From positions 77,743 through 141,742 of the forward strand of contig CAKVHF010000003.1 of assembly GCA_934748015.1 (NCBI GenBank): a DNA stretch of 64,000 bases. The letters are read 5' to 3'. The DNA is from an uncultured Clostridia bacterium. GTDB taxonomy: Bacteria > Bacillota > Clostridia > Christensenellales > UBA1242. This document shows, in pieces, positions 1 through 64,000 of this stretch (within the stretch, counting starts at the first letter, position 1; every line of letters begins with the position of its first letter). The notes beneath the pieces are model-generated. The model made no database searches. It saw nothing but the letters and a program-made list of their open reading frames with translations, and was not told the origin of the DNA. A program made the translations under genes and the position numbers.

Positions 1-509
1 ACATGAATAACTTTGCCCTCTGGGCGTCTGCCACCCATTGTCTTAACTTCGGCAATAACAGTGTCGTTATTCTTAGCATCTTTAAGATCTTTCTGTGCTA
101 TAAATACATCCTCAATGCCTTCTTGCAAAGGGACTAGGAAAGCGTAACCACTTCTGGTCATGTCTATCTTGCCCTCAACCCTAGTTACACGTTTCTTATC
201 TCGTTTATCCTTCTTAGACAACATTGCATAGGCTTCTTGAACCATATTGTTATCTACTAGTCCAGTTCCCAGCTTTGGGTTTGCCCCACGCCTTGTCTTC
301 TTAAGGCTAGGGATAGCTGTTGTGCCCTTCTCAAGAATATTGTTGTTAAGACTATAGATGCCGGCATCAATAAGATTGTCCAGTTGCATCTTCATGTCTT
401 CGTATGGTTTGTTATTAAGCACACAAAGTTGTGCTATAACAAAATCATATTCCAGACCAGCCAGCCTATTGCTGGTGATCTGATTCTCTATCTTATTCCT
501 ATCTTGCAT
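1..509 (-). CDS. rnr: Ribonuclease R (RNase II family), N-terminal fragment; the gene continues beyond the window start
   Basis: Not in the ORF track because it runs off the edge. My translation from ATG 509-507 is MQDRNKIENQITSNRLAGLEYDF...VTRVEGKIDMTRSGYAFLVPLQEGIEDVFIAQKDLKDAKNNDTVIAEVKTMGGRRPEGKVIHV. This is an HTH-like N-terminus followed by a cold-shock/OB-like segment, as in RNase R. The frame is open to position 1. Confidence 0.6.
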   Translation of the reverse strand, partial: MQDRNKIENQITSNRLAGLEYDFVIAQLCVLNNKPYEDMKMQLDNLIDAGIYSLNNNILEKGTTAIPSLKKTRRGANPKLGTGLVDNNMVQEAYAMLSKKDKRDKKRVTRVEGKIDMTRSGYAFLVPLQEGIEDVFIAQKDLKDAKNNDTVIAEVKTMGGRRPEGKVIH

Positions 510-541
510 TATTTTACCTTTTTTCTTTCTAATCTATATAA

Positions 542-2347
542 CTAATCTGTCAAAATTGCTTTAATTCTTCTTACGCCAGAACTACTGCTCTCTTCCTTAA
601 TAATCTTGAATATGCCGAGGTCCTTAGTGTTCTGAGCATGAGGTCCACCGCAAATCTCCTTAGACACATTGCCTATGGTGTATACAGTTACTCTATCGCC
701 ATATTTGTTATCAAAGATACCCATTGCACCGCTATTTCTAGCCTCATCCAAAGTCATCTCCTCGCATACAACAGGGATTGCATCTTGTATCCAAGTATTG
801 ACATCGTTCTCTACCATCAAGATCTCCTCAGGGGTCATCTTTCTGTCAAAACTGAAGTCAAATCTCATACGCTCTAGTGTAATATTGCTACCTCTCTGAA
901 GTACTGTGTCACCAAAGTGTTTACGAAGGGATGCTAGTAGCAAGTGTGTTGCAGTGTGATACTTAGCATAGCCATAATCTGTGCCAGCTAGTCCACCCTT
1001 AAATACACCTGCACTGCTTGTTCTACTCTTCTCTTGGTGAGCTTTGTAGCACTCGTTGTATTCTTCTATATTGACTTCCAAGCCCTTCTCCTTAGCAAGT
1101 TCGCAAGTAAGTTCTAGAGGGAAACCAAATGTATCATATAGTCTAAATGCAACTGCACCATTGATCTTAACATCGGTCATATCGCCAGTTACTTTCTCAA
1201 ATTCTTTCAAGCCTTGAGCAATTGTGTTGCTAAATTTCTTAACTTCTTTGTTAAACTCATCTCTAATAAAGTCTTGGTTCTTATCTAGGCATGTATATGT
1301 ATCCTTGAAGAAATCAATGTAGAAATCAACAACCTCTTGCAATTTAGATGCTTCAATACCCAATCTACGAGCAAAGTTGATACTACGTCTGATAAGTCTA
1401 CGAAGAACATAGCCTCTACCGATGTTGCTAGGAGTAGTTGCTATTTCGTCACCAAGGACCATAGTAGATGTACGCAAGTGATCGGTTATGATACGCATTG
1501 CTCTGTCTATCTCTTCATCTACGCCATACTTCTTGCCACTCAACTTCTCTAGTATCTCAATGGCTGGCTTTAGACTATCTACCTCGTATACATTCTTGTA
1601 ACCGTTAAGCACACAGACAGTACGCTCTACACCCATACCTGTATCTACGTTCTTACTCTTAAGTGGCTCAATTGGAGCACCTGCTTCTCTTCTAACAAAG
1701 CCCATAAATACATCGTTCCATATCTCTAGAAATCTACCACAATCACATGCTGGAGAACAATCTTTGCCACATGGTGCTTTGTCTGTAATATAGAACATTT
1801 CGCTATCTGGACCACATGGACCTACCTCACCTAGTTCCCACCAGTTATTCTCTTTGCCATTCTCTTTCTTGCCAAGATAGTAGATATTCTCTTCCTTGAT
1901 ACCTAGTTCTTTCCAACGATTGTAAGTTTCCTCATCTCTTGGACTATTCTCGTTGCCAGCAAATACGCTAACTGCAATACGATCTACAGGAAGATTAAGA
2001 TAATCTTTGCCGGTCAAAAATTCGTAAGAATAGCCAACTATTTCGTTCTTGAAATAATCTCCTAGACTCCAACTGCCTAACATCTCAAAGAATGTCAAGT
2101 GGCTAAAATCACCAACAGATTCGATATCGTTAGTTCTTACGCATTTCTGGAAATCGCAAAGTCTACGACCCTGTGGGTGATCCTTGCCTAGCAAATATGG
2201 AACAAGCGGATGCATGCCTGCAGTTGTAAATAGCACCGATCCATCATTGTCAGGGACAAGTGATGCACTATCTATTTGTTGGTGATTTTTCTCTTTAAAA
2301 AATTTAATAAATTTTTCTTTTAATAATTTAGTAGTAATATTTCCCAT
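542..2347 (-). CDS. alaS: Alanine--tRNA ligase, short form (601 aa, no C-Ala domain)
   Basis: Class II core motifs are present: FTTAGMHPLVPYLLG, QKCVRTNDIESVGD, TFFEMLGSWSLGDYFK. Editing-domain zinc motifs HTATHLL (~aa 464) and CGGPH (~aa 566) are also present. The ORF ends 31 aa later at TAG 542-544. Confidence 0.9.
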   Translation of the reverse strand: MGNITTKLLKEKFIKFFKEKNHQQIDSASLVPDNDGSVLFTTAGMHPLVPYLLGKDHPQGRRLCDFQKCVRTNDIESVGDFSHLTFFEMLGSWSLGDYFKNEIVGYSYEFLTGKDYLNLPVDRIAVSVFAGNENSPRDEETYNRWKELGIKEENIYYLGKKENGKENNWWELGEVGPCGPDSEMFYITDKAPCGKDCSPACDCGRFLEIWNDVFMGFVRREAGAPIEPLKSKNVDTGMGVERTVCVLNGYKNVYEVDSLKPAIEILEKLSGKKYGVDEEIDRAMRIITDHLRTSTMVLGDEIATTPSNIGRGYVLRRLIRRSINFARRLGIEASKLQEVVDFYIDFFKDTYTCLDKNQDFIRDEFNKEVKKFSNTIAQGLKEFEKVTGDMTDVKINGAVAFRLYDTFGFPLELTCELAKEKGLEVNIEEYNECYKAHQEKSRTSSAGVFKGGLAGTDYGYAKYHTATHLLLASLRKHFGDTVLQRGSNITLERMRFDFSFDRKMTPEEILMVENDVNTWIQDAIPVVCEEMTLDEARNSGAMGIFDNKYGDRVTVYTIGNVSKEICGGPHAQNTKDLGIFKIIKEESSSSGVRRIKAILTD

Positions 2348-2408
2348 AAATTTTCTCCATTATAAAATCTTGTATGTATGTTTGTAATAAACTTTAAAAA
2401 AATACTTG

Positions 2409-3911
2409 TTAGAATATGTCCGATAGGTCATCATCGGTTATGTCAGATGCCTCGACTAGTTCTTGCTCCTCTGGGATATCCATATCCTCACTAGAAGTTG
2501 CATGCTCTGGACGGTATTCGGCTGGTGCTGTTGCAGATAGGCTCTTCTCTTCTGCATTAGGCCCAACATCCACGAATGTAGTGATACCGCCAATCCATTT
2601 AACCTCAATTGTGCCAGTGTTACCATTTCTGTGCTTAGCCACAATCAGTTCACACATTTCCTCTGGTGATCTAACCATTCGCTTGTTTTTGTCATCCATA
2701 TACATGTTAGGATTGTATATGAACATGATTATATCTGCGTCCTGCTCGATAGAACCAGAGTCTCTTAGGTCGGACGGCATAGGTCTGTGATTGGCTCTGC
2801 CTTCCGTTCCACGGCTAAGTTGGGATAGTAACAAAATTGGAACATCCAATTCTCTAGCCGCCATCTTCAATGATCTAGTAATATTACCAATCTCCAATGT
2901 ACGATTGTCGGTTGCCTTGCCATCACCTTGCATCAACTGTAGATAGTCGATCATAACTAGGTCTAACCCCTTCTCTCTCTTAAGTCTACGGCACTTGCTT
3001 ATGATATCTGCTGGGACTTTCGAAAATCCTTCGTCAACATAAATATCTGCTTTTGCCAACTTCTCTTTTGCAGCATATATTGCTTGCCAATCTTCTTTGG
3101 TTAGTCTGCCTTCTTTGACCTTAGTAGAATCAACAAACGCAATAGAACATATTGCCCTTTGGATAATCTGTTCTTTGCTCATCTCAAGTGAGAATATAGC
3201 AACTTTTTTGCCATCATTAAGTGCAGAATATGTGGCAATGTTCATACCCAAACTGGTTTTACCACCACCCGGTCTAGCAGCAAGCAAAATAAGGTCGGAT
3301 TTCTGCAATCCATTGGTCATCTTGTCTAGTCCATAGATACCAGTTCTGATACCCTTAACTGCACCTTTGTTCTTCTCTAGTTCAATAAACTTATCTATAA
3401 CGTTGTTAAGAGAGTCTACAACTGGTGTTAGTCCGCCACGATCTTCCTTCTCTGCAATATTGAATATGTTTTGTTCTGCATAAGATATTGCTTCGTCCTT
3501 CTCGTGACCTTCGTAAGCATAGTTGATAATGTCATTGCCAGCGGCGATTATCTGTCTCAACACACTATTACGCTTAACAATCTCGACATAGTGATTATAG
3601 TTGCTAGCACTAGGAACAATATTGGCTAGAGTAGTCAAGTATTCAATTCCGCCGACACTGTCTAAGTTGTTATTTCTCTCCAATTCCGCCATCAATGTAA
3701 CTAAGTCCACTGGCATATTATTAGCATACACCTTGTACATATCTTCAAATATAATACTGTGTGCATCCATGTAGAAGTCACTGCTCTTCAAAGCTGACAT
3801 AATATTGATTGCTGCATCTTGGTCTATAAGCACACAACCTAGCACGCATTGTTCACTCTCTAAGTTGTGTGGTTGAATTCTTGCATCAGGTATTTTGTTT
3901 ACTTTTGGCAT
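2409..3911 (-). CDS. dnaB: Replicative DNA helicase DnaB with a 50-aa acidic C-terminal extension
   Basis: Motifs LAARPGGGKTS (Walker A), FSLEMS, IDYLQLM and LLLSQLSRG are present. The ATG overlaps the upstream stop (TAATG at 3909-3913). The tail ends ...EASDITDDDLSDIF. Confidence 0.92.
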   Translation of the reverse strand: MPKVNKIPDARIQPHNLESEQCVLGCVLIDQDAAINIMSALKSSDFYMDAHSIIFEDMYKVYANNMPVDLVTLMAELERNNNLDSVGGIEYLTTLANIVPSASNYNHYVEIVKRNSVLRQIIAAGNDIINYAYEGHEKDEAISYAEQNIFNIAEKEDRGGLTPVVDSLNNVIDKFIELEKNKGAVKGIRTGIYGLDKMTNGLQKSDLILLAARPGGGKTSLGMNIATYSALNDGKKVAIFSLEMSKEQIIQRAICSIAFVDSTKVKEGRLTKEDWQAIYAAKEKLAKADIYVDEGFSKVPADIISKCRRLKREKGLDLVMIDYLQLMQGDGKATDNRTLEIGNITRSLKMAARELDVPILLLSQLSRGTEGRANHRPMPSDLRDSGSIEQDADIIMFIYNPNMYMDDKNKRMVRSPEEMCELIVAKHRNGNTGTIEVKWIGGITTFVDVGPNAEEKSLSATAPAEYRPEHATSSEDMDIPEEQELVEASDITDDDLSDIF

Positions 3912-4282
3912 TATTTATTATCCTCGCTTGATTTCGAATTTTTCTTTTCCTTTCTCTCTTCTACCTCAGTAACAATAATTACATCTGCCTCATTTTCTTC
4001 TTTTTGCTTTCTAGCCTTTGCTTTCTTTGCCTCTTTTCGTTCCTCTTCTTCCTTGGTCTCTTTTCGTTTAGCTATCTTATCTAGCATAACCTCCACCAAG
4101 AATATATACACAAGACCAATTGCGACATCCAGTAGTACATAGCCTATTGTACTAACCAGAAATCCGCATAGCCAGTTAACCAAGATAAGTATAGGAAGCA
4201 GTGTCAACAATATTAGTCCATATTTCAAAAGCAATTTCTTCATTACTCTTTTGTCAAAAATATATCTGTTATCATTATCCAT
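3911..4282 (-). CDS. Small two-TM membrane protein with a Lys/Glu-rich C-terminal tail
   Basis: I moved the start to ATG 4282 (MDNDNRYIF...), which follows GGAGG and overlaps the upstream stop. Two hydrophobic helices are followed by KRKETKEEEERKEAKKAKARKQKEENE. The gene is translationally coupled to dnaB. Confidence 0.5.
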   Translation of the reverse strand: MDNDNRYIFDKRVMKKLLLKYGLILLTLLPILILVNWLCGFLVSTIGYVLLDVAIGLVYIFLVEVMLDKIAKRKETKEEEERKEAKKAKARKQKEENEADVIIVTEVEERKEKKNSKSSEDNK

Positions 4283-5222
4283 TATTATTTTCCTCCTTCT
4301 TAGTCTTAAGGTTGGCATTGCGGATGAACATGTATAATATACTAATTCCTGCAACGGCTAGTCCTATAACATACCACCATACACGTACTGGAGATAGTCT
4401 ATATAGTTCCATCTCTTTGCCGTTTAGATCATTAAGGTTCCACTCATGGACAATATATCCGTTAAGTTCTGGGTCGTTATACACCTTATCCGCATTGGAT
4501 TTAAACCTCTTATCGTTAGTTTCGAAAGACTGGGTTATGTCAATATTGTCTAGCACCTCATCCGATGTATAAGATGTGGAAAGTAGTGAATTAACCCTTG
4601 TGACATAGTAATCTAAGTATTTCTGATCCATTCCCCTATAGATATTGCCAAACTTATCCACAATACTATCACTGCCAAATACCAACTTTTTAGTACACCA
4701 AGCATCCTCTCTTATATCATAATCGCTAGTTACTATATCAGTCATAAACTGTCCATAGTCTTTGATATCAAAGCCCTTGACACCCTCGATATCAACTACA
4801 CCATACTTAGCCAAAATCTCTGGAGTGTTAAGCCCATAGAAATAAATGTAGTACTCAATTGATGTAAATTCTATTATAATACTGAAAGTATATCCATCGG
4901 CACTTGCTCTACGCTCGGTTGTTCGGACAGATATGTTCTCCTTGAATTCTTGTCCCAAATTGATATCCAAAATATACTTGTCACCCATATTGTCATCAAT
5001 CCATTGTGTCACTGCACGATAGTAATTATCAACATCACTCTTGATTGTTCCATACAATGCTTCGCTACTAGAATTGTTAAACATATCTTTGGATAGAGTA
5101 ATATTAACCTCATCAATTATTGAGCCAGACTTGGTGTATATTCTGCGATAATCTATATTGGCACAACCAACCATGGATATGCATGCTATCATTAACACAA
5201 AACTTAGTAATATTTTCTTCAA
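4275..5222 (-). CDS. Putative lipoprotein with a C-terminal TM helix
   Basis: The start is set at TTG 5222, six nt after GAGGGG. The N-terminus is KKILLSFVLMIACISMVGC, a signal peptide plus a lipobox-like MVGC. A C-terminal helix WWYVIGLAVAGISILYMFI is present. There is no recognisable enzymatic motif. Confidence 0.55.
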   Translation of the reverse strand: MKKILLSFVLMIACISMVGCANIDYRRIYTKSGSIIDEVNITLSKDMFNNSSSEALYGTIKSDVDNYYRAVTQWIDDNMGDKYILDINLGQEFKENISVRTTERRASADGYTFSIIIEFTSIEYYIYFYGLNTPEILAKYGVVDIEGVKGFDIKDYGQFMTDIVTSDYDIREDAWCTKKLVFGSDSIVDKFGNIYRGMDQKYLDYYVTRVNSLLSTSYTSDEVLDNIDITQSFETNDKRFKSNADKVYNDPELNGYIVHEWNLNDLNGKEMELYRLSPVRVWWYVIGLAVAGISILYMFIRNANLKTKKEENNNG

Positions 5223-5350
5223 GACACACCCCTCAGTATAAATATATATACTAGTATACAATAATTAAACATAATGCACAATATTTTTTGGGGCACAAAA
5301 TTGTATTTTTTACTAAAATTGTTTCAATAATAAATATGTGCAAAATAAAT

Positions 5351-5379
5351 TTGCAAAAAAAAACAGAATTTAATATAAT
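5351..5379 (+). promoter_or_regulatory. Sigma-A-type promoter TTGCAA-17-TATAAT, predicting a leaderless or near-leaderless mRNA
   Basis: TTGCAA lies at 5351-5356, a 17-nt spacer follows, and TATAAT lies at 5374-5379. The ATG of the next ORF is at 5386, only 6 nt after the -10 element. Confidence 0.55.
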
Positions 5380-5385
5380 GAAAGC

Positions 5386-6180
5386 ATGGAAGATAGATTT
5401 TATAATTACAATAGAAAAAACACCGCTCTTACAATTGAAGAAGAGAGCGAATATCAAATAACTAGTGAACATCTTAAGGATGCAGTGGTCGTCAATAGTA
5501 GTCTGGGTAGCAAATTGGTGATGAGTAACTATAAGAAGGATAAGGAGCACCTAACAAGATACAGCACCCTAGTGCGAAAGAATTTTGGTCACTATGTTGA
5601 AAGCACTAAAATCATCAAAACATATTATGATACTGATGATATGTTTTTTCATAGTGTAGGCATCAATATTTGTGAAACTATTGACAAGAAGCACAAAGAA
5701 AAAGAGATAATTGTTAGATATGATAGCAATGTGGAGAGAATAACTTATCTTAAATTCTTGCCCGATACATATTATCTAAAGGTTAAGACTGGGGATAAGA
5801 TATCTAAACATTTAGACTTTATCGAAAGTGCAATCTTACAACTTATCACCAACGGATTGCAGACCAATGTCATGAACCTACTTAAGACAATCAAGCCTCT
5901 TATCATGGTTAACAAGGATAGAGAGATCTGGAATTACGCCCTACCTAACAAGTTGATAGTTAACTTCAACTTCGATAGATGCGTATACTCTACTACCAAA
6001 AATAGAGATAAATATAAGGTGGATATCCTGGAGATTACTGCTGAAAATAAGCCTAACGAATTCAGTGATGTATACAACAACTTTATCAAAGATCTTATTA
6101 TGGATCTGCCAACACTGATCGAGGCAAAACACAGTGATCTATTTATAGGACTAGACTACCTACTAGACATAAGAAAATAG
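5386..6180 (+). CDS. Hypothetical protein (264 aa)
   Basis: A long ORF follows a strong promoter. There is no SD sequence. Segments IEEESEYQI near the N-terminus and VDILEITAE near the C-terminus faintly recall the acidic strands of CYTH/triphosphate-tunnel proteins, but the canonical ExExK lysine is not evident. Confidence 0.45.
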   Translation: MEDRFYNYNRKNTALTIEEESEYQITSEHLKDAVVVNSSLGSKLVMSNYKKDKEHLTRYSTLVRKNFGHYVESTKIIKTYYDTDDMFFHSVGINICETIDKKHKEKEIIVRYDSNVERITYLKFLPDTYYLKVKTGDKISKHLDFIESAILQLITNGLQTNVMNLLKTIKPLIMVNKDREIWNYALPNKLIVNFNFDRCVYSTTKNRDKYKVDILEITAENKPNEFSDVYNNFIKDLIMDLPTLIEAKHSDLFIGLDYLLDIRK

Positions 6181-6261
6181 TGATGCATGCAGTTAGGTAG
6201 TTTATAACTATCAATGCAATAAATATTAAAACTAAATAAAACTCTATTTAATCAGGTACGA

Positions 6262-7050
6262 ATGGATTGTAGATATGTAAAAAAAATATTACAAAGCTTA
6301 AAAATACACAATAATAGTTTTTACAAAATAATTGAAAAAAATTTTTTATTTTTACTGCAAAATGAAACCATTGAAAAAATAAATTCTATCTACAACGACT
6401 TGTCTTTTCTTGGTTTAGTATTTAATAAATATAGATACGCCCTCTTGTTGTCAATAATAAAAGGTGTATCTGAAAACAAAATAAAAATAATATCAATTTG
6501 TAGCGACGCTCTAACAAAAAATCCAGACATTTTAAGGAAAAAAATCCAGTATTGCAAAATTGAATATTTGTGCAAAATACTAAAATCCTTGTCAAAAAAA
6601 CATGGTATTTCAATTGAATATTTTTGCATTTTACCAAATATTAACCCTTTGTTTAAAGACAAAATATTTGCAACATCTTGGGAAAAAAATAGACAAGAAA
6701 TAGAAAAAATAGGTAAAGTAAAATGCGTTTTATTGACAGATATAGCTTCAAATGATTATTCAAACATTTTGTTAAACTTATCTAGTTATGTGAATTGCAT
6801 AGATTTATGCAAAAAAATAGATTATTATCAAAATAATCTATTTATTACTTTGGGATTTAAGGCGAGCGAAGACTTTCAAAAAAATCAAATTCTAACCTAT
6901 ACTGCTACAGGTATTTTATTGGAGAAACACTTTTCCCACTTTATTTTAATTGACATACAAAAGAAAAACTTTCCATTTGAACAAAAGTTTTACAACTATG
7001 GAAGAAAAGTCTTATTGCCAATAATTTTTTTTGGACAAAATGTTAGATAA
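6262..7050 (+). CDS. Hypothetical protein (262 aa), extremely AT-rich gene
   Basis: The ORF is Lys/Ile/Asn-rich and I recognise no motif. Its 3' end overlaps the convergent gene by 8 nt (7043-7050). Confidence 0.4.
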   Translation: MDCRYVKKILQSLKIHNNSFYKIIEKNFLFLLQNETIEKINSIYNDLSFLGLVFNKYRYALLLSIIKGVSENKIKIISICSDALTKNPDILRKKIQYCKIEYLCKILKSLSKKHGISIEYFCILPNINPLFKDKIFATSWEKNRQEIEKIGKVKCVLLTDIASNDYSNILLNLSSYVNCIDLCKKIDYYQNNLFITLGFKASEDFQKNQILTYTATGILLEKHFSHFILIDIQKKNFPFEQKFYNYGRKVLLPIIFFGQNVR

Positions 7051-7723
7051 CTAACGTCCTAAACAAATGTCTTGAACCGTTTTGTCCCCATTTCGTAACA
7101 TTCCTTCCTGCAGCGAATTTCCAATTATCTAATATTAAAATATCGCCTTTTTTGTAAGATATTAATTTAACTGATTTTTCGCAAATTTCAACGAAGGATT
7201 TTAACGATTTATTATTTGAGTTAAAAACATCTAGCCTGAATCTAAAAAGTTCAATTTCTCCATCAATACAATTAATAAATTTGGCCAATTTATTGTATCC
7301 CATATCCCTATTTAAAGGACAATTGTATTGAACCTCTAGATTCAATAATTCTTTTTTATCATTTTCATTAAGTTTATTAAAAGATGCTAACAGGTCAACT
7401 GATGTTATTTCACCAAATGACATATTATAAACATCTTCTACATATAGAATTTCAAATCGTGGAGGTATTCTCCAATAACTTTTATCTGTATGAAGCGGTA
7501 ATTTCTCCGTTCCAGTCCCGTCGTTTATAAAAATATCGTCACACAATGACTTACCCCTTCCAGATGGAACAATTTCTCCAAAGTTATAACAGAAATTTAT
7601 AAATTGATCCTTTGATATTTTACCTACATTAAAAACTGAGTATCCATTGCTTAAAACCTCAGAATATTTATCTTCTATATCAACTCCTAAATTCTCAATT
7701 TTCTTGAACAATATATGCTGCAT
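7043..7723 (-). CDS. TauD/TfdA-like Fe(II)/2-oxoglutarate dioxygenase-fold protein (226 aa), distal His not conserved
   Basis: KLPLHTDKSYWRIPPRFEILY carries the HxD motif (H78, D80). FGEITSVD stands in the place of GGxTxxxD. The C-terminal GDILILDNWKFAAGR has Ala where the family motif DNxxxxHxR has the second iron-ligand His. Confidence 0.5.
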   Translation of the reverse strand: MQHILFKKIENLGVDIEDKYSEVLSNGYSVFNVGKISKDQFINFCYNFGEIVPSGRGKSLCDDIFINDGTGTEKLPLHTDKSYWRIPPRFEILYVEDVYNMSFGEITSVDLLASFNKLNENDKKELLNLEVQYNCPLNRDMGYNKLAKFINCIDGEIELFRFRLDVFNSNNKSLKSFVEICEKSVKLISYKKGDILILDNWKFAAGRNVTKWGQNGSRHLFRTLVI

Positions 7724-8672
7724 GTTTATTCATCTCCTTTGTTAATATATTTGAATTGTTTTTTAAATCATTATACGTTGGTAAATTTTTAAATATTGGC
7801 AATTCACCCATTCGACACTCATTAAAACTGAAAAATTTTAAACAATAATTATTTTCCAAATGAGTTGGTGGAGGCAAAACAAAATTTGGAATATCACCCA
7901 TTATTCGACCAAACCAATATTGTTTTTTAAACTTAAAGTGAGAAAATCCACCTTTCGCCAATAATGAATAAATAGGATTGTCATAATCAATTCTTAACGG
8001 ATGTTCGCCAGCAATAAAATCATTTTCAATTATCTCTTGCACTATAATATTTTGATTATTATTTAAAATAGAATTGTTGTATTTTGCACTCATTAAATAT
8101 GGAATTGCTCTGCCTCCAATGTTTTTATAATGCTTTAAAAATTTAATTCTTTTTTCATGCTCTTCAGGAGAATCCAATGCTGAAACTGATACTCGTATTT
8201 CAGTATTATTTTTCTTTAACGTTTCCAATATGCTATCACTTGGATATTTATGAATCTTTGTTATTATTAGCATAAAAATATTATACGATGCCAAAATGTT
8301 TGAAATATCGGCAACAAGTTGCCAAGAATCATTTGAAAATGAACAATCTGACACCCACCCTTGTCTTAACCATTTTACATCTTTGGGTAGCTTCCTTAGA
8401 TCAGAAATAAAAATATTTTTATCAAAAATATTGTTATTCCTATTACCAAAATCATAACCTTGCTTTACCCAAAAATCACAAGCAGTACAATTTCCATAAC
8501 ATACATTATCAATAGCGAGACAACCTGAAACCACATCAGTCATTAATGTATTAAATGGAAGTCCACCTGAGACACCGCATCGTATTTTTAAAACAGGCAT
8601 CTCTTTTAATTTGATTTTGTTTGTTTTTTTCTTAGGTAGTTTATAATATTCTCTATAATCTCTGTATTCCAT
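7695..8672 (-). CDS. Radical-SAM-like protein (325 aa)
   Basis: The CxxxCxxC motif is present as NVCYGNCTACDFW. Downstream segments (WLRQGWVSDCS, EIRVSVSALDSPEEHEKRIKFLKHYKNIGGRAIPYLM) resemble the barrel strands of SplB/COG1533-type radical SAM enzymes. The stop overlaps the next gene by 29 nt. No SD sequence is obvious. Confidence 0.45.
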   Translation of the reverse strand: MEYRDYREYYKLPKKKTNKIKLKEMPVLKIRCGVSGGLPFNTLMTDVVSGCLAIDNVCYGNCTACDFWVKQGYDFGNRNNNIFDKNIFISDLRKLPKDVKWLRQGWVSDCSFSNDSWQLVADISNILASYNIFMLIITKIHKYPSDSILETLKKNNTEIRVSVSALDSPEEHEKRIKFLKHYKNIGGRAIPYLMSAKYNNSILNNNQNIIVQEIIENDFIAGEHPLRIDYDNPIYSLLAKGGFSHFKFKKQYWFGRIMGDIPNFVLPPPTHLENNYCLKFFSFNECRMGELPIFKNLPTYNDLKNNSNILTKEMNKHAAYIVQEN

Positions 8673-8719
8673 ATCAATTGAATATTACCATACAAATAAT
8701 TAAAAGGCAATCAATTTCA

Positions 8720-8749
8720 TTGACAATATAATTAAACACATTATATAAT
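8720..8749 (+). promoter_or_regulatory. Sigma-A promoter TTGACA-18-TATAAT for trpS
   Basis: TTGACA lies at 8720-8725 and TATAAT at 8744-8749, about 64 nt upstream of the GTG start. That leaves no room for a T-box leader. Confidence 0.7.
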
Positions 8750-16621: not shown

Positions 16622-19039
16622 ATGTTAGACAAGAAATACAATTTTACAGAAAAAGAAGCAAAGTGGCAAAACTACTGGTTTGACAATGATATTTACAAAT
16701 TTGACGAATCAGGAAGTAAACAAATATACTCTATAGATACCCCACCACCTACCGTTAATGGTAAGATACATATGGGGCACTTATCCTCTTATATGCACAT
16801 TGAGACTATTGCAAGACATCACAGAATGTTGGGTGAAAATGTATACTTTCCATTCGGTTTTGACGACAACGGTCTTCCAACCGAGAGATATGTAGAGAAG
16901 ATTATTAAGAAGAGAGCATACGAGTTGCCTAGGCAGACATTTATCAACATATGTCTAGACGAAACTAAGAAGTTGGAAGAAGAGTTCTTCAACCTATACA
17001 AGTCTGCTGGATTTAGTTGTAACTTAAAAGAGCATTATAGTTCTATCTCTCCAAGAACTCAGAAGATTAGCCAACACTCCTTTATCGAATTATATAAGAA
17101 AGGCAAAATCTATCACACTGAAGCACCTGCTCTATGGTGTACAGAGTGTCAGACTGCTTGTGCTCAGTCAGAACTAGAGGATAAGGAACTAGATAGTACA
17201 TTCAACTATCTTAAGTTCTACATTGCAGGAACTAACGAATATGTTACTGTTGCAACTACTAGACCAGAGATGCTATGTGGTGTTGTATGCGTATTTATTA
17301 ACCCAAAAGACGAGAAAAACAAGCATTTGCTAGAAAAGAAGTTGATTGTTCCATATTTCAATTTCGAAGTAAGTGTATTGACTGACGAATTGGTTGATCT
17401 AGAGAAGGGTTCTGGCGTAGTTATGTGCTGTACCTTTGGTGATAATGTAGATAAGGAATGGCAAAGAAAACATAATTTACCTATCAAAGAGTGCTTTACA
17501 AGTGACGGAAAGATGACTGCACTAGCAAAAGAATTTGCTGGCATGTCAATTGTTGATTGCAGAAAAGCAGTTATCGAAAAATTGAAAGAAAACGACCTAT
17601 TAATCAAGCAAGAAAACATCTCTCACGCAGTATCTACACATGACAGATGTGGCACACCTATTGAGATCGCTGTTAAGAAACAATGGTTTATAGATGTATT
17701 GTCTCACAAAGACGAATTGTACAAGGCAGGAATGGAGTGCAACTGGCACCCTAAGGCTATGCGTGCAAGATATCTTAACTGGGTTGAGAACCTATCTTGG
17801 AACTGGTGCATATCTAGACAGAGATTTTTTGGAATTCCTTTCCCTGTATGGTTCTGTAAAGATTGTGGCAAGCCAAAACTAGCTGAGATCGAAGATCTGC
17901 CAGTAGATCCACTAAGAGATAAGCCAAAGACTGCTTGCGAATGCGGATGCACAGAGTTTGTCGGCGAGACAGATGTTATGGATACTTGGGCAACCAGCAG
18001 TCTAACACCTCAGATCTCCACTGACATGTTTACTGGCAAAGGACTAGATGACAGCATGGTTCCTATGAACTTAAGACCAAACGCACACGATAATATCCGT
18101 GTATGGGACTTCTATACAATTGTTAAGAGCCTATATCACTTCAACAAACTTCCTTGGAAAGATCTAATGATCTCTGGTTATGTAACAAGTTCGGATGGTT
18201 CAAAATTGGCTAAATCTAAGGCAAATAGTTCTAACTCTCCTCAAGAGATTATCAAAAATTATTCTGCCGATGTAACTAGATATTGGGCTAACAACATGAC
18301 ACTAGGCAAAGACACTGCATTCTCCCTAACAGAATTTGATAACGGCAAAAAGTTGGTTAACAAATTGTGGAATGCTAGCAAGTTCGTTCTAAGTTTCTTA
18401 GAGGATTACAATCCTAGAGAAGTTGAACTAGAGATAATGGATAAATGGTTACTAGACAAATACAAAGACATCTATAGCAGATTTATCAAATATCTATCCA
18501 GATACGAGATTGCCCTAGGACTAAACGAACTAGAGAAGTTCTTCTGGTCATTCTGCGATAACTATGTAGAATTGGTTAAACGTAGACTATATAATCCAGA
18601 TATTTATGGCGAAAAGGCATGCGAGTCCGCTAAGTATACATGTTATCATGTACTGCTAGGCATACTTAAGATGTTCGCTCCAGTACTACCTCATATCACC
18701 GAAGAAATATATATGTCTTACTATGCTGAAAAAGAGAATTGCAAGTCTATACACATCTCTGGATATCACGATCTAGGTCATCATGTTGACAAAGATCTAA
18801 TTGAGAAAGGCGACAAAGTACTAGACATTGTAACCATGGTTAGACAATTCAAGTCTGAGAACAAAGTATCTCTTAAGACATTTATCGAGGATATCACTAT
18901 CACATCCAATATCAACGATTTCCTAAAGTTGGCTGAGGTAGATATCAAGGCTGTATCTTCAGCACTTGCTATCAAATATATTGACGGAGACGGATTTGAT
19001 GTTAAGGTTGGCAAAGTAGTAGAAGAGGCAACTGAGTAA
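16622..19039 (+). CDS. valS: Valine--tRNA ligase (~805 aa, no long C-terminal coiled coil)
   Basis: Motifs present are PPPTVNGKIHMGH (HIGH), WCTECQTACAQSE, the editing motifs TTRPEMLCG and GSGVVMCCTFGD, and KLAKS in place of KMSKS. ATG 16622 follows GGAGGAAAC. Confidence 0.85.
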   Translation: MLDKKYNFTEKEAKWQNYWFDNDIYKFDESGSKQIYSIDTPPPTVNGKIHMGHLSSYMHIETIARHHRMLGENVYFPFGFDDNGLPTERYVEKIIKKRAYELPRQTFINICLDETKKLEEEFFNLYKSAGFSCNLKEHYSSISPRTQKISQHSFIELYKKGKIYHTEAPALWCTECQTACAQSELEDKELDSTFNYLKFYIAGTNEYVTVATTRPEMLCGVVCVFINPKDEKNKHLLEKKLIVPYFNFEVSVLTDELVDLEKGSGVVMCCTFGDNVDKEWQRKHNLPIKECFTSDGKMTALAKEFAGMSIVDCRKAVIEKLKENDLLIKQENISHAVSTHDRCGTPIEIAVKKQWFIDVLSHKDELYKAGMECNWHPKAMRARYLNWVENLSWNWCISRQRFFGIPFPVWFCKDCGKPKLAEIEDLPVDPLRDKPKTACECGCTEFVGETDVMDTWATSSLTPQISTDMFTGKGLDDSMVPMNLRPNAHDNIRVWDFYTIVKSLYHFNKLPWKDLMISGYVTSSDGSKLAKSKANSSNSPQEIIKNYSADVTRYWANNMTLGKDTAFSLTEFDNGKKLVNKLWNASKFVLSFLEDYNPREVELEIMDKWLLDKYKDIYSRFIKYLSRYEIALGLNELEKFFWSFCDNYVELVKRRLYNPDIYGEKACESAKYTCYHVLLGILKMFAPVLPHITEEIYMSYYAEKENCKSIHISGYHDLGHHVDKDLIEKGDKVLDIVTMVRQFKSENKVSLKTFIEDITITSNINDFLKLAEVDIKAVSSALAIKYIDGDGFDVKVGKVVEEATE

Positions 19040-19054
19040 CAAAAACAATAAATA

Positions 19055-19089
19055 TGGCATATTAGTTATTCTAATATGTCATTTTTTTG
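19055..19089 (+). terminator. Terminator of valS
   Basis: TGGCATATTAG (19055-19065) pairs with CTAATATGTCA (19071-19081), including one G-U pair. TTTTTTT follows. Confidence 0.8.
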
Positions 19090-19186
19090 AAAAAAATAGT
19101 AAAAACATATTAAAAATAGTTTACAAATTGCTAATTGTAATATACACTTAGTACGTTTAAAAAATTTTTGTGTCCTAGGAGATAGT

Positions 19187-19741
19187 ATGGAAGAAAAACC
19201 AAGATACATCAAATGCCCAAGATGTGAGTTGAATTACATCCTAAGCAACCAAGATTATTGTGAAGTCTGCAAGCAAGAAATGAAAGCAGGCTATCAAGAC
19301 GAAGAAGAAATGGATGAATTGATGATGGAAGAAGGATCAATCTGTCCAATCTGCAAAGTTAACTATATTACTGACGAGTCCAAAGGCATGTGTGATAGTT
19401 GTTACGAAGAAAATAGTACAATCTCTGACAACGATGACAATGTGGACTGGCGTAGTTTTGTTAACAAAGACACAACTGAAGATGAGGATCTAGATCTATT
19501 ACCTGTTGAGAACGATGACGAAATTGATGAAGAACTTGGCAATACTTTTGCTAAAGATCTAGACGAAGACTTTGCTGACAACTTTGATGACGAAGATGAT
19601 GACGAATATAGCGAGTCTGTAGATGATGATGACGACTTTGACGAAACAGACGATGTCGACTTCGATGACGAAGATGATGAGGATGAAGACTTCAATCAAG
19701 ATGATGACGATGATGACGACCCCCTATCCCGTAAGAGATAA
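19187..19741 (+). CDS. Double zinc-ribbon protein with hyperacidic C-terminal half (184 aa)
   Basis: Two Cys4 units are present: CPRC..CEVC and CPIC..CDSC. The C-terminal half reads DEDFADNFDDEDDDEYSESVDDDDDFDETDDVDFDDEDDEDEDFNQDDDDDDDPLSRKR. The start is preceded by AGGAGATAGT. Confidence 0.6.
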   Translation: MEEKPRYIKCPRCELNYILSNQDYCEVCKQEMKAGYQDEEEMDELMMEEGSICPICKVNYITDESKGMCDSCYEENSTISDNDDNVDWRSFVNKDTTEDEDLDLLPVENDDEIDEELGNTFAKDLDEDFADNFDDEDDDEYSESVDDDDDFDETDDVDFDDEDDEDEDFNQDDDDDDDPLSRKR

Positions 19742-19758
19742 TTAAATATTATAATTAA

Positions 19759-19798
19759 ATGACATAGTGAATATATTTTCATTATGTCATTTTTTTCT
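19759..19798 (+). terminator. Terminator after the acidic zinc-ribbon gene
   Basis: ATGACATAGTGAA (19760-19772) pairs with TTCATTATGTCAT (19779-19791), including one G-U pair. TTTTTTT follows. Confidence 0.8.
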
Positions 19799-19843
19799 GT
19801 CTATAACCATATCAGTTATATCCAAATTATTTGGCACTTAATT

Positions 19844-19873
19844 TTGGAGTGAGAGAATGTGGGGATATATAAT
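19844..19873 (+). promoter_or_regulatory. Sigma-A promoter TTGGAG-18-TATAAT for the fibre-like two-gene unit
   Basis: TTGGAG lies at 19844-19849 and TATAAT at 19868-19873, 35 nt upstream of ATG 19909. Confidence 0.6.
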
Positions 19874-19908
19874 ATAATTGCCACCAAGACAGCAAAGGGA
19901 GATAAATC

Positions 19909-20259
19909 ATGTCTACAACTCTGACATCAGCCAAGAATAGCCCACGGATTGATAATGGCGTTATTTATTGGCACGAAGGAGATACTTTTGCGTTGCAGTT
20001 GGATATTACTCTTAGTGACGGAACTAATAACATAACTCTAACAGATGGTAAAACAATATTGGTTAACATTTATCACCAAGACATATTGGTACACCAATTT
20101 CAGTTCACGTCCTTCCCCAATAATAACCAAGTAGTACTTAACTTCAACGAGACAGTAACTAGAAAATTCCCTAAAGGTAAGTACAATTATAACATTGTAT
20201 ATATTGGCAACGATATAACAACAATTGTTGCTAACAACTTAATGGAGGTAGAAGACTAG
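19909..20259 (+). CDS. Small beta-rich protein (116 aa), possibly phage Ig-like or fibre-associated
   Basis: The start is preceded by AAAGGGAGATAAATC. The stop lies 2 nt before the next ATG, suggesting coupled translation. Alternating hydrophobic pattern: GDTFALQLDITLSDGTNNITLTDGKTILVNIY. Confidence 0.45.
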   Translation: MSTTLTSAKNSPRIDNGVIYWHEGDTFALQLDITLSDGTNNITLTDGKTILVNIYHQDILVHQFQFTSFPNNNQVVLNFNETVTRKFPKGKYNYNIVYIGNDITTIVANNLMEVED

Positions 20260-20261
20260 AA

Positions 20262-21812
20262 ATGGCAAACGAAATCAATAACACAGTATCCCCAACTATA
20301 AGTGCAACCGTTAGTTCTACAATTATTAATTGTATCCCCAAAACTATTGCAGATCATATTGCTAACACTAGCAATCCCCATAATGTTACATGTTCCCAAA
20401 TAGGTGCTATGCCATATGACGCAAATATTGTATCAGATGCCAACTACACACATACTGATAACAATTTCAACAACACATACAAGGGTTCATTGGACTCACT
20501 GTCTACAACTTATGCAACTAACACTGCCCTAAGCGAATTGCAAACCCAAGTTAACTCAATGCAATCTAATGTATCTAGTATCACATCCATAGGCAGTAGC
20601 AATTCTAGCAACCTATCCACTATCCAAAGTGATGTAAGTGGCATTAAAACCAAAATTAGTAGTATTGAAAACAGCATAACCTCTGTATCTACGACATCTA
20701 GTAGTAATGCTGGCAAAATCACTACAATAGAAAATTCTATAGTCGAGCTGACTAATAGTATCAATAGTAACACAACCAACATTAGTAGTCTATCTAGTGG
20801 CAAAGTAGATAAGGTGGATGGCAAAGGGCTATCCACTGAGGACTTTACAACCGAACTAAAAACAAAATTAGTCGGACTTAACGCTAGCGGAACATCTGGT
20901 GGTGGTGGGATAACTATTGTACAAAAGAATTATCTATATAATCAGCAATTTAATATCAATCAGCGTAGCAAATCTTCATACCCTGTAGGAACAGCAAAAT
21001 CATATTGTCTAGATAGATGGCAGAAAGATCCAGATGTTGTAGTAACATACGCAAGTAAGCAAAATATTGCCACAGTCAGCAACATGAGTACCACAACTAT
21101 GGAAGGCATATGTCAATTTATTTTTGATCATTCCAACCTACTAGGCAAGCAAGTTACTTTTTGCTTAAAAACATCAACTGGCACATATACCCTAACCAGT
21201 GATGCACTGCCGACCGATCCAGAAACTACTAGTCAAAATACAATATTAAAGACGGTAAGCACTGACTTTGGTGCATTGCAGTTGGAATTTGCAACCAAGC
21301 ACTTCTGCATAAAAATATTACTTAACCCCGCAACTAGCGAAACAGAATATACGACTATTACACCAAAGAGTGCAAAATTGGAAGAAGGCACAGTATATAC
21401 GGGATTGACACTTAATACTAGGGTAATTGATAGTGACGAATGCAGACATTTCTATCAGAAACTATCTTGTCGTTCGGCATACGCAACTGGATTTATTGGC
21501 TATTACCCTACTAAGACTGAATACAATTTGATTTTTCCTCTGAATACCAACTTATATATGACATCTCTTACATTCGTCAAAGACTCTACAAGCAATAATC
21601 CAAAGATATACAAACTGAATGGCAAAACACTTACTTTGACAGACTATCGAACCTTTACTGCAAAGTATAAGGATGCCGATCGTACATTCCTACACATGTA
21701 TATTGATTATGCTGTTGATAACACTGAAATGTTGGGCGATAGTGCAAAAAAATTGGAGTTTTGCTTTGGACAACTGCCTGGATTTGCTGTAGATGCGGAA
21801 ATAACATCATAA
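20262..21812 (+). CDS. Phage tail-fibre-like protein (516 aa)
   Basis: SNPHNVTCSQIGA near the N-terminus. A long Ser/Thr/Asn heptad-like stalk (LSELQTQVNSMQSNVSSITSIG...IENSIVELTNSINSNTTNISSLS). Then GKVDKVDGKGLSTEDFTTELKTKL. A ~300-aa C-terminal globular region follows. These short motifs are the ones I associate with phage tail fibres, from memory and not from a search. Confidence 0.6.
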   Translation: MANEINNTVSPTISATVSSTIINCIPKTIADHIANTSNPHNVTCSQIGAMPYDANIVSDANYTHTDNNFNNTYKGSLDSLSTTYATNTALSELQTQVNSMQSNVSSITSIGSSNSSNLSTIQSDVSGIKTKISSIENSITSVSTTSSSNAGKITTIENSIVELTNSINSNTTNISSLSSGKVDKVDGKGLSTEDFTTELKTKLVGLNASGTSGGGGITIVQKNYLYNQQFNINQRSKSSYPVGTAKSYCLDRWQKDPDVVVTYASKQNIATVSNMSTTTMEGICQFIFDHSNLLGKQVTFCLKTSTGTYTLTSDALPTDPETTSQNTILKTVSTDFGALQLEFATKHFCIKILLNPATSETEYTTITPKSAKLEEGTVYTGLTLNTRVIDSDECRHFYQKLSCRSAYATGFIGYYPTKTEYNLIFPLNTNLYMTSLTFVKDSTSNNPKIYKLNGKTLTLTDYRTFTAKYKDADRTFLHMYIDYAVDNTEMLGDSAKKLEFCFGQLPGFAVDAEITS

Positions 21813-21882
21813 TAAAAAAATTTAAGCAAAATCATATAATAGCATTATTTGATAAGTAACAAAAAAATAAAAAATTAAATAG

Positions 21883-21941
21883 CAAAAAAAAACTAGTCGA
21901 CATTGATTATGCATAGATCAACGATCGACTAGTTTTTTTTT
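21883..21941. terminator. Bidirectional nested-hairpin terminator between convergent genes
   Basis: AACTAGTCGA (21891-21900) pairs with TCGACTAGTT (21925-21934), with an inner stem TTGAT/ATCAA. An A8 run lies on the left and a T9 run on the right. Confidence 0.8.
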
Positions 21942-21951
21942 ACAAATGTTT

Positions 21952-23391
21952 TTAACCAAACAATCCTTTGACAAAATCCAACAAAGGAAGTAATTTGTCA
22001 ATAAAATAATATCCCACTGCCATGCCTACTGTTGCTATAAAACTAATAATCAAAGTAACTCTACCCATTTTGCGTGGTTTAACAAAAATAAGTTGGCATA
22101 TTGCAAATATTATTGACAATAACCCTGCGCCAAGTGCACCCAAAATCACATACATTTGGTTGTTGGTTACATTAAGGAATCTATTGATGTATTCAAATAC
22201 AATATTAGGGTTGGCAATATCTTTCAGCAAATACATCTGGGCAACGACTACGCCTGTCGCAAGAACTGCAAGCGAAATAAATATTATTGACATTACGCCA
22301 GCAAACTTATTGTATTTCTCTTTATCTTTTTTCTTTTTCTTAGTATCATCTTGCTCTGCTACTGGATTGTCGTTATTAGCATTCAGCCCAATAACATCTT
22401 TGTCATCAATAACTATAGGTTTAGTATCGGTTGCCTTATTCTCGCCTGACTCACCCAGATTGGTGTATGGTACATCCTCTGCCTTAACACTTGCGTACTC
22501 ATCCTCTTTTGGCACTTCAATCTTCTCTGGAGTTATTGCACCCAGTGCTACACCACTAGGTTCTTCCTGTGGTTTCTCCTCTGCTTTTTGCTCTTCGGTA
22601 GCCACACTGGATGTATCTTCCGCCAAATTATCCTTAGGTTCTTCCACAGTTGGCTTAATAAGGTCATCTGCAGTGTTATCCACTGCGGTGTTATCTGTCG
22701 TATTATTGTCATCTTGGATGTCAGACTCCTTAATATAGCCCAAGTTAACATCGGTGTCTAGATTAATCTCATCAGATGTATCCTCGTTCTCGAATTCTGG
22801 AACGAAAAATCCATCATCTTGATCATCATTTTGCTCGGCACTTTCGCCCTGAATATCAGATTCAACTTCGGCACTTGTATCAACGGTAGTTTTATCTTCT
22901 GGCTCGTTATCTTTGGGTAATTCAAATGTTTCTGGACTCTCTTCTGGGGCAACTTCAGCCACATCATCGCTAGCATTATCTTCTTCTGCAATTGTCGCAT
23001 TTCCGCTAACAACCGTATTGTTTTGTTCCCAGTCCTCAGGGATAGCAAAATCATTGGCTCGTTCCTTCTCTTTAGCCGACTTTTCGTCCTCTTTAGCCTT
23101 CTCATAAAATGCGTTTAGGTCAAAATCTTCGGAAGAGTCATCCTCTTTGGCAAAAGTAATCTCCTTGGAGTACAGATCTGCAATCTCTTCGTCCTTGTTG
23201 GATACCTTATTAAATTTAGCAGGCTCTTCCTTGTCAACCATTTCTTCTCGTTTAGTCTTCAAAGCACTGGCAAGCGAAGAAATATTAGACATAGCACGTC
23301 TAAGTTCTGCATCTCTATCAACAATTGTACCACATACTCCACAGCGAGTACTATTCTTTGGGATCTCGCTACCACATACACTACATTTCAT
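21952..23391 (-). CDS. Zinc-ribbon protein with a ~330-aa acidic disordered region and C-terminal TM helices
   Basis: N-terminus MKCSVCGSEIPKNSTRCGVCG. A long D/E/T/N-rich low-complexity middle follows. Three hydrophobic helices lie at the C-terminus: FAGVMSIIFISLAVLATGVVVA, VILGALGAGLLSIIFAICQLIFV, VTLIISFIATVGMAVGYYFI. Confidence 0.55.
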   Translation of the reverse strand: MKCSVCGSEIPKNSTRCGVCGTIVDRDAELRRAMSNISSLASALKTKREEMVDKEEPAKFNKVSNKDEEIADLYSKEITFAKEDDSSEDFDLNAFYEKAKEDEKSAKEKERANDFAIPEDWEQNNTVVSGNATIAEEDNASDDVAEVAPEESPETFELPKDNEPEDKTTVDTSAEVESDIQGESAEQNDDQDDGFFVPEFENEDTSDEINLDTDVNLGYIKESDIQDDNNTTDNTAVDNTADDLIKPTVEEPKDNLAEDTSSVATEEQKAEEKPQEEPSGVALGAITPEKIEVPKEDEYASVKAEDVPYTNLGESGENKATDTKPIVIDDKDVIGLNANNDNPVAEQDDTKKKKKDKEKYNKFAGVMSIIFISLAVLATGVVVAQMYLLKDIANPNIVFEYINRFLNVTNNQMYVILGALGAGLLSIIFAICQLIFVKPRKMGRVTLIISFIATVGMAVGYYFIDKLLPLLDFVKGLFG

Positions 23392-23579
23392 TACGCTTTT
23401 CTCACTTTTCGTTTAGCATACTTATACTTAGTATAAAGTATAACAAATATACAAACTACTTGTAAAACAAAAAGGTGCTATTTAATAATTTCAAAAAACA
23501 CCAAACTGTTGTCATCTTTTTTTTATTTAGTCACGACAAATTTTATATAATATCGTGCAAATTTCATAGTCGCTTGCCC

Positions 23580-24155
23580 CTATTGTTTTACCCTTTTAGG
23601 AGATTTCTTAAACAAAGCGACTATCACAGTTGTTGTGATACTAAATATGGCCAAGGTGCAGATATAAGTTACAAAATTAAATATATTTAACTTCGCAAAA
23701 TCTATTTCCTCAAGCCAAAAATACCACTCAATCAACATTATTGTTAATGAAGAAATGTAAATATAAAACAACTGCAAATACATTTTGCCGGAATATAGGA
23801 TACATGGCAAAATTGTTAAAACGATAGTTGTCCAAATGCTATAGTCTATTGACAGAAAAATATTATTTCGAACAAGCATCAAGTATGCACCCGCTATAAC
23901 AAATTGCATTGCAGTAATTGCAAAAAAATTAAATAATGAAACTTGGCTAGCTAAAACCATCAAAGCTACGATAATTGAAGCAACAAAAGGGATGTTGATT
24001 ACAATTCCCTCTCCTATCTTGCAATCACCAAAAAATAGGCTACTGATTAGCCCAAGGCAAATAGCAATTATTGCAAAATCAATTGTTTTGTTACGCAGTC
24101 CAAACACACATATATATACAATGCAAAGTGTTAAAAAAATAATACAAAAAGGCAT
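23580..24155 (-). CDS. Polytopic membrane protein (191 aa)
   Basis: Five to six hydrophobic helices are present. I recognise no motif. Confidence 0.45.
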   Translation of the reverse strand: MPFCIIFLTLCIVYICVFGLRNKTIDFAIIAICLGLISSLFFGDCKIGEGIVINIPFVASIIVALMVLASQVSLFNFFAITAMQFVIAGAYLMLVRNNIFLSIDYSIWTTIVLTILPCILYSGKMYLQLFYIYISSLTIMLIEWYFWLEEIDFAKLNIFNFVTYICTLAIFSITTTVIVALFKKSPKRVKQ

Positions 24156-24213
24156 TATTAGAAATCTCCTATTTGTATTATTATGTTTGAAAAATTTATA
24201 ATTATGTATAGAT

Positions 24214-24702
24214 TTATTTCAACTTGCCAGTGACATCCATGCCAGAATTAACATCATTCTTGAAATCTTCTAGAAAGTCAATGAAGTGTGTCAGATCCGC
24301 AAACTTACGATACACGCTAGCAAATCTAACATAAGCAACATCATCTAATATTTTTAATCTCTCCATAACCATTTCGCCCAACTGCTTAGAAGTGATCTCT
24401 TGGTCAAGATTGTTCTGGATATGTTTATATATATCGCTTACTACAATATCTATCTGCGCCATACTAATTGGTCTTTTCTCGCAAGCACGCAATATTCCCC
24501 TCTTTAATTTGTTAGAATCAAATGCTTGTCTTGTTCCATCACTCTTAACAACCAAAATAGGCATTGTCTCAATGGCCTCAAAAGTAGTAAATCTCTTGCC
24601 ACACTCTAAGCATTCTCTACGCCGTCTTATTGAATTACTTTCGTCATTATTCCTGCTATCTAGAACCTTGCTCTCGGCTTTACCACAAAAAGGACATTTC
24701 AT
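24214..24702 (-). CDS. nrdR: Transcriptional repressor NrdR
   Basis: MKCPFCG...RRRECLECGKRFTTFE is a zinc ribbon. An ATP-cone follows (VVKSDGTRQAFDSNKLKRGI). Confidence 0.92.
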   Translation of the reverse strand: MKCPFCGKAESKVLDSRNNDESNSIRRRRECLECGKRFTTFEAIETMPILVVKSDGTRQAFDSNKLKRGILRACEKRPISMAQIDIVVSDIYKHIQNNLDQEITSKQLGEMVMERLKILDDVAYVRFASVYRKFADLTHFIDFLEDFKNDVNSGMDVTGKLK

Positions 24703-24875
24703 CTCTAGTACCCACTCCTTATAGATATATTAACAACTAGTAAGTAAATTGTAACAAAATTTGGCAATTTTGTAAATGTATATAGCCTATATTTTTAACA
24801 AAATGCTAATTGGTGAAAGCAAGATTGTATTAGGCTTAGTACTTTTTGCTAACTTAATTGCATATATTATATAAA

Positions 24876-24882
24876 TGTCGAA
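24876..24882 (+). promoter_or_regulatory. Perfect Spo0A box TGTCGAA upstream of ylmC/ymxH
   Basis: AAATGTCGAAAT lies 54 nt upstream of ATG 24936. It is a single site and no clear sigma-A hexamers accompany it. Confidence 0.35.
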
Positions 24883-24935
24883 ATATGTTATTATATGGCG
24901 AAAAATGTTAAAAACAATCCTTTGAAAGGTGGCTT

Positions 24936-25271
24936 ATGGAGATATCTTTCTGCGAACTGCGTGCCAAAGAAGTTGTAAATGTATTCAATGGCAAAAAATT
25001 AGGAAATATTATTGATATGATTATTGACACTAGATGTGCCAGAGTCTTGGGCATCGTTGTGCCTAATTGTGATGCAAAGTTTACTATATTTAAGTCCTCT
25101 TCTGATGTATTTATCCCATACAACAATATTGTTAAGATTGGCAAGGATGTTATACTGGTTGATCTTAGTCAGATAAGCACATTATCCAATAACAAAGGCA
25201 AATCGGATAATATAGCGACTATTTCTGCCTCAACTGAAGGCAAACAAGCAAATGATCAGACGGATAACTAA
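24936..25271 (+). CDS. ylmC: YlmC/YmxH-family sporulation protein (PRC-barrel) with C-terminal extension
   Basis: MEISFCELRAKEVVNVFNGKKLGNIIDMIIDTRCARVLGIVVP...IPYNNIVKIGKDVILVDL. Confidence 0.8.
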   Translation: MEISFCELRAKEVVNVFNGKKLGNIIDMIIDTRCARVLGIVVPNCDAKFTIFKSSSDVFIPYNNIVKIGKDVILVDLSQISTLSNNKGKSDNIATISASTEGKQANDQTDN

Positions 25272-25284
25272 GACTATGCGGATA

Positions 25285-25402
25285 AGCAAAAAAAATATAC
25301 AATCTATGCTACAATTTGACAATAAGTCAAATTGCAGAGTTGCTAACATAAGTTAGCAACCGCCTTAGCTTAAGGCGACATAGATTGTATATTTTTTTTG
25401 CT
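25285..25402. repeat. Perfect nested palindrome: 23/24-bp terminal inverted repeats enclosing three perfect hairpins
   Basis: The arms are GCAAAAAAAATATACAATCTATG (25286-25308) and CATAGATTGTATATTTTTTTTGC (25379-25401). Inner hairpins lie at 25312-25334 (9 bp), 25339-25360 (9 bp) and 25361-25377 (7 bp). There are no mismatches. Confidence 0.9.
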
Positions 25403-26654
25403 AATTATTTTTAGTCACAAGCAGTCCACTAGGATTGATTGCAAAATTGATATTCCAGTAACTTATGCCTAGCAAATTATACTTTTCTACAATGTTTAAT
25501 TTTGCAAGCAAGCTTCTTACATCTTCAAACCACACAATATGTTTTGCACCATTATTATAGTATGTGAAATATGGCGATTGTGCCTTGCTATCAAACATTA
25601 TAAAACTGCCTTTGTTTCGTGCTAAATTCAATGCTTGCATATTACTTAGATACATTGCAGGAGTGCCACTAACATAAGGCAATGTCCAATCATATGCATA
25701 GTTGGATACACCCAGCAAAATCTTATCACTAGGGATATCGGTCACCGCATAAGAGATTACATTCTCTATCCTATTGGCAGGAGATATTGCCTGTGGTTCT
25801 CCATACAAGTATCCCCACTCGTATGTCATAATTATCACAATATCAGCAATCTCGCCTATCGTCTTATAGTCATGCGCTTCGTACAATAGCCCTACTTGAT
25901 TAGCACTCTCCTTAGGTGCAACTGCAACCGCCAATATATAACCGTTCTGTTTCAAGACTGTGCTTAACATTCTTAGGAAATTGATATAATTGTCTTTATC
26001 TTCAGGATATAAATATTCGAAATCTACATTTAGTCCATAATATCCTTTTTCGTTCATTACGCTAATTACATTTTGGATAAAATTAGCAGTGCTAGTGGGA
26101 TTGGTAAATAGCTGATGTGCAGTTTCGCTACTAAAGCCATTGCTATTGATATTTGTAACCACCATTAACGGTTTTATACCCCTATTTAGTGCAATATCTA
26201 TATATCTTTCGTCCATAACCTCTCTAAGCGACCCGTCAGGCATAACTTCGTAACTAAATATACTTAAATAATCTAGATATGGCAATGCCGAATTAAGACT
26301 TTCCGTACTTATGCCTGGCAACATATAAGCATTGACTACAACATCTCTTGGACTAATGGCATTGTATGGGATATTGATTATCTGATTGGGATATATTATT
26401 GTACCTGTGATATCTGGATTGACGGCCAAGATATCGTCTATTGTAACACCATATCTCCTGGCAATACGATATAAGCTATCCCCCCTTGCGACCGAATACC
26501 TAATGTAATCTTGCGGGATGACAATTGCTTGCCCCACCACCAATGTTTCGTTGGAATCAATATTATTTAGTTTTGCAATATCATCTACCGATACATTATA
26601 ACTTTTTGCAATATTGTACAAAGTATCACCACGTTCAATCTCGTAAATAAACAT
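25401..26654 (-). CDS. LysM-LysM-GH18 spore cortex/peptidoglycan hydrolase (YaaH/SleL-like)
   Basis: Two LysM repeats are present: YEIERGDTLYNIAKSYNVSVDDIAKLNNI and YSVARGDSLYRIARRYGVTIDDILAVNP. The GH18 catalytic region is YGLNVDFEYL. ATG 26654 follows AAAGGAG. The longer ORF-track start would run into the upstream terminator. Confidence 0.8.
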   Translation of the reverse strand: MFIYEIERGDTLYNIAKSYNVSVDDIAKLNNIDSNETLVVGQAIVIPQDYIRYSVARGDSLYRIARRYGVTIDDILAVNPDITGTIIYPNQIINIPYNAISPRDVVVNAYMLPGISTESLNSALPYLDYLSIFSYEVMPDGSLREVMDERYIDIALNRGIKPLMVVTNINSNGFSSETAHQLFTNPTSTANFIQNVISVMNEKGYYGLNVDFEYLYPEDKDNYINFLRMLSTVLKQNGYILAVAVAPKESANQVGLLYEAHDYKTIGEIADIVIIMTYEWGYLYGEPQAISPANRIENVISYAVTDIPSDKILLGVSNYAYDWTLPYVSGTPAMYLSNMQALNLARNKGSFIMFDSKAQSPYFTYYNNGAKHIVWFEDVRSLLAKLNIVEKYNLLGISYWNINFAINPSGLLVTKNN

Positions 26655-26695
26655 ATACACTCCTTTAACAATTAAAAATCTATATAGTGTATATG

Positions 26696-26740
26696 CAAAA
26701 AAAATCAATGGAGTTACTAATAATTAGCAAACTTCCATTG
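26696..26740 (-). terminator. Terminator of lspA-rluD operon
   Basis: On the minus strand, CAATGGAAGTT...AACTCCATTG (one bulge) is followed by ATTTTTTTT. Confidence 0.55.
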
Positions 26741-26746
26741 ATATTA

Positions 26747-27658
26747 TTACTCTTCGGTCAACTGATCCAATACTTTGACAAAATAATCTGGCATAGGTGC
26801 AGTAAACTGCATAATCTCGCCCGTTGTAGGATGAGTAAGAACTAACTTGTATGCATGCAACAATTGTCCATTTAGTTTGAACTTACACGGATTGGAGTTA
26901 TACAGTGGATCGCCCACGATTGGGTGATGCATGTAAGCGGAGTGAACTCTTATCTGATGAGTTCTGCCTGTCTTTAGTTCGAAATCAACAAGAGTGTATC
27001 CTTGATAATATTTTCTAACATGATATATTGTGTCCGCAATCTTGCCCCTATCTGCACTAACTACAGCCATTTTTAGCCTATTTCTAGGATCTCTTCCTAT
27101 ATTGGTTACTATCTCGCCACTATCATCCTTAAGATGTCCCTGAAGTAGAGCAACATAATATCTCTTACATGTTTTTTCTGCAATCTGCTTGGCTAAAGAT
27201 GTGTGTGCTTTGTCATTCTTAGCCACAACAAGCAATCCGCTAGTGTCCTTATCAATACGATGGACTATTCCCGGTCTAACATCGCCATTGACATCACTAA
27301 GTGTATTGATAGAATATAGCAATGCATTAACTAGTGTACCCTCTCTATTGCCTACTGCTGGATGAACAACCATGCCTTGTGCCTTGTTAACAACAACAAT
27401 GTCGTCATCTTGATACACTATATCTATTGGCAAATTTTCAGCTCTAGCATGTATTGTCTTGTTGTCGACCAATTCTACACTTACACTATCGCCATCCTTT
27501 AACATATACCCTGCTTTAACTTTAGCACCATTGACAGTAATCTTGCCATCATCAATCGCTTGCTTGATCTGAGATCTTGTAAAGTCAGTATTCTTGGATG
27601 CAACAAAAACATCTAGCCTAGTTTTTGCTTCCTCTTTTATCTCATAGTTACTCAACAT
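26747..27658 (-). CDS. rluD: 23S rRNA pseudouridine synthase, RluD/RluA family
   Basis: An S4-like N-terminus is present (RLDVFVASK...). The catalytic motif is GIVHRIDKDTSGLLVVAKN. HQIRVH is also present. The start at 27658 overlaps the lspA stop by 11 nt. Confidence 0.9.
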   Translation of the reverse strand: MLSNYEIKEEAKTRLDVFVASKNTDFTRSQIKQAIDDGKITVNGAKVKAGYMLKDGDSVSVELVDNKTIHARAENLPIDIVYQDDDIVVVNKAQGMVVHPAVGNREGTLVNALLYSINTLSDVNGDVRPGIVHRIDKDTSGLLVVAKNDKAHTSLAKQIAEKTCKRYYVALLQGHLKDDSGEIVTNIGRDPRNRLKMAVVSADRGKIADTIYHVRKYYQGYTLVDFELKTGRTHQIRVHSAYMHHPIVGDPLYNSNPCKFKLNGQLLHAYKLVLTHPTTGEIMQFTAPMPDYFVKVLDQLTEE

Positions 27659-28160
27659 TATTATCTTGTTCCTTTCTCTTCTTATGTTCAACAATAATCA
27701 TATTGATCACAAATAGTACAACACCAACGCAAATACAAATATCCGCTATATTACATACAAAATCAAACATCGAAAACTTAATAAAATCACGCACATAATA
27801 CAAAAATGCTCTATCAATAAGGTTGCCGATAGCACCTGAAACAACTAGTGAAAAAGCAAATGAATATAAAGTAGTCTCCTTCTTAACATACAAGACATCA
27901 AAAACAATTATTGCAACCACAAACACTGCACTAATCACCGCCAACCAGATTGTTCCGTTGCTAAAACTTCCAAATGCAGCACCAGTATTCTCCAAATAAG
28001 TAAACTCAATCAACCCAAAAAGTATAGTAAATTCCTTATTGCCTATAGTAAAAAACCTAGCAAAAAACACCTTGGATAACATATCCAAAAGTAAAAATGC
28101 CACTATTATTATTAATTTAATTAGTACTTTCTTATCTTTAACAAATTTCTTGAAATCCAT
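27648..28160 (-). CDS. lspA: Lipoprotein signal peptidase (signal peptidase II)
   Basis: Motifs LENTGAAFGSF and GAIGNLIDRAF are present, with four TM helices. Confidence 0.88.
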   Translation of the reverse strand: MDFKKFVKDKKVLIKLIIIVAFLLLDMLSKVFFARFFTIGNKEFTILFGLIEFTYLENTGAAFGSFSNGTIWLAVISAVFVVAIIVFDVLYVKKETTLYSFAFSLVVSGAIGNLIDRAFLYYVRDFIKFSMFDFVCNIADICICVGVVLFVINMIIVEHKKRKEQDNNVE

Positions 28161-28203
28161 ATAGATATTGTATCACATGTGTTGCTTTAATTAAAAGTTA
28201 TTT

Positions 28204-28983
28204 TTAATAATAATTATATACAGAATAAATATATTCGCACAAAGTATATTTCATTTTGTTATCAACATCCGAGTTAGTCAATAAGTCATTGACCAATTTT
28301 TCCAATATATTGCATGCTTTGACCGATTGTTCAAGCAGATGTGTTACATCATCGTTTGGCTTTATTTTCAGTATATTTTCCAGTCTAACATTGTATGCCA
28401 AGAGATCGCCTTTGTAAGAATTGATCGTGCTAGCAGATGAAATGGCGCTTACATTGTCCAATTGCAGAGATATTGTCATATTGTATAATTTGTCAACAAG
28501 TCCAAAAATATAATTGGTGCAATCAACAACCGCCTTTTTCTCTTGCTCGGTGTACTCTGGCAAATTATATCTAATGGTTGGCAATCGCAAAACTTCTATG
28601 CTTAGATCAAAGTTGCTATTTTGATTGCTTGCAATAACACTCTTAGCCATGTCCTCTGTCGGATAAATGAGTGCAAGCAAGTATGATAGGTTGTCTTCCG
28701 ACCAAATATACCCGCTAGAACCTACCGCTACAGCACTTGGATATGCCTGCTCTAGTGATACAACATCAGCACTCTTCAATACACTTACAGCATACACACT
28801 TCCGCCAACAATACTAACATCATAACTAGACTGCTTGATCCTGGGGATAACATATTTAATTGTAAGAAAAATGACCAACCCTATACTTACTATAGCAATT
28901 AACCAACGTGCAATTTTGCCACCGCCTCTGGATTTCTTTATCTCAAAGACACTATTATAATCTCTTACTGCTTCATTTCTCAT
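28204..28983 (-). CDS. Hypothetical N-terminally anchored protein (259 aa)
   Basis: A single TM helix is present: RWLIAIVSIGLVIFLTIKYVI. I recognise no motif. Confidence 0.4.
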   Translation of the reverse strand: MRNEAVRDYNSVFEIKKSRGGGKIARWLIAIVSIGLVIFLTIKYVIPRIKQSSYDVSIVGGSVYAVSVLKSADVVSLEQAYPSAVAVGSSGYIWSEDNLSYLLALIYPTEDMAKSVIASNQNSNFDLSIEVLRLPTIRYNLPEYTEQEKKAVVDCTNYIFGLVDKLYNMTISLQLDNVSAISSASTINSYKGDLLAYNVRLENILKIKPNDDVTHLLEQSVKACNILEKLVNDLLTNSDVDNKMKYTLCEYIYSVYNYY

Positions 28984-29260
28984 ATAATCTCGCTAATATA
29001 TTCATTACCCTTAAATAACAATTGTCACAAATGTAGTCGAATAGCGTAATAAATCATCTCATACAATATATATGCTAATACATATTGTTTTAAAACTTTT
29101 GGCACTAAAATTTGCTTTTGGACAATATACATACTTATAATCATAAGCGTAAATCGAGGTTATTGTCCATATACATCATAACAAAACAGATAAATATTGT
29201 TAATACTGTGACAAATAAGGCAATAATACAAAAAAATATAAACAAAAAAAAGGAGAAAAT

Positions 29261-31154
<1,894 letters not shown>

Positions 31155-31343
31155 ATTGTCTTATCGATATATCCTTGCCATCTTAGTCGTGCATTGCGCA
31201 TTAAATAATTAATTTTAACCATGTACAATATTTTTAATTTAATATTTTTATTACAAAACCAAATACCCTTCCTTTTTAAAAAAAAATATAAACATTTTCC
31301 TTTTTTCCTAATTAAAAATATATAATTATTATGATGGCAAGGG

Positions 31344-31380
31344 CAAAAAAATGAACCACTGAAATAGTGGTTCATTTTTC
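31344..31380. terminator. Bidirectional terminator (groEL / DUF975-like gene)
   Basis: ATGAACCACT (31351-31360) pairs with AGTGGTTCAT (31366-31375). It is flanked by an A-run and a T-run. Confidence 0.75.
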
Positions 31381-31392
31381 ATTTAATCTATG

Positions 31393-32253
31393 TTATTTTT
31401 CTTCTTTCTTAGATGTTTTCTTAGCCTTAGGCTCTTCTTCTGCCTTATTATCAGCCTCAACTTTCTCTAATTTAACATCCTCAGCCTTAGGCTCTTCTTC
31501 TTGGATCTCAGGAACTGCTTGTGCTTTTGCTCTGCTCTTACGCTCGTGATACTCTAGAACTTCCTCAAAGAAGTTGTAGTTACACATGCTTAGCAATTCT
31601 GTAATGTACACAAATAGTGCAACAAATGCAATATGAAGAACAACCATAGCAATGACCATAAGATATGTGATCTCAATCTTAGCAATGTATACTAGGCCAA
31701 CTGCAAATAGTGCAAATAGGAAGAAGTATACAATATAGAAGATTGCCTTGTACGCAAACATATTTGCTTTCTGTCTTCTCATTCTCTTCTCAGATACACT
31801 CAATGCGTCTAGGAAGTTATCGTAATTGTGATGTTCTACAAAGTAGAATACCATGCTAAATGCACCAATCGCAAGGAATAGTGGAACGATAAACAAAATA
31901 GTTGCAAAGATGTAAATAAATGCAAGAACTACACCCAAGAATAGGTAAGACAATGCATATTTGCCACCAAAACCACTAAATAGTAGCTTGTAACTAGGCT
32001 TCTCCTCGCTAGTTGCCAATGCTCTCATGTATCTGATATGACCTACCTGCATATTGCCGAATAATACAAGAGCAATAACAGCGATAATACCAAACAAAGC
32101 ATGAACATATTGTGACAACCAAGCAGCACTAATCAAAATAATTGCGAATGGCAAAACTGAAATCAATGTTGCAAGGAATGCTGAACCACATTTGCCCTTA
32201 AAACTTGCCTTAGTATTAGCAAAAAACTCTTTTAAATTTTTACTATTTTTCAT
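31393..32253 (-). CDS. DUF975-like polytopic membrane protein with Lys/Glu-rich tail
   Basis: The N-terminus LKEFFANTKASFKGKCGSAFLATLISVLP resembles the DUF975 opening motif. Five to six TM helices follow. The tail is RKSRAKAQAVPEIQEEEPKAEDVKLEKVEADNKAEEEPKAKKTSKKEEK. Confidence 0.5.
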   Translation of the reverse strand: MKNSKNLKEFFANTKASFKGKCGSAFLATLISVLPFAIILISAAWLSQYVHALFGIIAVIALVLFGNMQVGHIRYMRALATSEEKPSYKLLFSGFGGKYALSYLFLGVVLAFIYIFATILFIVPLFLAIGAFSMVFYFVEHHNYDNFLDALSVSEKRMRRQKANMFAYKAIFYIVYFFLFALFAVGLVYIAKIEITYLMVIAMVVLHIAFVALFVYITELLSMCNYNFFEEVLEYHERKSRAKAQAVPEIQEEEPKAEDVKLEKVEADNKAEEEPKAKKTSKKEEK

Positions 32254-32381
32254 TTTTTTCTCCTTTTATATTTAACAAACATAAGATAAGTACTTGTCCT
32301 AGTTCATTATTGTTAATGTTATTATATCATGTTTGTATCAATTAATCAAATATAATTTTGTATCAAAAATATTTGTAATAT

Positions 32382-32422
32382 AAAAAATAGAGTAGAAAAT
32401 ATTTTCTACTCATATTTTTTTG
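32382..32422. terminator. Bidirectional terminator downstream of the giant gene
   Basis: The palindrome GAGTAGAAAAT/ATTTTCTACTC (32390-32411) is flanked by an A-run and a T-run. Confidence 0.6.
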
Positions 32423-32434
32423 TAGATCTCTATA

Positions 32435-35400
32435 CTATCTGCCATTAACTATAATTCCGCTCTGAACTATCATCTGTCGTCCAGTGTGATCGGATATAGA
32501 TATCACCATAGTTGTGTCGGCAAAGTGGTTAGCAAATGCACCTGTTGCATCAAATATAACAGAATTAAATCTAACTTCTATCTGATTGCCACTGATAGTG
32601 TTGCCGTCCTTATCCTTCTCAACAAATGTCACTGTACAAGTGTTAGTTTCTTCAATAACCTTGTACTCCACTGCATACAAGCCACCTTGATAAGTAACAT
32701 TAGTATTATTCTGGACAAATACTAAATAATTGGTCAGCCAAGTAGCAACATCACTGCCTGCAACATCTATTCCTGTAGTCTTGAACATATCAGAGTTGAC
32801 TACAACCCCTACACCGCTCCATGCTGTCTGAAGACTAGGAACGATATTGATAGTTACTGCTATTCCGCCAATTGTATCACTGGCATTGCTTGTATAAGCG
32901 TTGATATCTACCTTACGAGCAACATTGCCACTTGTGCCAGTAGTCATAATCTTGTATTGGAAGATATATATTTCAAAACTAGTCGAAAGCATATTGTTAT
33001 AATAGTCTCTCAAAGATAGTTGCTGATTGCCAATAAGCGTACCATACTTGACGCCATTGATCATAATATCTTGATCTTGATCACTTGTGTCGATAACCTT
33101 GGTGGTTGTTCCAGAAGTCTGATCTAACTGATCAGCTACAACACCATAACGCAAAATCTCTGTACCATTATTGATTGCCTGTTGTGGCAAAACAACGTCT
33201 GTAGTTAGACTGCTATTAGTTTCGTAGACAAGTTCCAGACTAGCATACTGCAATGACAAATAATCGGGCATATTGTATATACCATTAGCACTTAGGTCTA
33301 GAGAGATTGTCTCATACTTCTTAGTTTCATAATCATAACCATAAGTTTTGCCAGTCTTATCATTGTAGATAACATATCCTGCGATAGGCACTAAGAGTTC
33401 AACTGAATTAGTTGTTCTGCTATTGGATATTCCCAAAAATCCGTTGTCAATAGAATAACTAATAGGAAGAATAATTGATTTGTCAATAGCCTTTACACTA
33501 AGTTTGCCATCTGTGATATTGATCATAGAAGTACTGCCATATACTATATCACCCAGCTGGTTTCGGTTGCCATTGGTATCAACAAATTGCTTTCTTGTAA
33601 TATAAGACTTGTTATTAAATGCAAATTGATAATTGTAATTATCCATAATCTCAAACTTATCAAATTTACCAAACACAAAATTGCTATCAGCTGTGTATTC
33701 CAATACATCGGTTGCACTATTCTTGGTTAATACTTGTGTGCTTATTATATCAAATAGATTAGCACCATTCTCCAACAACTCCAGAATATTAGATGATTGT
33801 TGATATTGATAATAAGTATTGTTAGATATCAATTTGTTTGATTTTACAACCTTAACGATAGGCTGAATAGTTACCTGATAATTCATATTAGCAACATCTT
33901 CAACCGGGCTGAAATTATAGCCACTATCACTTATGTCTAATCTGAAATTAATAACTAGAGTTGTAAATATATCACTATGGATATGCAACTTTTGACCTTT
34001 ATGTTTTTTATTAACATCAACAAAAACATCAACAAATTTAAACAATTTTTCTTTTTCATTATTGGCAATAACTGTATCCTTACTTAACGACTGAGTGTTG
34101 CCATTTAGATCAATATAAGAAGCACTTGTGCATTCAATGCCATAATTAGTTTTGCCATTAATACTAAATAGTTTTGACAAGTCATAGATTATATAATTGC
34201 CGTCTATCTCAAATGATGTTGCGGGCTCTAATTCGGTGTTGTTATTAGCAATTGTAATCTTTTTGTTTGCTGTATTGTATATCACATTGGCATTGTTAAC
34301 ATAATTGTAGAATTTTGAATTGCTTGTTAATGTAATAGTCTTAGTTACACTCGGTTCTATTGTTAATTCTATTGTCAGTTTTTTGCCTGCCAATTCAGAA
34401 ATAACTGTTACTGTTCTTTGCTCAAAGCAATCATATACAAACAACTTATTACTGGTACCTACCATTATATCAGTCTTAACTTCATTTAGCTTAAAGTATG
34501 CATAGTTGTGTTCTTTGATTGTAAATTTGATTTTTGAGTTTAGTTCTGTTTCTTTGTTGCTATTATAATAAGCTTTGAACTTATCACTGAAATCAAATTC
34601 TCTTGTACCACCTTGTATAGTATATCTAGCAAGATTAGGATTGCCAGTAACTGGGTCTTTTAATACAAATGTTGGACTTTGAAACTTAGCATCTGTAGTA
34701 AAGTAATAATCAAAGATCTTAGAATTGTCACCATTAAAGGTTAATTTCACCTTAAATAGTATTCCATAATGACCTTGTTGATCCGCAAGTGGTAGATTTC
34801 CGCTTTCGTCTAGTTTTACACGATATCCGTCTTCAATCTCCATCCCATTAGTAAAGTACTTAGCATAATCAGTTATGATTGTCGCTATCAAAATATCGGT
34901 AGTATTGTTCTCATCTGTTTTGATATACCTTAGTTCAACAACACCATCTTTGGAATTGGTTATATATCTATATTCTTTCTCTAACCTAGATGCATTCAAT
35001 GATGTTGCAAATTGATCATTAGAGAACAAGCACAACTCTTCATTGCCATCTTTGTTATAATATCTTATTTGATAATTATCTTCTTCAAGCTTATACATTG
35101 CAGTTACATCAACATATACATTGGCCTCTGCACATGAAGTATGCTCTGTTGTAAATGAAACATTGGATAGATTGTATATTTCATTGTAAGTTTTTGCTGT
35201 TGGATTAACATTACCTGCCATTCTAGTTTTCAACTCGGTATACAATGTGTCAATATTTTTCCAATCTCCATCATAGGCAAAAATGTATCTACATATCATT
35301 TCGTCAATATAATTGCTAGAAACCATCGAAATATCTAAATTAGCATTGTCGGCTACAAATTTGAATACATTGCTATCTACTTCCAATCCGCTAGTAATAT

Positions 35401-38400
35401 TGGTTGAGAAATTTTTATACAAACTTTTTGTAAATTTGCTTGATTCTGAAAAGTCACATAGATACAACATCTTGTATTTGCCAAATAGCGGAGTCCCGGC
35501 TGTCACCCATAACCTATCATCATTTGAGTTAATTTTGCCTATGTAGTCGAAATTGTTAATGACTTCTGTATCTTCATCTTTTACATCACTTACATACAAT
35601 TCACCATCAACATTGTACATTTTGCCATAACCAGTTATTGCAATATCGTTAACCTCTAGTCTTACTGCATCGTTAGGCATATACAGACTGTTAGCTAATT
35701 CCGAATTGCTTGCAATAATATATGGGACTTGGTCGCCCTGTGGGATAGTCTCTGCTACAAGTGTAATGATTATTGGATGATATACTGTATTGTTATATTG
35801 TTCGCCATCCAACTTGTCTTTGTTAACACTAGTTACCTTAACACAATCGGTTAATGTAGTGTTGTTAAGTCTAATCTCGAAATTGAACCCTGTAAGCGAA
35901 GAATATTGTATAGCATCGTTAAGTGCTAGCAGACTATTAGTAAGTTTCTCATGCATGCCATCTGCAGTTAAATTATCTAAGTCTTTGATATCATAAGGTA
36001 GCACTGTCAATTTGTTGTATGTCTGACCCTTTAACAGTTTCAAAGCTCCAAAAATGTTAAGATTGTCATTACGTTGAATTAACGATTTTGCTGTATATTT
36101 AGTATCTTTTCCATTGTTTGTGATAGTTATATCACTCTCAATCTGTGTGTAATAATACAATTTCTCCAACACACTTTTTACCTTGAACATATTATTGCTT
36201 TGGATAGTTATATCATTTAGAGCAATATAGTTAACAATTGTTGCCTCGCTACCATTAACATTGATTTTGTCAAAAACTATACCATCTGTATTGGTTGCAT
36301 TATATTCATTAAGCGAAGAATTATACTCTTTGTAAGCTGGTTTGTTGTTATTAGCATCCCCTTCGACTACATGACCTCCATCCTTACCAAGATATAGCCT
36401 TACACCCTCTCTATTGATTGGGTTATCATCCTTATCTGTCAAGACATAACAACCGAACAAAACAATATCGTTAGTACTTGCATTGACTGCGTCAATAGTG
36501 TATACCCGTCTGGTTAACTCTCTAGAATTGATCTGTGCAATATCCTCATAAAATAGTTCGTATGCATATACAACATTTGTGTTCTGTGTTTGTGTCACAA
36601 AAGATGTACTCATTTTGCCTTCATTGATAATTGATTGCAGTATCTTACCATCTAAGTTAGTAAAAGTACATATTCTATCAGGTTTGATATCCAATACACT
36701 GTATAATTTCTTGGCTTCTTCAGTGCTAAAACTAGACTTTGTCATAACAGAATTGTTGCCATAATTGGCAATAGAACCATTGTCGTTGCCACTACCTAGA
36801 TAAGCAAACACCTTGAAGTTTCGGAAAGTAACATTGGAGTAGTTGCCGTAGGTAGAAACTGACTTAGTATTAGGTGTATAACCTTTTCCCATTAGTTCGC
36901 TCTTAATAGTCTCGTCATTGCTAACATATATTGTGTTAGAACTATCTTGATCTACACCGAAATTGATATTATTGTTCTTTGCTAAACCATCTTCACTAGT
37001 ATCGCTATCTTCACTGATTTTGACTTTAACAAAGTCGTAGAATGTCTTGTGTCCATCTTCGTCATCTACACCCAGAGTAAACATCAAATATATCTGGAAC
37101 TCTCCTGACTTGCTAGGGACTAATTTCTCAAAAGTCCAAGTATAGTTGCCATTAATCTTCTGATCAGATTTAGTAACTGTTAGATACTGATTATTTGTAC
37201 CAAACTTGCCCTTGTAGTCATCTTTAGTTTTGTAGTTTTCAATGTCTGCCTTGTAATTATAATCTGTATTAGCATTTACAACAAAATTTTTGTCTACAAT
37301 TTTGCTTTTGCCAGAGTTATCAAATACTAGCACATCAATTGTAATTTGGTTAATAAGATCTAATTTTGCTTCGTTACTTATTGCACCACCACCGCTTAAG
37401 TTAGTGCCTTGGATATTAATGCCAAACTTGCTTGCAATATAATTAGCACCCGTTGATGCATTCTCTACATAATATGTTTCGGTTCTATCAAGTTCTCCTG
37501 TCATAGAGTCTCTTTTTACTAGACTTAGATCAACCTCGGAGCCTGTTACTGTAAAACTACGAACCTTAACATCGGAGATATAGAACTCGATAGAAGTACT
37601 TGCAAACACGTAGTCTAGGCTAGTCTTAATCTTCTTAAGAATTTCACTATCTGTAGATGACAACATAACATGCCCATTGGTTGAGTTATCGTCAAAGAAT
37701 TTAAGAGCAGTAGAGTTACCCTTAGCAAAATAATCCTTGTAATATTTATCTAGAAATTCATTATATCTAACAAGTAAACCACTAATATCTGACTCTGATA
37801 GACTGATATTGCCAAGAACATACTCTTCTAATTGGCTAAATCCATTGCTCTTATATTCGCTTTGGATCTCATAAGATCTGTGCACCTTAGATATAACCTT
37901 CAAGACATTCTCATTGGTTCGGTCTGGATAAAAAGTTAACTTATACCAATCCTTAGTCTTATCATAAGTACAACTAACAACCTTAAGTGCTGTATCGTCT
38001 ATTGTAAGAGGAACAATAACGCCGTTCTCTTCGTAATAGAAATATGTCTCCTTATTCTCAGTCCTAGACCACTGGTTGATATCAAATATATTAGACTTAT
38101 TGCTACGAAGGTAGAAATCGGTGCTTGCTTGGTTCTTAGCAATAATACGTTGGTTAAGAGAAGAAGAACTGGATATGTATCTTAGGTCGGACGCAAAAAA
38201 TAAATCATTGTTCTCAACTGGCACATCTACTGTCAATTGCAACTTACATGGACTAATAAGATTGCTTTCGCTATTCTTATCCGCACTAACGAACTCGATA
38301 GTTACATTGCCACCTATATTTCTGCCTGTTAGAGTCTTACGCAATTTGATAGTAAATTCCTGCCCGCCAGTCACAGTGCTAGGGATATCAATAATATTGG

Positions 38401-38653
38401 TGTCACCACTAACAATCGTCTTCAATTTAGTCTCGGTTGCATCGGTCGGCAAATAATTGATAGTGACATTGACATCATTCTCAACAATCAACTTCCGCTC
38501 AGTCTCTGTCTCGCTATCAAAGAACACGTTGGTCATGCCAATCTTGGTCTGATTAAATCCACCGATGATCGCATACACGCCTACTGCTAGTCCCATTACA
38601 CCTACCAGTACACCCAATACTATTCCAAATATTTTTAAGAACCTCTTAAACAT
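32435..38653 (-). CDS. Giant N-terminally anchored surface-type protein (~2072 aa)
   Basis: A single uninterrupted 6.2-kb ORF. ATG 38653 follows GGGAGAG; alternative starts lie at 38668 and 38692. The N-terminal helix is FLKIFGIVLGVLVGVMGLAVGVYAII. The rest is Asn/Thr/Tyr/Ser/Ile-rich and predicted beta-rich. There is no LPXTG motif and no recognisable enzymatic motif. Confidence 0.7.
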   Translation of the reverse strand: MFKRFLKIFGIVLGVLVGVMGLAVGVYAIIGGFNQTKIGMTNVFFDSETETERKLIVENDVNVTINYLPTDATETKLKTIVSGDTNIIDIPSTVTGGQEFTIKLRKTLTGRNIGGNVTIEFVSADKNSESNLISPCKLQLTVDVPVENNDLFFASDLRYISSSSSLNQRIIAKNQASTDFYLRSNKSNIFDINQWSRTENKETYFYYEENGVIVPLTIDDTALKVVSCTYDKTKDWYKLTFYPDRTNENVLKVISKVHRSYEIQSEYKSNGFSQLEEYVLGNISLSESDISGLLVRYNEFLDKYYKDYFAKGNSTALKFFDDNSTNGHVMLSSTDSEILKKIKTSLDYVFASTSIEFYISDVKVRSFTVTGSEVDLSLVKRDSMTGELDRTETYYVENASTGANYIASKFGINIQGTNLSGGGAISNEAKLDLINQITIDVLVFDNSGKSKIVDKNFVVNANTDYNYKADIENYKTKDDYKGKFGTNNQYLTVTKSDQKINGNYTWTFEKLVPSKSGEFQIYLMFTLGVDDEDGHKTFYDFVKVKISEDSDTSEDGLAKNNNINFGVDQDSSNTIYVSNDETIKSELMGKGYTPNTKSVSTYGNYSNVTFRNFKVFAYLGSGNDNGSIANYGNNSVMTKSSFSTEEAKKLYSVLDIKPDRICTFTNLDGKILQSIINEGKMSTSFVTQTQNTNVVYAYELFYEDIAQINSRELTRRVYTIDAVNASTNDIVLFGCYVLTDKDDNPINREGVRLYLGKDGGHVVEGDANNNKPAYKEYNSSLNEYNATNTDGIVFDKINVNGSEATIVNYIALNDITIQSNNMFKVKSVLEKLYYYTQIESDITITNNGKDTKYTAKSLIQRNDNLNIFGALKLLKGQTYNKLTVLPYDIKDLDNLTADGMHEKLTNSLLALNDAIQYSSLTGFNFEIRLNNTTLTDCVKVTSVNKDKLDGEQYNNTVYHPIIITLVAETIPQGDQVPYIIASNSELANSLYMPNDAVRLEVNDIAITGYGKMYNVDGELYVSDVKDEDTEVINNFDYIGKINSNDDRLWVTAGTPLFGKYKMLYLCDFSESSKFTKSLYKNFSTNITSGLEVDSNVFKFVADNANLDISMVSSNYIDEMICRYIFAYDGDWKNIDTLYTELKTRMAGNVNPTAKTYNEIYNLSNVSFTTEHTSCAEANVYVDVTAMYKLEEDNYQIRYYNKDGNEELCLFSNDQFATSLNASRLEKEYRYITNSKDGVVELRYIKTDENNTTDILIATIITDYAKYFTNGMEIEDGYRVKLDESGNLPLADQQGHYGILFKVKLTFNGDNSKIFDYYFTTDAKFQSPTFVLKDPVTGNPNLARYTIQGGTREFDFSDKFKAYYNSNKETELNSKIKFTIKEHNYAYFKLNEVKTDIMVGTSNKLFVYDCFEQRTVTVISELAGKKLTIELTIEPSVTKTITLTSNSKFYNYVNNANVIYNTANKKITIANNNTELEPATSFEIDGNYIIYDLSKLFSINGKTNYGIECTSASYIDLNGNTQSLSKDTVIANNEKEKLFKFVDVFVDVNKKHKGQKLHIHSDIFTTLVINFRLDISDSGYNFSPVEDVANMNYQVTIQPIVKVVKSNKLISNNTYYQYQQSSNILELLENGANLFDIISTQVLTKNSATDVLEYTADSNFVFGKFDKFEIMDNYNYQFAFNNKSYITRKQFVDTNGNRNQLGDIVYGSTSMINITDGKLSVKAIDKSIILPISYSIDNGFLGISNSRTTNSVELLVPIAGYVIYNDKTGKTYGYDYETKKYETISLDLSANGIYNMPDYLSLQYASLELVYETNSSLTTDVVLPQQAINNGTEILRYGVVADQLDQTSGTTTKVIDTSDQDQDIMINGVKYGTLIGNQQLSLRDYYNNMLSTSFEIYIFQYKIMTTGTSGNVARKVDINAYTSNASDTIGGIAVTINIVPSLQTAWSGVGVVVNSDMFKTTGIDVAGSDVATWLTNYLVFVQNNTNVTYQGGLYAVEYKVIEETNTCTVTFVEKDKDGNTISGNQIEVRFNSVIFDATGAFANHFADTTMVISISDHTGRQMIVQSGIIVNGR

Positions 38654-38859
38654 ATTTTTCTCTCCCATTGTTTTCATTCTAGATAAATACAAAATAATTA
38701 CTTAATTGTCTATACTTTAGCCTAAGTCGCACAAACAAAAATATCTACACATAGTATTTGTGTATATATTATTTTTATTTATTATATATAATAGTGTCTT
38801 TTTTTGTCAAACAAATAGTGTGCAAACAAAAAATAAGCAAAAGGCTTATCACCTCTTGC

Positions 38860-39588
38860 TTAATTCTTCTCAAACTTAGTCTGCAACTTCTTAAATTCCA
38901 CCATATCTAGGTCACGGATATTAAGTAATCTATTGCATATATTTAGTTGTTCATATTTTCCAAAACCTAATTTGGAAAAAGGAAGTAACTCCCACTTAAT
39001 AACATTGGGATAAGTGTCCACAATCGCCTTATATTCCTGCAACTTGCTAGCACTATCATTGATATCTGGCACAACCACTGTACGTATCCATACAGGTACA
39101 TTGCAATCTTTCAAAAAGTCCAAAAATTTAAGCGTTTTTGACATATCACAACATGCGTATTTTCTGTAGTCTTCTGCATTGGAAAACTTAAGGTCACATA
39201 TAACAAAATCCAGTTTCTGAAGCAATTGCTTAACTGCATCATTTAACTCAACATTGCCACTAGTCTCTATACAAGACTTAACGCCAATCTTAAGAAACTT
39301 AACCACACAGTCTAGTACAAAATCTGCTTGCAAAAGTGGCTCTCCTCCACTAAAAGTTATGCCACCTGTTTTGCCATAATAAGTAGTGTAATTGCGACAT
39401 TTGTTAACAACTTCGTCACTAGTCATAGGGATATACTTGGTCTTATCCCAAGTGTCTGGATTGTGACAATAGGCACACCTAAGGTCACAACCTTGCATAA
39501 ATACAACACTTCGGATACCAAAGCCATCTAGTGTGGAATAAGTGTCAATACTGTGTACTCTACCCACCATACTACTAGAATTTCTCAT
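38860..39588 (-). CDS. pflA: Pyruvate formate-lyase activating enzyme
   Basis: [16 protein letters not shown] is the radical SAM cluster motif. FSGGEPLLQ is also present. The gene is directly downstream of pflB. The start is either 39588 or 39570. Confidence 0.9.
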
Positions 39589-41800
39589 GGAATGTCCTGT
39601 TGATTACTTCTTGTTGTTGTTCCTTAGTCAACTTATTGAAGTTAACCGCATAACCACTAACACGGATAGTAAGATTAGGATATTTCTTAGGGTTGTTCAT
39701 AGCATCGATCAATGTCTCACGGTTAAGAACGTTAACGTTGATATGTTGTGCATTTCTAGCAAAGTAACCATCTAGTAAATGAGTTAAGTTAGTAACCTGC
39801 TCGTCCAACTTCTTGCCTAGAGCACTAGGGATGATACTAAATGTATTAGAAATACCATCACGGCAAGTATCATATTTCAATTTGCTTACACTATTTAGAC
39901 TAGCAAGAGCACCAGAACGATCTCTGCCATGCATTGGGTTAGCGCCTGGAGCAAATGGCTCACCCTTCTTTCTTCCATCAGGAGTATCACCAGTCTTCTT
40001 ACCATAAGATACGTTACTAGTAATGGTTAGAACAGATAGTGTTGGGGTTGCATTACGATAGCATTTGTTAGCCTTCAAGTTAGCATAGAAGTTCTCAACG
40101 ATCCACTTAGCAATCTCATCAACTCTATCATCATCGTTACCATATTTAGGATAATCACCCTCGATATCGAAGTGAGTAATAAGACCTCTCTCGTCCTTAC
40201 GAGCATATACCTTAGCGTACTTAATAGCACTCAAGCTATCAGTAAGAACGCTTAGACCGCAGATTCCAAATGCCATAAGTCTATCAACATTGGCATCATG
40301 AAGAGCCATCATCAATCTCTCATAAGCATATTTGTCATGCTCATAGTGGATGCAGTTAAGAGTATCAACATATAGTTTTGCAACAACCTTGCTGTACTTC
40401 TTGTATGCTTTGATAACTGTATCATAGTCTAGTAGACCTTCTTCAAATGGCTTAGAGATGCCATCAAATACTTGGTCACCCTTAACCTCATCTCTACCAC
40501 CATTTAGAGCATAAAGCAACATCTTAGCAATATTACATCTTGCACCAAAGAACTGCATTTGTTTACCAATACGCATAGCAGATACGCAACATGCGATACC
40601 ATAGTCGTCACCATATCTTTCTCTCATAAGGTCATCGTTCTCATATTGAATACTATCTGTATCAATAGAAACCTTAGCACAGAAGTCTTTGTAGTTCTGT
40701 GGCAAATATTTACTCCAAAGGATAGTAATATTTGGCTCTGGAGAAGACTTAAGATTATATAGAGTATTAAGAACACGATAAGATGTCTTAGTAACCATAT
40801 GTCTACCATCAGTAGTCACACCCGCCTCTGACATTGTAACCCAAGTAGGATCACCAGCAAAGATCTCGTTGTATTCTGGAGTACGAAGGTGCCTAACCAT
40901 ACGCAATTTCATAACAAAGTCATCAATAATCTCTTGTGCCTCAACCTCAGTCAAGATACCAGCCTTGATATCTCTCTCGAAGTAGATATCTAGGAATGTA
41001 GAAATACGACCGATTGAGTTAGCAGCACCAGTCTGTTCCTTAACAGCACCTAGATATGCAAAGTATAGCCATTGAACTGCTTCTCTAGCATTAGTTGCTG
41101 GCTTAGAGATATCATAACCATATCTATTAGCCATTTGCTTTAAGCTCTGTAATCCTTCGATCTGCTTCTGAACATCTTCTAGAAGCATCATGTTCTCCTC
41201 AGTTGTGCCATTAGCGTACAAAGCCAATTTCTCTTCCTTCTTCTTAGCAATAAGGAAGTCAACACCATATAGAGCTACTCTACGATAGTCACCGATGATA
41301 CGGCCACGACTGTATGCATCAGGAAGACCTGTAATGATACCGCAGTGTCTAGCTCTACGCATTAGTGGACTATAGATACGGAATACACCATCGTTATGTG
41401 TAGTACGATACTTAAATTGTGCCAAAACACTATTAGATAGCTTGTAGTTATAAGCTTTACATGCATTACGAACCATGTTAAGTCCAGAGAATGGGCTAAC
41501 TAGTCTTACAAGAGGTTTCTCGCTCTGAAGACCAACGATGATTTCGTGCTTCTTATCAATATATCCAGCTGGATGCGAGTCGATAGATGCAGTACGATTA
41601 ACATCAATACCTACAACACCTTTCTTTTGTTCTATCTTAAGTAGTTTTTCCAGTTTTGCAAGAATTTTCAAAGTTCTCTCGGTAGGACCTTGCAAAAAAC
41701 TAGCATCACCGCTATATTGTGTAAAATTCTTTTCAATAAAATCACTTACATTAATTTCTTTTTTCCATTTTGTGCCTTTAAATTTATCCCAATCAGACAT
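39575..41800 (-). CDS. pflB: Formate C-acetyltransferase (pyruvate formate-lyase)
   Basis: The active-site Cys pair is in GIACCVSAM. The glycyl-radical motif is [12 protein letters not shown]. Length is 741 aa. Confidence 0.95.
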
Positions 41801-42085
41801 AATAATTTCTCCCTTAGTTAATTTGTAAAATAAAGAGCAAAAACAAATGTTTTGCTCATCAAAAGCAACTCTATATTAGGGGCTACTCTTATATTAAACA
41901 TGTGCATTATAACACAACAAATATTGATTTGTAAATAGTATTTTGGCATTATTTCAAAAAAATATTTTTGTGTAATTTGCATAGATATTCTTTGTCATTT
42001 GGCTTGTAGTTTTGTCGTATTTTTTTAACCAATTAGCTTACATAATTTTGCCAAAAAATGAAGAAAAAGATTGATGCTAAAGATA

Positions 42086-42146
42086 AATAAAAAGTGAACC
42101 AGAAAGCAAATAAATAACTTTGCTAGAAAATTGGCTCACTTTTTTA
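42086..42146. terminator. Nested hairpin downstream of spoIVA
   Basis: AAGTGAACCA (42092-42101) pairs with TGGCTCACTT (42132-42141) with one mismatch. An inner stem AGCAAA/TTTGCT is present. T-runs follow on both strands. Confidence 0.5.
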
Positions 42147-42249
42147 ATAACTTTTTCGATTTTGTTTCACAATTTCGTCACAAAAACTTTTTTACAAAAA
42201 TACATTTTTTACTGAAAAACTAGATAACAAAATATCGAATAATTCTATA

Positions 42250-43725
42250 CTACAAAAGTATACAGATAACTCCACCCTTGCCTTCGTTGACAATACGCTT
42301 CATGGTCTTGCACATCTTCTTCATTGCCTCTTGCGGAACGGAAACTAACTTATTGTGAAGTCCCTCGTTAACCAAGTGATTAAGGCTGGTGCCGAACATC
42401 TTGGTCTCCCATATACCTTCTGGATTGCTTTCAAATTGTCCAAGCATACTCTTAACCAACTCTTCCGACTGCTGTTCAGTTCCAACCAATGAATTAACCT
42501 CAGTGTCTAGATCTATCTGCATAATGTGTAGGCTAGGTGCACTGGCTCTAAGTTTGACACCATACTTACCACCCTGTTTGATTATCTCTGGAGTCTCTAG
42601 TGTCATTTCGTCCAAAGTAGGCTGAACAACTCCATATCCGTTAGTCTTAACCTGCTCTATTGCATCCTTGAACTTATCATATTGCTTCTTAGCAACAGAC
42701 AATTGCTTGATGTAAGATACAAGATGATAATCGTCCACGATCTCCATGCCACACTGCTCGGATAATACCTTGTAAAATAGTTCTGGCTTAGGCTGAATAT
42801 TGATAACAACTCTACCCTCGCCCAAAACAATATCTACACCATTGATAGGCTCTACATTTTCACTTTCGGCAAACATAGTTAAGTCGTTGGCAATCTGACC
42901 GATCTTATCGAAATTGGCGGTCTTATCCTTGACCTCTGTTACGATCTCTTGGATAATTGGCGACTCAAATGGCAATGCGCACATCCATTTAGGCATCTTG
43001 ACAGATACTTCTGCCACAGGGAGATTTTGCAAAATCTCCGCAAAAATAGTGTTGATATCATCAAGTGTCATGTCTGCCACATTCATAGGTAGCACGCCTG
43101 TGCCATATTTGTCACTAAGTGCTTTGGCAAGCGATACAGTTTCTGGGCTATCTGGATGGGTAGAGTTAAGGATAACAACATAAGGTTTCTTGGTCATATT
43201 AAGTTCTGCAACAACCCTATCCTCTGCCTCTTGATAATCTTCTCTAGCAATGCCAGTAATACTGCCATCGGTTGTAACCATAATGCCAATAGTTGCGTGT
43301 TGAGTAATCACCTTCTCTGTTCCGATCTCGGCTGCTTTCTCAAAAGGCATGGGATCGTCACTCCAAGGTGTGTTAACCATACGAGGCTTATCATTCTCAA
43401 CATGTCCCAATGCACCTTTGACCAAATATCCCACACAATCAATCATTCTGACCCTAAATGACACATTGCCGTCTAGATTGACAGTTACAGCCTCGTTGGG
43501 CAAAAATTTAGGCTGAGTTGTCATAATTGTTTTGCCATCACCTGACACAGGCATCTCGTCTATTGTACGCTCTAAGTTGTAAGTGTCGTTGATATTTGGT
43601 AGCACTAAAGTTTTCAAAAACTTAGAAATAAAGGTACTTTTGCCAGTTCTAACAGGGCCTACTACACCCAAATATATATCACCATTGGTTCTTAGAGCAA
43701 TATCTTTGTATACATCATAATCCAT
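42250..43725 (-). CDS. spoIVA: Stage IV sporulation protein A
   Basis: MDYDVYKDIALRTNGDIYLGVVGPVRTGKSTFISKF is the Walker A region. Length is ~491 aa. ATG 43725 lies downstream of AAAGGAG. Confidence 0.92.
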   Translation of the reverse strand: MDYDVYKDIALRTNGDIYLGVVGPVRTGKSTFISKFLKTLVLPNINDTYNLERTIDEMPVSGDGKTIMTTQPKFLPNEAVTVNLDGNVSFRVRMIDCVGYLVKGALGHVENDKPRMVNTPWSDDPMPFEKAAEIGTEKVITQHATIGIMVTTDGSITGIAREDYQEAEDRVVAELNMTKKPYVVILNSTHPDSPETVSLAKALSDKYGTGVLPMNVADMTLDDINTIFAEILQNLPVAEVSVKMPKWMCALPFESPIIQEIVTEVKDKTANFDKIGQIANDLTMFAESENVEPINGVDIVLGEGRVVINIQPKPELFYKVLSEQCGMEIVDDYHLVSYIKQLSVAKKQYDKFKDAIEQVKTNGYGVVQPTLDEMTLETPEIIKQGGKYGVKLRASAPSLHIMQIDLDTEVNSLVGTEQQSEELVKSMLGQFESNPEGIWETKMFGTSLNHLVNEGLHNKLVSVPQEAMKKMCKTMKRIVNEGKGGVICILL

Positions 43726-43823
43726 TAATTGATTTTCTCCTTTCAAACATGTAGTTTACACTATTACTATTCGTGAGCATGCCAATATATGCTAAGTCGT
43801 TAGCAACTTTTGGGCGATATTTC

Positions 43824-43867
43824 CAAAAAAAACAGAGTAATCTGACTTTTGTTAGTCCAATTACTCT
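43824..43867 (-). terminator. Terminator of trmR-trhP
   Basis: On the minus strand, AGAGTAAT...ATTACTCT is followed by GTTTTTTTT. Confidence 0.6.
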
Positions 43868-43994
43868 ATCTAATGTAAAATCTAATTATAATGTATTATT
43901 GTAATATGCAAGTTAAATGATAATTAATATATACTCTAACACAGCATCGTTGTACAATCTGAGATATATTAAGTTATTTATACACTTTAGGAAA

Positions 43995-45215
43995 CTATAT
44001 CTTCTTGCGCAAGATGTCTCCTGCATGCAAGCCTGTAACGCCATCTAGTGTAAGAGTAAGGCGTTGCTGAACCTTAAGTGCATCTACAATCAACTCGCCA
44101 TTATCATCTCTCATCTCACCTACTACAAAAGTCTTGTTGAAGTTGGATGTAGGAGACAATATCTCCAACTCGTCACCTACCTTAAATCTGTTACGTTGCT
44201 CTACTTCAACCTTATTGCCATCTTGGTCAGTAACAACCACTGCCATAAACTCGTGCGACTGGATAGGCATAGATGTTTCTAAGAACTCTTTGTCATCAGC
44301 ATGGAAATAGAACCCTGTAGTAAATCTACGATGACTGGTCTTCTCCAACTCCTCATATAGTTCTACTGGGCACTCGTACTTCTCTGGATTGGCTAAATAA
44401 AGGTCTATTGCTCTACGATAAGCATTGGTTACGGTCGCTACATAGTATGGGCTCTTCATACGCCCTTCTATCTTGAAACTAGTGATGCCTGCACTAACAA
44501 GTTCTGCAATGTGTTTGATCAAGCACATGTCTTTGCTATTGAGGATATATGTGCCACGATTATCTTCTTGTATCTCATACTCATTGCCGTTAGGTCTGGA
44601 CTTCTCCCTAATAGTGTACTCAAATCTGCAAGCCTGAACACATGCTCCTCTGTTACTATCTCTGCCACACATATAGTTGGATAACAGACATCTGCCGGAA
44701 TAAGATATACACATTGCACCATGCACAAAGCACTCTATCTCGATATCTTTAGGAATATAATCTCTGATCTCTTTGATCTCTTCTATAGACAACTCCCTTG
44801 CTAGCACCAACCTCTTAGCACCCAACTTAACAAATTCCATAGCAGAATACTTATTGGTTATATTGCTCTGAGTGGATACATGCAGTTCTAGTCCTGGTGC
44901 GTACTCCTTAACAAATCGCATAATGCCAAGATCACTAACAATTACGCCATCTACACCTATTTCTTGCAAAAACTCCAAGTATTCCTTCAAACCTTCAAAG
45001 TCTGCATTGTGTGCCAAGATATTAACTGTAATGTAACACTTCTTGCCGTGAGAATGTACGAAATCAACACTCTCTTTCAACTCTTCGTTAGTAAAATTGG
45101 AACTCATTGCTCTAAGTCCAAATCTAGTTCCAGCAAAATAACAAGCATCTGCTCCAAAATATATCGCTGTCTTCAACTTCTCCATATTGCCTGCTGGGGC
45201 AAGTAATTCTATCAT
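43995..45215 (-). CDS. trhP: Peptidase U32 family protein, probable tRNA 5-hydroxyuridine synthase TrhP (YrrN/YrrO-like)
   Basis: MIELLAPAGN and CFVHGAMCISYSGRCLLSNYM are U32 signature regions. The gene is adjacent to a YrrM-type methyltransferase, as in Bacillus yrrM-yrrN-yrrO. Confidence 0.75.
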   Translation of the reverse strand: MIELLAPAGNMEKLKTAIYFGADACYFAGTRFGLRAMSSNFTNEELKESVDFVHSHGKKCYITVNILAHNADFEGLKEYLEFLQEIGVDGVIVSDLGIMRFVKEYAPGLELHVSTQSNITNKYSAMEFVKLGAKRLVLARELSIEEIKEIRDYIPKDIEIECFVHGAMCISYSGRCLLSNYMCGRDSNRGACVQACRFEYTIREKSRPNGNEYEIQEDNRGTYILNSKDMCLIKHIAELVSAGITSFKIEGRMKSPYYVATVTNAYRRAIDLYLANPEKYECPVELYEELEKTSHRRFTTGFYFHADDKEFLETSMPIQSHEFMAVVVTDQDGNKVEVEQRNRFKVGDELEILSPTSNFNKTFVVGEMRDDNGELIVDALKVQQRLTLTLDGVTGLHAGDILRKKI

Positions 45216-45216
45216 A

Positions 45217-45813
45217 TTATATATTCTCCTTGTAATCAGATATTGCAAATCCATCGTCTATATCATACTCTATCACACTGCTAAATGGTGGTTGCGACAC
45301 CCTTGCTAAATAATTCTGTAGACTAACAACGATCGTCTTGTGTCTATGCGGATATTTGTTAGATTTCACCATTCCAAAAAAGCCTATATTGTCCGCAAAT
45401 ATGCATGCATTGTTGTTAAGCAATTGCTCGATCTTGACTAGATATCTATAGTAGAACCCTTTAGGCCCATCCAAAAATACAAAATCAAACTTTTCGCCAT
45501 CCGCAATCAATCTGTCTAACACCTCATAAGCATCGCCATTGATTGCTTTAACACTATTGAAATCCTTTAGTGTATCGCATGCCATATTGTATCTATCGGT
45601 GTCTTTCTCTATTGTAACAATCTCGGCATCTCTAGCACATTGTAGCATAATAAGAGCCGAGTAACCTATGGCAGTGCCTATCTCCAGTATCCGTTTTGGC
45701 TTTCTTTTGGTGACCTCAGCCTCTAGCCTTGTGGCAGTGATATCTCTCACAATTGGCACACCATTGTTTTTAGCAAAATCCTTTAAATCTAGCAGTTTTT
45801 GATCAATTTGCAT
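45217..45813 (-). CDS. trmR: SAM-dependent O-methyltransferase, YrrM/TrmR-like
   Basis: RILEIGTAIGYSAL is the SAM-binding motif I. FDFVFLDGPKG is also present. The start is ambiguous: ATG 45813, ATG 45849 or TTG 45867. Confidence 0.7.
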   Translation of the reverse strand: MQIDQKLLDLKDFAKNNGVPIVRDITATRLEAEVTKRKPKRILEIGTAIGYSALIMLQCARDAEIVTIEKDTDRYNMACDTLKDFNSVKAINGDAYEVLDRLIADGEKFDFVFLDGPKGFYYRYLVKIEQLLNNNACIFADNIGFFGMVKSNKYPHRHKTIVVSLQNYLARVSQPPFSSVIEYDIDDGFAISDYKENI

Positions 45814-45937
45814 ATCTATATATTTTCCCTTATATTCACATAATTGCATAGTACCCAAATTATGCAAAATATTATATTTAACACCCTATTGTATCACAAA
45901 AAAAACATTTAGTATATATCTATCGCATGACTTTTTC

Positions 45938-45983
45938 AAAAAAAATATAAGAGTTGACTTTTGGTCTATAGCAACTCTTATAT
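45938..45983 (-). terminator. Terminator after the DUF1292-like gene
   Basis: A 12-bp stem ATATAAGAGTTG/CAACTCTTATAT is followed on the minus strand by TTTTTTT. Confidence 0.8.
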
Positions 45984-46071
45984 CTTGTGTGTAATATTTG
46001 TTGATATTTTATCCAACAATTAGTGGATTTTTGATCTGCTTGTTTCCTTTATAACTTGACCGATTTGGGAA

Positions 46072-46578
46072 CTATTCTTCGTCATTGGCATGAATAATAG
46101 AAAATGCTTTCAAGACTTCCTTAGCAACAGGAAGAGTGGATACATCGCTATATGACACATCACCATTAGGCATAACATCTAGCATAGATACCATAACATC
46201 TACTGGCTTGCCTGACGTCATAAGTATCATATACTGTCTGCCGTCATAAGGGATATAGTCCATAACAATATATTCTCTGCCATCCACGTCTACATAAGCA
46301 CCTGCTGGAATACGTTTCTCCAATTTCTCTGTTTCGTCCAATAGATCACTAGTAAGCATAGCATATACTTGTGCCAATTCCTTCTCGTCCTCTACCGAAC
46401 TAAGAATAGTCTGTCCATTAACAACACTTTCCTTTAAGACGCCATAGGTGTTAAGCATTTTGCTACCTTCGATCTCACCTGCCATAAAATAATTATGACC
46501 ATTGTATACTACCTTCTGTGTAAGCAAATAATCTTTGCCCTGTAGTGTAACTACTGTATTACTATCCATATTTTTCAT
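46072..46578 (-). CDS. Hypothetical protein with two DUF1292-like repeats (168 aa)
   Basis: VTLQGKDYLLTQKVVYNGHNYFMAG and VDVDGREYIVMDYIPYDGRQYMILMT resemble the DUF1292 pattern (D-x-G-x-E-Y..Y-x-l-l). The position next to yrrM/yrrN homologues mirrors yrzB in Bacillus. Confidence 0.45.
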   Translation of the reverse strand: MKNMDSNTVVTLQGKDYLLTQKVVYNGHNYFMAGEIEGSKMLNTYGVLKESVVNGQTILSSVEDEKELAQVYAMLTSDLLDETEKLEKRIPAGAYVDVDGREYIVMDYIPYDGRQYMILMTSGKPVDVMVSMLDVMPNGDVSYSDVSTLPVAKEVLKAFSIIHANDEE

Positions 46579-46614
46579 CCTCTCTTAAATTATATAATAA
46601 TTTCCATATTTGCA

Positions 46615-48492
46615 CTACATTTCCATGCCAGCATCTCTGTCTGCCTTGCCATTGCCACCTTTGCTACCAGAACCACCGGCTTTGCCGTCTGTTGTTCTTC
46701 CGCTCTTGCCATCTGAGGTGCTCGCACCCTTGCCATCTACTGTACGATCTGGCTTAGCATCTGCTTGTCTATCTTGCTTGGAGTCATCTGCCTTGGCAGG
46801 AGTGTCTTCTCTCTGAGCAGTCTGTTGACTTTCTGGCTTGTTTTGAGTTTCTTGTTGTCTTTCTTTCTTATCATCAGTTTTTTGATCAGGTTTTTCCTGC
46901 TCGGTCTTGCCGTCTTCTTGGCTATTTTCTTTGTTAATTCCAAATACTTTTCCGATTAGACCTTTGCCCATCTTATAACCAAGTCTACTAACTGCTGCCG
47001 TAGCGATGCCATATAATCCTAGTGTACCGATAGCCTGTCCGACAGTAGGCATAGCAACATTAATGATTGTGCCTGCTGCATTGGTCCATGTACCTGCCGC
47101 ACTAGCGTAACTAAGTGCCTGAGGAGCAATATTGGCTAGAGCAACATTGACACCATGCAATGCGGATTGTATACCTGCTTGACCTGCTGCTACATTCCAG
47201 AATGTAGAGATCGCTGGCATAACTGCTGGAGCACATACGCTAGTAAGTAGCAATCCTGCACCTACTGCCGCTGCGATACCTGCACCTACTGCAACACCTT
47301 TCACCCAACCTGGAACTTGTTTCTTGGACTTAACAGTGGCTACTGCTTTAACGCCTGAGATGTTATGATATTTTGTTGTCTTATTATCATTCAAGAATGT
47401 CTCTCTAAGACCTTTATTTAGTTGGACTTTGCCAAAAGCATCTGTAGCATACGATCTACCTTTTTGATCTCTCTGAATATTAGTACCTTCGAAGTTTAAC
47501 CAGCCATTCTTATCTTCTCTTAATACTTGCTTTTCACTTGGCAACTCTAATTCTGATGTGTTTTTTGCTAGGAAATGGTTAAGTTTAGCTCTTTGGATTG
47601 GGCCTAACTCTTTGCCACCTTTCTTACTTACTGTGATAGATTTGCCATTCTGACCATGCAAAGTAACTTCACCATATTTATTCTTATCTACATTAGCAAA
47701 CTTATTGTTGATAGAATCAATAAGATCCCTAGATGTAACATAAGTACCTGCTTGCATAGGGCTAGCATCTGTCTTGGATACAGTTCTAACATTGTGTCTA
47801 GTTACTGTTTTGCCACGATCTTGCTCTGTGTATTGGAAGTCCATTGTGTTACCCTTGGTAACAACAGTCTTAGCAAAGTTAAGTGTGCTATCCGCCTGCA
47901 AGTTCTCTTTCTTAGCCCTAGGCTTAGGTTGAGCCTTAGGTTCTGGCTTAGCACCTTGAGTAGGCTGAGGTGTGGACTGAGTAGTTGGTTGTGGTCTAAC
48001 TGGTGTAGGCTGTGCTGGAGTTGGTTGTGCTGGTTGTCCACTACCCTGCTGTGGAGTTGGTTGTGTCTGCTGTGGGGTCTGAGGTGCTTGTTGCCCTCCA
48101 GTAGGCTGTTGAGGTGTCTGTGCTGTTGGCTGTTGTGGGTTTGCACCTGTCTGTTGACCCTGTTGTGGTTGTTCGGTTCTTATATTATCTCTAGTGTTAA
48201 GATCTCTTATTAGATCATTGATTGTATTTGTTGTCTCTGCCGAAATAACCCCTTCGCTAAGTCTGTTGCCAGATATAACACTAAGAGCTGTGTTAGCACG
48301 CAACATCTTGTTGGCGTCATTGCCATACATTTCTACAAATTCGGTTCTGAAACGATTGATAATATTGCTACGATTGCTAGTTATTGCTTGTCTTGCAAAA
48401 TCATTCTTCTGTCTAGAGTTGCTGAAACTATTGTAGATAGTAAGAAACTCCCTTGCTCCCATATGTTCGAAATCATATTGTTGTTCTGCCAT
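46615..48492 (-). CDS. Hypothetical 625-aa protein: helical N-domain, Gln/Pro-rich linker, Lys-rich beta region, Gly/Ala-rich membrane segment, charged tail
   Basis: There is no signal peptide. The QP tract is EQPQQGQQTGANPQQPTAQTPQQPTGGQQAPQTPQQTQPTPQQ. The hydrophobic block is VKGVAVGAGIAAAVGAGLLLTSVCAPAV...GLYGIATAAV. The tail is rich in K/D/E/Q/G. Confidence 0.55.
   Translation of the reverse strand: MAEQQYDFEHMGAREFLTIYNSFSNSRQKNDFARQAITSNRSNIINRFRTEFVEMYGNDANKMLRANTALSVISGNRLSEGVISAETTNTINDLIRDLNTRDNIRTEQPQQGQQTGANPQQPTAQTPQQPTGGQQAPQTPQQTQPTPQQGSGQPAQPTPAQPTPVRPQPTTQSTPQPTQGAKPEPKAQPKPRAKKENLQADSTLNFAKTVVTKGNTMDFQYTEQDRGKTVTRHNVRTVSKTDASPMQAGTYVTSRDLIDSINNKFANVDKNKYGEVTLHGQNGKSITVSKKGGKELGPIQRAKLNHFLAKNTSELELPSEKQVLREDKNGWLNFEGTNIQRDQKGRSYATDAFGKVQLNKGLRETFLNDNKTTKYHNISGVKAVATVKSKKQVPGWVKGVAVGAGIAAAVGAGLLLTSVCAPAVMPAISTFWNVAAGQAGIQSALHGVNVALANIAPQALSYASAAGTWTNAAGTIINVAMPTVGQAIGTLGLYGIATAAVSRLGYKMGKGLIGKVFGINKENSQEDGKTEQEKPDQKTDDKKERQQETQNKPESQQTAQREDTPAKADDSKQDRQADAKPDRTVDGKGASTSDGKSGRTTDGKAGGSGSKGGNGKADRDAGMEM
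47908..48174 (-). repeat. Low-complexity imperfect CAR/CCN repeat tract encoding the Gln/Pro/Thr linker
   Basis: aa ~107-195 of the 625-aa ORF. The tract generates long spurious ORFs in other frames (47656-48213 plus strand, 47802-48146 minus strand). Confidence 0.7.
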
Positions 48493-49259
48493 TATACTTT
48501 ATCTCCTATGTACACATATTGTTGATTATATTATACTACAAATTCACCTTGTACACAAGTTTTTGGGATATAAAAATCTGTCAAAAATGATAGTATTGTA
48601 TCAAAAAACTAGGTTTAGCATAGTATTGCCTTGAATTTAGTTGTTTTACCCATAAACGACAAAAATGTAAATATGTTGCCACTATTTTTTTAATTTTAGC
48701 ACATTTTCTATTGATTTTTGAGTAAAATTAGTGTAATATATTGCGTAGTAGATTAGATTTTGTATAGGGTTGTGCAAAAAATAGTTAGTGTTGCAGATAT
48801 GCTACTAACATGCACTTATCCTCTAAATTTAAGTATAAAAATAGCACTTTCGATAAAATAAAATTGACGAAATGCTTTAAGATTTTTTTTGTTTGCTTAT
48901 TTCAAGGTTGCTGTAAACAATATTTAAGCAAAAATTATTGTATCATTATCCACTGCTGATAAAAATTATAAGATTGATAGAATATATAGTGGAAAAAAAT
49001 GCAGATAAGCATAATTAATATATTGGTCAAAAATATAGAGTTTTCTTTGCAAACCAGTGTTTTTATCGGGAAAAAAGAAAGAACAACTATGGATACAATA
49101 TGGCAACAACTGCAGTAAAAGTTTTGAGATATAAATAAGTATTTTTTGCAAATAAACCAAAACTTTAGCAAGGTTAACCAAAAGCAAAACAAAAAAATAA
49201 ACAAATATAAAATTACTAATCATAAAAAACATAATATACAAAAAAACAAGGAGAACAAA

Positions 49260-50921
49260 ATGAAAAACAATTCGCAATTAAAATTATCTTTCCTAGGTGG
49301 CGTAGGCGAAGTAGGAAAGAACATGATGGTACTAGAATATGGCGAAGACATGATCATTGTGGACTGCGGTGTTGCATTTCCTAGTGATGACATGCCCGGC
49401 ATTGACCTAGTTATCCCCGATTTCAGTTATGTAATCAAAAACAAAAATCGTATCAAAGCAGTTATTATTACTCACGGACACGAAGATCACATAGGAGCAT
49501 TGCCATATTTAATGCAAGAGATCAATGCACCAGTGTATGCTAGCCGTCTATCTGCAGCATTGATAGACAACAAATTGAAAGAGCACAAAAAGAAGTTCAA
49601 GACCAATGTAGTAAAAAACAAGAGCATTGTAAAAGCAGGATGCTTCACAATTGAGTTCGTAAAAGTAACCCACAGCATATCTGGTTCTATGGGTATTGCA
49701 GTAACCACCCCTATTGGTGTATGGTTTCACACAGGAGACTTCAAGATGGACTTCACCCCTATCGATGGTGAACCTATTGACCTAATAAGACTGGCAGAGA
49801 TCAGTAAGAAAGGTGTACTACTACTAACGGCAGACTCCACCAATGCTGAGCGTCCAGGCTTTAGTATGAGTGAAAAGAAAGTAGGTGCAACCCTAGATGG
49901 GCTATTTGCACAAAACAAGCAAAAGCGTATTATTATAGCCACATTTGCTTCCAACGTACATCGTATCCAACAGATACTGGACTTGTGCGAAAAATATGGA
50001 AGAAAGACAGTCTTCACTGGCAGAAGCATGCAGAATGTATGTGAGACCGCTAGCAAGATTGGCGAACTACGATACAACAGAGAGAATATCACAGATGTGA
50101 ATTCGCTTAACAAATATGATGATGATAAGATCTGTATCTTATGCACAGGTAGCCAAGGTGAGCCTAATAGTGCCCTATCTCGTATGGCAAATGGTGAGTT
50201 CCCTAAGGTAGAGATCACCAACAACGATTATATCATCTTCAGTGCTTCCGCCATCCCTGGCAACGAGAAAGAAATCGGCGAAGTTATCAACGCACTATAC
50301 AAGAAAGGTGCAAGTGTAATATATGAATCTCTAGCGGAGGTTCACGTATCAGGACACGCATATCAAGAAGAATTGAAGACAATCCAAAGCATTATTAGAC
50401 CAAAATTTTTTGTTCCATGTCATGGTGAATTCCGTCACCTAAGAGCACATGCCAACATCTCTATGGATCTAGGCAAGAAGGAAAGAGAAATAGTCATCCC
50501 AGATCTAGGCGACACTATAACTATTACCCCTAACAGTATCAAGAAGAGCGGTCAAGTACCTGCTGGCATCAAGTTGATCGATGGCATGGATATCAGTTCT
50601 GCCAACGGGGTTGTGCAAAGGGATCGTATGCAACTAGCAACCGAAGGTCTATGTGTAGTTGTTCTTACAATATCTAGCAAGAACTATGTACTAACAAGCA
50701 AGCCAGACATTGTAACTAAGGGCTTCATATATGCTAACGACAATGCCAATATCATAGAAGAGGCTAAAGATATGGTTGTTAATACCATCCTTAATGCCAA
50801 CTTCAAGGCAAATGATTGGAGTGTTATCAAGGACTCTATCCGCAAGAACTTAGGCAACCTATTCTTCAAAGCTCTAAAACGAAAGCCAATAATTATCCCT
50901 ATCATTGTATCTACAATGTAA
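49260..50921 (+). CDS. rnj: Ribonuclease J
   Basis: MKNNSQLKLSFLGGVGEVGKNM. The metallo-beta-lactamase motif is ITHGHEDHIGALP. VHVSGHA is also present. ATG 49260 follows AAGGAGAACAAA. Confidence 0.92.
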   Translation: MKNNSQLKLSFLGGVGEVGKNMMVLEYGEDMIIVDCGVAFPSDDMPGIDLVIPDFSYVIKNKNRIKAVIITHGHEDHIGALPYLMQEINAPVYASRLSAALIDNKLKEHKKKFKTNVVKNKSIVKAGCFTIEFVKVTHSISGSMGIAVTTPIGVWFHTGDFKMDFTPIDGEPIDLIRLAEISKKGVLLLTADSTNAERPGFSMSEKKVGATLDGLFAQNKQKRIIIATFASNVHRIQQILDLCEKYGRKTVFTGRSMQNVCETASKIGELRYNRENITDVNSLNKYDDDKICILCTGSQGEPNSALSRMANGEFPKVEITNNDYIIFSASAIPGNEKEIGEVINALYKKGASVIYESLAEVHVSGHAYQEELKTIQSIIRPKFFVPCHGEFRHLRAHANISMDLGKKEREIVIPDLGDTITITPNSIKKSGQVPAGIKLIDGMDISSANGVVQRDRMQLATEGLCVVVLTISSKNYVLTSKPDIVTKGFIYANDNANIIEEAKDMVVNTILNANFKANDWSVIKDSIRKNLGNLFFKALKRKPIIIPIIVSTM

Positions 50922-50952
50922 TATAGAGATCGTACTAATAGCAATAAATAAA

Positions 50953-50997
50953 GCGATAATTGGAACTTCTTTCTTCGATTATCGCCTTTTTTGTTTT
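50953..50997 (+). terminator. Terminator of rnj
   Basis: GCGATAAT (50953-50960) pairs with ATTATCGC (50978-50985). CTTTTTTGTTTT follows. Confidence 0.7.
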
Positions 50998-51284
50998 AAC
51001 CAAAACCTCATATATATTATCTCCAACATGGTAAGTAAGATTTTGTATAGCAAAACACCTAATCATTCAAGATGCTAGAGGAGAAATCGTCAAAAAGATA
51101 CACCGAAATTGTTGTAGGAAAGCACCCATAGTATACCTGTTATAAAATATCTGTAATTAAAAAGCAATTTACAAAATGAAGTTAATTAAAAATAAAAATT
51201 TTTAAAAAAATTGTAAGTAGAATATTTTGTAATTTATTGCAATATGATATAATATAATAGTACTAAACAAAAAGGAGAAAAATT

Positions 51285-51506
51285 ATGGCAAAGAAATTAA
51301 AAGCTTATTTCGGTCTACCTTACATTGTATCTTTGATCCTTACTATTATCCCAGTAACTCACTGGATCCTTAGTGGTGTGACAAGAATTATGAGAGGTCA
51401 TGTAATTGCTGGTATCCTTAACTTGATCCCAGGTGTTAACTTTGTGTTCTGGGTTATTGACCTAGTTACAATGATTACTGCAAGAGATATCACTATCTTC
51501 GCTTAG
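51285..51506 (+). CDS. Small two-TM membrane protein (73 aa)
   Basis: The RBS is AAAGGAGAAAAATT. An extended -10 (TGATATAAT) lies ~30 nt upstream. The helices are LPYIVSLILTIIPVTHWIL and GVNFVFWVIDLVTMI. Confidence 0.5.
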   Translation: MAKKLKAYFGLPYIVSLILTIIPVTHWILSGVTRIMRGHVIAGILNLIPGVNFVFWVIDLVTMITARDITIFA

Positions 51507-51540
51507 AAATACTTTTCAAGCCAATTTGTGATAGACGACA

Positions 51541-51583
51541 AAAAAACTGCTAGAGTGTGTAAGGCTCTCTAGCAGTTTTTTTT
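51541..51583. terminator. Bidirectional terminator
   Basis: CTGCTAGAG (51547-51555) pairs with CTCTAGCAG (51567-51575). It is flanked by A6 and T8 runs. Confidence 0.8.
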
Positions 51584-51799
51584 GCTGTATAAGATATACA
51601 ATAATGTAAGTTGTATCTAATATTATTTTAATTCAAAAATCAAGTTATAACTAAATACCTACCGATACTAATTAGTAAATACACAATACTAATTTTGTTT
51701 TAATCTCTAAACATAATTGCTAACAACCGATATATTTTGCAATACAAAATGAGTAAAATTTATACATTTTCTATACGTTCTTTTGATGTATGCAAACTA

Positions 51800-53449
51800 T
51801 TAAAAAATGCCTTTAATTTCCCCTTTGTCAGATATAAACATTCTCTCATATGCAGGAGATTTATTTAGTCCTGGCATAAGTAACATCTTGCCCAAGCACA
51901 CAACTACAAACCCAGCACCATTGCGGATCTCAACATCTCTTACTGTTATTTCAAAACCACCTGGCTCGCCAAGTAAGTCCTTATTGTCTGATAGACTATA
52001 TTGTGTTTTTGCTATAATCACTGGCAGGTTCTCTAGACCCAGCTTCTTAACCATTCGCAGATGCGATAATGCATCCTTGGTGTAATTCACCTTTTTTGCA
52101 CCATATATTTTTTTAGCAATTTTGCTAATTTTAGTCTTGATAGGATCAGCAAGGTCATAAGCATATTTCATTTCGTAATTAGTCTCACACTGGGTCATAA
52201 CTAATTGCGCTAGATCAACACAGCCTTTACCACCCTTACCCCAGGCATCATTAACTGCAAATGGTGTATTGGTATTACTTACCAACTTTTCAACTAAGCC
52301 AATCTCTTGCGAAGTATCTGTTGCAAACCTATTAAGTGTAACAACTACCGGCACATTAAACACTTTTCGCATATTATTAACATGTTTCTTAAGATTGGCA
52401 AAGCCAAGGCTGATAGCACTCAAGGACTCTGTCTTAAGATCCTTCTTATCCATTCCGCCATGCAACTTAAGAGCAGGAATAGTTGCAACTATTACAACGC
52501 AGTTGGGCTGTATGCCAAGTGTACGGCACTTATAATCTAAGAATTTCTCAGCACCTAGATCTGCCCCGAAACCGGCTTCAGTAATAGTATATTGACTAGT
52601 CTGCATAGCAATGTTAGTAGCCATAGCACTATTGCATCCATGGGCAATATTGGCAAAAGGTCCGCAGTGAACCAAAGCAGGGGTACCAGCAAGAGTCTGA
52701 ACCAAGTTAGGCTTGATTGCATCCTTAAGTAGTATTGTCATAGCCTCGTGAACTTGCAAGTCTCTAGCATATATAGGCTCTTTCTTCTTATTAAGTCCTA
52801 TCAAAATATTGCCAAGTCTAGTCTTAAGATCTTCTAGGCTAGTAGACATAGATAGTATTGCCATAATCTCGCTTGCTGCTGTGATATTGAACTTGTCTGC
52901 TCTTGTTCTCTTTGTATCCAATGTGACATTAACATTTCTTAATGCTCTATCATTAAGGTCTATACATCGATTGAAAAAAATGTTATTAGGATCTATATCT
53001 AAGCTGTTGCCTTGGAAAATATGATTGTCTATAGCACTGCAAAGTAAATCATTGGCACTAGTTATTGCATGAAAGTCCCCTGTAAAGTGCAAGTTGATAT
53101 CTTCCATAGGGATAACCTGGCTATAGCCACCACCTGTTGCTCCACCTTTAACGCCAAACACTGGTCCCATGGATGGTTCTCTAAGTGCAAGACACACTTT
53201 GCTTCCCAAAGACGCAATAGCATCACCCAAGCCAATTGATACAGTTGTTTTGCCATTGCCTGTGCTAGTCGGGTTGATAGATGTGACCAAGATTAATTTC
53301 GCTTTAGTCTTTGTTCTATATTTCTTGCTTACTTTGGCAATCAAATCGCCATATAGATACAACTCTTTTTTTCTTAAACGCAATTTTTTGGCTATCTTAG
53401 TTATTTTCTTAGGCTTAGCCAAATGTGCAATTTCTATATCTGTTAACAT
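51800..53449 (-). CDS. fhs: Formate--tetrahydrofolate ligase
   Basis: MLTDIEIAHLAKPKKI. The P-loop region is TSINPTSTGNGKTTVSIGL. ATG 53449 lies 8 nt after GGAGGG and overlaps the rdgB stop. Confidence 0.93.
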   Translation of the reverse strand: MLTDIEIAHLAKPKKITKIAKKLRLRKKELYLYGDLIAKVSKKYRTKTKAKLILVTSINPTSTGNGKTTVSIGLGDAIASLGSKVCLALREPSMGPVFGVKGGATGGGYSQVIPMEDINLHFTGDFHAITSANDLLCSAIDNHIFQGNSLDIDPNNIFFNRCIDLNDRALRNVNVTLDTKRTRADKFNITAASEIMAILSMSTSLEDLKTRLGNILIGLNKKKEPIYARDLQVHEAMTILLKDAIKPNLVQTLAGTPALVHCGPFANIAHGCNSAMATNIAMQTSQYTITEAGFGADLGAEKFLDYKCRTLGIQPNCVVIVATIPALKLHGGMDKKDLKTESLSAISLGFANLKKHVNNMRKVFNVPVVVTLNRFATDTSQEIGLVEKLVSNTNTPFAVNDAWGKGGKGCVDLAQLVMTQCETNYEMKYAYDLADPIKTKISKIAKKIYGAKKVNYTKDALSHLRMVKKLGLENLPVIIAKTQYSLSDNKDLLGEPGGFEITVRDVEIRNGAGFVVVCLGKMLLMPGLNKSPAYERMFISDKGEIKGIF

Positions 53450-54057
53450 GACATAACCCTCCATTCATTATTAGCAAGAGACTTTAGCAGATTGTGAACT
53501 GCTTTTGCCCTGTGCGATACACTATTCTTCTCTTCCTCGGTTGCCTCACCAAAACTCTTGCCTAGTTCGTAACTATAGAATAGGCAATCGTAGCAAAACT
53601 CGGTGTTGCCAGCGTACTCCCTTAGTATTTCGCCCTTGGTCTCACCTACACCAACGATACTTTTGCCCTCTGCATTAAGTAGAACCATACAACATGTGAA
53701 ACTTGCAGTTCTGTCATCAACCTTGGCTAGTTCTCTTAATAGTTTCTGTCTATTCTCTTCGTCAGTTGCATTAAGGCTGGCATATCTGGCACTATACACA
53801 CCCGGGTCACCATTTAGTCCATTGCAGATAAGTCCGCTATCATCAGAGAGAACATAGTAGTCTAGGCCTAAGTCATCTAGATATTGTCTTATTGTTCGTG
53901 CCTTGATCATTGCGTTCTCAACAAATGTTGTACCAGTCTCTGCAATGTCTTGGTCAAAGCCGATTTCTCGCATAGTTACGATATTATAATCGGTTATCAT
54001 CTCGGATATTTCCTTGATCTTGTGTTTGTTATTGGATGCTAGTACTATAGTCTTCAT
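53443..54057 (-). CDS. rdgB: Non-canonical purine NTP pyrophosphatase (RdgB/Ham1 family)
   Basis: MKTIVLASNNKHKIKE, ETGTTFVENAMIKA, SHRAKA. Confidence 0.88.
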   Translation of the reverse strand: MKTIVLASNNKHKIKEISEMITDYNIVTMREIGFDQDIAETGTTFVENAMIKARTIRQYLDDLGLDYYVLSDDSGLICNGLNGDPGVYSARYASLNATDEENRQKLLRELAKVDDRTASFTCCMVLLNAEGKSIVGVGETKGEILREYAGNTEFCYDCLFYSYELGKSFGEATEEEKNSVSHRAKAVHNLLKSLANNEWRVMSC

Positions 54058-54092
54058 GTTTCACCTCACGTATTTATTACATCCATATTCTA

Positions 54093-54137
54093 CAAAAAAA
54101 TCACTAACATGGCAAATCATTATCGCATATTAGTGAT
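54093..54137 (-). terminator. Terminator after the HAD hydrolase gene
   Basis: On the minus strand, ATCACTAA...TTAGTGAT (8 bp, 22-nt loop) is followed by TTTTTTT. Confidence 0.5.
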
Positions 54138-54158
54138 TAAATCTTTTTATTAATATAT

Positions 54159-54956
54159 TTACATCTCGGCAACATTGTCAAAGCCGTCAATAATAGCATT
54201 GTGTTCCCTATTGTAGATATTGTCCACCACAATGTCTATTAACTTGCATATTTCGTTAGGGCTAGAAACATTGATGCCTTCTACACCATTTTCCTTCAAG
54301 CAATAGTCATTGCCATCCTTGTTGTCAAATTCGTCACCAAAGAACATAACATCGTCCAAAGTGCGATTGGTGTTGTCACAATATCTCTTAAGTGCTGTAT
54401 ACTTGTTGATATCTTTATCCACTATATCATAGCTTGTTTTGCCACAAATATAGACATTGCTATCCGGAAACTCGCTCTGCAATTGATCCACAAATTGCCT
54501 TCTTTTAGTGCCTTCCGGATCATAATAATTTCGTGCATCGTTAGATAATTCATTGCCAGGTAATGGAACTATAACCATGCCATATTTGTTGATTATATAA
54601 GATTTGCCTTGCACATCGGTGTTGCCGGTAAGTAGTCTAAAATGATCTACCTTACTTGCTACTTCCTGTTCGTCAACTTCTCTTGATGTCAAATTAGTCT
54701 TGTTATTAACCAGCCTACCTCCGATAATATCCGCTTCGGTGTACCCATAATTGCCAATGATATGAAGATCAACATCTTCTATCTGATTATACAGTCTGTC
54801 TATTGATCCACTACTTAAGATAACCACATCTAGTCCGTTCTTCTTAAGCTCTCTCAAAGATTTCCTAACTTCGTCACTTACTTTGTCCAGTCTAGAGTTG
54901 GTTAGCGTCCCGTCCATATCAAATGCAAAAATTTGCTTGCTAGTGATCTTCTTCAT
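54159..54956 (-). CDS. HAD-superfamily hydrolase (subfamily IIB-like)
   Basis: FAFDMDGTLTNSR is motif I. MFFGDEFDNKDGND is the motif IV region. The substrate is unknown. Confidence 0.65.
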   Translation of the reverse strand: MKKITSKQIFAFDMDGTLTNSRLDKVSDEVRKSLRELKKNGLDVVILSSGSIDRLYNQIEDVDLHIIGNYGYTEADIIGGRLVNNKTNLTSREVDEQEVASKVDHFRLLTGNTDVQGKSYIINKYGMVIVPLPGNELSNDARNYYDPEGTKRRQFVDQLQSEFPDSNVYICGKTSYDIVDKDINKYTALKRYCDNTNRTLDDVMFFGDEFDNKDGNDYCLKENGVEGINVSSPNEICKLIDIVVDNIYNREHNAIIDGFDNVAEM

Positions 54957-55026
54957 AACATCCTCTGTATATGTGTTTTTATTGATTGTATATCACAACG
55001 ACACTTTTGTAAATACCATAACCAAA

Positions 55027-56094
55027 TTATTTCGAGTACTTCAGGTTAATTGTACAATCTGGGACTAAATCTATGTCGCTTAGACCCTCGCCACCTCGTA
55101 TCAGATGATATGCCTCAGCACCCACCATTGCACCATTGTCTGTACACTCCACTGGCTTAGGGTAACACAAAGTAATTTTGTTCCTCTTACATTCCTCATC
55201 CATTCTTGTCCTTAAGTAAGAATTGCATGCAACACCACCGGCCAACACGATAGTCTTAAGTTTGAACCTCTTAGCGGTATTGATAGACTTAGCAACCAAC
55301 TCCTCGACTGCTTGTGTCTGAAATGAACAACATACATCATTGACAGAATAAGAGTCACCCTTCTGTGCAATATTATGCAAATAATTGATAACTGCCGTCT
55401 TTAAGCCACTGTAACTAAAATTAGTATCTTTCTTGTTATAGTTGTTTTTCACAAATTGTATATTATTCTCACCCAGTTTAGCAAGTTTGTCAACAATTGG
55501 ACCACCAGGATATCCTAACCCTAGAACCTTAGCCACCTTGTCATACGCCTCACCTATAGCATCATCATGTGTTGTACCCAATACAATGTGCTTAGTGTAA
55601 TCTTCTACCTTAACAAGTGCTGTATGTCCACCTGATACCACCAAAGAAAGATATGGTGGCTTAAGAGTAGGATTGGAAAGATAGTTAGCAGAGATATGTG
55701 CCTTGATGTGATTGACCTTAATAAGTGGCAATTGTCTAGCAAACGCAAGCGACTTAGCATAATTGACACCAACCATAAGCGAGCCGACTAGTCCTGCACC
55801 ATAAGTTACTGCAATAGCATCTATGTCGTCTAGTGTTACTCCTGCCTTACTAAGTGCCTCGGTTGTAATATTGGATATTGCAAGCAAGTGATTTCGGCTA
55901 GCGACCTCTGGAACAACACCACCAAACTTAGTGTGTATGTCTATCTGACTGGAAATAATATTGGACAATACTTCAACACCATTTCTAACAACCGCAACGC
56001 TAGTATCATCACAACTGCTCTCAAACGCAAGTACCACTATATTCTCTTTGTTTTTTAATTTTTGAAACTTTTCTTTTGCTACATCTATATACAT
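55027..56094 (-). CDS. tsaD: tRNA N6-adenosine threonylcarbamoyltransferase
   Basis: LAFESSCDDTSVAVV, HIKAHI, LVVSGGHTAL, AGGVACN. Confidence 0.92.
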   Translation of the reverse strand: MYIDVAKEKFQKLKNKENIVVLAFESSCDDTSVAVVRNGVEVLSNIISSQIDIHTKFGGVVPEVASRNHLLAISNITTEALSKAGVTLDDIDAIAVTYGAGLVGSLMVGVNYAKSLAFARQLPLIKVNHIKAHISANYLSNPTLKPPYLSLVVSGGHTALVKVEDYTKHIVLGTTHDDAIGEAYDKVAKVLGLGYPGGPIVDKLAKLGENNIQFVKNNYNKKDTNFSYSGLKTAVINYLHNIAQKGDSYSVNDVCCSFQTQAVEELVAKSINTAKRFKLKTIVLAGGVACNSYLRTRMDEECKRNKITLCYPKPVECTDNGAMVGAEAYHLIRGGEGLSDIDLVPDCTINLKYSK

Positions 56095-56121
56095 GATTTT
56101 CCCCTAAATTTAGCGACTAAT

Positions 56122-57226
56122 CTAGTTTTTGCAATATACTAGATATGACTCAATAAAGCCATCAATCTCGCCATTCATAACACTATCTACATCGCTTGTT
56201 TCATATCCTGTTCTTAAGTCTTTGACCAAAGTATACGGGCAGAACACATAACTACGGATTTGACTTCCCCACTCTATTTTTTTTGCATTGCCTTTTAGTT
56301 GATTTGCTTTCTCTAGATTCTTCTGGATCTCCAACTGGGTTAACTTGCTTATAAGCATCTTCATGGCGACTTCCTTGTTCTGCGTCTGGGATCGCTCGTT
56401 CTGACAAGTAACCACTATGCCTGTTGGAAAGTGGGTTATACGGATAGCACTATCGGTTGTATTGACATGCTGTCCACCCGCTCCAGAAGATCTATATGTA
56501 TCTATCCTAATATCCTCTGGATTGATGACCACATTGACATTGTTGTCTATCTCAGGCATAACCTCGACACTTGCAAAGCTAGTGTGTCTACGCTTATTGG
56601 CATCAAATGGTGAAATTCTAACTAGTCTATGTACACCCATTTCGCCCTTAAGATAGCCATAAGCATTAGCACCGTCAACCAAGAATGTTACACTCTTGTA
56701 TCCAGCACCATCTCCGTCTACACTATCATACAATTTGATCTTGTATCCATGTTTGCTTGCAAAACTGCAGTACATCCTATATAGCATCTCCACCCAATCA
56801 CAAGCCTCTGTGCCACCTGCACCACTATGGATCTTAATTATTACATTGTTGCTATCATACTCGCCTTCTAACAAAGTCTTAAGATACACAGTCTTAACCA
56901 AAGCCTCTGTATCATCCAGTTCCTTATCAACCATAGCAATAACACTAGCATCATCTTCCATCTCGGCTATATCAATATAATCTCTACAAGCATCTATCTT
57001 GGATTGCAAATTATTATATTCATCCAACATATCTGTTAGCATTTTCTGCTCTTTGGACAACTTCTGCATCAAAGATATATCTTGATACGCTTCAGGATTA
57101 GCTAACTTATCCGCAACATCGGCAATCTGCTTTCGTAATTTATCTACATCAAAGACAGTCGGTAATTAATTTAAAACTACCGACTATTTCTTTCAATCTA
57201 TCTTTCTGGTTATTAAGTATTAACAT
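56122..57226 (-). CDS. prfB: Peptide chain release factor 2, requires programmed +1 frameshift
   Basis: Frame 0 reads MLILNNQKDRLKEIVGSFKLITDCL, then TGA (57151-57149). The +1 frame continues DVDKLRKQIADVADKLANPEAYQDISLMQKLSKEQ... into the 316-aa ORF, which carries SPF (VRISPFDA) and GGQ (SGAGGQHVNTTDSA). Confidence 0.9.
57149..57154 (-). other. prfB +1 recoding site CTT TGA
   Basis: On the minus strand the sequence is GAC TGT CTT TGA TGT. CTT is codon 25 counted from ATG 57226. The downstream frame is exactly +1. Confidence 0.85.
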
Positions 57227-57310
57227 ATTACTTTTTCCCTTAAATATTACTTATATCTTGATACTAGCACAATGACACAAAAATAGCAAGTGTCATGCAT
57301 TGTGTTTTGC

Positions 57311-57365
57311 AAAAAAACGACAAAAAAGCCAAACGAATATGAGAAATATATTCTTCGTTTGGCTT
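57311..57365 (-). terminator. Terminator of secA
   Basis: A 12-bp stem AAGCCAAACGAA/TTCGTTTGGCTT is followed on the minus strand by TTTTGTCGTTTTTTT. Confidence 0.8.
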
Positions 57366-57408
57366 AACTTATATACTATTCAAATATTACGAAAACGGCT
57401 AAAATAAA

Positions 57409-60108
57409 CTATTTTTCTTCTTTTCTTCCACAGCAGTTCTTGTACTTCTTGCCTGATCCACATGGACACATTTCGTTACGACCTACCGCTCTAGACTTGT
57501 TCTTAGTTGGGGCTTCGCCGTCTGGTGAATTGGTTATCAAATCTGGTTGCTTAGGAGCAGGATTGTTAACCTTAGTCTTAACATTGATCTGATAGTTAAG
57601 TAGGAATGTTGCAGTCTCCTTACGGATACGTTGAATCATGTTCTCAAACATTGCAGAACTCTCTCTCTTATACGCAATGATTGGGTCTTGGTTGCCGTAC
57701 GCTCTAAGTCCTATCTCGCTACGCAACATCTCCATGTAGTCAATGTGATCCATCCACAAAGAGTCTACTACTCTTAGTAGTATATCACCCTCAATCTTAG
57801 ATGTCTGTATGCCTAGGGCTTCAACCGCCTTACACTTCATCTCATAGAATCTTACTGCCTCTTGAGCAACCTTGTCAGCCAACTCATCGACATCACATTC
57901 TTCAACCAACTTCTCAGTTACAAAGTCATAATCCGCTGGCAGTACATGTCCCTTAAGAGCCTCATTAATCTTATCTAGATCCCACTCGTCATAAGTCTTA
58001 GTCTCGTCAACTACGCTATAGATTGTTTCTTTAGCAAGTTGATTGATCATATCTAGGGCTTCGTTGTGAACATCTGCACCATCTAGCACCTTATTACGCT
58101 CTTTGTAAATAATAAGTCTCTGAGTATTGTTAACATCGTCAAACTTCAACACATTGTGTCTTGCGCCAAAGTTAAAACCTTCTATAGTCTTCTGTGCTTT
58201 CTCAATACGGCGAGATAAGAATTTAACTTGGAACGATACGCTTTCATCTATCTTGAAGAAACTCAAAACTCCCTTAACGGCATCACCTCCGCATCTCTTC
58301 ATTAGTTCGTCTTCCATACTAACAAAGAATACAGAACTACCTGGGTCACCTTGTCTTCCTGCACGACCACGAAGCTGATTATCTATACGTCTACTCTCGT
58401 GTCTCTCAGTGCCTATGATATGAAGTCCACCAAGGGTTATCACTTCCTTCTTCTCTTTCTCAGTCTCTTCCTTGTACTTAGCATACAACTCTCTATATTT
58501 AGTACGCCATTCTTCCAATTTCTCATCATCGGTAGGCAAGAAAGATGTACTGAACTCGATCTCATCATCGGTTGCACCCATTTGTCTAAGTTCGGCTTTT
58601 GCCATAAATTCTGCATTACCGCCAAGCATAATATCTGTACCACGACCAGCCATGTTGGTTGCGATAGTTACAGCATTAAGTCTACCTGCTTGTGCAACGA
58701 TCTCACTTTCCCTTTGGTGATTCTTAGCATTCAATACATTGTGTGGGATACCCTCTATCTTAAGCATCTTGGATATCTCTTCACTACGTTCAATTGTGAT
58801 TGTACCAACTAGGATTGGCCTTCCTAGTGCATGGACTTTCTTGATTTCCTCAATAATAGCCTCATATTTCAACTTCTCAGTCTGGAATATAATATCTGGG
58901 AAGTCCTTACGCCTAATAGGTAGATTGGTTGGAATAGTTACAACATCTAGGCTATAGATCTTGTTGAACTCTATCTCTTCGGTCTTAGCGGTACCAGTCA
59001 TACCACTCAATTTCTCATATAATCTGAAGAAGTTCTGGAATGTAATGGTTGCTAGAGTTTTATTCTCATCTCTTATCTCCACACCCTCTTTTGCCTCAAT
59101 TGCTTGGTGCAATCCGTTGGAGTATTTTCTGCCTTCCATTAGACGACCAGTGAACTCATCTACAATCAAGATTTCGCCATCTCTTACGATGTAGTTAGCG
59201 TCTTTCTTCATTATAAATTGTGCTCTGATTGCATTGTTGATATGATGATTAAGCTCGATATTGTTAATATCACTCAAGTTCTCAACACCAAAGAATTTCT
59301 CAGCCTTCTCAACACCTGTATCAGTTAGTCTAATTGCCTTCTCTTTCTCATCAATCTCGTAATCATCACTTTTCAAGGTTTTAGCAAATCTAGCGGCGGA
59401 CTTATACATATCGTTACTCTTCATTCCTCTACCAGAGATGATAAGTGGAGTACGTGCCTCATCAATAAGAATACTATCTACCTCATCCACGATAGCAAAA
59501 TGATAACCCCTTGTACATACACGATCTTGGGCTCTAGTAACCATGTTATCTCTTAGATAATCAAAGCCTAGTTCGTTATTGGTGGAATATGTTATATCGC
59601 AGTCGTAAGCTTCCTTCTTCTCTTGAGGTGACATATTGTGTAGAGATAATCCAACTGTTAGTCCCAAGAACTTAAAGATCTTACCCATCCATTCTGAGTC
59701 ACGAGTGGTCAAGTATTCGTTAACAGTAACGATATGAACACCCTTGCCCTCCAAGGCAACAAGGTATGCTGGCAATGTCTCAACTAGTGTCTTACCTTCA
59801 CCAGTACGCATCTCTGCAATACGTCCCTGATACAATGCAATACCGCCTAGGATCTGAACATGGAAGTGTCTTAATCCCATTACTCTGGTACTAGCCTCCC
59901 TAACACATGCATACGCATCTGGCAATATATCGTCTAGAGTCTCGCCCTTAGCAAGTCTGTCTCTAAATATAGCAGTACAACCCTTCAATTCGTCATCAGT
60001 CATTTTCTGATATTTGTCCGACAAAGCTTCTACCTTTGCCGCAATCTTTTCCAATTTCGCTATGCTTCTTGTATTATCCGAAGCAAATAGTGCTTTAAAA
60101 ATATTCAT
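57409..60108 (-). CDS. secA: Preprotein translocase ATPase SecA
   Basis: MNIFKALFASDNTRSIAKL, MRTGEGKT and DEVDSILIDEARTPLIISG are present. The C-terminal zinc finger is CPCGSGKKYKNCCG. ATG 60108 is preferred over the ORF-track start. Confidence 0.95.
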   Translation of the reverse strand: MNIFKALFASDNTRSIAKLEKIAAKVEALSDKYQKMTDDELKGCTAIFRDRLAKGETLDDILPDAYACVREASTRVMGLRHFHVQILGGIALYQGRIAEMRTGEGKTLVETLPAYLVALEGKGVHIVTVNEYLTTRDSEWMGKIFKFLGLTVGLSLHNMSPQEKKEAYDCDITYSTNNELGFDYLRDNMVTRAQDRVCTRGYHFAIVDEVDSILIDEARTPLIISGRGMKSNDMYKSAARFAKTLKSDDYEIDEKEKAIRLTDTGVEKAEKFFGVENLSDINNIELNHHINNAIRAQFIMKKDANYIVRDGEILIVDEFTGRLMEGRKYSNGLHQAIEAKEGVEIRDENKTLATITFQNFFRLYEKLSGMTGTAKTEEIEFNKIYSLDVVTIPTNLPIRRKDFPDIIFQTEKLKYEAIIEEIKKVHALGRPILVGTITIERSEEISKMLKIEGIPHNVLNAKNHQRESEIVAQAGRLNAVTIATNMAGRGTDIMLGGNAEFMAKAELRQMGATDDEIEFSTSFLPTDDEKLEEWRTKYRELYAKYKEETEKEKKEVITLGGLHIIGTERHESRRIDNQLRGRAGRQGDPGSSVFFVSMEDELMKRCGGDAVKGVLSFFKIDESVSFQVKFLSRRIEKAQKTIEGFNFGARHNVLKFDDVNNTQRLIIYKERNKVLDGADVHNEALDMINQLAKETIYSVVDETKTYDEWDLDKINEALKGHVLPADYDFVTEKLVEECDVDELADKVAQEAVRFYEMKCKAVEALGIQTSKIEGDILLRVVDSLWMDHIDYMEMLRSEIGLRAYGNQDPIIAYKRESSAMFENMIQRIRKETATFLLNYQINVKTKVNNPAPKQPDLITNSPDGEAPTKNKSRAVGRNEMCPCGSGKKYKNCCGRKEEK

Positions 60109-60283
60109 AATATCTTTCCCTTTACAAAAAAAATAGAAAATAGACACCTTATTATTTGTCTATTTCCTATTTTATACTATTTTTGCAAATATTCCAATTG
60201 ATTTTGTGTATTTTAGGTCAAGAACTACAAAATACCAATTGATTATTATCTAAATAGCAATTTTATTGCATTTTTTTGCAAGT

Positions 60284-63200
60284 CTATGCATTGCGCTCAA
60301 CAATATGTAGATCACTATTGTATCTATAACCTTCAAGAAGAACAGTTATTTCTTCTGTCAGATCCCACTTATTATCACGCATGTATCTTACATTATTCTG
60401 GCCCTGTGGTGCATTATTTGCGTCTATGTTCGAATCGTTGTAACTATCGCAACCAGTAACATCTGTTGTATTCTCCAACGCATATCCACTAACATTTGCA
60501 TGATAATAGATATTACTGTAATTATAACATTCTAACAATGCACTGATATTGCTAGATGGGCATGCTGTAACACCGACAATTACTGTATTATTACTCTCAA
60601 CTTCTAATTTAGTAGAAGAATATACATAAGAATTTTTAATTTCAATAACTTTCGAGCCTAAATTTGCCGAACCACCAGAACCGTTGATTCCGCCATATCT
60701 TATGTGGCCCAAAGTCCAATTGCCACCAACATATCCATATGCAGAGATTGCAATACTGGTTGTTGTCCCGCCAAACGCATCATCGACAAGCAATGTTTTG
60801 GTACCCGACTTAATACCAATTATTAAGCCCTTAATATCAACATAAGAATTGGTTACAAGCACTGAGTTAGCATTGTTGGTACCACTAACAAGGTTGGTTA
60901 TCTGACCTATCATACCACCCATATAAGCACCACCAGTTGAAGAAGTAAATCCAGCTGCAAATACCATGTAACCAATGTTACGGCTATACACAATCTTACC
61001 CGATCGCATATCACCTACCAATCCTCCCATGTTGTGAGCATATATAACACCTGAGTATGAACATCCAGCAATTATACCACAATCTTTAGTGATATATTCT
61101 GCATTAGTTCCGTTGATGGCGGTAATGCCACCTACACAACCAAGCAATTTTACTTGTCTAAAGATAATGCTTAGTGAAGAATCACAATAAGAAATTGTAC
61201 CTAAGTTGTATGCTGTGATACCACCTACATATACTCTACCTACTTGTGGAGAACTTGTATTTGCATTGACATATACAATACCTGCTACTTTGACATTAGC
61301 AATATATCCATGGTTGTATACTGATACGATACCTGCACTATGCTCCACATCGCTAGAGTCATCAAACATAGGTCTATCATTGCTAGATGTCTGAGTGATA
61401 TTCAAGTTCATAAACATTGCAGACTCGCCAATATCATATAGCAATCCAGCATAATAGTTGTTATTATAGATATAATTGTATGCTTTAGAACTGCCAGATG
61501 TATTAACACTGATTGTATTGTTGTTACCATCGAATACACCATTGAAGGTCTTACCAGCAATCATTTCTTTCCATGTATCATAATTAACATAATCAATAGC
61601 ATTGTCGCCATTGACTTCGCTATATACATAGTCGTAATAGCATGCTTCTTCTATATAATAACCTATAGTAGCAAAACTTTTTACCTTAAATGGTTCGCCA
61701 ATAGTTCCATCGCCTGCACTAAATAATGTAAATCCTATGCCCAGATATATACTAGCTGGGTTGGAGATAAATGTATCAAGAACCTCAGTCGAATCCCCGG
61801 TATCAATACTCATTGTACCAATTGCTCTAATTGTTATCGCTTGGATACTTCTGGTCAAGTACTTAAGCATATAATATACTTTGTCGTCATCAACCTTAAT
61901 ATCGTTATTACTTATCGCTATCTTATCAAAGAAATACACATTTTCGCTAGATGTAGTAGGGAACATATTATCAAACCTAGTGTCATCTGTTACATCTATC
62001 AATTTCATTAATGTCTGTCTATATTCTGCATTACTTACATTAGTGCTAGAATATGTGCTTCGTTTAATATTTTGATAATGTGAGTCTTGTACTGTTATAT
62101 CCGACTTCTTATAAGCAACTATTAACTCATAGTTAACTGTCTTATTAGCAACATTATCCCAAGATACCTTACCGTTGCCGTCATAAGCCAAGTTAGTAGG
62201 AGTATCTGGTAAGTCAATTATCATAACATAATCTTCGCTATTAAGATCCAACTTAGTTGCTAAGTTATAATGATGAGTTAGATAGTATATTTCGCCATTA
62301 CCATCATGGATAGGTGTGGTTACGGTTGAACCTACTGCCTCAGCGTATACACATATATCCCTTGTGCTGAAATCAAATTCGCCTGATGCAATAATATCGT
62401 TAAGAACCTTATCTAGTGCTAAGTATGTACCTTCTAATTGGGTTACCTTAGTTATCCCACTCTCCACATAAGTAACTCTAGTGGATACATAAGATACATA
62501 TTTGCTATCGGTTACATCGATCTCTTGACCAGTTATTTGGTTAATCAGTATAACATTAGCATTATTGCCTGATGTGTACCTTACCTTATATGTATATAGC
62601 AATTCGCTATTAGCGATGTTTTGCTTATCTCTGATATATATCTCAACATTGTAATCTTTGATAATATCCGACACCGTTCTGCCATAAGAATTATTGAAGT
62701 ATACATAGTTGTTATGGCCATTTCCGGATGGAATATTGCTATAAATTGCCTGTTTAACTCCTGTCTCAAATTGATAAGTCTTAGGGTTGACTGGAGCTTT
62801 AGGGTTAAGCAATAACTTGAAGTCAGTTACAGATTCCTTGGATGTAATCAAGTATGCATCACTGCCAACCGTGACCTCTGTATACTCTACACCAATGAAC
62901 CTTATTGAAACGTTGTATGTAGCATCTTCCACAAATTGTAGAATTGATGTTGTTAGAGTCTCGCTACCTTCTGGAAGCAAATCCTTGTTGTTAACATATA
63001 GATAATGTATCAATGTTTTGCCCGAATATATTGCATAAACATCTATTGTCTGCATTGTAAATTCTGTGCAATATTGATCAAATTCTAGCCATAGTGGGAT
63101 ATTCTCCTTTCTATCACCATCAACCATAAATGCACCCTTTGTCATTACGATACGGCTCTTAGTCAATTCTTTGCCAAAATCGTTTGTGACTGTACTCCAA

Positions 63201-64000
63201 CTCATTTCGCCATCGTTGACAACCAAGTTAGGTTGAACCATCATAGATATTGCAAATTCGTCAGTATATACACTGCGTAGCAATGCTTTCTCATCACTAT
63301 CTGTCAATTTAGAATCACTGTTATAATTCTTGTCTATAGATTTTACCTTAATTCTGTATCCTTCACGCTTGTTTCCACCCGTAAATTTACCATTCTTGCT
63401 AGGCAAATCATATAGATTGATACTAGTTGTTGTAATCTGATCGGATACAAATAGTAACTGATCGCTATCTTGCTTGTAAATAAAGATAATGTAATTGTTA
63501 AGTGAAGAATTGACATCTTGCCATGCTATCTGACCATCTCTGGTAATCTTGAATGTACTGCTTATACGGTCACTTCTTACCCTCTCACCGTCACCAGTAT
63601 TGTCATCGCTAGTAAGCAAATAGTCACTACCTGTTGTATCTGTACACACAACTATCTTGTAAGTATATGTAACTCCGTCTTTCTTGCCAACACAAGTTTC
63701 TGGCAATTCATAGGTTGTGCTATCTGCACCCACCATGCTTGATATATTCTCAGTCTTAATTAGTCGATTGTTCTGATATATATCTACGCTATAATATTGA
63801 TAGTAGGTTGTATTAGTTAGCACATTATTGCTACTGTGACCTTGCAGACTCACTGTTGTGTTGTCCCAAGTATATAAGCCATCTTCTACACTAACCTCGA
63901 TTGTTCCTAACTTCTCAGCATAATAATTATCGGCATCAGATATACGAGATGACATCTTATCTCTACAATTGCCTATTGCGACTACCTTGATATTATATAT
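60284..64000 (-). CDS. Giant surface-type protein with C-terminal GLUG-like Gly-rich repeats; probably 5'-truncated by the window edge
   Basis: The ORF has 1223 aa from ATG 63955. However, the same frame stays open upstream to position 64000 (…IYNIKVVAIGNCRDK-M…) and no good SD precedes 63955. The C-terminal third has repeats such as VGGITAYNLGTISYC, CVGGITAINGTN, HNMGGLVGDMRSGKIVYSRNIGYM and YMGGMIGQITN. Confidence 0.65.
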   Translation of the reverse strand: MYNIKVVAIGNCRDKMSSRISDADNYYAEKLGTIEVSVEDGLYTWDNTTVSLQGHSSNNVLTNTTYYQYYSVDIYQNNRLIKTENISSMVGADSTTYELPETCVGKKDGVTYTYKIVVCTDTTGSDYLLTSDDNTGDGERVRSDRISSTFKITRDGQIAWQDVNSSLNNYIIFIYKQDSDQLLFVSDQITTTSINLYDLPSKNGKFTGGNKREGYRIKVKSIDKNYNSDSKLTDSDEKALLRSVYTDEFAISMMVQPNLVVNDGEMSWSTVTNDFGKELTKSRIVMTKGAFMVDGDRKENIPLWLEFDQYCTEFTMQTIDVYAIYSGKTLIHYLYVNNKDLLPEGSETLTTSILQFVEDATYNVSIRFIGVEYTEVTVGSDAYLITSKESVTDFKLLLNPKAPVNPKTYQFETGVKQAIYSNIPSGNGHNNYVYFNNSYGRTVSDIIKDYNVEIYIRDKQNIANSELLYTYKVRYTSGNNANVILINQITGQEIDVTDSKYVSYVSTRVTYVESGITKVTQLEGTYLALDKVLNDIIASGEFDFSTRDICVYAEAVGSTVTTPIHDGNGEIYYLTHHYNLATKLDLNSEDYVMIIDLPDTPTNLAYDGNGKVSWDNVANKTVNYELIVAYKKSDITVQDSHYQNIKRSTYSSTNVSNAEYRQTLMKLIDVTDDTRFDNMFPTTSSENVYFFDKIAISNNDIKVDDDKVYYMLKYLTRSIQAITIRAIGTMSIDTGDSTEVLDTFISNPASIYLGIGFTLFSAGDGTIGEPFKVKSFATIGYYIEEACYYDYVYSEVNGDNAIDYVNYDTWKEMIAGKTFNGVFDGNNNTISVNTSGSSKAYNYIYNNNYYAGLLYDIGESAMFMNLNITQTSSNDRPMFDDSSDVEHSAGIVSVYNHGYIANVKVAGIVYVNANTSSPQVGRVYVGGITAYNLGTISYCDSSLSIIFRQVKLLGCVGGITAINGTNAEYITKDCGIIAGCSYSGVIYAHNMGGLVGDMRSGKIVYSRNIGYMVFAAGFTSSTGGAYMGGMIGQITNLVSGTNNANSVLVTNSYVDIKGLIIGIKSGTKTLLVDDAFGGTTTSIAISAYGYVGGNWTLGHIRYGGINGSGGSANLGSKVIEIKNSYVYSSTKLEVESNNTVIVGVTACPSSNISALLECYNYSNIYYHANVSGYALENTTDVTGCDSYNDSNIDANNAPQGQNNVRYMRDNKWDLTEEITVLLEGYRYNSDLHIVERNA

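Follow-up and report, generated by a model that had tools for sequence, protein, structure and literature searches.

A rare mobile four-gene cassette carrying a tryptophanyl-tRNA synthetase gene in an uncultured Clostridia bacterium, and its possible link to tryptophan modification

Positions 6262–9869 of the analyzed window (the whole 64,000-nt stretch of the Clostridia contig) constitute a single horizontally mobile four-gene cassette, which is rare and moves between unrelated chromosomal sites and between phyla. It consists of w262, whose 262-aa product belongs to an uncharacterised family (6262–7050, plus strand), a gene for a 226-aa TauD/clavaminate-synthase-like protein (7043–7723, minus strand), w325, whose 325-aa product is radical-SAM-like and belongs to a rare family that Pfam does not model (7695–8672, minus strand), and trpS, encoding the 351-aa tryptophan-tRNA ligase, TrpRS (8814–9869, plus strand). 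We have found no published description of it. As a TrpRS gene travels here with three little-known enzymes, the cassette suggests that gut and rumen bacteria have a pathway for modifying tryptophan that has not been described, and the reading that we tentatively favor is that the cassette yields a metabolite derived from tryptophan and brings a TrpRS of its own.

The GC content of the region 6181–8700 is 27.1%, compared to a mean of 35.8% (standard deviation 2.7) over all 2520-nt windows of the stretch. This value equals the minimum, observed in the 2520-nt segment starting at 6301, and no 2.5-kb segment of the window is richer in A+T. This agrees with the first-pass annotation of the locus, which described a sharp drop in composition and a foreign patch and whose G+C counts are exact (8 out of 60 at 6301–6360, 9 out of 60 at 8041–8100, and 27 out of 60 at 1621–1680). 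The AT-rich patch it delineated as a three-gene islet is real, but the unit is larger, as trpS also belongs to it by its aberrant composition at third codon positions (GC3 of 0.219, z = -3.9 relative to 35 other ORFs of the window) and by repeated adjacency to the same genes in other genomes. On the other side, a 264-aa ORF at 5386–6180 lies outside the aberrant block (GC3 z = +1.2), and was rejected as a cassette member, having normal GC3 and no homologue in any related locus. Therefore, the islet extends approximately from 6262 to 9940, rather than from 6181 to 8700. Downstream of trpS it is closed by a bidirectional terminator-like hairpin at 9914–9937, with a 10-bp stem, a 4-nt loop and T-runs on each strand. 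No integrase and no direct or inverted repeats flanking the islet were found in the window.

The three ORFs of the original islet have the reported lengths and overlaps: w262 converges on the TauD-like gene and overlaps it by 8 nt, and the start of the TauD-like gene overlaps the w325 stop by 29 nt. As also reported, we see no terminator-like site between the convergent genes and no clear Shine–Dalgarno sequence before the w325 start. The 141-nt divergent region between w325 and trpS (8673–8813) contains a perfect sigma-70 consensus, TTGACA-18-TATAAT, matching at 12 of 12 positions (8720–8749, plus strand), followed by a second plus-strand promoter site at 8770–8797, an AAAGGAG sequence and the GTG start of trpS at 8814. 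A promoter-like site is also present on the minus strand at 8754–8725. Riboswitch or leader control of trpS was considered and rejected, since a search of positions 4000–12000 returned neither a T-box nor any other Rfam family, even at E ≤ 1.

Gene-neighborhood comparison, covering flanks of 10 kb, confirms that the three enzyme genes travel together in unrelated genomes, and therefore are not genes kept at this one locus in all relatives. The most constant element is the pair of w325 and the TauD-like gene, which are adjacent in every locus having both, in most cases with the stop codon of one overlapping the start of the other. Such loci are scattered over Firmicutes, Alphaproteobacteria, Chitinophaga, Marinobacter and Patescibacteria, the adjacency being conserved over at least four named bacterial phyla, and one protein (P0066) is a natural fusion of the TauD-like and w325 parts. 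This overlapping pair is the core of the cassette. The w262 gene adjoins the pair in 16 of 26 distinct loci examined, and in all 16 distinct loci having w262 it is next to the TauD-like gene or its operon. The w325 family is represented by just 48 clusters in 5.8 billion proteins, 163 representatives in 1.84 billion, and 12 of 185,579 species genomes. No relatives were found in phage, plasmid and viral-contig collections.

The product of trpS is recognised by TIGR00233 (226.6 bits, with the cutoff at 176.75), and its translation contains GRLHIGH and KMSKS motifs. The gene had been taken for a housekeeping neighbor, an interpretation that does not hold: trpS adjoins the three enzyme genes in nine distinct loci whose surroundings are unrelated, one of them (L019) within a dcw cell-division cluster. 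Three gene orders are observed. In L021, with an IS200 transposase beside it, and in L023, located among mnmA, plsC and alaS, the four genes make up a single operon, spaced 4–6 nt apart, and the TrpRS of these two loci is only 40–43% identical to that of the window; in L020, L024 and L030 the gene for TrpRS overlaps w262. The linked trpS genes are as aberrant in GC3 as the enzyme genes (z of -3.9 in the window, -4.5 in L017, -2.8 in L019 and -5.0 in L023), and three unlinked trpS genes of relatives are normal (z from -0.7 to 0). Thus, trpS is a co-transferred member of the cassette.

At the same time, the linked TrpRS falls into the ordinary Clostridia/Bacilli TrpRS clade. It has 80–81% identity to the unlinked TrpRS P0209, at whose locus the cassette is missing, and groups in the tree with unlinked copies, although the labelling of further TrpRS genes as unlinked is unreliable, as P0213 proved to be the copy from locus L031. 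A resistance signature was sought in the linked TrpRS and rejected, as linked and unlinked copies cannot be told apart by any residue; judging from these alignments, the linked enzyme does not appear to be a diverged "resistance" paralogue.

Most non-Firmicute copies of the cassette lack trpS and have other neighbors. In gut Alphaproteobacteria, the conserved neighbor is a Peptidase_S51 gene; in one Patescibacteria genome, a gene of the S66 LD-carboxypeptidase family; and in Chitinophaga, where w262 is dispensable, a SAM methyltransferase gene. The Marinobacter island lies beside an IS66 element; one of its genes, the neighbor of a canonical radical SAM gene, specifies a 62-aa peptide whose last residues are APACW. 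A putative MFS exporter of this island was rejected as its part, being a NarK nitrate/nitrite transporter with the GC content of the host.

The assignment of w325 to radical-SAM-like proteins stands at the level of the predicted fold, but no Pfam or NCBIfam profile recognises it as radical SAM (no match at E ≤ 1). The motif initially offered as evidence, CYGNCTAC (CxxxCxxC), is present, but does not support the assignment, as its third cysteine (C65) is replaced by alanine in most of 26 aligned homologues. The invariant cysteines in this alignment (A1), which has 33 invariant columns, are C51, C58 and C62, forming a Cx6Cx3C pattern immediately ahead of the barrel. Given these three conserved cysteines, a variant [4Fe-4S] cluster site is therefore possible. 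The AF2 model (pLDDT 89, pTM 0.90) has its best PDB matches among radical SAM enzymes (SkfB, SuiB, MiaB, HydE and PFL-AE), with E of about 1e-3 (1.4e-3) and low TM of approximately 0.38–0.41. In the BFVD viral library, ranks one to four and six are named radical SAM or SPASM, the best having E = 3e-4 and TMt of 0.62. A second tier of distant relatives, linked to the family by hhalign at 99.9%, has the canonical GCxxxCxxCYA motif, with sub-threshold Radical_SAM matches in 5 of 40 (best E = 0.0029) and DUF5131 matches in 2 of 40; in the style of the motif, the closest branches of the superfamily are the SplB/COG1533-like and DUF5131-like ones. Hence w325 is predicted to be a non-canonical radical-SAM-like enzyme with a partial TIM barrel, for which radical SAM enzymes are the best matches in two structural libraries. 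It differs from the known superfamily in cysteine spacing, in scoring below the threshold of every curated model and in a TM of only about 0.4, and its binding of Fe-S and SAM is a prediction. If w325 does bind a cluster via Cx6Cx3C, this would be a radical SAM branch overlooked by motif and profile searches, and the superfamily may be wider than currently delineated.

The 226-aa protein, annotated as TauD/TfdA-like, indeed matches the Pfam TauD domain (39.5 bits, with the cutoff at 27; E = 7.7e-10). Profile matches of its family include CAS1 (4.9e-7), DfmD, CarC, PvcB (2.8e-4) and BBOX. The HxD motif and the 2OG-binding arginines are kept: all of 14 sequences have H78, D80, R207, R218 and R222, and R218 aligns with R360 of BBOX1. 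However, the distal histidine of the 2-His-1-carboxylate triad is missing: Ala205 aligns with H347 of BBOX1 and H279 of CAS1. The same replacement is seen in all six Firmicute and all five gut-alphaproteobacterial copies, whereas the histidine is retained in Chitinophaga, Marinobacter, Patescibacteria, L021 and L023. With this iron ligand absent from the window protein, oxygenase chemistry is therefore doubtful in the Ala205 clade, which was sampled from gut and rumen. A TauD fold lacking the histidine in all gut- and rumen-associated copies suggests either a scaffold reused for oxygen-independent work or a new mode of iron binding.

The 262-aa ORF, initially described as unknown, is real and has no sequence family, with no assignment by Pfam, NCBIfam, PADLOC or PHROG and no consistent Pfam match among 20 members of its family; what had been missed is its fold. 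The seven best PDB matches of the AF2 model (pLDDT 84, pTM 0.86) are all PIsnA or PvcA chains (9dh4, 3e59), with probability 1.00, TMq of 0.46–0.56, 245–271 alignment columns and E of about 5e-3, and they are followed by TyrRS, cyclodipeptide synthase and MshC. The protein is thus predicted to have a Rossmann-based fold most similar to that of the isonitrile synthases PvcA/IsnA, a likeness confined to the fold level. Classification of w262 as IsnA by sequence was rejected: PF05141 (DIT1_PvcA) has no matches in the 20 family members at E ≤ 10, and hhalign comparison with PvcA and PIsnA sequences taken from PDB yields a score of 14.7, the same as for unrelated control alignments. TrpRS-linked copies of w262 have basic isoelectric points, a feature confounded by AT-richness.

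In the reading that we tentatively favor, w262 would bind L-tryptophan and modify its alpha-amino group, as IsnA/PvcA do. The translationally coupled w325 and TauD-like proteins probably form a complex and would perform a further radical or oxidative step, so that the joint product would be a tryptophan-derived small molecule. The travelling TrpRS would sustain charging of Trp-tRNA in the producer, that is, serve as a target-copy self-protection gene. This reading draws on the conserved linkage of the genes, the adjacency and co-transfer of trpS and the fold of w262, and also on the other conserved neighbors in lineages with no linked trpS and the Trp-ending Marinobacter peptide; the fold-only likeness of w262 to IsnA, the missing histidine and the ordinary character of the linked TrpRS weigh against it. 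In the IsnA/IsnB and PvcA/PvcB systems, the isonitrile synthase works with a TauD-family partner. The cassette resembles them (and AmbI1-3) in that a protein with PvcA/PIsnA as the best fold matches adjoins a TauD-family protein; moreover, the characterised IsnA/PvcA enzymes use L-Trp or L-Tyr, and the cassette is tied to TrpRS. There are substantial differences, however. The w262 protein lacks sequence membership by both PF05141 and hhalign and is shorter by some 50–70 residues. The TauD-like protein resembles clavaminate and carbapenem synthases more closely than PvcB, with CAS1, DfmD and CarC ranking higher, which counts against the main reading, and here it lacks the distal histidine. The constant partner in the cassette is a radical-SAM-like enzyme, while w262 is dispensable in Chitinophaga. 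To our knowledge, isn/pvc clusters carry no aminoacyl-tRNA synthetase (aaRS) gene.

Synthetase genes are, on the other hand, found as target copies in clusters for aaRS inhibitors, such as the TrpRS of the indolmycin and chuangxinmycin clusters, MupM of mupirocin, BorO of borrelidin, and in the albomycin cluster. As in these clusters, the cassette links its aaRS gene to enzyme genes both physically and in transcription, and the genes move together; unlike there, the aaRS does not look like a diverged paralogue and is accompanied by just three enzymes, none of which resembles those of the known TrpRS-inhibitor pathways. Enzymes transferred together with a TrpRS are the classic sign of an antimetabolite directed at an aaRS, and suggest a possible new bioactive metabolite. 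A bolder version, which we regard as rather unlikely in its entirety, is a new tryptophan antimetabolite, of the isonitrile type or otherwise N-modified, targeting TrpRS; it would be made with a Cx6Cx3C radical-SAM branch complexed with a TauD fold devoid of the third iron ligand, the cassette's TrpRS would be the immunity gene, and lineages lacking it would use S51 or S66 peptidases or the methyltransferase instead. If true, an antimetabolite from human-gut and rumen bacteria would be relevant to antibiotic discovery and to tryptophan metabolism of the microbiome. For w325 and w262, two uncharacterised families, the analysis provides fold assignments and a testable link to tryptophan and TrpRS.

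Among the alternatives, a Trp-tRNA-dependent pathway fares best, and we consider it fairly improbable. Here TrpRS would feed Trp-tRNA(Trp) to w262, which would transfer tryptophan to an acceptor such as a second amino acid or the C-terminus of a peptide. Tailoring of the tryptophan would then fall to the w325/TauD pair, and the product would be set free by a carboxypeptidase or dipeptidase. Dedicated aaRS genes supplying biosynthesis have precedents, e.g., VlmL of valanimycin, and the cassette shares with aminoacyl-tRNA-dependent enzymes (cyclodipeptide synthases, CDPS, and PEARL scaffold-peptide systems, e.g., ammosamide) an aaRS-like Rossmann protein and a link to the supply of Trp-tRNA. In favor of it, the Rossmann fold of w262 is also similar to CDPS and to class-Ic aaRS cores, with TyrRS, CDPS and MshC coming next after IsnA in the fold ranking. 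The CDPS match (TM 0.36–0.42, probability 0.80) is weaker than the IsnA match, however, and no CDPS Pfam match is observed among the 20 family members; nor does the cassette have a LanB-type domain. The overlap of TrpRS and w262 genes in three loci and the S51 and S66 peptidase genes adjoining the cassette in trpS-less lineages agree with this pathway, as does the Trp-ending 62-aa peptide beside the canonical radical SAM gene in Marinobacter. That peptide is an isolated case, however: in a scan of 22 loci for Trp-ending small ORFs as candidate precursors it is the only one that looks real, and none is conserved, so the cassette has no conserved scaffold peptide. No tRNA gene linked to the cassette was found, a dedicated or suppressor tRNA being rejected since none is conserved near it in 16 loci or in the window, and many cassettes do without a linked TrpRS.

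It is clearly less probable that the enzymes are a housekeeping accessory of tryptophan charging, modifying tRNA(Trp) or TrpRS, or repairing or salvaging damaged tryptophan, and placed with the cell's only trpS for co-expression. Many RNA-modifying enzymes are of the radical SAM or 2OG type, and the ordinary clade of the linked TrpRS, the perfect, constitutive-type trpS promoter with no T-box, and the L023 operon set among mnmA, plsC and alaS would all fit such a role. A housekeeping function, however, is difficult to reconcile with presence in only 12 of 185,579 species genomes, with a patchy distribution that leaves out the locus of an 80%-identical TrpRS, with a compositionally foreign block mobile between unrelated sites and phyla, and with the absence of trpS from most non-Firmicute copies.

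The first-pass annotation had listed defence among candidate roles, and we consider an anti-phage or conflict module, with enzymes depleting or altering tryptophan or Trp-tRNA and trpS as the antidote, to be very unlikely. The cassette is small, rare, mobile and AT-rich, with variable neighbors that include the IS66 and IS200 elements, but the four proteins have no PADLOC matches at E ≤ 1, PHROG yields nothing of note for the three cassette proteins scanned, phage, plasmid and viral-contig collections contain no relatives, and no known defence genes lie nearby, so that nothing specifically supports this role. Finally, the assumption that unrelated orphan genes merely hitch-hike beside trpS with no joint function, for which it may be said that two of the four proteins have no known function, is already disfavored and hardly credible, given adjacency conserved across at least four named phyla in three gene orders, overlapping reading frames that are kept, a natural gene fusion, and strong residue conservation, with 33 columns of w325 invariant.

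The first-pass annotation had described a compositionally foreign three-gene islet at 6181–8700, and its G+C counts are exact (8 of 60 nt at 6301–6360, 9 of 60 at 8041–8100, and 27 of 60 at 1621–1680). This interval, at 27.1% GC, is the minimum among 2.5-kb stretches of the window (mean 35.8%, sd 2.7). Its three ORFs have been re-found with their overlaps of 8 and 29 nt: the gene of a 262-aa protein (w262; 6262–7050, plus strand), a TauD-like gene (7043–7723, minus strand, 226 aa) and the gene of a 325-aa radical-SAM-like protein (w325; 7695–8672, minus strand); as claimed, the convergent genes have no terminator-like site between them, and w325 lacks a clear ribosome-binding site. While the foreign composition stands, the extent does not. 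Measured against the 35 other ORFs of the window, GC3 is an outlier in w262 (z = –3.7), the TauD-like gene (z = –3.5), w325 (z = –4.6) and also in trpS (8814–9869, plus strand; z = –3.9), encoding tryptophanyl-tRNA synthetase (TrpRS), and normal in the preceding 264-aa ORF (5386–6180, plus strand; z = +1.2); therefore, the foreign block spans approximately 6262–9940, ending at a bidirectional hairpin (9914–9937). trpS and w325 diverge from the 141-nt spacer between them, which has a trpS promoter at 8720–8749 on the plus strand (TTGACA–18 nt–TATAAT, 12 of 12 positions of the sigma-70 consensus) and a promoter-like site on the opposite strand; an Rfam search over 4000–12000 found no T-box or other element.

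The 264-aa ORF and a 328-aa ORF (4275–5261, minus strand) with a lipoprotein-like N-terminus are sited between the cassette and dnaB and have no family assignment; among the related loci, no homologue of either was found outside the contigs of the window's own organism. A 15-nt sequence, TTAGGTAGTTTATAA, is repeated directly and without mismatch, at 6193–6207 (55 nt ahead of the start codon of w262) and at 8632–8646, where it falls within the opening codons of w325 in antisense orientation; the repeat may be due to chance in AT-rich DNA.

In nine distinct loci with mutually unrelated flanks trpS adjoins the cassette. It is next to tsf in the window, while in the related loci of other contigs the trpS-linked cassette lies between rsmD and a glycosyltransferase gene (L017) or, as a four-gene block with two small ORFs, inside the dcw cluster between ftsW and murA (L019:8774–12530); L031 also has trpS adjoining the cassette. 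Three loci (L020, L024, L030) have w262 relocated downstream of trpS with overlapping frames, and two more (L021, L023) form a single operon of trpS, w325, TauD and w262 with gaps of 4–6 nt, their TrpRS being only 40–43% identical to that of the window. The linked trpS is as GC3-aberrant as the enzyme genes in the window, L017, L019 and L023, and GC3 is normal in three unlinked trpS genes of relatives (identities of 80, 67 and 65%); hence trpS has been co-transferred with the enzyme genes. The L019 host is a sporulating Firmicute, whose dcw cell-division cluster is canonical apart from the insertion.

That the three enzyme genes might travel together in unrelated genomes had been raised earlier, and it is borne out: w262 adjoins the w325/TauD-like pair in Firmicutes, gut Alphaproteobacteria, Marinobacter, a Patescibacteria genome, L021 and L023. 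The pair itself is side by side in every locus having both genes, in most cases with the stop codon of one overlapping the start of the other, and natural fusions of w325 with TauD, as well as with Amidohydro_2, are observed. In lineages where trpS is not linked, other genes are conserved beside the cassette: gut Alphaproteobacteria have a Peptidase_S51 gene; a Patescibacteria MAG (L015:7893–11600, JBMOJK010000017.1), where the cassette frames are open only with UGA as a sense codon, has an S66 LD-carboxypeptidase-family gene (MccF/LdcA family) between w262 and w325; and every Chitinophaga locus carries a divergent SAM methyltransferase. The Marinobacter block, far richer in AT than its host (39% vs. 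56% GC), adjoins an IS66 element and additionally contains genes of a canonical radical SAM protein and a 551-aa zinc-ribbon protein with a 62-aa ORF between them (L003:5997–6185, Marinobacter xestospongiae, JAWIIJ010000013.1). This ORF, sharing the AT-rich island and operon with the cassette, has an acidic leader-like body and the C-terminus ...VVKAPACW, and looks like a RiPP-type precursor. Cyanobacterial w325 copies have an AbrB-family membrane protein (PF05145) as their partner, with TauD and w262 absent (L009:9902–12259; L033:8001–10334), suggesting that the enzyme also has another, distinct use.

The radical SAM assignment of w325 had relied on barrel-like strands and on a CxxxCxxC motif, which is not family-wide: its third cysteine (C65) is replaced by Ala in most homologues, while C51, C58 and C62 are among 33 invariant alignment columns. 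The protein has no matches in Pfam, NCBIfam, PADLOC or PHROGs, and it belongs to a very small family (48 clusters among 5.8 billion proteins, 12 of 185,579 species genomes, and, by profile search, 163 representatives among 1.84 billion proteins). For the confident AF2 model (pLDDT 89) the top PDB matches are the radical SAM enzymes SkfB, SuiB, MiaB, HydE and PFL-AE, and such enzymes are again the best, independently of PDB, among viral protein models, with modest scores in both (E = 1e-3 to 3e-4, TM ~0.4). Second-tier relatives of 250–300 aa are clearly homologous (hhalign 99.9%); some of them have the canonical GCxxxCxxCYA motif, and sub-threshold Radical_SAM matches are found in 5 of 40. Given these fold matches, the second-tier homology and the invariant cysteines, we describe w325 as radical-SAM-like, its cysteines forming a non-canonical Cx6Cx3C triad, rather than as a demonstrated member.

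No family has been assigned to w262 by Pfam, NCBIfam, PADLOC or PHROGs. The best fold matches of its AF2 model (pLDDT 84) are the isonitrile synthases PIsnA and PvcA (prob 1.00, TMq 0.46–0.56, nearly full length), followed by TyrRS, a cyclodipeptide synthase and MshC. A profile–profile test against the actual PvcA and PIsnA sequences gave a signal not above controls, and so the predicted kinship is one of structure only, at the fold level.

The TauD-like identity of the 226-aa protein is confirmed by Pfam above threshold, and H78, D80, R207, R218 and R222 are invariant in its family. At the distal-histidine site (H347 of BBOX1, H279 of CAS1) the window protein has Ala205, as do all six Firmicute and all five gut-alphaproteobacterial copies; His is retained in Chitinophaga, Marinobacter, the Patescibacteria copy, L021 and L023. 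Within the loci sampled, it is the gut and rumen forms that lack this His, and the TauD-like protein of the window's clade may be no oxygenase.

Three mutually independent observations hint at tryptophan: the TrpRS linkage, the IsnA-like fold, whose characterised members act on Trp or Tyr, and the Trp-ending peptide in one locus. We tentatively favour a mobile cassette producing a tryptophan-derived small molecule. Trp would be the substrate modified by w262, a radical or oxidative step would fall to the coupled w325/TauD-like pair, and the TrpRS transferred along with them would safeguard tRNA charging in the producer. Details of this scheme are opposed by the linked TrpRS, which is not a diverged paralogue and has no signature residues relative to unlinked copies, by the purely structural IsnA kinship, and by the possibility that the clade's TauD-like protein is no oxygenase. 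The main rival, a Trp-tRNA-dependent pathway with TrpRS supplying w262, seems to us rather unlikely. A housekeeping modification of tRNA(Trp) or of TrpRS would be compatible with the ordinary TrpRS lineage, but is at odds with how rare and mobile the block is, and we regard it as improbable. A role in defence is poorly supported and very improbable, and chance association, equally poorly supported, even more so. Full-text literature searches on TrpRS, TauD, radical SAM, isonitrile and IsnB in combination turned up no such cassette, and neither Pfam nor NCBIfam has a model for its two core families; we class it as a small biosynthetic-type unit with an aminoacyl-tRNA synthetase, built of unrecognised enzyme families.

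Another synthetase gene of the window, alaS (minus strand, approximately 1–2600), encodes an AlaRS of only ~601 aa, and that of the cassette-bearing contig L023 is 585 aa long (L023:7207–8964). The usual length of alanyl-tRNA synthetases is ~870 aa, and both short forms appear to lack the C-terminal domain.

Follow-up and report, generated by a model that had tools for sequence, protein, structure and literature searches.

The genome of an uncultured gut member of the Clostridia carries a pair of genes resembling those of phage tail fibres among its housekeeping genes, which raises the question of what structure the encoded proteins could serve. The pair lies in the window, the whole 64,000-nucleotide stretch of DNA that was analysed. 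Gene A (positions 19909–20259, forward strand) encodes 116 residues and gene B (20262–21812, forward strand) 516 residues. The stop codon TAG of A (20257–20259) is followed by AA and then by the ATG of B. The two genes form one transcription unit between valS and zinc-ribbon genes, with a σ70-type promoter on the 5′ side and a strong terminator on the 3′ side. The promoter has the hexamers TTGGAG and TATAAT separated by an 18-nucleotide spacer. The 5′ boundary of the unit is an intrinsic terminator at 19757–19798 (forward strand) that belongs to the upstream zinc-ribbon/acidic gene and consists of a 15-pair stem with a T-run behind it; in all seven species that carry the pair, a hairpin with a T-run occurs directly upstream of the promoter of A. 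At the 3′ end, a bidirectional intrinsic terminator (21884–21941) is shared with the convergent zinc-ribbon membrane gene. Its hairpin, with an A-run on the 5′ side and a U-run on the 3′ side, folds with −24.1 kcal/mol (z = −8.95), and none of 200 shuffled sequences folded equally well.

The open reading frames, two-nucleotide gap, protein motifs, promoter, and terminator had been described in a sequence-only reading of the window, and all of them were recovered. That reading had also described the composition as host-like and the neighbours as valS and two zinc-ribbon proteins with acidic regions. The GC content is 35.3% in A and 36.9% in B, compared to 35.9% in the window, valS is identified by an NCBIfam match of 956 bits, and both proteins flanking the pair contain zinc ribbons and acidic regions. 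Genome-wide family searches for terminase, portal, HK97 capsid, sheath, tape-measure, Dit, and integrase genes had no match on the contig of the window, in agreement with the claim that the pair has no phage structural or integrase genes near it. Within the locus there is neither an integrase nor an attachment-site repeat nor any further phage gene, and the two tyrosine recombinases of the genome are both encoded on other contigs. When the translated open reading frames of approximately 85 phage loci were compared with the contig, matches were found only at A–B and at genes with BspA-type leucine-rich repeats (LRR_5).

The genomes of the genus are 1.0–1.4 Mb long, and all seven species of one subclade retain A–B intact and in synteny. 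The gene order in these species is valS, zinc-ribbon/acidic gene, A, B, zinc-ribbon membrane gene, membrane gene, and nrdR. The comparison of the locus in relatives, which the sequence-only reading had suggested, thus found the same order and intact frames in seven species, across a divergence at which valS is 87–91% identical. The same order is found in at least 20 metagenome contigs of the source species. The locus does not look like a remnant of a prophage or cryptic prophage: cellular genes are conserved on both flanks in the seven species, and the pair is present throughout the subclade and in the conspecific contigs. The pair is also not the edge of a larger prophage, a possibility considered in the sequence-only reading, whose core claim of a fibre-like pair orphaned from any prophage and retained as its own unit among core genes stands. 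In more distant members of the genus the genes around the zinc-ribbon gene are arranged differently, so that no empty site is available for comparison.

The promoter, ribosome-binding site, and translational coupling of A–B are conserved, and the dN/dS of the pair within the species is 0.19. Judged from the substitutions, A–B evolves fast under purifying selection. Among strains, dS is 0.014–0.036 in the segment from A to the membrane gene, compared to 0.13–0.155 in valS and the zinc-ribbon gene, a sign that this segment was recently imported by recombination or underwent a sweep.

The N-terminal part of B (residues 1–214, 20262–20903, forward strand) includes an attachment region, a stalk, and the motif GKVDKVDGKGLSTEDFT. 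The conserved attachment region with the motif NPHNVT spans approximately residues 10–60, and the Ser/Thr/Asn-rich stalk, which is predicted to be helical, approximately residues 87–178. The motifs SNPHNVTCSQIGA and GKVDKVDGKGLSTEDFTTELKTKL are located at residues 37–49 and 179–202, respectively. Conservation of the N-terminus extends to all B orthologues and to the phage fibres P0003–P0005. The C-terminal β-rich domain (residues 215–516, 20904–21812, forward strand) is likely to bind a receptor and is a module shared with a T4-like phage. B has no match in Pfam, a tblastn search of 50,697 GenBank phages with B gave no match, and its matches to PHROG families are limited to short motifs (phrog_33574, 4e-6; phrog_18608, 1e-5; tail-fibre phrog_8147, 2e-3). 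However, distant relatives of the C-terminal domain match phrog_4492, annotated as “tail fiber protein”, with E-values as low as 3e-51, and the B orthologue of the sister genome G023 matches the same family at 6e-13. A full-length relative of B, 48% identical in the C-terminal domain, is encoded on a 30-kb podovirus-like contig (P0005) together with Terminase_6, P22_portal, and Phage_fiber_rpt. B is classified as a homologue of phage tail fibres because it is related to fibre genes within the structural modules of phages and because its C-terminal family belongs to phrog_4492. The homology searches place the origin of both A and B in phages. The AlphaFold2 model of the B monomer, which has low confidence (pLDDT 55), contains helices at residues 87–105, 116–141, and 147–178, and a β-rich domain at residues 253–505 with pLDDT of 65–90 in places. 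A fold search of the PDB with this model gave TM-scores of at most 0.14, and the model is too poor to speak for or against a fibre fold.

The AlphaFold2 model of A is all-β with pLDDT of 88 and is predicted to be an Ig-like β-sandwich. In BFVD, it resembles phage proteins of approximately 110 residues with TM-scores of 0.5–0.7 and E-values from 2e-6 to 1e-3. The best matches are uncharacterized proteins; the named ones include the BppU N-terminal domain, the LtfC/p132/Gp6 β-sandwich (TM-scores of 0.5–0.6), and minor tail proteins. A search of the PDB with the model retrieved only generic Ig-like folds, all with E-values above 1e-3, and a chain of the TP901-1 baseplate at rank 21. At the sequence level, A matches phrog_1084, a family of unknown function, at 4.5e-6. 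Relatives of A number 127 in IMG/VR and form 138 protein clusters, and the orthologues in the six sister species are 45–56% identical. In gut phages with genomes of approximately 42 kb, a relative of A is encoded directly upstream of the fibre gene. A search of 50,697 GenBank phages at the level of translated nucleotides gave one match to A, in an unannotated faecal phage contig; the fibre adjoining this relative was considered as a relative of B and rejected, because the two are unrelated.

In TP901-1 (BppU–BppL) and in T5 (p132 collar and L-shaped fibre), a small β-sandwich domain anchors a trimeric fibre or receptor-binding protein to the tail. A has a similar model, comparable to the BppU N-terminal domain and LtfC/p132/Gp6, and is similarly encoded directly before a fibre gene. 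By contrast with BppU, A has no sequence match to the Pfam family BppU_N (PF10651) at E-values up to 1, and what its model shares with these proteins is a generic Ig-like sandwich fold. A is described as a likely fibre-docking adaptor.

The C-terminal domain of B is shared with a lytic phage. A 142-kb T4-like phage contig (P0002), which encodes Portal_T4, Peptidase_S77, and Gp23, contains an 882-residue gene, the 3′ end of which is 93–94% identical to the domain in amino acids and 90.3% in nucleotides. The similarity has a sharp junction at residue 218 of B and ends at the stop codon, and the dN/dS between the host and phage copies is 0.09. The phage copy of the domain has a GC content of 35.5% and a GC3 of 30%, compared to a mean GC content of 26% in the phage and a GC3 of 9.5% in the remainder of that gene. 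This host-like rather than phage-like composition points to the host lineage as the donor of the domain and to the phage as the recipient. The T4-like lytic phage therefore appears to have acquired the domain from a source with host-like composition, which would make domesticated fibres a reservoir for changes in phage host range. The carriage of the domain by the phage implies that it functions in receptor binding on this host. The C-terminal domain from the genome of the window (G000) stands nearer to its phage copies, at 94% and 48%, than to the domains of the sister species, at 23–37%. The 16 spacers of the CRISPR array of this genome match none of the phage loci compared.

Fibres of T-even phages, λ, P2, and Mu exchange C-terminal modules in a mosaic manner, between the phages and fibre genes of cryptic prophages in the chromosome of Escherichia coli. 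The exchange seen here is likewise domain-precise, with a sharp junction and movement of the receptor-binding C-terminus only. However, its chromosomal partner is a stand-alone locus conserved in the species, not a cryptic prophage.

The sequence-only reading had proposed a search of the genome for a tailocin or prophage that lacks a fibre gene. Neither was found; instead, a podovirus-like cluster of head, packaging, and stub-tail genes was identified by family searches on another contig (C2, approximately 223.8–235.9 kb). It includes genes for a regulator with σ70 region 4, TerL, a TerS-like protein, a P22/SU10-type portal, a scaffold, and a major capsid protein, and further proteins of 128, 193, 497, 396, and 349 residues. 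The capsid gene is present in a single copy in 39 of the 41 genus genomes, including all 27 of good quality. Capsid identity tracks the phylogeny, and the cluster is syntenic with conserved flanks. Its gene content and distribution are those of a cluster that is inherited vertically through the genus and contains no replication, lysogeny, or integration genes, and it resembles a gene transfer agent (GTA). The genome contains one TerL and, at 97.5% completeness, no match to sheath, tape-measure, Dit, HK97 capsid, or Phage_portal. The possibility that A–B serves a tailocin in trans was rejected because Phage_sheath_1, PhageMin_Tail, and Sipho_tail have no match in this 97.5%-complete genome, whereas control genomes match. 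Among the families searched, the cluster is the only particle system of the genome.

Similarity of the proteins does not connect the two loci. Neither A nor B resembles any protein of the cluster, no homologue of A or B is encoded within 10 kb of a related capsid gene in 48 IMG/VR contigs, and no relationship to the cluster was detected for the phages in which A occurs. The cluster also has a variable protein of 260–400 residues of its own, encoded after a nozzle-like gene, which could be the native receptor binder. Furthermore, A–B is present in only 7 of the 41 genus genomes whereas the cluster is genus-wide, and therefore most of the species manage without the pair.

A link between the loci is provided by the promoters. 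The extended −35 region of the A promoter contains the element TTTGGCACTTAATTTTGGAG (19830–19849, forward strand), which includes the −35 hexamer at 19844–19849. The 16-mer TGGCACT[AT]AA[AT]TTTG occurs at exactly three sites in the 1.27-Mb genome, at the A promoter, before the TerS-like gene (C2:226819), and before groES, whereas its reversed control has none. The groES copy, TTTGGCACTAAAATTTGCTT (29098–29117, forward strand), lies in the window before groES (29261–29560) and groEL (29562–31154) and has the second-best score in the genome, 25.9, with a position weight matrix of the element. In the sister genome G010, a specific variant of the element is likewise found exactly three times, once at each of these promoters, and the reversed control has none. 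The core of the element is GGCACT in G000, GTCAGC in G010, and GTCAGT in G023 and G019, and the alignment displays this lineage-specific covariation. The copy at the TerS promoter is found only in the subclade with A–B. Because the motif patterns had been built from the very sites that they recovered, the independent evidence consists of the absence of other matches and the covariation. The shared co-varying element suggests that A–B may be co-regulated with the late operon of the cluster. With the position weight matrix, 31 sites scored above 14 bits, compared to one in the control, and the further sites are weaker. The presence of groESL and the weaker sites mean that the element could mark a general class of stress-related or strong promoters and not a particle-specific regulon.

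Other identities of the element were considered. It is not a CIRCE operator or CtsR box, because the one good CIRCE is located before hrcA on contig C1, groESL has none, and no ctsR gene was found. Nor does it mark promoters of stable RNAs, because no tRNA gene is near any of its sites. A scan of the single genome with the promoter consensus found 9 sites compared to 11.4 expected, which is no better than for shuffled sequences; the real support for the A promoter is its conservation in seven species. The −10 hexamer is TATAAT at A and groES and TACTAT at the TerS-like gene, and the region upstream of TerL shares no motif with the A promoter. The −10 hexamer of A (19868–19873) and the element ATAATTGCCACCAAG that follows it around the likely transcription start together span 19868–19888 (forward strand); the element is a candidate operator or 5′ leader. 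The sequence GCCA with its flanks after the −10 hexamer is invariant in the seven species, and the composite motif TATAAT...ATTGCC is unique in the genome. This post −10 element, TAATTGCCAACAAA, was dropped as a regulatory link because it occurs only at the A promoter and is absent from the cluster; it is retained as a candidate operator. An Rfam search of a stretch free of open reading frames that lies between two copies of the shared −35 motif found nothing.

Among the roles offered in the sequence-only reading, the best fit is a receptor-binding protein provided in trans for a particle with its genes elsewhere. The particle would be that of the podovirus-like cluster, with which A–B shares the rare promoter element, and not a tailocin or a prophage. 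On balance, A–B probably represents a remote adaptor-plus-fibre locus for cell recognition that belongs to a multi-locus, podovirus-like, GTA-like element, analogous to RcGTA and to operon II of FpGTA. In the proposed mechanism, one factor acting on the shared extended −35 element would switch on the late operon from the TerS-like gene onwards, groESL, and A–B. GroEL/ES assists the folding of capsid and portal proteins of phages λ and T4, and the chaperonin may have the same function for the capsid and portal of the cluster. B would trimerize through its helical stalk, and its conserved N-terminus would dock onto the stub tail through A; the docking is suggested by the gene order in phages, the co-conservation of A with the N-terminus of B, and the fold of A similar to BppU-N and p132. 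The variable C-terminal domain of B would bind a receptor on the surface of conspecifics and so enable released particles to deliver their packaged DNA.

It is unlikely that A–B is instead a domesticated fibre module with an anti-phage role unrelated to the GTA-like particle, which would mask the cell's own receptor after the lysis of kin, or spoil or mis-target the progeny of infecting phages. The purifying selection combined with fast divergence of the C-terminus is what an arms race would produce, and modules are exchanged with lytic phages. The near-consensus σ70 promoter of the pair could be constitutive, and the restriction to one subclade resembles that of many defence genes. However, no PADLOC defence family matches the pair beyond coiled-coil noise, and masking of a receptor would need lysis because A and B have no secretion signal. 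An infecting phage would benefit from a fibre directed at the receptor of its host and not be hindered by it, and the covariation of the promoter element with the late operon and groESL would be left unexplained. The intact frames in seven species with reduced genomes, the purifying selection, and the retention of the promoter, ribosome-binding site, and translational coupling make it unlikely that the pair is what remains of an ancient prophage, or else a fibre cassette kept mainly by repeated recombination with phages, serving as their reservoir of receptor-binding domains and having no function in the cell. The absence of an integrase, attachment-site repeat, or other phage gene from the locus also argues against such an origin. 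By contrast, the phage ancestry of both genes favours it, as do the low dS among strains from A to the membrane gene and the greater similarity of the C-terminal domain to phage copies than to those of the sister species, which indicates repeated exchange.

The sequence-only reading had also listed a surface appendage, exosporium component, or adhesin among the possible roles. It is highly improbable that B is an appendage or adhesin of the cell or spore surface, such as a filament of the BclA/C1q exosporium type, assembled with the help of A. B has a predicted fibrous architecture of a helical stalk and a globular β-rich tip, and the composition and neighbours of the pair are those of the host. 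However, A and B have no signal peptide, lipobox, sortase motif or other anchor, S-layer-homology or cell-wall-binding domain, or collagen-like Gly-X-Y repeats, and B matches no collagen or C1q family in Pfam. All the detectable relatives are phage structural genes, and no solved structure of an appendage of this kind was matched by the B model, which is poor (pLDDT 55).

GTAs were long known mainly from Alphaproteobacteria, and it took until 2026 for a podovirus-like GTA to be described in gut Clostridia. A–B is a concrete candidate for a recognition module in an abundant uncultured gut lineage. In the RcGTA of Rhodobacter capsulatus, the tail-fibre gene rcc00171 and the head-spike genes rcc01079/rcc01080 are remote from the structural cluster, and these recognition loci are patchy in distribution, evolve faster than the cluster, and are exchanged with phages (Hynes et al. 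2016, PMC5026251). The system described here similarly combines a vertically inherited cluster with a putative recognition locus elsewhere that is patchy, faster-evolving, and exchanged with phages. Co-regulation of the loci has been shown in RcGTA, whereas here it is deduced from the shared promoter element. RcGTA is siphovirus-like, occurs in Alphaproteobacteria, and is controlled by CtrA/GafA, whereas the genes described here are podovirus-like, occur in Clostridia, and include a regulator with σ70 region 4. The proteins of the two systems have no apparent sequence relationship, and the promoter element shared here also precedes groESL.

The FpGTA of Faecalibacterium prausnitzii is encoded by operon I, with TerS, TerL, portal, scaffold, and capsid, and operon II, with baseplate, tail fibre, receptor-binding protein, holin, and endolysin, approximately 125 kb apart; proteins of operon II were detected in particles by proteomics (Borodovich et al. 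2026, PMC12946183). The same study reports GTA-like packaging in metagenome-assembled genomes of Christensenellaceae, at the level of the family (PMC12946183). As described in that paper, FpGTA resembles the present system in its occurrence in gut Clostridia, its podovirus-like head and packaging operon of approximately 10 kb, and the location of fibre and receptor-binding genes at a second locus present in some strains only. By contrast with operon II, A–B includes no holin or endolysin. A search of 185,579 species genomes with the profile of A found no Faecalibacterium locus.

A wider interpretation is possible but doubtful. The late morphogenesis operon, groESL, and the remote, hot-swappable adaptor-plus-fibre cassette may form a three-part regulon under one factor that recognizes a co-evolving promoter element, with groESL uncoupled from HrcA/CIRCE and the cassette donating receptor-binding domains to lytic phages. 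If so, a gene-transfer machine owned by the host would directly feed the evolution of phage host range. The shared co-varying element connects particle genes, chaperonin, and fibre genes at the level of regulatory sequence; if the connection is confirmed, the element would be a simple means of finding scattered parts of GTA-like systems in metagenome-assembled genomes.

Genes A and B lie on the forward strand at positions 19909–20259 and 20262–21812, encode proteins of 116 and 516 residues, and are separated by two bases, as described in the sequence-only reading; the motifs quoted for the tail-fibre-like protein B are found in its open reading frame. The promoter of A consists of TTGGAG (19844–19849) and TATAAT (19868–19873) with an 18-nucleotide spacer. 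It is conserved in seven species; in a consensus scan of the single genome, it is indistinguishable from chance. The sequence ATAATTGCCA(A/C)CAA (19874–19888), which abuts the −10 box, is conserved across the seven species and has no second copy in the genome; as a putative operator or leader, it would provide a second, locus-specific layer of control. The unit is closed by a strong terminator (21884–21941; −24.1 kcal/mol, z = −8.95). Its host-like composition was confirmed, as was the identity of its neighbours, valS and two genes for zinc-ribbon proteins with acidic regions. The genome has a size of 1.27 Mb in seven contigs and is 97.5% complete. Metagenome-assembled genomes of the same genus, labelled "uncultured Christensenella sp." or "Clostridia bacterium", originate from rumen, caecum, and human gut.

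The possibility that the pair marks the edge of a larger prophage has been ruled out: its location is identical in each of the seven subclade species, with the gene order valS, zinc-ribbon/acidic gene, A, B, convergent zinc-ribbon membrane gene, membrane gene, and nrdR. Judged from sequence, the pair is neither a prophage edge nor a recent insert. The identity across the subclade is 87–91% for valS, 45–56% for A, and 23–37% for the C-terminal domain of B, the N-terminal region of which is conserved. All reading frames are intact, and the length of B ranges from 252 residues in species G035 (locus L018, contig C41, 3939–4697) to 1,153 residues in G019 (L021, C7, 5641–9102). In G003 (L023, C43, 4667–8509), where B has at least 639 residues, two additional genes (459 and 182 residues) come after it, neither of which matches PHROG. 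The identical arrangement recurs in at least 20 conspecific metagenome contigs. The B genes of the window and of a strain differ by 12 synonymous and 8 non-synonymous changes, which corresponds to a dN/dS of 0.19. A profile search did not find A in the other 34 genomes of the genus, in which the genes surrounding the zinc-ribbon gene are arranged differently.

The genes downstream of B (21952–24155) encode a 479-residue protein with a zinc ribbon, acidic region, and three transmembrane segments, and a 191-residue membrane protein. Their identity between sister species is 28–35%, compared to 80–91% for valS and nrdR, so that their evolution keeps pace with that of the fibre gene. Between the genome and conspecific metagenome contigs (16574–24702), dS is 0.13–0.155 in valS and the zinc-ribbon/acidic gene, 0.014–0.036 from A through the 191-residue membrane protein gene, and 0.066 in nrdR. 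Such low values across the fibre locus and the two adjacent, fast-evolving membrane-protein genes suggest that this segment was recently imported by recombination or underwent a sweep.

The relatives of A and B indicate that both genes are of phage origin. B has no significant match in Pfam, and a search of 5.8 billion proteins provided few close relatives. One of them, P0002 (882 residues), is encoded on a 142-kb contig, recovered three times, together with Portal_T4, Peptidase_S77, and Gp23; P0004 and P0005 (609 residues) belong to a contig of approximately 30 kb with Terminase_6, P22_portal, and a Phage_fiber_rpt protein. The C-terminal domain of B (residues 215–516) has only five relatives in a word-indexed search and 136 distant ones in a full HMMER pass over 1.84 billion representatives. 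The distant relatives tested against PHROG map to the C-terminus of phrog_4492, "tail fiber protein", which is also matched by the B orthologue of G023. Relatives of A number 127 in IMG/VR and 138 protein clusters. In phages of approximately 42 kb that carry A, a gene for a 2,700-residue protein is followed by A and then directly by the fibre gene. The confident AF2 model of A (pLDDT 88) is an Ig-like β-sandwich with only generic matches among solved structures. Among predicted viral structures, it resembles phage proteins of about 110 residues with TM scores of 0.6–0.7; the named matches are the BppU N-terminal domain, the LtfC/p132/Gp6 β-sandwich, and minor tail proteins. The phage gene order and predicted fold agree with a function of A as a fibre-docking adaptor, without proving it. 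BspA-type leucine-rich repeat domains (LRR_5) occur in many host genes and in phage proteins adjoining fibre genes (317 residues in locus L004, 475 residues in L096), with identities of up to 48%; about 30 host sites are distributed over all seven contigs (for example, G000:C1:23970–24551 and C3:67327–68244).

Residues 218–516 of B are 93–94% identical to the C-terminus of the T4-like phage protein P0002, with a nucleotide identity of 90.3% over 928 bp (dS 0.37, dN 0.034). The junction is sharp, and the similarity is absent upstream of it and beyond the stop codon. The segment has a GC content of 35.5% (GC3 30.4%) in the phage and 36.6% (30.8%) in the host. By contrast, the rest of the phage gene has a GC content of 27% (GC3 9.5%), and the phage contig overall 26.2 ± 3.2%. 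The shared segment is therefore host-like inside the phage. B orthologues of sister species also have this C-terminal domain family. The simplest assumption is capture of the domain by the phage from the B gene of the host lineage; alternatively, the donor may be a third source with similar composition. By implication, and with either donor, the domain functions in receptor binding for a phage that uses this host. The genome contains a CRISPR array (G000:C4:55850–57200) with the 36-nucleotide repeat GTTATAGTTCCCTAATTTCTTTTTATATGGTATAAT and 16 distinct 30-nucleotide spacers, in which one block of four spacers is duplicated; none of the 16 matches the phage loci compared.

A search of the genome for other particle systems, as had been proposed, identified one terminase-bearing cluster, located outside the window on contig C2 (G000:C2:223800–235915, in locus L128, C2:217000–236900). 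Genome-wide family searches provided no match to sheath, tape-measure, Dit, HK97 capsid, Phage_portal, or TerL_ATPase. The single Terminase_6N gene belongs to this compact, podovirus-like cluster of head, packaging, and stub-tail genes, which encodes a 185-residue sigma-70-region-4 protein, TerL, a TerS-like protein, a P22/SU10-type portal, a scaffold, a major capsid protein, and proteins of 128, 193, 497, 396, and 349 residues, the last being DUF7934. The cluster contains no replication or lysogeny genes. One copy of the capsid gene is present in 39 of the 41 genomes of the genus, including all 27 of good quality; its identity is 82–85% in the six closest species and 48–66% in the others, and the entire cluster with its flanks is syntenic within the genus. 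The cluster thus appears to encode a vertically inherited, domesticated particle. The promoter of its sigma-like regulator (G000:C2:223720–223890, with equivalents in 17 other genomes) is conserved genus-wide and contains two TTGTACAA boxes and GTCACAAAATTTTGACA. Several species have a LexA-box-like CGAACAnnTGTTCG near this promoter, which suggests that DNA damage is an input in some members of the genus.

The −35 box of the A promoter and the sequence just upstream of it read TTTTTGTCAGTAAATTTTGCAA in most species. This region recurs between the TerL and TerS-like genes in the same subclade and precedes groES across the genus. The −10 box follows the TTGnnn hexamer by 18 nucleotides at all three promoters, and alignment shows that variants of the element co-vary by lineage: the A, TerS-like, and groES promoters have GGCACT in the genome of the window, GTCAGC in G010, and GTCAGT in G023 and G019. 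The 16-mer TGGCACT[AT]AA[AT]TTTG has exactly three sites in the window's genome, which are the three promoters, and none in the reversed control; TGTCAGCAAAWYTTG likewise has exactly these three sites in G010. A broader 18-nucleotide pattern has 17 matches in five genomes and none in controls; the matches include the three promoters, the strict pattern misses some promoters in some genomes, and the patterns were derived from the very sites that they recover. A position weight matrix finds 31 sites above 14 bits compared to one in the control, the additional sites being weaker, and each genome has one or two more strict sites ahead of other targets. The copy at the TerS-like promoter is present only in the subclade that has the pair; in distant species the TerS-like gene abuts TerL. 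The sigma-like protein of the cluster is a candidate for the factor acting on the element.

The best-supported reading, held with slightly better than even confidence, is that A and B form a remote adaptor-plus-fibre locus of the gene transfer agent (GTA)-like particle of the genus. The ancestor of the subclade would have acquired the pair from a phage, and the pair would have been wired to the promoter element common to the late operon, which starts at the TerS-like gene, and groESL. The weaknesses of this reading are that the pair is confined to one subclade, that no evolutionary relationship is apparent between the phages carrying A and the C2 cluster, and that genes other than those of the particle also have the element. 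The pair could instead have an anti-phage role, which is unlikely, although a phage of this host shares its receptor-binding tip. That it is a relic or reservoir maintained by phages, among which both genes have their relatives, is quite unlikely; its reading frames are intact and its promoter is conserved. A surface appendage, suggested by the sequence-only reading, is highly improbable for a pair with this phage ancestry. A small share of the confidence is assigned to none of these readings.

GTAs with several loci have been described before, as have podovirus-like GTA-like clusters from gut Clostridia. In the GTA of Faecalibacterium prausnitzii, operon I covers head and packaging, and the genes for baseplate, fibre, receptor-binding protein, and lysis are in operon II, a separate unit whose proteins were located in particles by proteomics (PMC12946183). 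The recognition genes of the Rhodobacter capsulatus GTA are in remote loci, fast-evolving, patchy, and exchanged with phages (PMC5026251). In both, recognition genes are apart from the head cluster, as A and B are from the C2 cluster. New are the particular adaptor-plus-fibre cassette with its species-level conservation, the co-varying promoter element common to the pair, the late operon, and groESL, and the composition evidence for a lytic phage capturing a fibre tip.

The groESL operon (29098–31154) lacks a CIRCE and shares its extended −35 element with the late operon and the pair. The sole good CIRCE in the genome precedes hrcA (G000:C1:191358), and groESL therefore appears to be uncoupled from HrcA in the genus. 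GroEL/ES is classically required for the assembly of lambda and T4 heads, which makes a regulon joining chaperonin and capsid genes plausible. Two convergent copies of the shared motif also flank a 2.4-kb stretch free of open reading frames (G000:C6:8067–10575, locus L216; 25% GC), which has no Rfam match and contains only AT-rich simple repeats; one of these copies is conserved in species G001.

What the first reader, a model, noticed from the sequence alone, without database searches (positions are those of the whole stretch)
25285..25402. A ~118-bp perfectly nested palindrome forming a cloverleaf-like four-way junction between ylmC and the GH18 gene
The sequences 25286-25308 (GCAAAAAAAATATACAATCTATG) and 25379-25401 (CATAGATTGTATATTTTTTTTGC) form a perfect 23-bp inverted repeat, or 24 bp counting A25285/T25402. 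The 70 nt between them form three more back-to-back perfect hairpins of unrelated sequence. These are CAATTTGAC-aataa-GTCAAATTG (25312-25334), GTTGCTAAC-ataa-GTTAGCAAC (25339-25360) and CGCCTTA-gct-TAAGGCG (25361-25377). That gives 49 Watson-Crick pairs with no mismatch or wobble in ~118 nt. The element begins 14 nt after the ylmC stop, and its right arm overlaps the TAG stop (25401-25403) of the convergent GH18 gene. Other convergent gaps in this window use ordinary single or doubly nested hairpins, so plain bidirectional termination does not need this much structure. Four explanations are possible. It may be an unusually elaborate bidirectional terminator, since the A8/U8 tracts lie in the outer stem. 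It may be a stable structured or tRNA-like RNA. It may be a cruciform or recombination site. Or it may be a MITE/REP-like insertion with 23-bp terminal inverted repeats that landed in a terminator.
Basis: seen in the sequence. Interest (0 to 1): 0.7.

Follow-up and report, generated by a model that had tools for sequence, protein, structure and literature searches.

The report
Branched two-way transcription terminator
The 118-base nested palindrome is real, and it most likely stops transcription from both of two facing genes; it is an ordinary two-way terminator whose loop has grown three extra hairpins in this one gut Clostridia species, which is unusual in shape but not a new kind of element.

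Summary
Positions 25285-25402 form 49 perfect Watson-Crick pairs arranged as a four-way junction. It is the most stable 120-nt fold in the window on both strands (z about -12 and -13).

The element lies exactly where a two-way (bidirectional) intrinsic terminator is expected, between the stop codons of the convergent ylmC and LysM-GH18 genes. Its outer stem follows the design of the window's other convergent-gene terminators: A8, a 13-bp stem, then T8.

Six related species (62-66% GH18 identity) carry a simple A-tract/hairpin/T-tract terminator beside the GH18 stop. In the three where ylmC is still the neighbour, that hairpin is the whole spacer. The 70-nt three-hairpin interior is therefore an elaboration specific to this lineage.

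All 18 same-species contigs (9 haplotypes) carry the element and keep the fold. Stem positions vary less than flanks or loops, and one pair shows G-C / G·U / A-U states.

I found no second copy in the window, 185,579 species genomes, JGI metagenomes, IMG/VR, phages or plasmids. Nothing matched in Rfam or a tRNA scan.

Verdict: a branched bidirectional terminator, a new variant of a known kind. A low-copy mobile insertion is not fully excluded, because the rest of the source genome could not be scanned. Interest is modest.

The parts
25285..25402 (.). The whole nested palindrome (four-way junction). Proposed branched bidirectional intrinsic terminator shared by ylmC (+) and the GH18 gene (-).
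   Evidence: Present in all 18 same-species sequences.
25288..25295 (.). A8 tract. On the - strand it encodes the U8 tract that follows the terminator stem of the GH18 transcript. On the + strand RNA it can pair with the U8.
   Evidence: The same A-tract/T-tract design is seen at 21884-21941, 31347-31379 and 51540-51582. Its length varies between A8 and A7 among strains.
25296..25308 (.). Left arm of the 13-bp basal terminator stem (TATACAATCTATG).
   Evidence: Invariant in 9 haplotypes.
25309..25337 (.). Inner hairpin H1. A 9-bp perfect core (25312-25320 / 25326-25334, loop AATAA) that extends to 12 bp on the - strand.
   Evidence: The pair 25311/25335 is A·C (G·U on the - strand) in the window, A-T in the L019 group and G-C in L022/L043.
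25339..25360 (.). Inner hairpin H2 (GTTGCTAAC-ATAA-GTTAGCAAC), 9 bp.
   Evidence: The only change is C25360T in L048, which turns the terminal pair into G·U.
25361..25377 (.). Inner hairpin H3 (CGCCTTA-GCT-TAAGGCG), 7 bp.
   Evidence: The loop changes from GCT to GTTT in the L019 group while the stem is unchanged.
25379..25391 (.). Right arm of the 13-bp basal terminator stem (CATAGATTGTATA).
   Evidence: In the nascent + strand RNA ending at 25391 this stem forms and, with the junction, adds -14.1 kcal/mol immediately before the U8.
25392..25399 (.). T8 tract. It is the U-tract of the ylmC (+) terminator and the template of the A-tract in the GH18 transcript.
   Evidence: T8 or T7 among strains.
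24936..25271 (+). ylmC/ymxH-family sporulation gene (PRC barrel). Its transcript would end at the element.
   Evidence: TIGR02888, 74 bits.
25401..26654 (-). LysM-LysM-GH18 gene (YaaH/SleL-like spore peptidoglycan hydrolase). Its TAG stop codon (25401-25403) overlaps the outermost pairs of the element.

Best explanation
**What it is.** The element is the shared, bidirectional Rho-independent terminator of the convergent ylmC (+) and LysM-GH18 (-) genes.

**How it would work (inferred).**
- On either strand, RNA polymerase first transcribes an A8 run and the left 13-nt arm.
- It then transcribes three self-contained hairpins, which fold as they emerge and keep the 70-nt interior compact.
- Next comes the right 13-nt arm, which closes a 13-bp basal stem directly in front of a U8 tract.
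- That is the hairpin-plus-U-tract signal that releases the transcript, or at least pauses the polymerase so that converging polymerases stop each other.
- Each mRNA would end in the full four-way junction, with A8 pairing to U8. This should also protect the 3' end from exonucleases.

**Why the pairing is perfect.** Both strands must fold, so only Watson-Crick pairs are tolerated: a G·U pair on one strand is an A·C mismatch on the other. Template-switch correction of inverted repeats may help keep the arms identical.

**Origin.** The three-hairpin interior is an elaboration of an ancestral simple terminator, specific to this lineage. How it arose is unknown.

**Shown versus inferred.**
- Shown: anatomy, position, conservation, and the comparison with relatives.
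- Inferred: termination itself, co-transcriptional folding, and 3'-end protection.
For: **Position.**
- The element fills the 129-nt spacer between the two stop codons. It is the only hairpin followed by a T-run there.

**Design matches the window's other terminators.**
- Its outer part is A8 + 13-bp stem ... stem + T8.
- The other convergent junctions have the same layout: 21884-21941 is A9 + 8 bp, perfect, with a small nested hairpin; 51540-51582 is A7 + 9 bp; 31347-31379 is A5 + 9 bp.
- Kingsford et al. 2007 describe this A-tail/hairpin/T-tail layout as typical of bidirectional terminators (PMC1852404).

**Relatives.**
- In relatives with 62-66% identical GH18, gene order is conserved.
- L004, L010 and L041 keep ylmC next to GH18, and the spacer holds one simple two-way terminator: L004 A7-GTGAACTT-ggtt-AAGTTCGC-T7, and likewise in L010 and L041.
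- L007, L011 and L042 have an extra gene inserted, with a simple A/T-flanked hairpin just after the GH18 stop.

**Folding of the nascent RNA.**
- RNA truncated just before the U-tract still folds into the junction on both strands.
- The basal stem plus junction contributes -14.1 kcal/mol.

**Conservation within the species.**
- The element is present in all 18 same-species sequences and all 9 haplotypes. Locus divergence is 1.9-2.7%, and every haplotype keeps the four-way junction on both strands.
- Variable substitution sites: stems 2/98, flanks 12/102 (Fisher p=0.010), unpaired positions of the element 5/20 (p=0.0015).
- Both stem changes are transitions at helix ends that give G·U on one strand.
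- The pair 25311/25335 shows G-C, G·U (- strand) and A-U states in different strains. This is the switch pattern reported for terminator stems in Bacillus cereus, where terminators shared by convergent genes are also more conserved (PMC5381666).

**No sign of another identity.**
- No Rfam family or tRNA matches.
- No other copy was found anywhere searched.
Against: - No transcript 3' ends are available, so termination is not demonstrated.
- Canonical intrinsic terminators have a short unbranched hairpin with a 3-8 nt loop. A 13-bp AU-rich basal stem (3 G/C pairs) closing a 70-nt three-branch interior is atypical and could fold too slowly to be efficient. The simple consensus scan did not call it, because its loop limit is 8 nt.
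- The hypothesis does not explain why the interior consists of three perfect hairpins, or where the 70 nt came from. No donor sequence was found.
- Covariation support rests on a single pair and is not significant on its own: 407 of 500 shuffles do as well.
- Low stem variability could also come from concerted evolution of the arms by template switching, without selection for termination (PMC5941160).
Confidence: 0.72

Rival explanations
1. A small non-autonomous mobile element landed at the gene junction and now supplies or replaces the terminator. It would be MITE-, REP- or SPRITE-like, with 23-24-bp terminal inverted repeats.
For: - The 118-nt unit, or at least its 70-nt interior, is absent from every relative examined. 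It was therefore gained in this lineage.
- The arms resemble terminal inverted repeats, and the unit GC...GC is flanked by TAA on each side.
- The GH18-ylmC junction is prone to insertion in relatives: extra genes sit there in L007/L008, L011 and L042.
- Terminator-like mobile repeats exist, such as SPRITE of S. pneumoniae, and such repeats can insert into one another (review PMC10969869).
Against: - The element is single-copy in the 64-kb window, even allowing 3 mismatches for the arm and for each hairpin. Short-word BLAST found nothing longer than 13 nt.
- The 20-mer arm gave only single-arm hits in unrelated taxa, consistent with chance. These were 6 hits in 185,579 species genomes, 12 in JGI metagenomes and 3 in IMG/VR. 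None had an inverted partner arranged as here.
- H1 and H2 are absent from IMG/VR. There was no phage or plasmid match.
- No empty site was seen among 18 contigs and 9 haplotypes.
- The 'terminal repeat' is built like the genome's native terminators (A-run + stem).
- A 3-bp TAA match is weak evidence in AT-rich DNA, and it overlaps the GH18 stop codon.
- No transposase lies nearby.
Confidence: 0.12
2. A stable structured RNA whose function goes beyond termination. Examples would be a 3'-UTR-derived small RNA or a protein-binding four-way-junction RNA, made from one or both strands.
For: - The fold is extremely stable and well defined on both strands.
- Stems are conserved while loops and linkers vary.
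- Most non-Watson-Crick positions are G·U on the - strand, and the - strand fold is 4-9 kcal/mol more stable in every haplotype.
Against: - No Rfam or tRNA/tmRNA match.
- The element is restricted to one species. Relatives manage with a simple hairpin.
- Loops are not conserved: the H3 loop changes from GCT to GTTT.
- There is no convincing dedicated promoter. The promoter-like matches inside the element equal chance expectation for the region.
- Perfect Watson-Crick symmetry is what two-strand use predicts. It is not typical of a one-strand functional RNA.
Confidence: 0.08
3. A DNA-level element: a cruciform, a recombination or replication site, or an array of three palindromic operator sites, analogous to folded single-strand sites such as integron attC or hairpinned replication origins.
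For: - All 49 pairs are Watson-Crick, so both DNA strands can fold equally well.
- Each inner hairpin is a distinct perfect palindrome of the kind that dimeric proteins bind.
Against: - The locus is a syntenic housekeeping and sporulation neighbourhood (nrdR, ylmC, GH18, rluD, lspA). It has no recombinase, integrase, relaxase or replication gene.
- None of the palindromes recurs elsewhere in the window. A regulator's operator would normally be found near promoters, not between two stop codons.
- Bidirectional RNA use explains the perfect symmetry equally well.
Confidence: 0.04

Closest known systems
Bidirectional Rho-independent terminators of convergent genes: a hairpin flanked by an A-tail and a T-tail (Kingsford et al. 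2007, PMC1852404). Their evolution is described in Safina et al. 2017, PMC5381666.
   Same: - It lies between two convergent stop codons.
- An A8 precedes the stem and a T8 follows it.
- Pairing is exclusively Watson-Crick, so both strands fold.
- Stems are more conserved than loops.
- There is an AU/GU/GC switch at a helix end.
- Orthologous sites in relatives hold standard examples.
   Different: - The hairpin loop is replaced by a 70-nt interior made of three further perfect hairpins. The result is a four-way junction of 118 nt and about -62 to -66 kcal/mol.
- Other terminators in the window are 33-58 nt and -16 to -25 kcal/mol.
- Full-text searches turned up no description of a branched intrinsic terminator, but those searches are not exhaustive.
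Collision-assisted bidirectional terminators of E. coli (Ju et al. 2019, cited; bioRxiv 10.1101/2022.10.23.513370).
   Same: A structured element in the overlap of convergent transcription units could pause polymerases arriving from either side.
   Different: Those elements are described as not resembling intrinsic terminators. This one has a canonical U8 tract directly after a stem on both strands.
SPRITE, BOX and RUP of Streptococcus pneumoniae, and MITEs in general (review PMC10969869).
   Same: - Small size.
- Terminal inverted repeats.
- Stable RNA fold.
- Terminator-like appearance.
- Such repeats can nest within one another.
   Different: - Those families are multi-copy and dispersed.
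- Here only one locus was found in every collection searched, and it is fixed in all strains seen.
Perfect short inverted repeats kept perfect by template switching (Lavi et al. 2018, PMC5941160).
   Same: The arms are perfectly identical over 7-24 bp. This mechanism could create such arms and keep them homogeneous.
   Different: That work concerns single inverted repeats. It does not describe a nest of four repeats forming one junction.

Membership tests
Bidirectional intrinsic (Rho-independent) terminator | Lies between the 3' ends of two convergent genes. | tested here: met
   The ylmC stop codon ends at 25271 and the GH18 stop codon is at 25401-25403. The element spans 25285-25402.
Bidirectional intrinsic (Rho-independent) terminator | On each strand, a stem is followed directly by a U-rich tract. 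On the DNA this appears as an A-tract before the stem and a T-tract after it. | tested here: met
   A8 (25288-25295), a 13-bp stem, then T8 (25392-25399). The nascent-RNA folds end in that stem on both strands.
Bidirectional intrinsic (Rho-independent) terminator | A compact, unbranched hairpin with a short loop (about 3-8 nt). | tested here: not met
   The 'loop' is 70 nt and folds into three hairpins. The consensus terminator scan does not call it. I therefore file it as a variant, not a standard member.
Bidirectional intrinsic (Rho-independent) terminator | Pairing is maintained on both strands, so Watson-Crick pairs are favoured and stems are more conserved than loops. | tested here: met
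   49 of 49 core pairs are Watson-Crick. Variable sites are 2/98 in stems against 5/20 in unpaired positions (p=0.0015) and 12/102 in flanks (p=0.010).
Bidirectional intrinsic (Rho-independent) terminator | Transcripts actually end at the U-tracts. | not testable with these tools
   No transcriptome data are available for this uncultured organism.
MITE / REP / SPRITE-like dispersed repeat | Terminal inverted repeats. | tested here: met
   A 23-24-nt perfect inverted repeat, or 27 nt with one mismatch. It is also explained by the terminator stem plus the A and T tracts.
MITE / REP / SPRITE-like dispersed repeat | Several dispersed copies in the genome or in related genomes. | tested here: not met
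   One copy in 64 kb with up to 3 mismatches allowed. There was no paired-arm hit in species genomes, metagenomes, viral contigs, phages or plasmids. Caveat: the rest of the source genome could not be scanned, and exact 20-mer matching misses diverged copies.
MITE / REP / SPRITE-like dispersed repeat | Target-site duplication, and presence/absence polymorphism (empty sites). | tested here: inconclusive
   TAA flanks both ends. That is only 3 bp in AT-rich DNA and overlaps a stop codon. No empty site was seen among 18 same-species contigs. The nearest other species are too distant (62-66% protein identity) to align the spacer.
Known RNA families (Rfam 15) / tRNA-like elements | Match to a curated covariance model, or a tRNA/tmRNA detected by ARAGORN. 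| tested here: not met
   Only tRNA-Asn at 15096-15170 passes in the window. At the element the best scores are 23 bits or less, against gathering scores of 53-211.
Folded single-strand DNA recombination or replication sites (integron attC, hairpinned origins) | Association with an integrase, recombinase or replication gene, and imperfect pairing with specific extrahelical bases. | tested here: not met
   The neighbours are nrdR, ylmC, GH18, rluD and lspA, in conserved synteny. Pairing is perfect, with no extrahelical bases.

The most novel reading that the evidence does not exclude
The 70-nt interior, or the whole 118-nt unit, could be the first seen member of a family of very small palindromic insertion modules. 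These would colonise the loops of terminator hairpins in uncultured gut Clostridia, nest inside each other, and be retained because they keep or strengthen two-way termination and 3'-end protection. A related possibility is that the four-way junction is an RNA scaffold bound by a specific protein at the ends of two sporulation-gene mRNAs.
Probability: 0.1. Interest if true: 0.55.

Novelty: new variant of a known kind. Interest (0 to 1): 0.3.

Why it matters
- **For annotation.** If the reading is right, intrinsic terminators can tolerate a large branched interior, or even exploit one, as long as the basal stem abuts the U-tract. Terminator predictors cap the loop at a few nucleotides, so they miss such sites. 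The simple scan used here missed this one.
- **For evolution.** It is a clean natural example of how a terminator read on both strands is held to pure Watson-Crick pairing. It also shows a simple hairpin being elaborated within one lineage.
- **For synthetic biology.** A 118-nt four-way junction of about -62 to -66 kcal/mol might serve as a strong two-way insulator, but that would need testing.
- **Overall.** This is a curiosity of form rather than a new mechanism.

Tried and rejected
- **Rfam and ARAGORN.** I ran Rfam at gathering thresholds and with permissive E-values, plus ARAGORN. Nothing matched, so I rejected a tRNA-like or known-RNA identity.
- **Other copies in the window.** I searched for the arm, H1, H2 and H3 with up to 3 mismatches and ran short-word BLAST. 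Only the element itself turned up.
- **Exact 20-mer arm in public collections.**
  - GTDB species genomes gave 6 hits, JGI metagenomes 12 and IMG/VR 3.
  - All were single-arm hits in unrelated taxa. None had an inverted partner in the arrangement seen here.
  - The source species itself was not hit in the genome collection. Either its representative lacks or masks this stretch, or it is not included.
- **H1 and H2 in IMG/VR.** No hits.
- **The whole unit against phages and plasmids by blastn.** No match.
- **A donor for the 70-nt interior.** I looked in the relatives' extra genes and spacers and in the window. Nothing was found.
- **The second long-range inverted repeat (2105-2289).** I checked it as a possible sister element. 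It lies inside a coding region and folds no better than shuffles (z -1.6), so I rejected it.
- **Covariation test on five representative haplotype sequences.** Only one informative pair, not significant.
- **Literature.** Searches for branched or cloverleaf intrinsic terminators found nothing relevant.
- **Promoters.** The promoter-like hexamers inside the element equal chance expectation, so I did not pursue them.

Full report

Yes.

- The repeat finder reports the outer arms as 25282-25308 / 25379-25405: 27 nt, 96% complementary, 70 nt apart, with a perfect 23-24-nt core. It also reports the 9-bp hairpins at 25312-25334 and 25339-25360. The 7-bp hairpin at 25361-25377 shows in the folds.
- Folding as RNA gives the same four-way junction as both minimum-energy and centroid structure on both strands: -62.1 kcal/mol (+) and -66.1 kcal/mol (-). 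The z-scores are -12.2 and -13.2, and none of 200 dinucleotide shuffles fold as well.
- In a sliding 120-nt scan of the whole window, it is the most stable segment on both strands. It scores -52/-56 kcal/mol against a mean of -18/-21 (sd 5.8), ahead of the tRNA-Asn region.
- On the - strand, H1 extends to 12 bp through a G·U pair at 25311/25335.
- The flanking genes are as stated. The upstream gene is a YlmC/YmxH-family protein (TIGR02888, 74 bits). The convergent gene encodes a LysM-LysM-GH18 protein whose TAG stop occupies 25401-25403.
- It is not an assembly artefact. The same unit is found in 17 independent metagenome contigs of the same species.

**2. Context in the window.**

The genome is AT-rich (about 33-40% G+C), and its convergent gene junctions follow a consistent pattern. 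Each carries a perfect palindrome made of an A-run, a stem, a loop, the complementary stem and a T-run:

- 21884-21941: A9 + 8 bp, with a small imperfect nested hairpin.
- 31347-31379: A5 + 9 bp.
- 51540-51582: A7 + 9 bp.
- 9904-9947: a less perfect example.

This is the classic layout of a terminator that works on both strands (Kingsford et al. 2007, PMC1852404).

The element under study has exactly that outer layout: A8 (25288-25295), a 13-bp stem (25296-25308 / 25379-25391), then T8 (25392-25399). It is the only hairpin-plus-T-run in the 129-nt spacer. What sets it apart is the 70-nt interior, where the other sites have 3-24 nt.

**3. Relatives.**

The GH18 protein has no relatives between 100% and 66% identity in a 5.8-billion-protein collection, so the species is isolated. 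I fetched loci for six related GH18 proteins at 62-66% identity.

- All keep the gene order lspA-rluD-GH18 facing ylmC-nrdR.
- Where the two genes are still adjacent, the spacer is 14-51 nt and holds one simple two-way terminator:
  - L004: AAAAAAA-GTGAACTT-ggtt-AAGTTCGC-TTTTTTT.
  - L010: A7-GGCTCTACT-...-AGTAGAGTC-TTTTATTT.
  - L041: AAATAAGACTCTACT-tattc-AGTAGAGTCTTTTATTT.
- In L007/L008, L011 and L042 an extra gene has been inserted between the two: an LRR protein in L007/L008, and an unknown 379-381-aa protein in L011 and L042. Each new junction again has simple A/T-flanked hairpins.

So the site is an ancestral terminator position, and the junction is prone to insertion. The three-hairpin interior is specific to the window's lineage.

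**4. Variation within the species.**

There are 18 sequences (the window plus 17 contigs) falling into nine haplotypes. They differ from the window by 1.9-2.7% across the locus.

- All carry the element. There is no empty site.
- All nine haplotypes fold into the four-way junction on both strands.
- Changes inside the element:
  - A8 to A7 and T8 to T7. Most haplotypes have both changes; two have only the T-tract shortened.
  - G25400A, the third pair from the outside.
  - C25360T, the terminal pair of H2.
  - The H3 loop changes from GCT to GTTT.
  - Changes at 25309, 25311 and 25335, at the base of H1.
- Counting sites with substitutions:
  - Stems: 2 of 98.
  - Flanks: 12 of 102 (Fisher p=0.010).
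  - Unpaired positions of the element: 5 of 20 (p=0.0015).
- Both stem substitutions are transitions at helix ends that give a G·U pair on one strand.
- The pair 25311/25335 is G-C in L022/L043, A·C in the window (G·U on the - strand) and A-T in the L019 group. This is the AU-GU-GC route documented for terminator stems in Bacillus cereus, where terminators shared by convergent genes are also more conserved (PMC5381666).

Caveats: this is one informative pair. The formal covariation test on five representative haplotype sequences is not significant, with 407 of 500 shuffles doing as well. Low stem variability could also come from template-switch homogenisation of inverted-repeat arms (PMC5941160).

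**5. Is it repeated or mobile?**

- There is no second copy of the arm or of any inner hairpin in the window with up to 3 mismatches. Short-word BLAST found nothing longer than 13 nt.
- The 20-nt arm (A7 + 13-nt stem arm, which matches all known haplotypes) gave 6 hits in one genome per 185,579 species, 12 in JGI metagenomes and 3 in IMG/VR. Inspection showed single arms in unrelated taxa, often around start codons, with no partner arm arranged as here.
- H1 and H2 are absent from IMG/VR. Phage and plasmid collections give no match to the whole unit.
- An important limit: the genome scan did not hit the source species at all. Its representative either lacks or masks this stretch, or it is not in the collection. 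A low-copy family is therefore not excluded.

**6. Other identities.**

- Rfam finds only the tRNA-Asn in the window. At permissive thresholds the hits at the element are weak and spurious, mostly plant microRNA precursor models (plus U12 and rliE), at 23 bits or less against gathering scores of 53-211. ARAGORN finds nothing there.
- The neighbourhood has no recombinase, integrase, transposase or replication gene.
- The promoter-like hexamers inside the element are no more frequent than in shuffled sequence.

**7. Most likely mechanism.**

I conclude that this is the bidirectional intrinsic terminator of ylmC and the GH18 gene, in a branched form.

- On each strand the polymerase transcribes the A8 and the left arm.
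- It then transcribes three hairpins that can each fold on their own: -7.5 to -14.6 kcal/mol, or -31.4 together. This leaves the left arm free and brings the two arms close together.
- It then transcribes the right arm, which closes a 13-bp stem (adding -14.1 kcal/mol with the junction) directly in front of U8.
- That is the hairpin-plus-U-tract geometry needed for intrinsic termination. If the stem is slow to form, the structure could still pause polymerases and let converging polymerases block each other, as proposed for E. coli bidirectional terminators (bioRxiv 10.1101/2022.10.23.513370).
- After release, A8 pairs with U8, and each mRNA ends in a junction of about -62 to -66 kcal/mol that should resist 3' exonucleases.
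- The absence of any G·U pair in the 49 core pairs follows from use on both strands, since G·U on one strand is A·C on the other (PMC1852404).
- What is shown: anatomy, position, design shared with other terminators, simple counterparts in relatives, and conservation of the stems.
- What is inferred: termination, folding order, stabilisation, and the origin of the interior, which remains unexplained.

**8. Rivals.**

- A mobile terminator-like insertion (compare SPRITE) explains the lineage-specific gain and the long arms. It has no support from copy number, empty sites or a transposase. I give it about 0.12.
- A functional structured RNA beyond termination: about 0.08.
- A DNA-level site: about 0.04.

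The last two have no positive evidence.

**9. Novelty and score.**

Bidirectional terminators are well known. A four-way-junction version is, as far as my full-text searches show, not described. It also fails one defining feature of the family, the compact unbranched hairpin. I therefore rate it a new variant of a known kind. It is of modest interest (0.3), mainly for terminator prediction and as an example of how a two-strand RNA signal evolves.

Noticed in passing
L007 4255-6625, L008 2071-4648, L011 4261-5695, L042 2758-4161: In three related species the GH18-ylmC junction has acquired an extra gene. It is an LRR_5 protein of 640-709 aa in L007/L008 and an unknown 379-381-aa protein in L011 and L042. 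This convergent junction therefore looks like a recurrent insertion site in the clade.
   Followed up: partly
window 21884-21941: Another perfect bidirectional terminator (A9-CTAGTCGA ... TCGACTAG-T9, 17-nt arms). Its 24-nt interior folds into a small imperfect nested hairpin. It is a milder version of the same nesting (-23/-25 kcal/mol).
   Followed up: partly
window about 24776-24874 (+); L001 2841-2939: A 32-codon ORF is called as a gene just upstream of ylmC in the metagenome assemblies. It has no Pfam hit, is conserved in position among strains, and is not called in L025 and L048.
   Followed up: no
window 21952-23391 (-): A 479-aa, very acidic protein with an N-terminal CxxC...CxxC zinc-ribbon-like motif and C-terminal membrane segments. 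It has no NCBIfam match. In relatives the corresponding position holds a protein of 514-525 aa that runs off the fetched locus and has no Pfam hit on record.
   Followed up: no
window 24214-24702 (-) versus L002, L003, L024, L025, L048: The nrdR gene is called as 162 aa in some strains and 184 aa in others, so the upstream start codon differs between haplotypes.
   Followed up: no
window 32435-38692 (-): A very large ORF of 2085 aa, preceded by a 24-nt near-palindrome at 32382-32419. I did not examine it.
   Followed up: no
window 15060-15089, next to tRNA-Asn at 15096-15170 (-): A 30-nt near-perfect palindrome (AACCTCCTGAAGCAATTGCTTCAAGAGGTT) lies directly beside the tRNA-Asn gene. Together they form the second most stable 120-nt fold in the window.
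   Followed up: no
L037 about 2285-2450 on the reverse strand (metagenome contig JACCDH010649220.1): A chance hit to the arm 20-mer lies in a contig with two copies, about 140 nt apart, of a TATAAAAAA-TATACAATC...GATTGTATC palindromic motif. It is unrelated to the element but may be a local repeat in that organism.
   Followed up: no
Genome-contig scan: The 20-mer arm, which matches all nine known haplotypes, did not hit the source species in the collection of one genome per species. Yet NCBI assemblies with contigs up to 1.08 Mb carry the adjacent gene. The representative may lack or mask this stretch.
   Followed up: no
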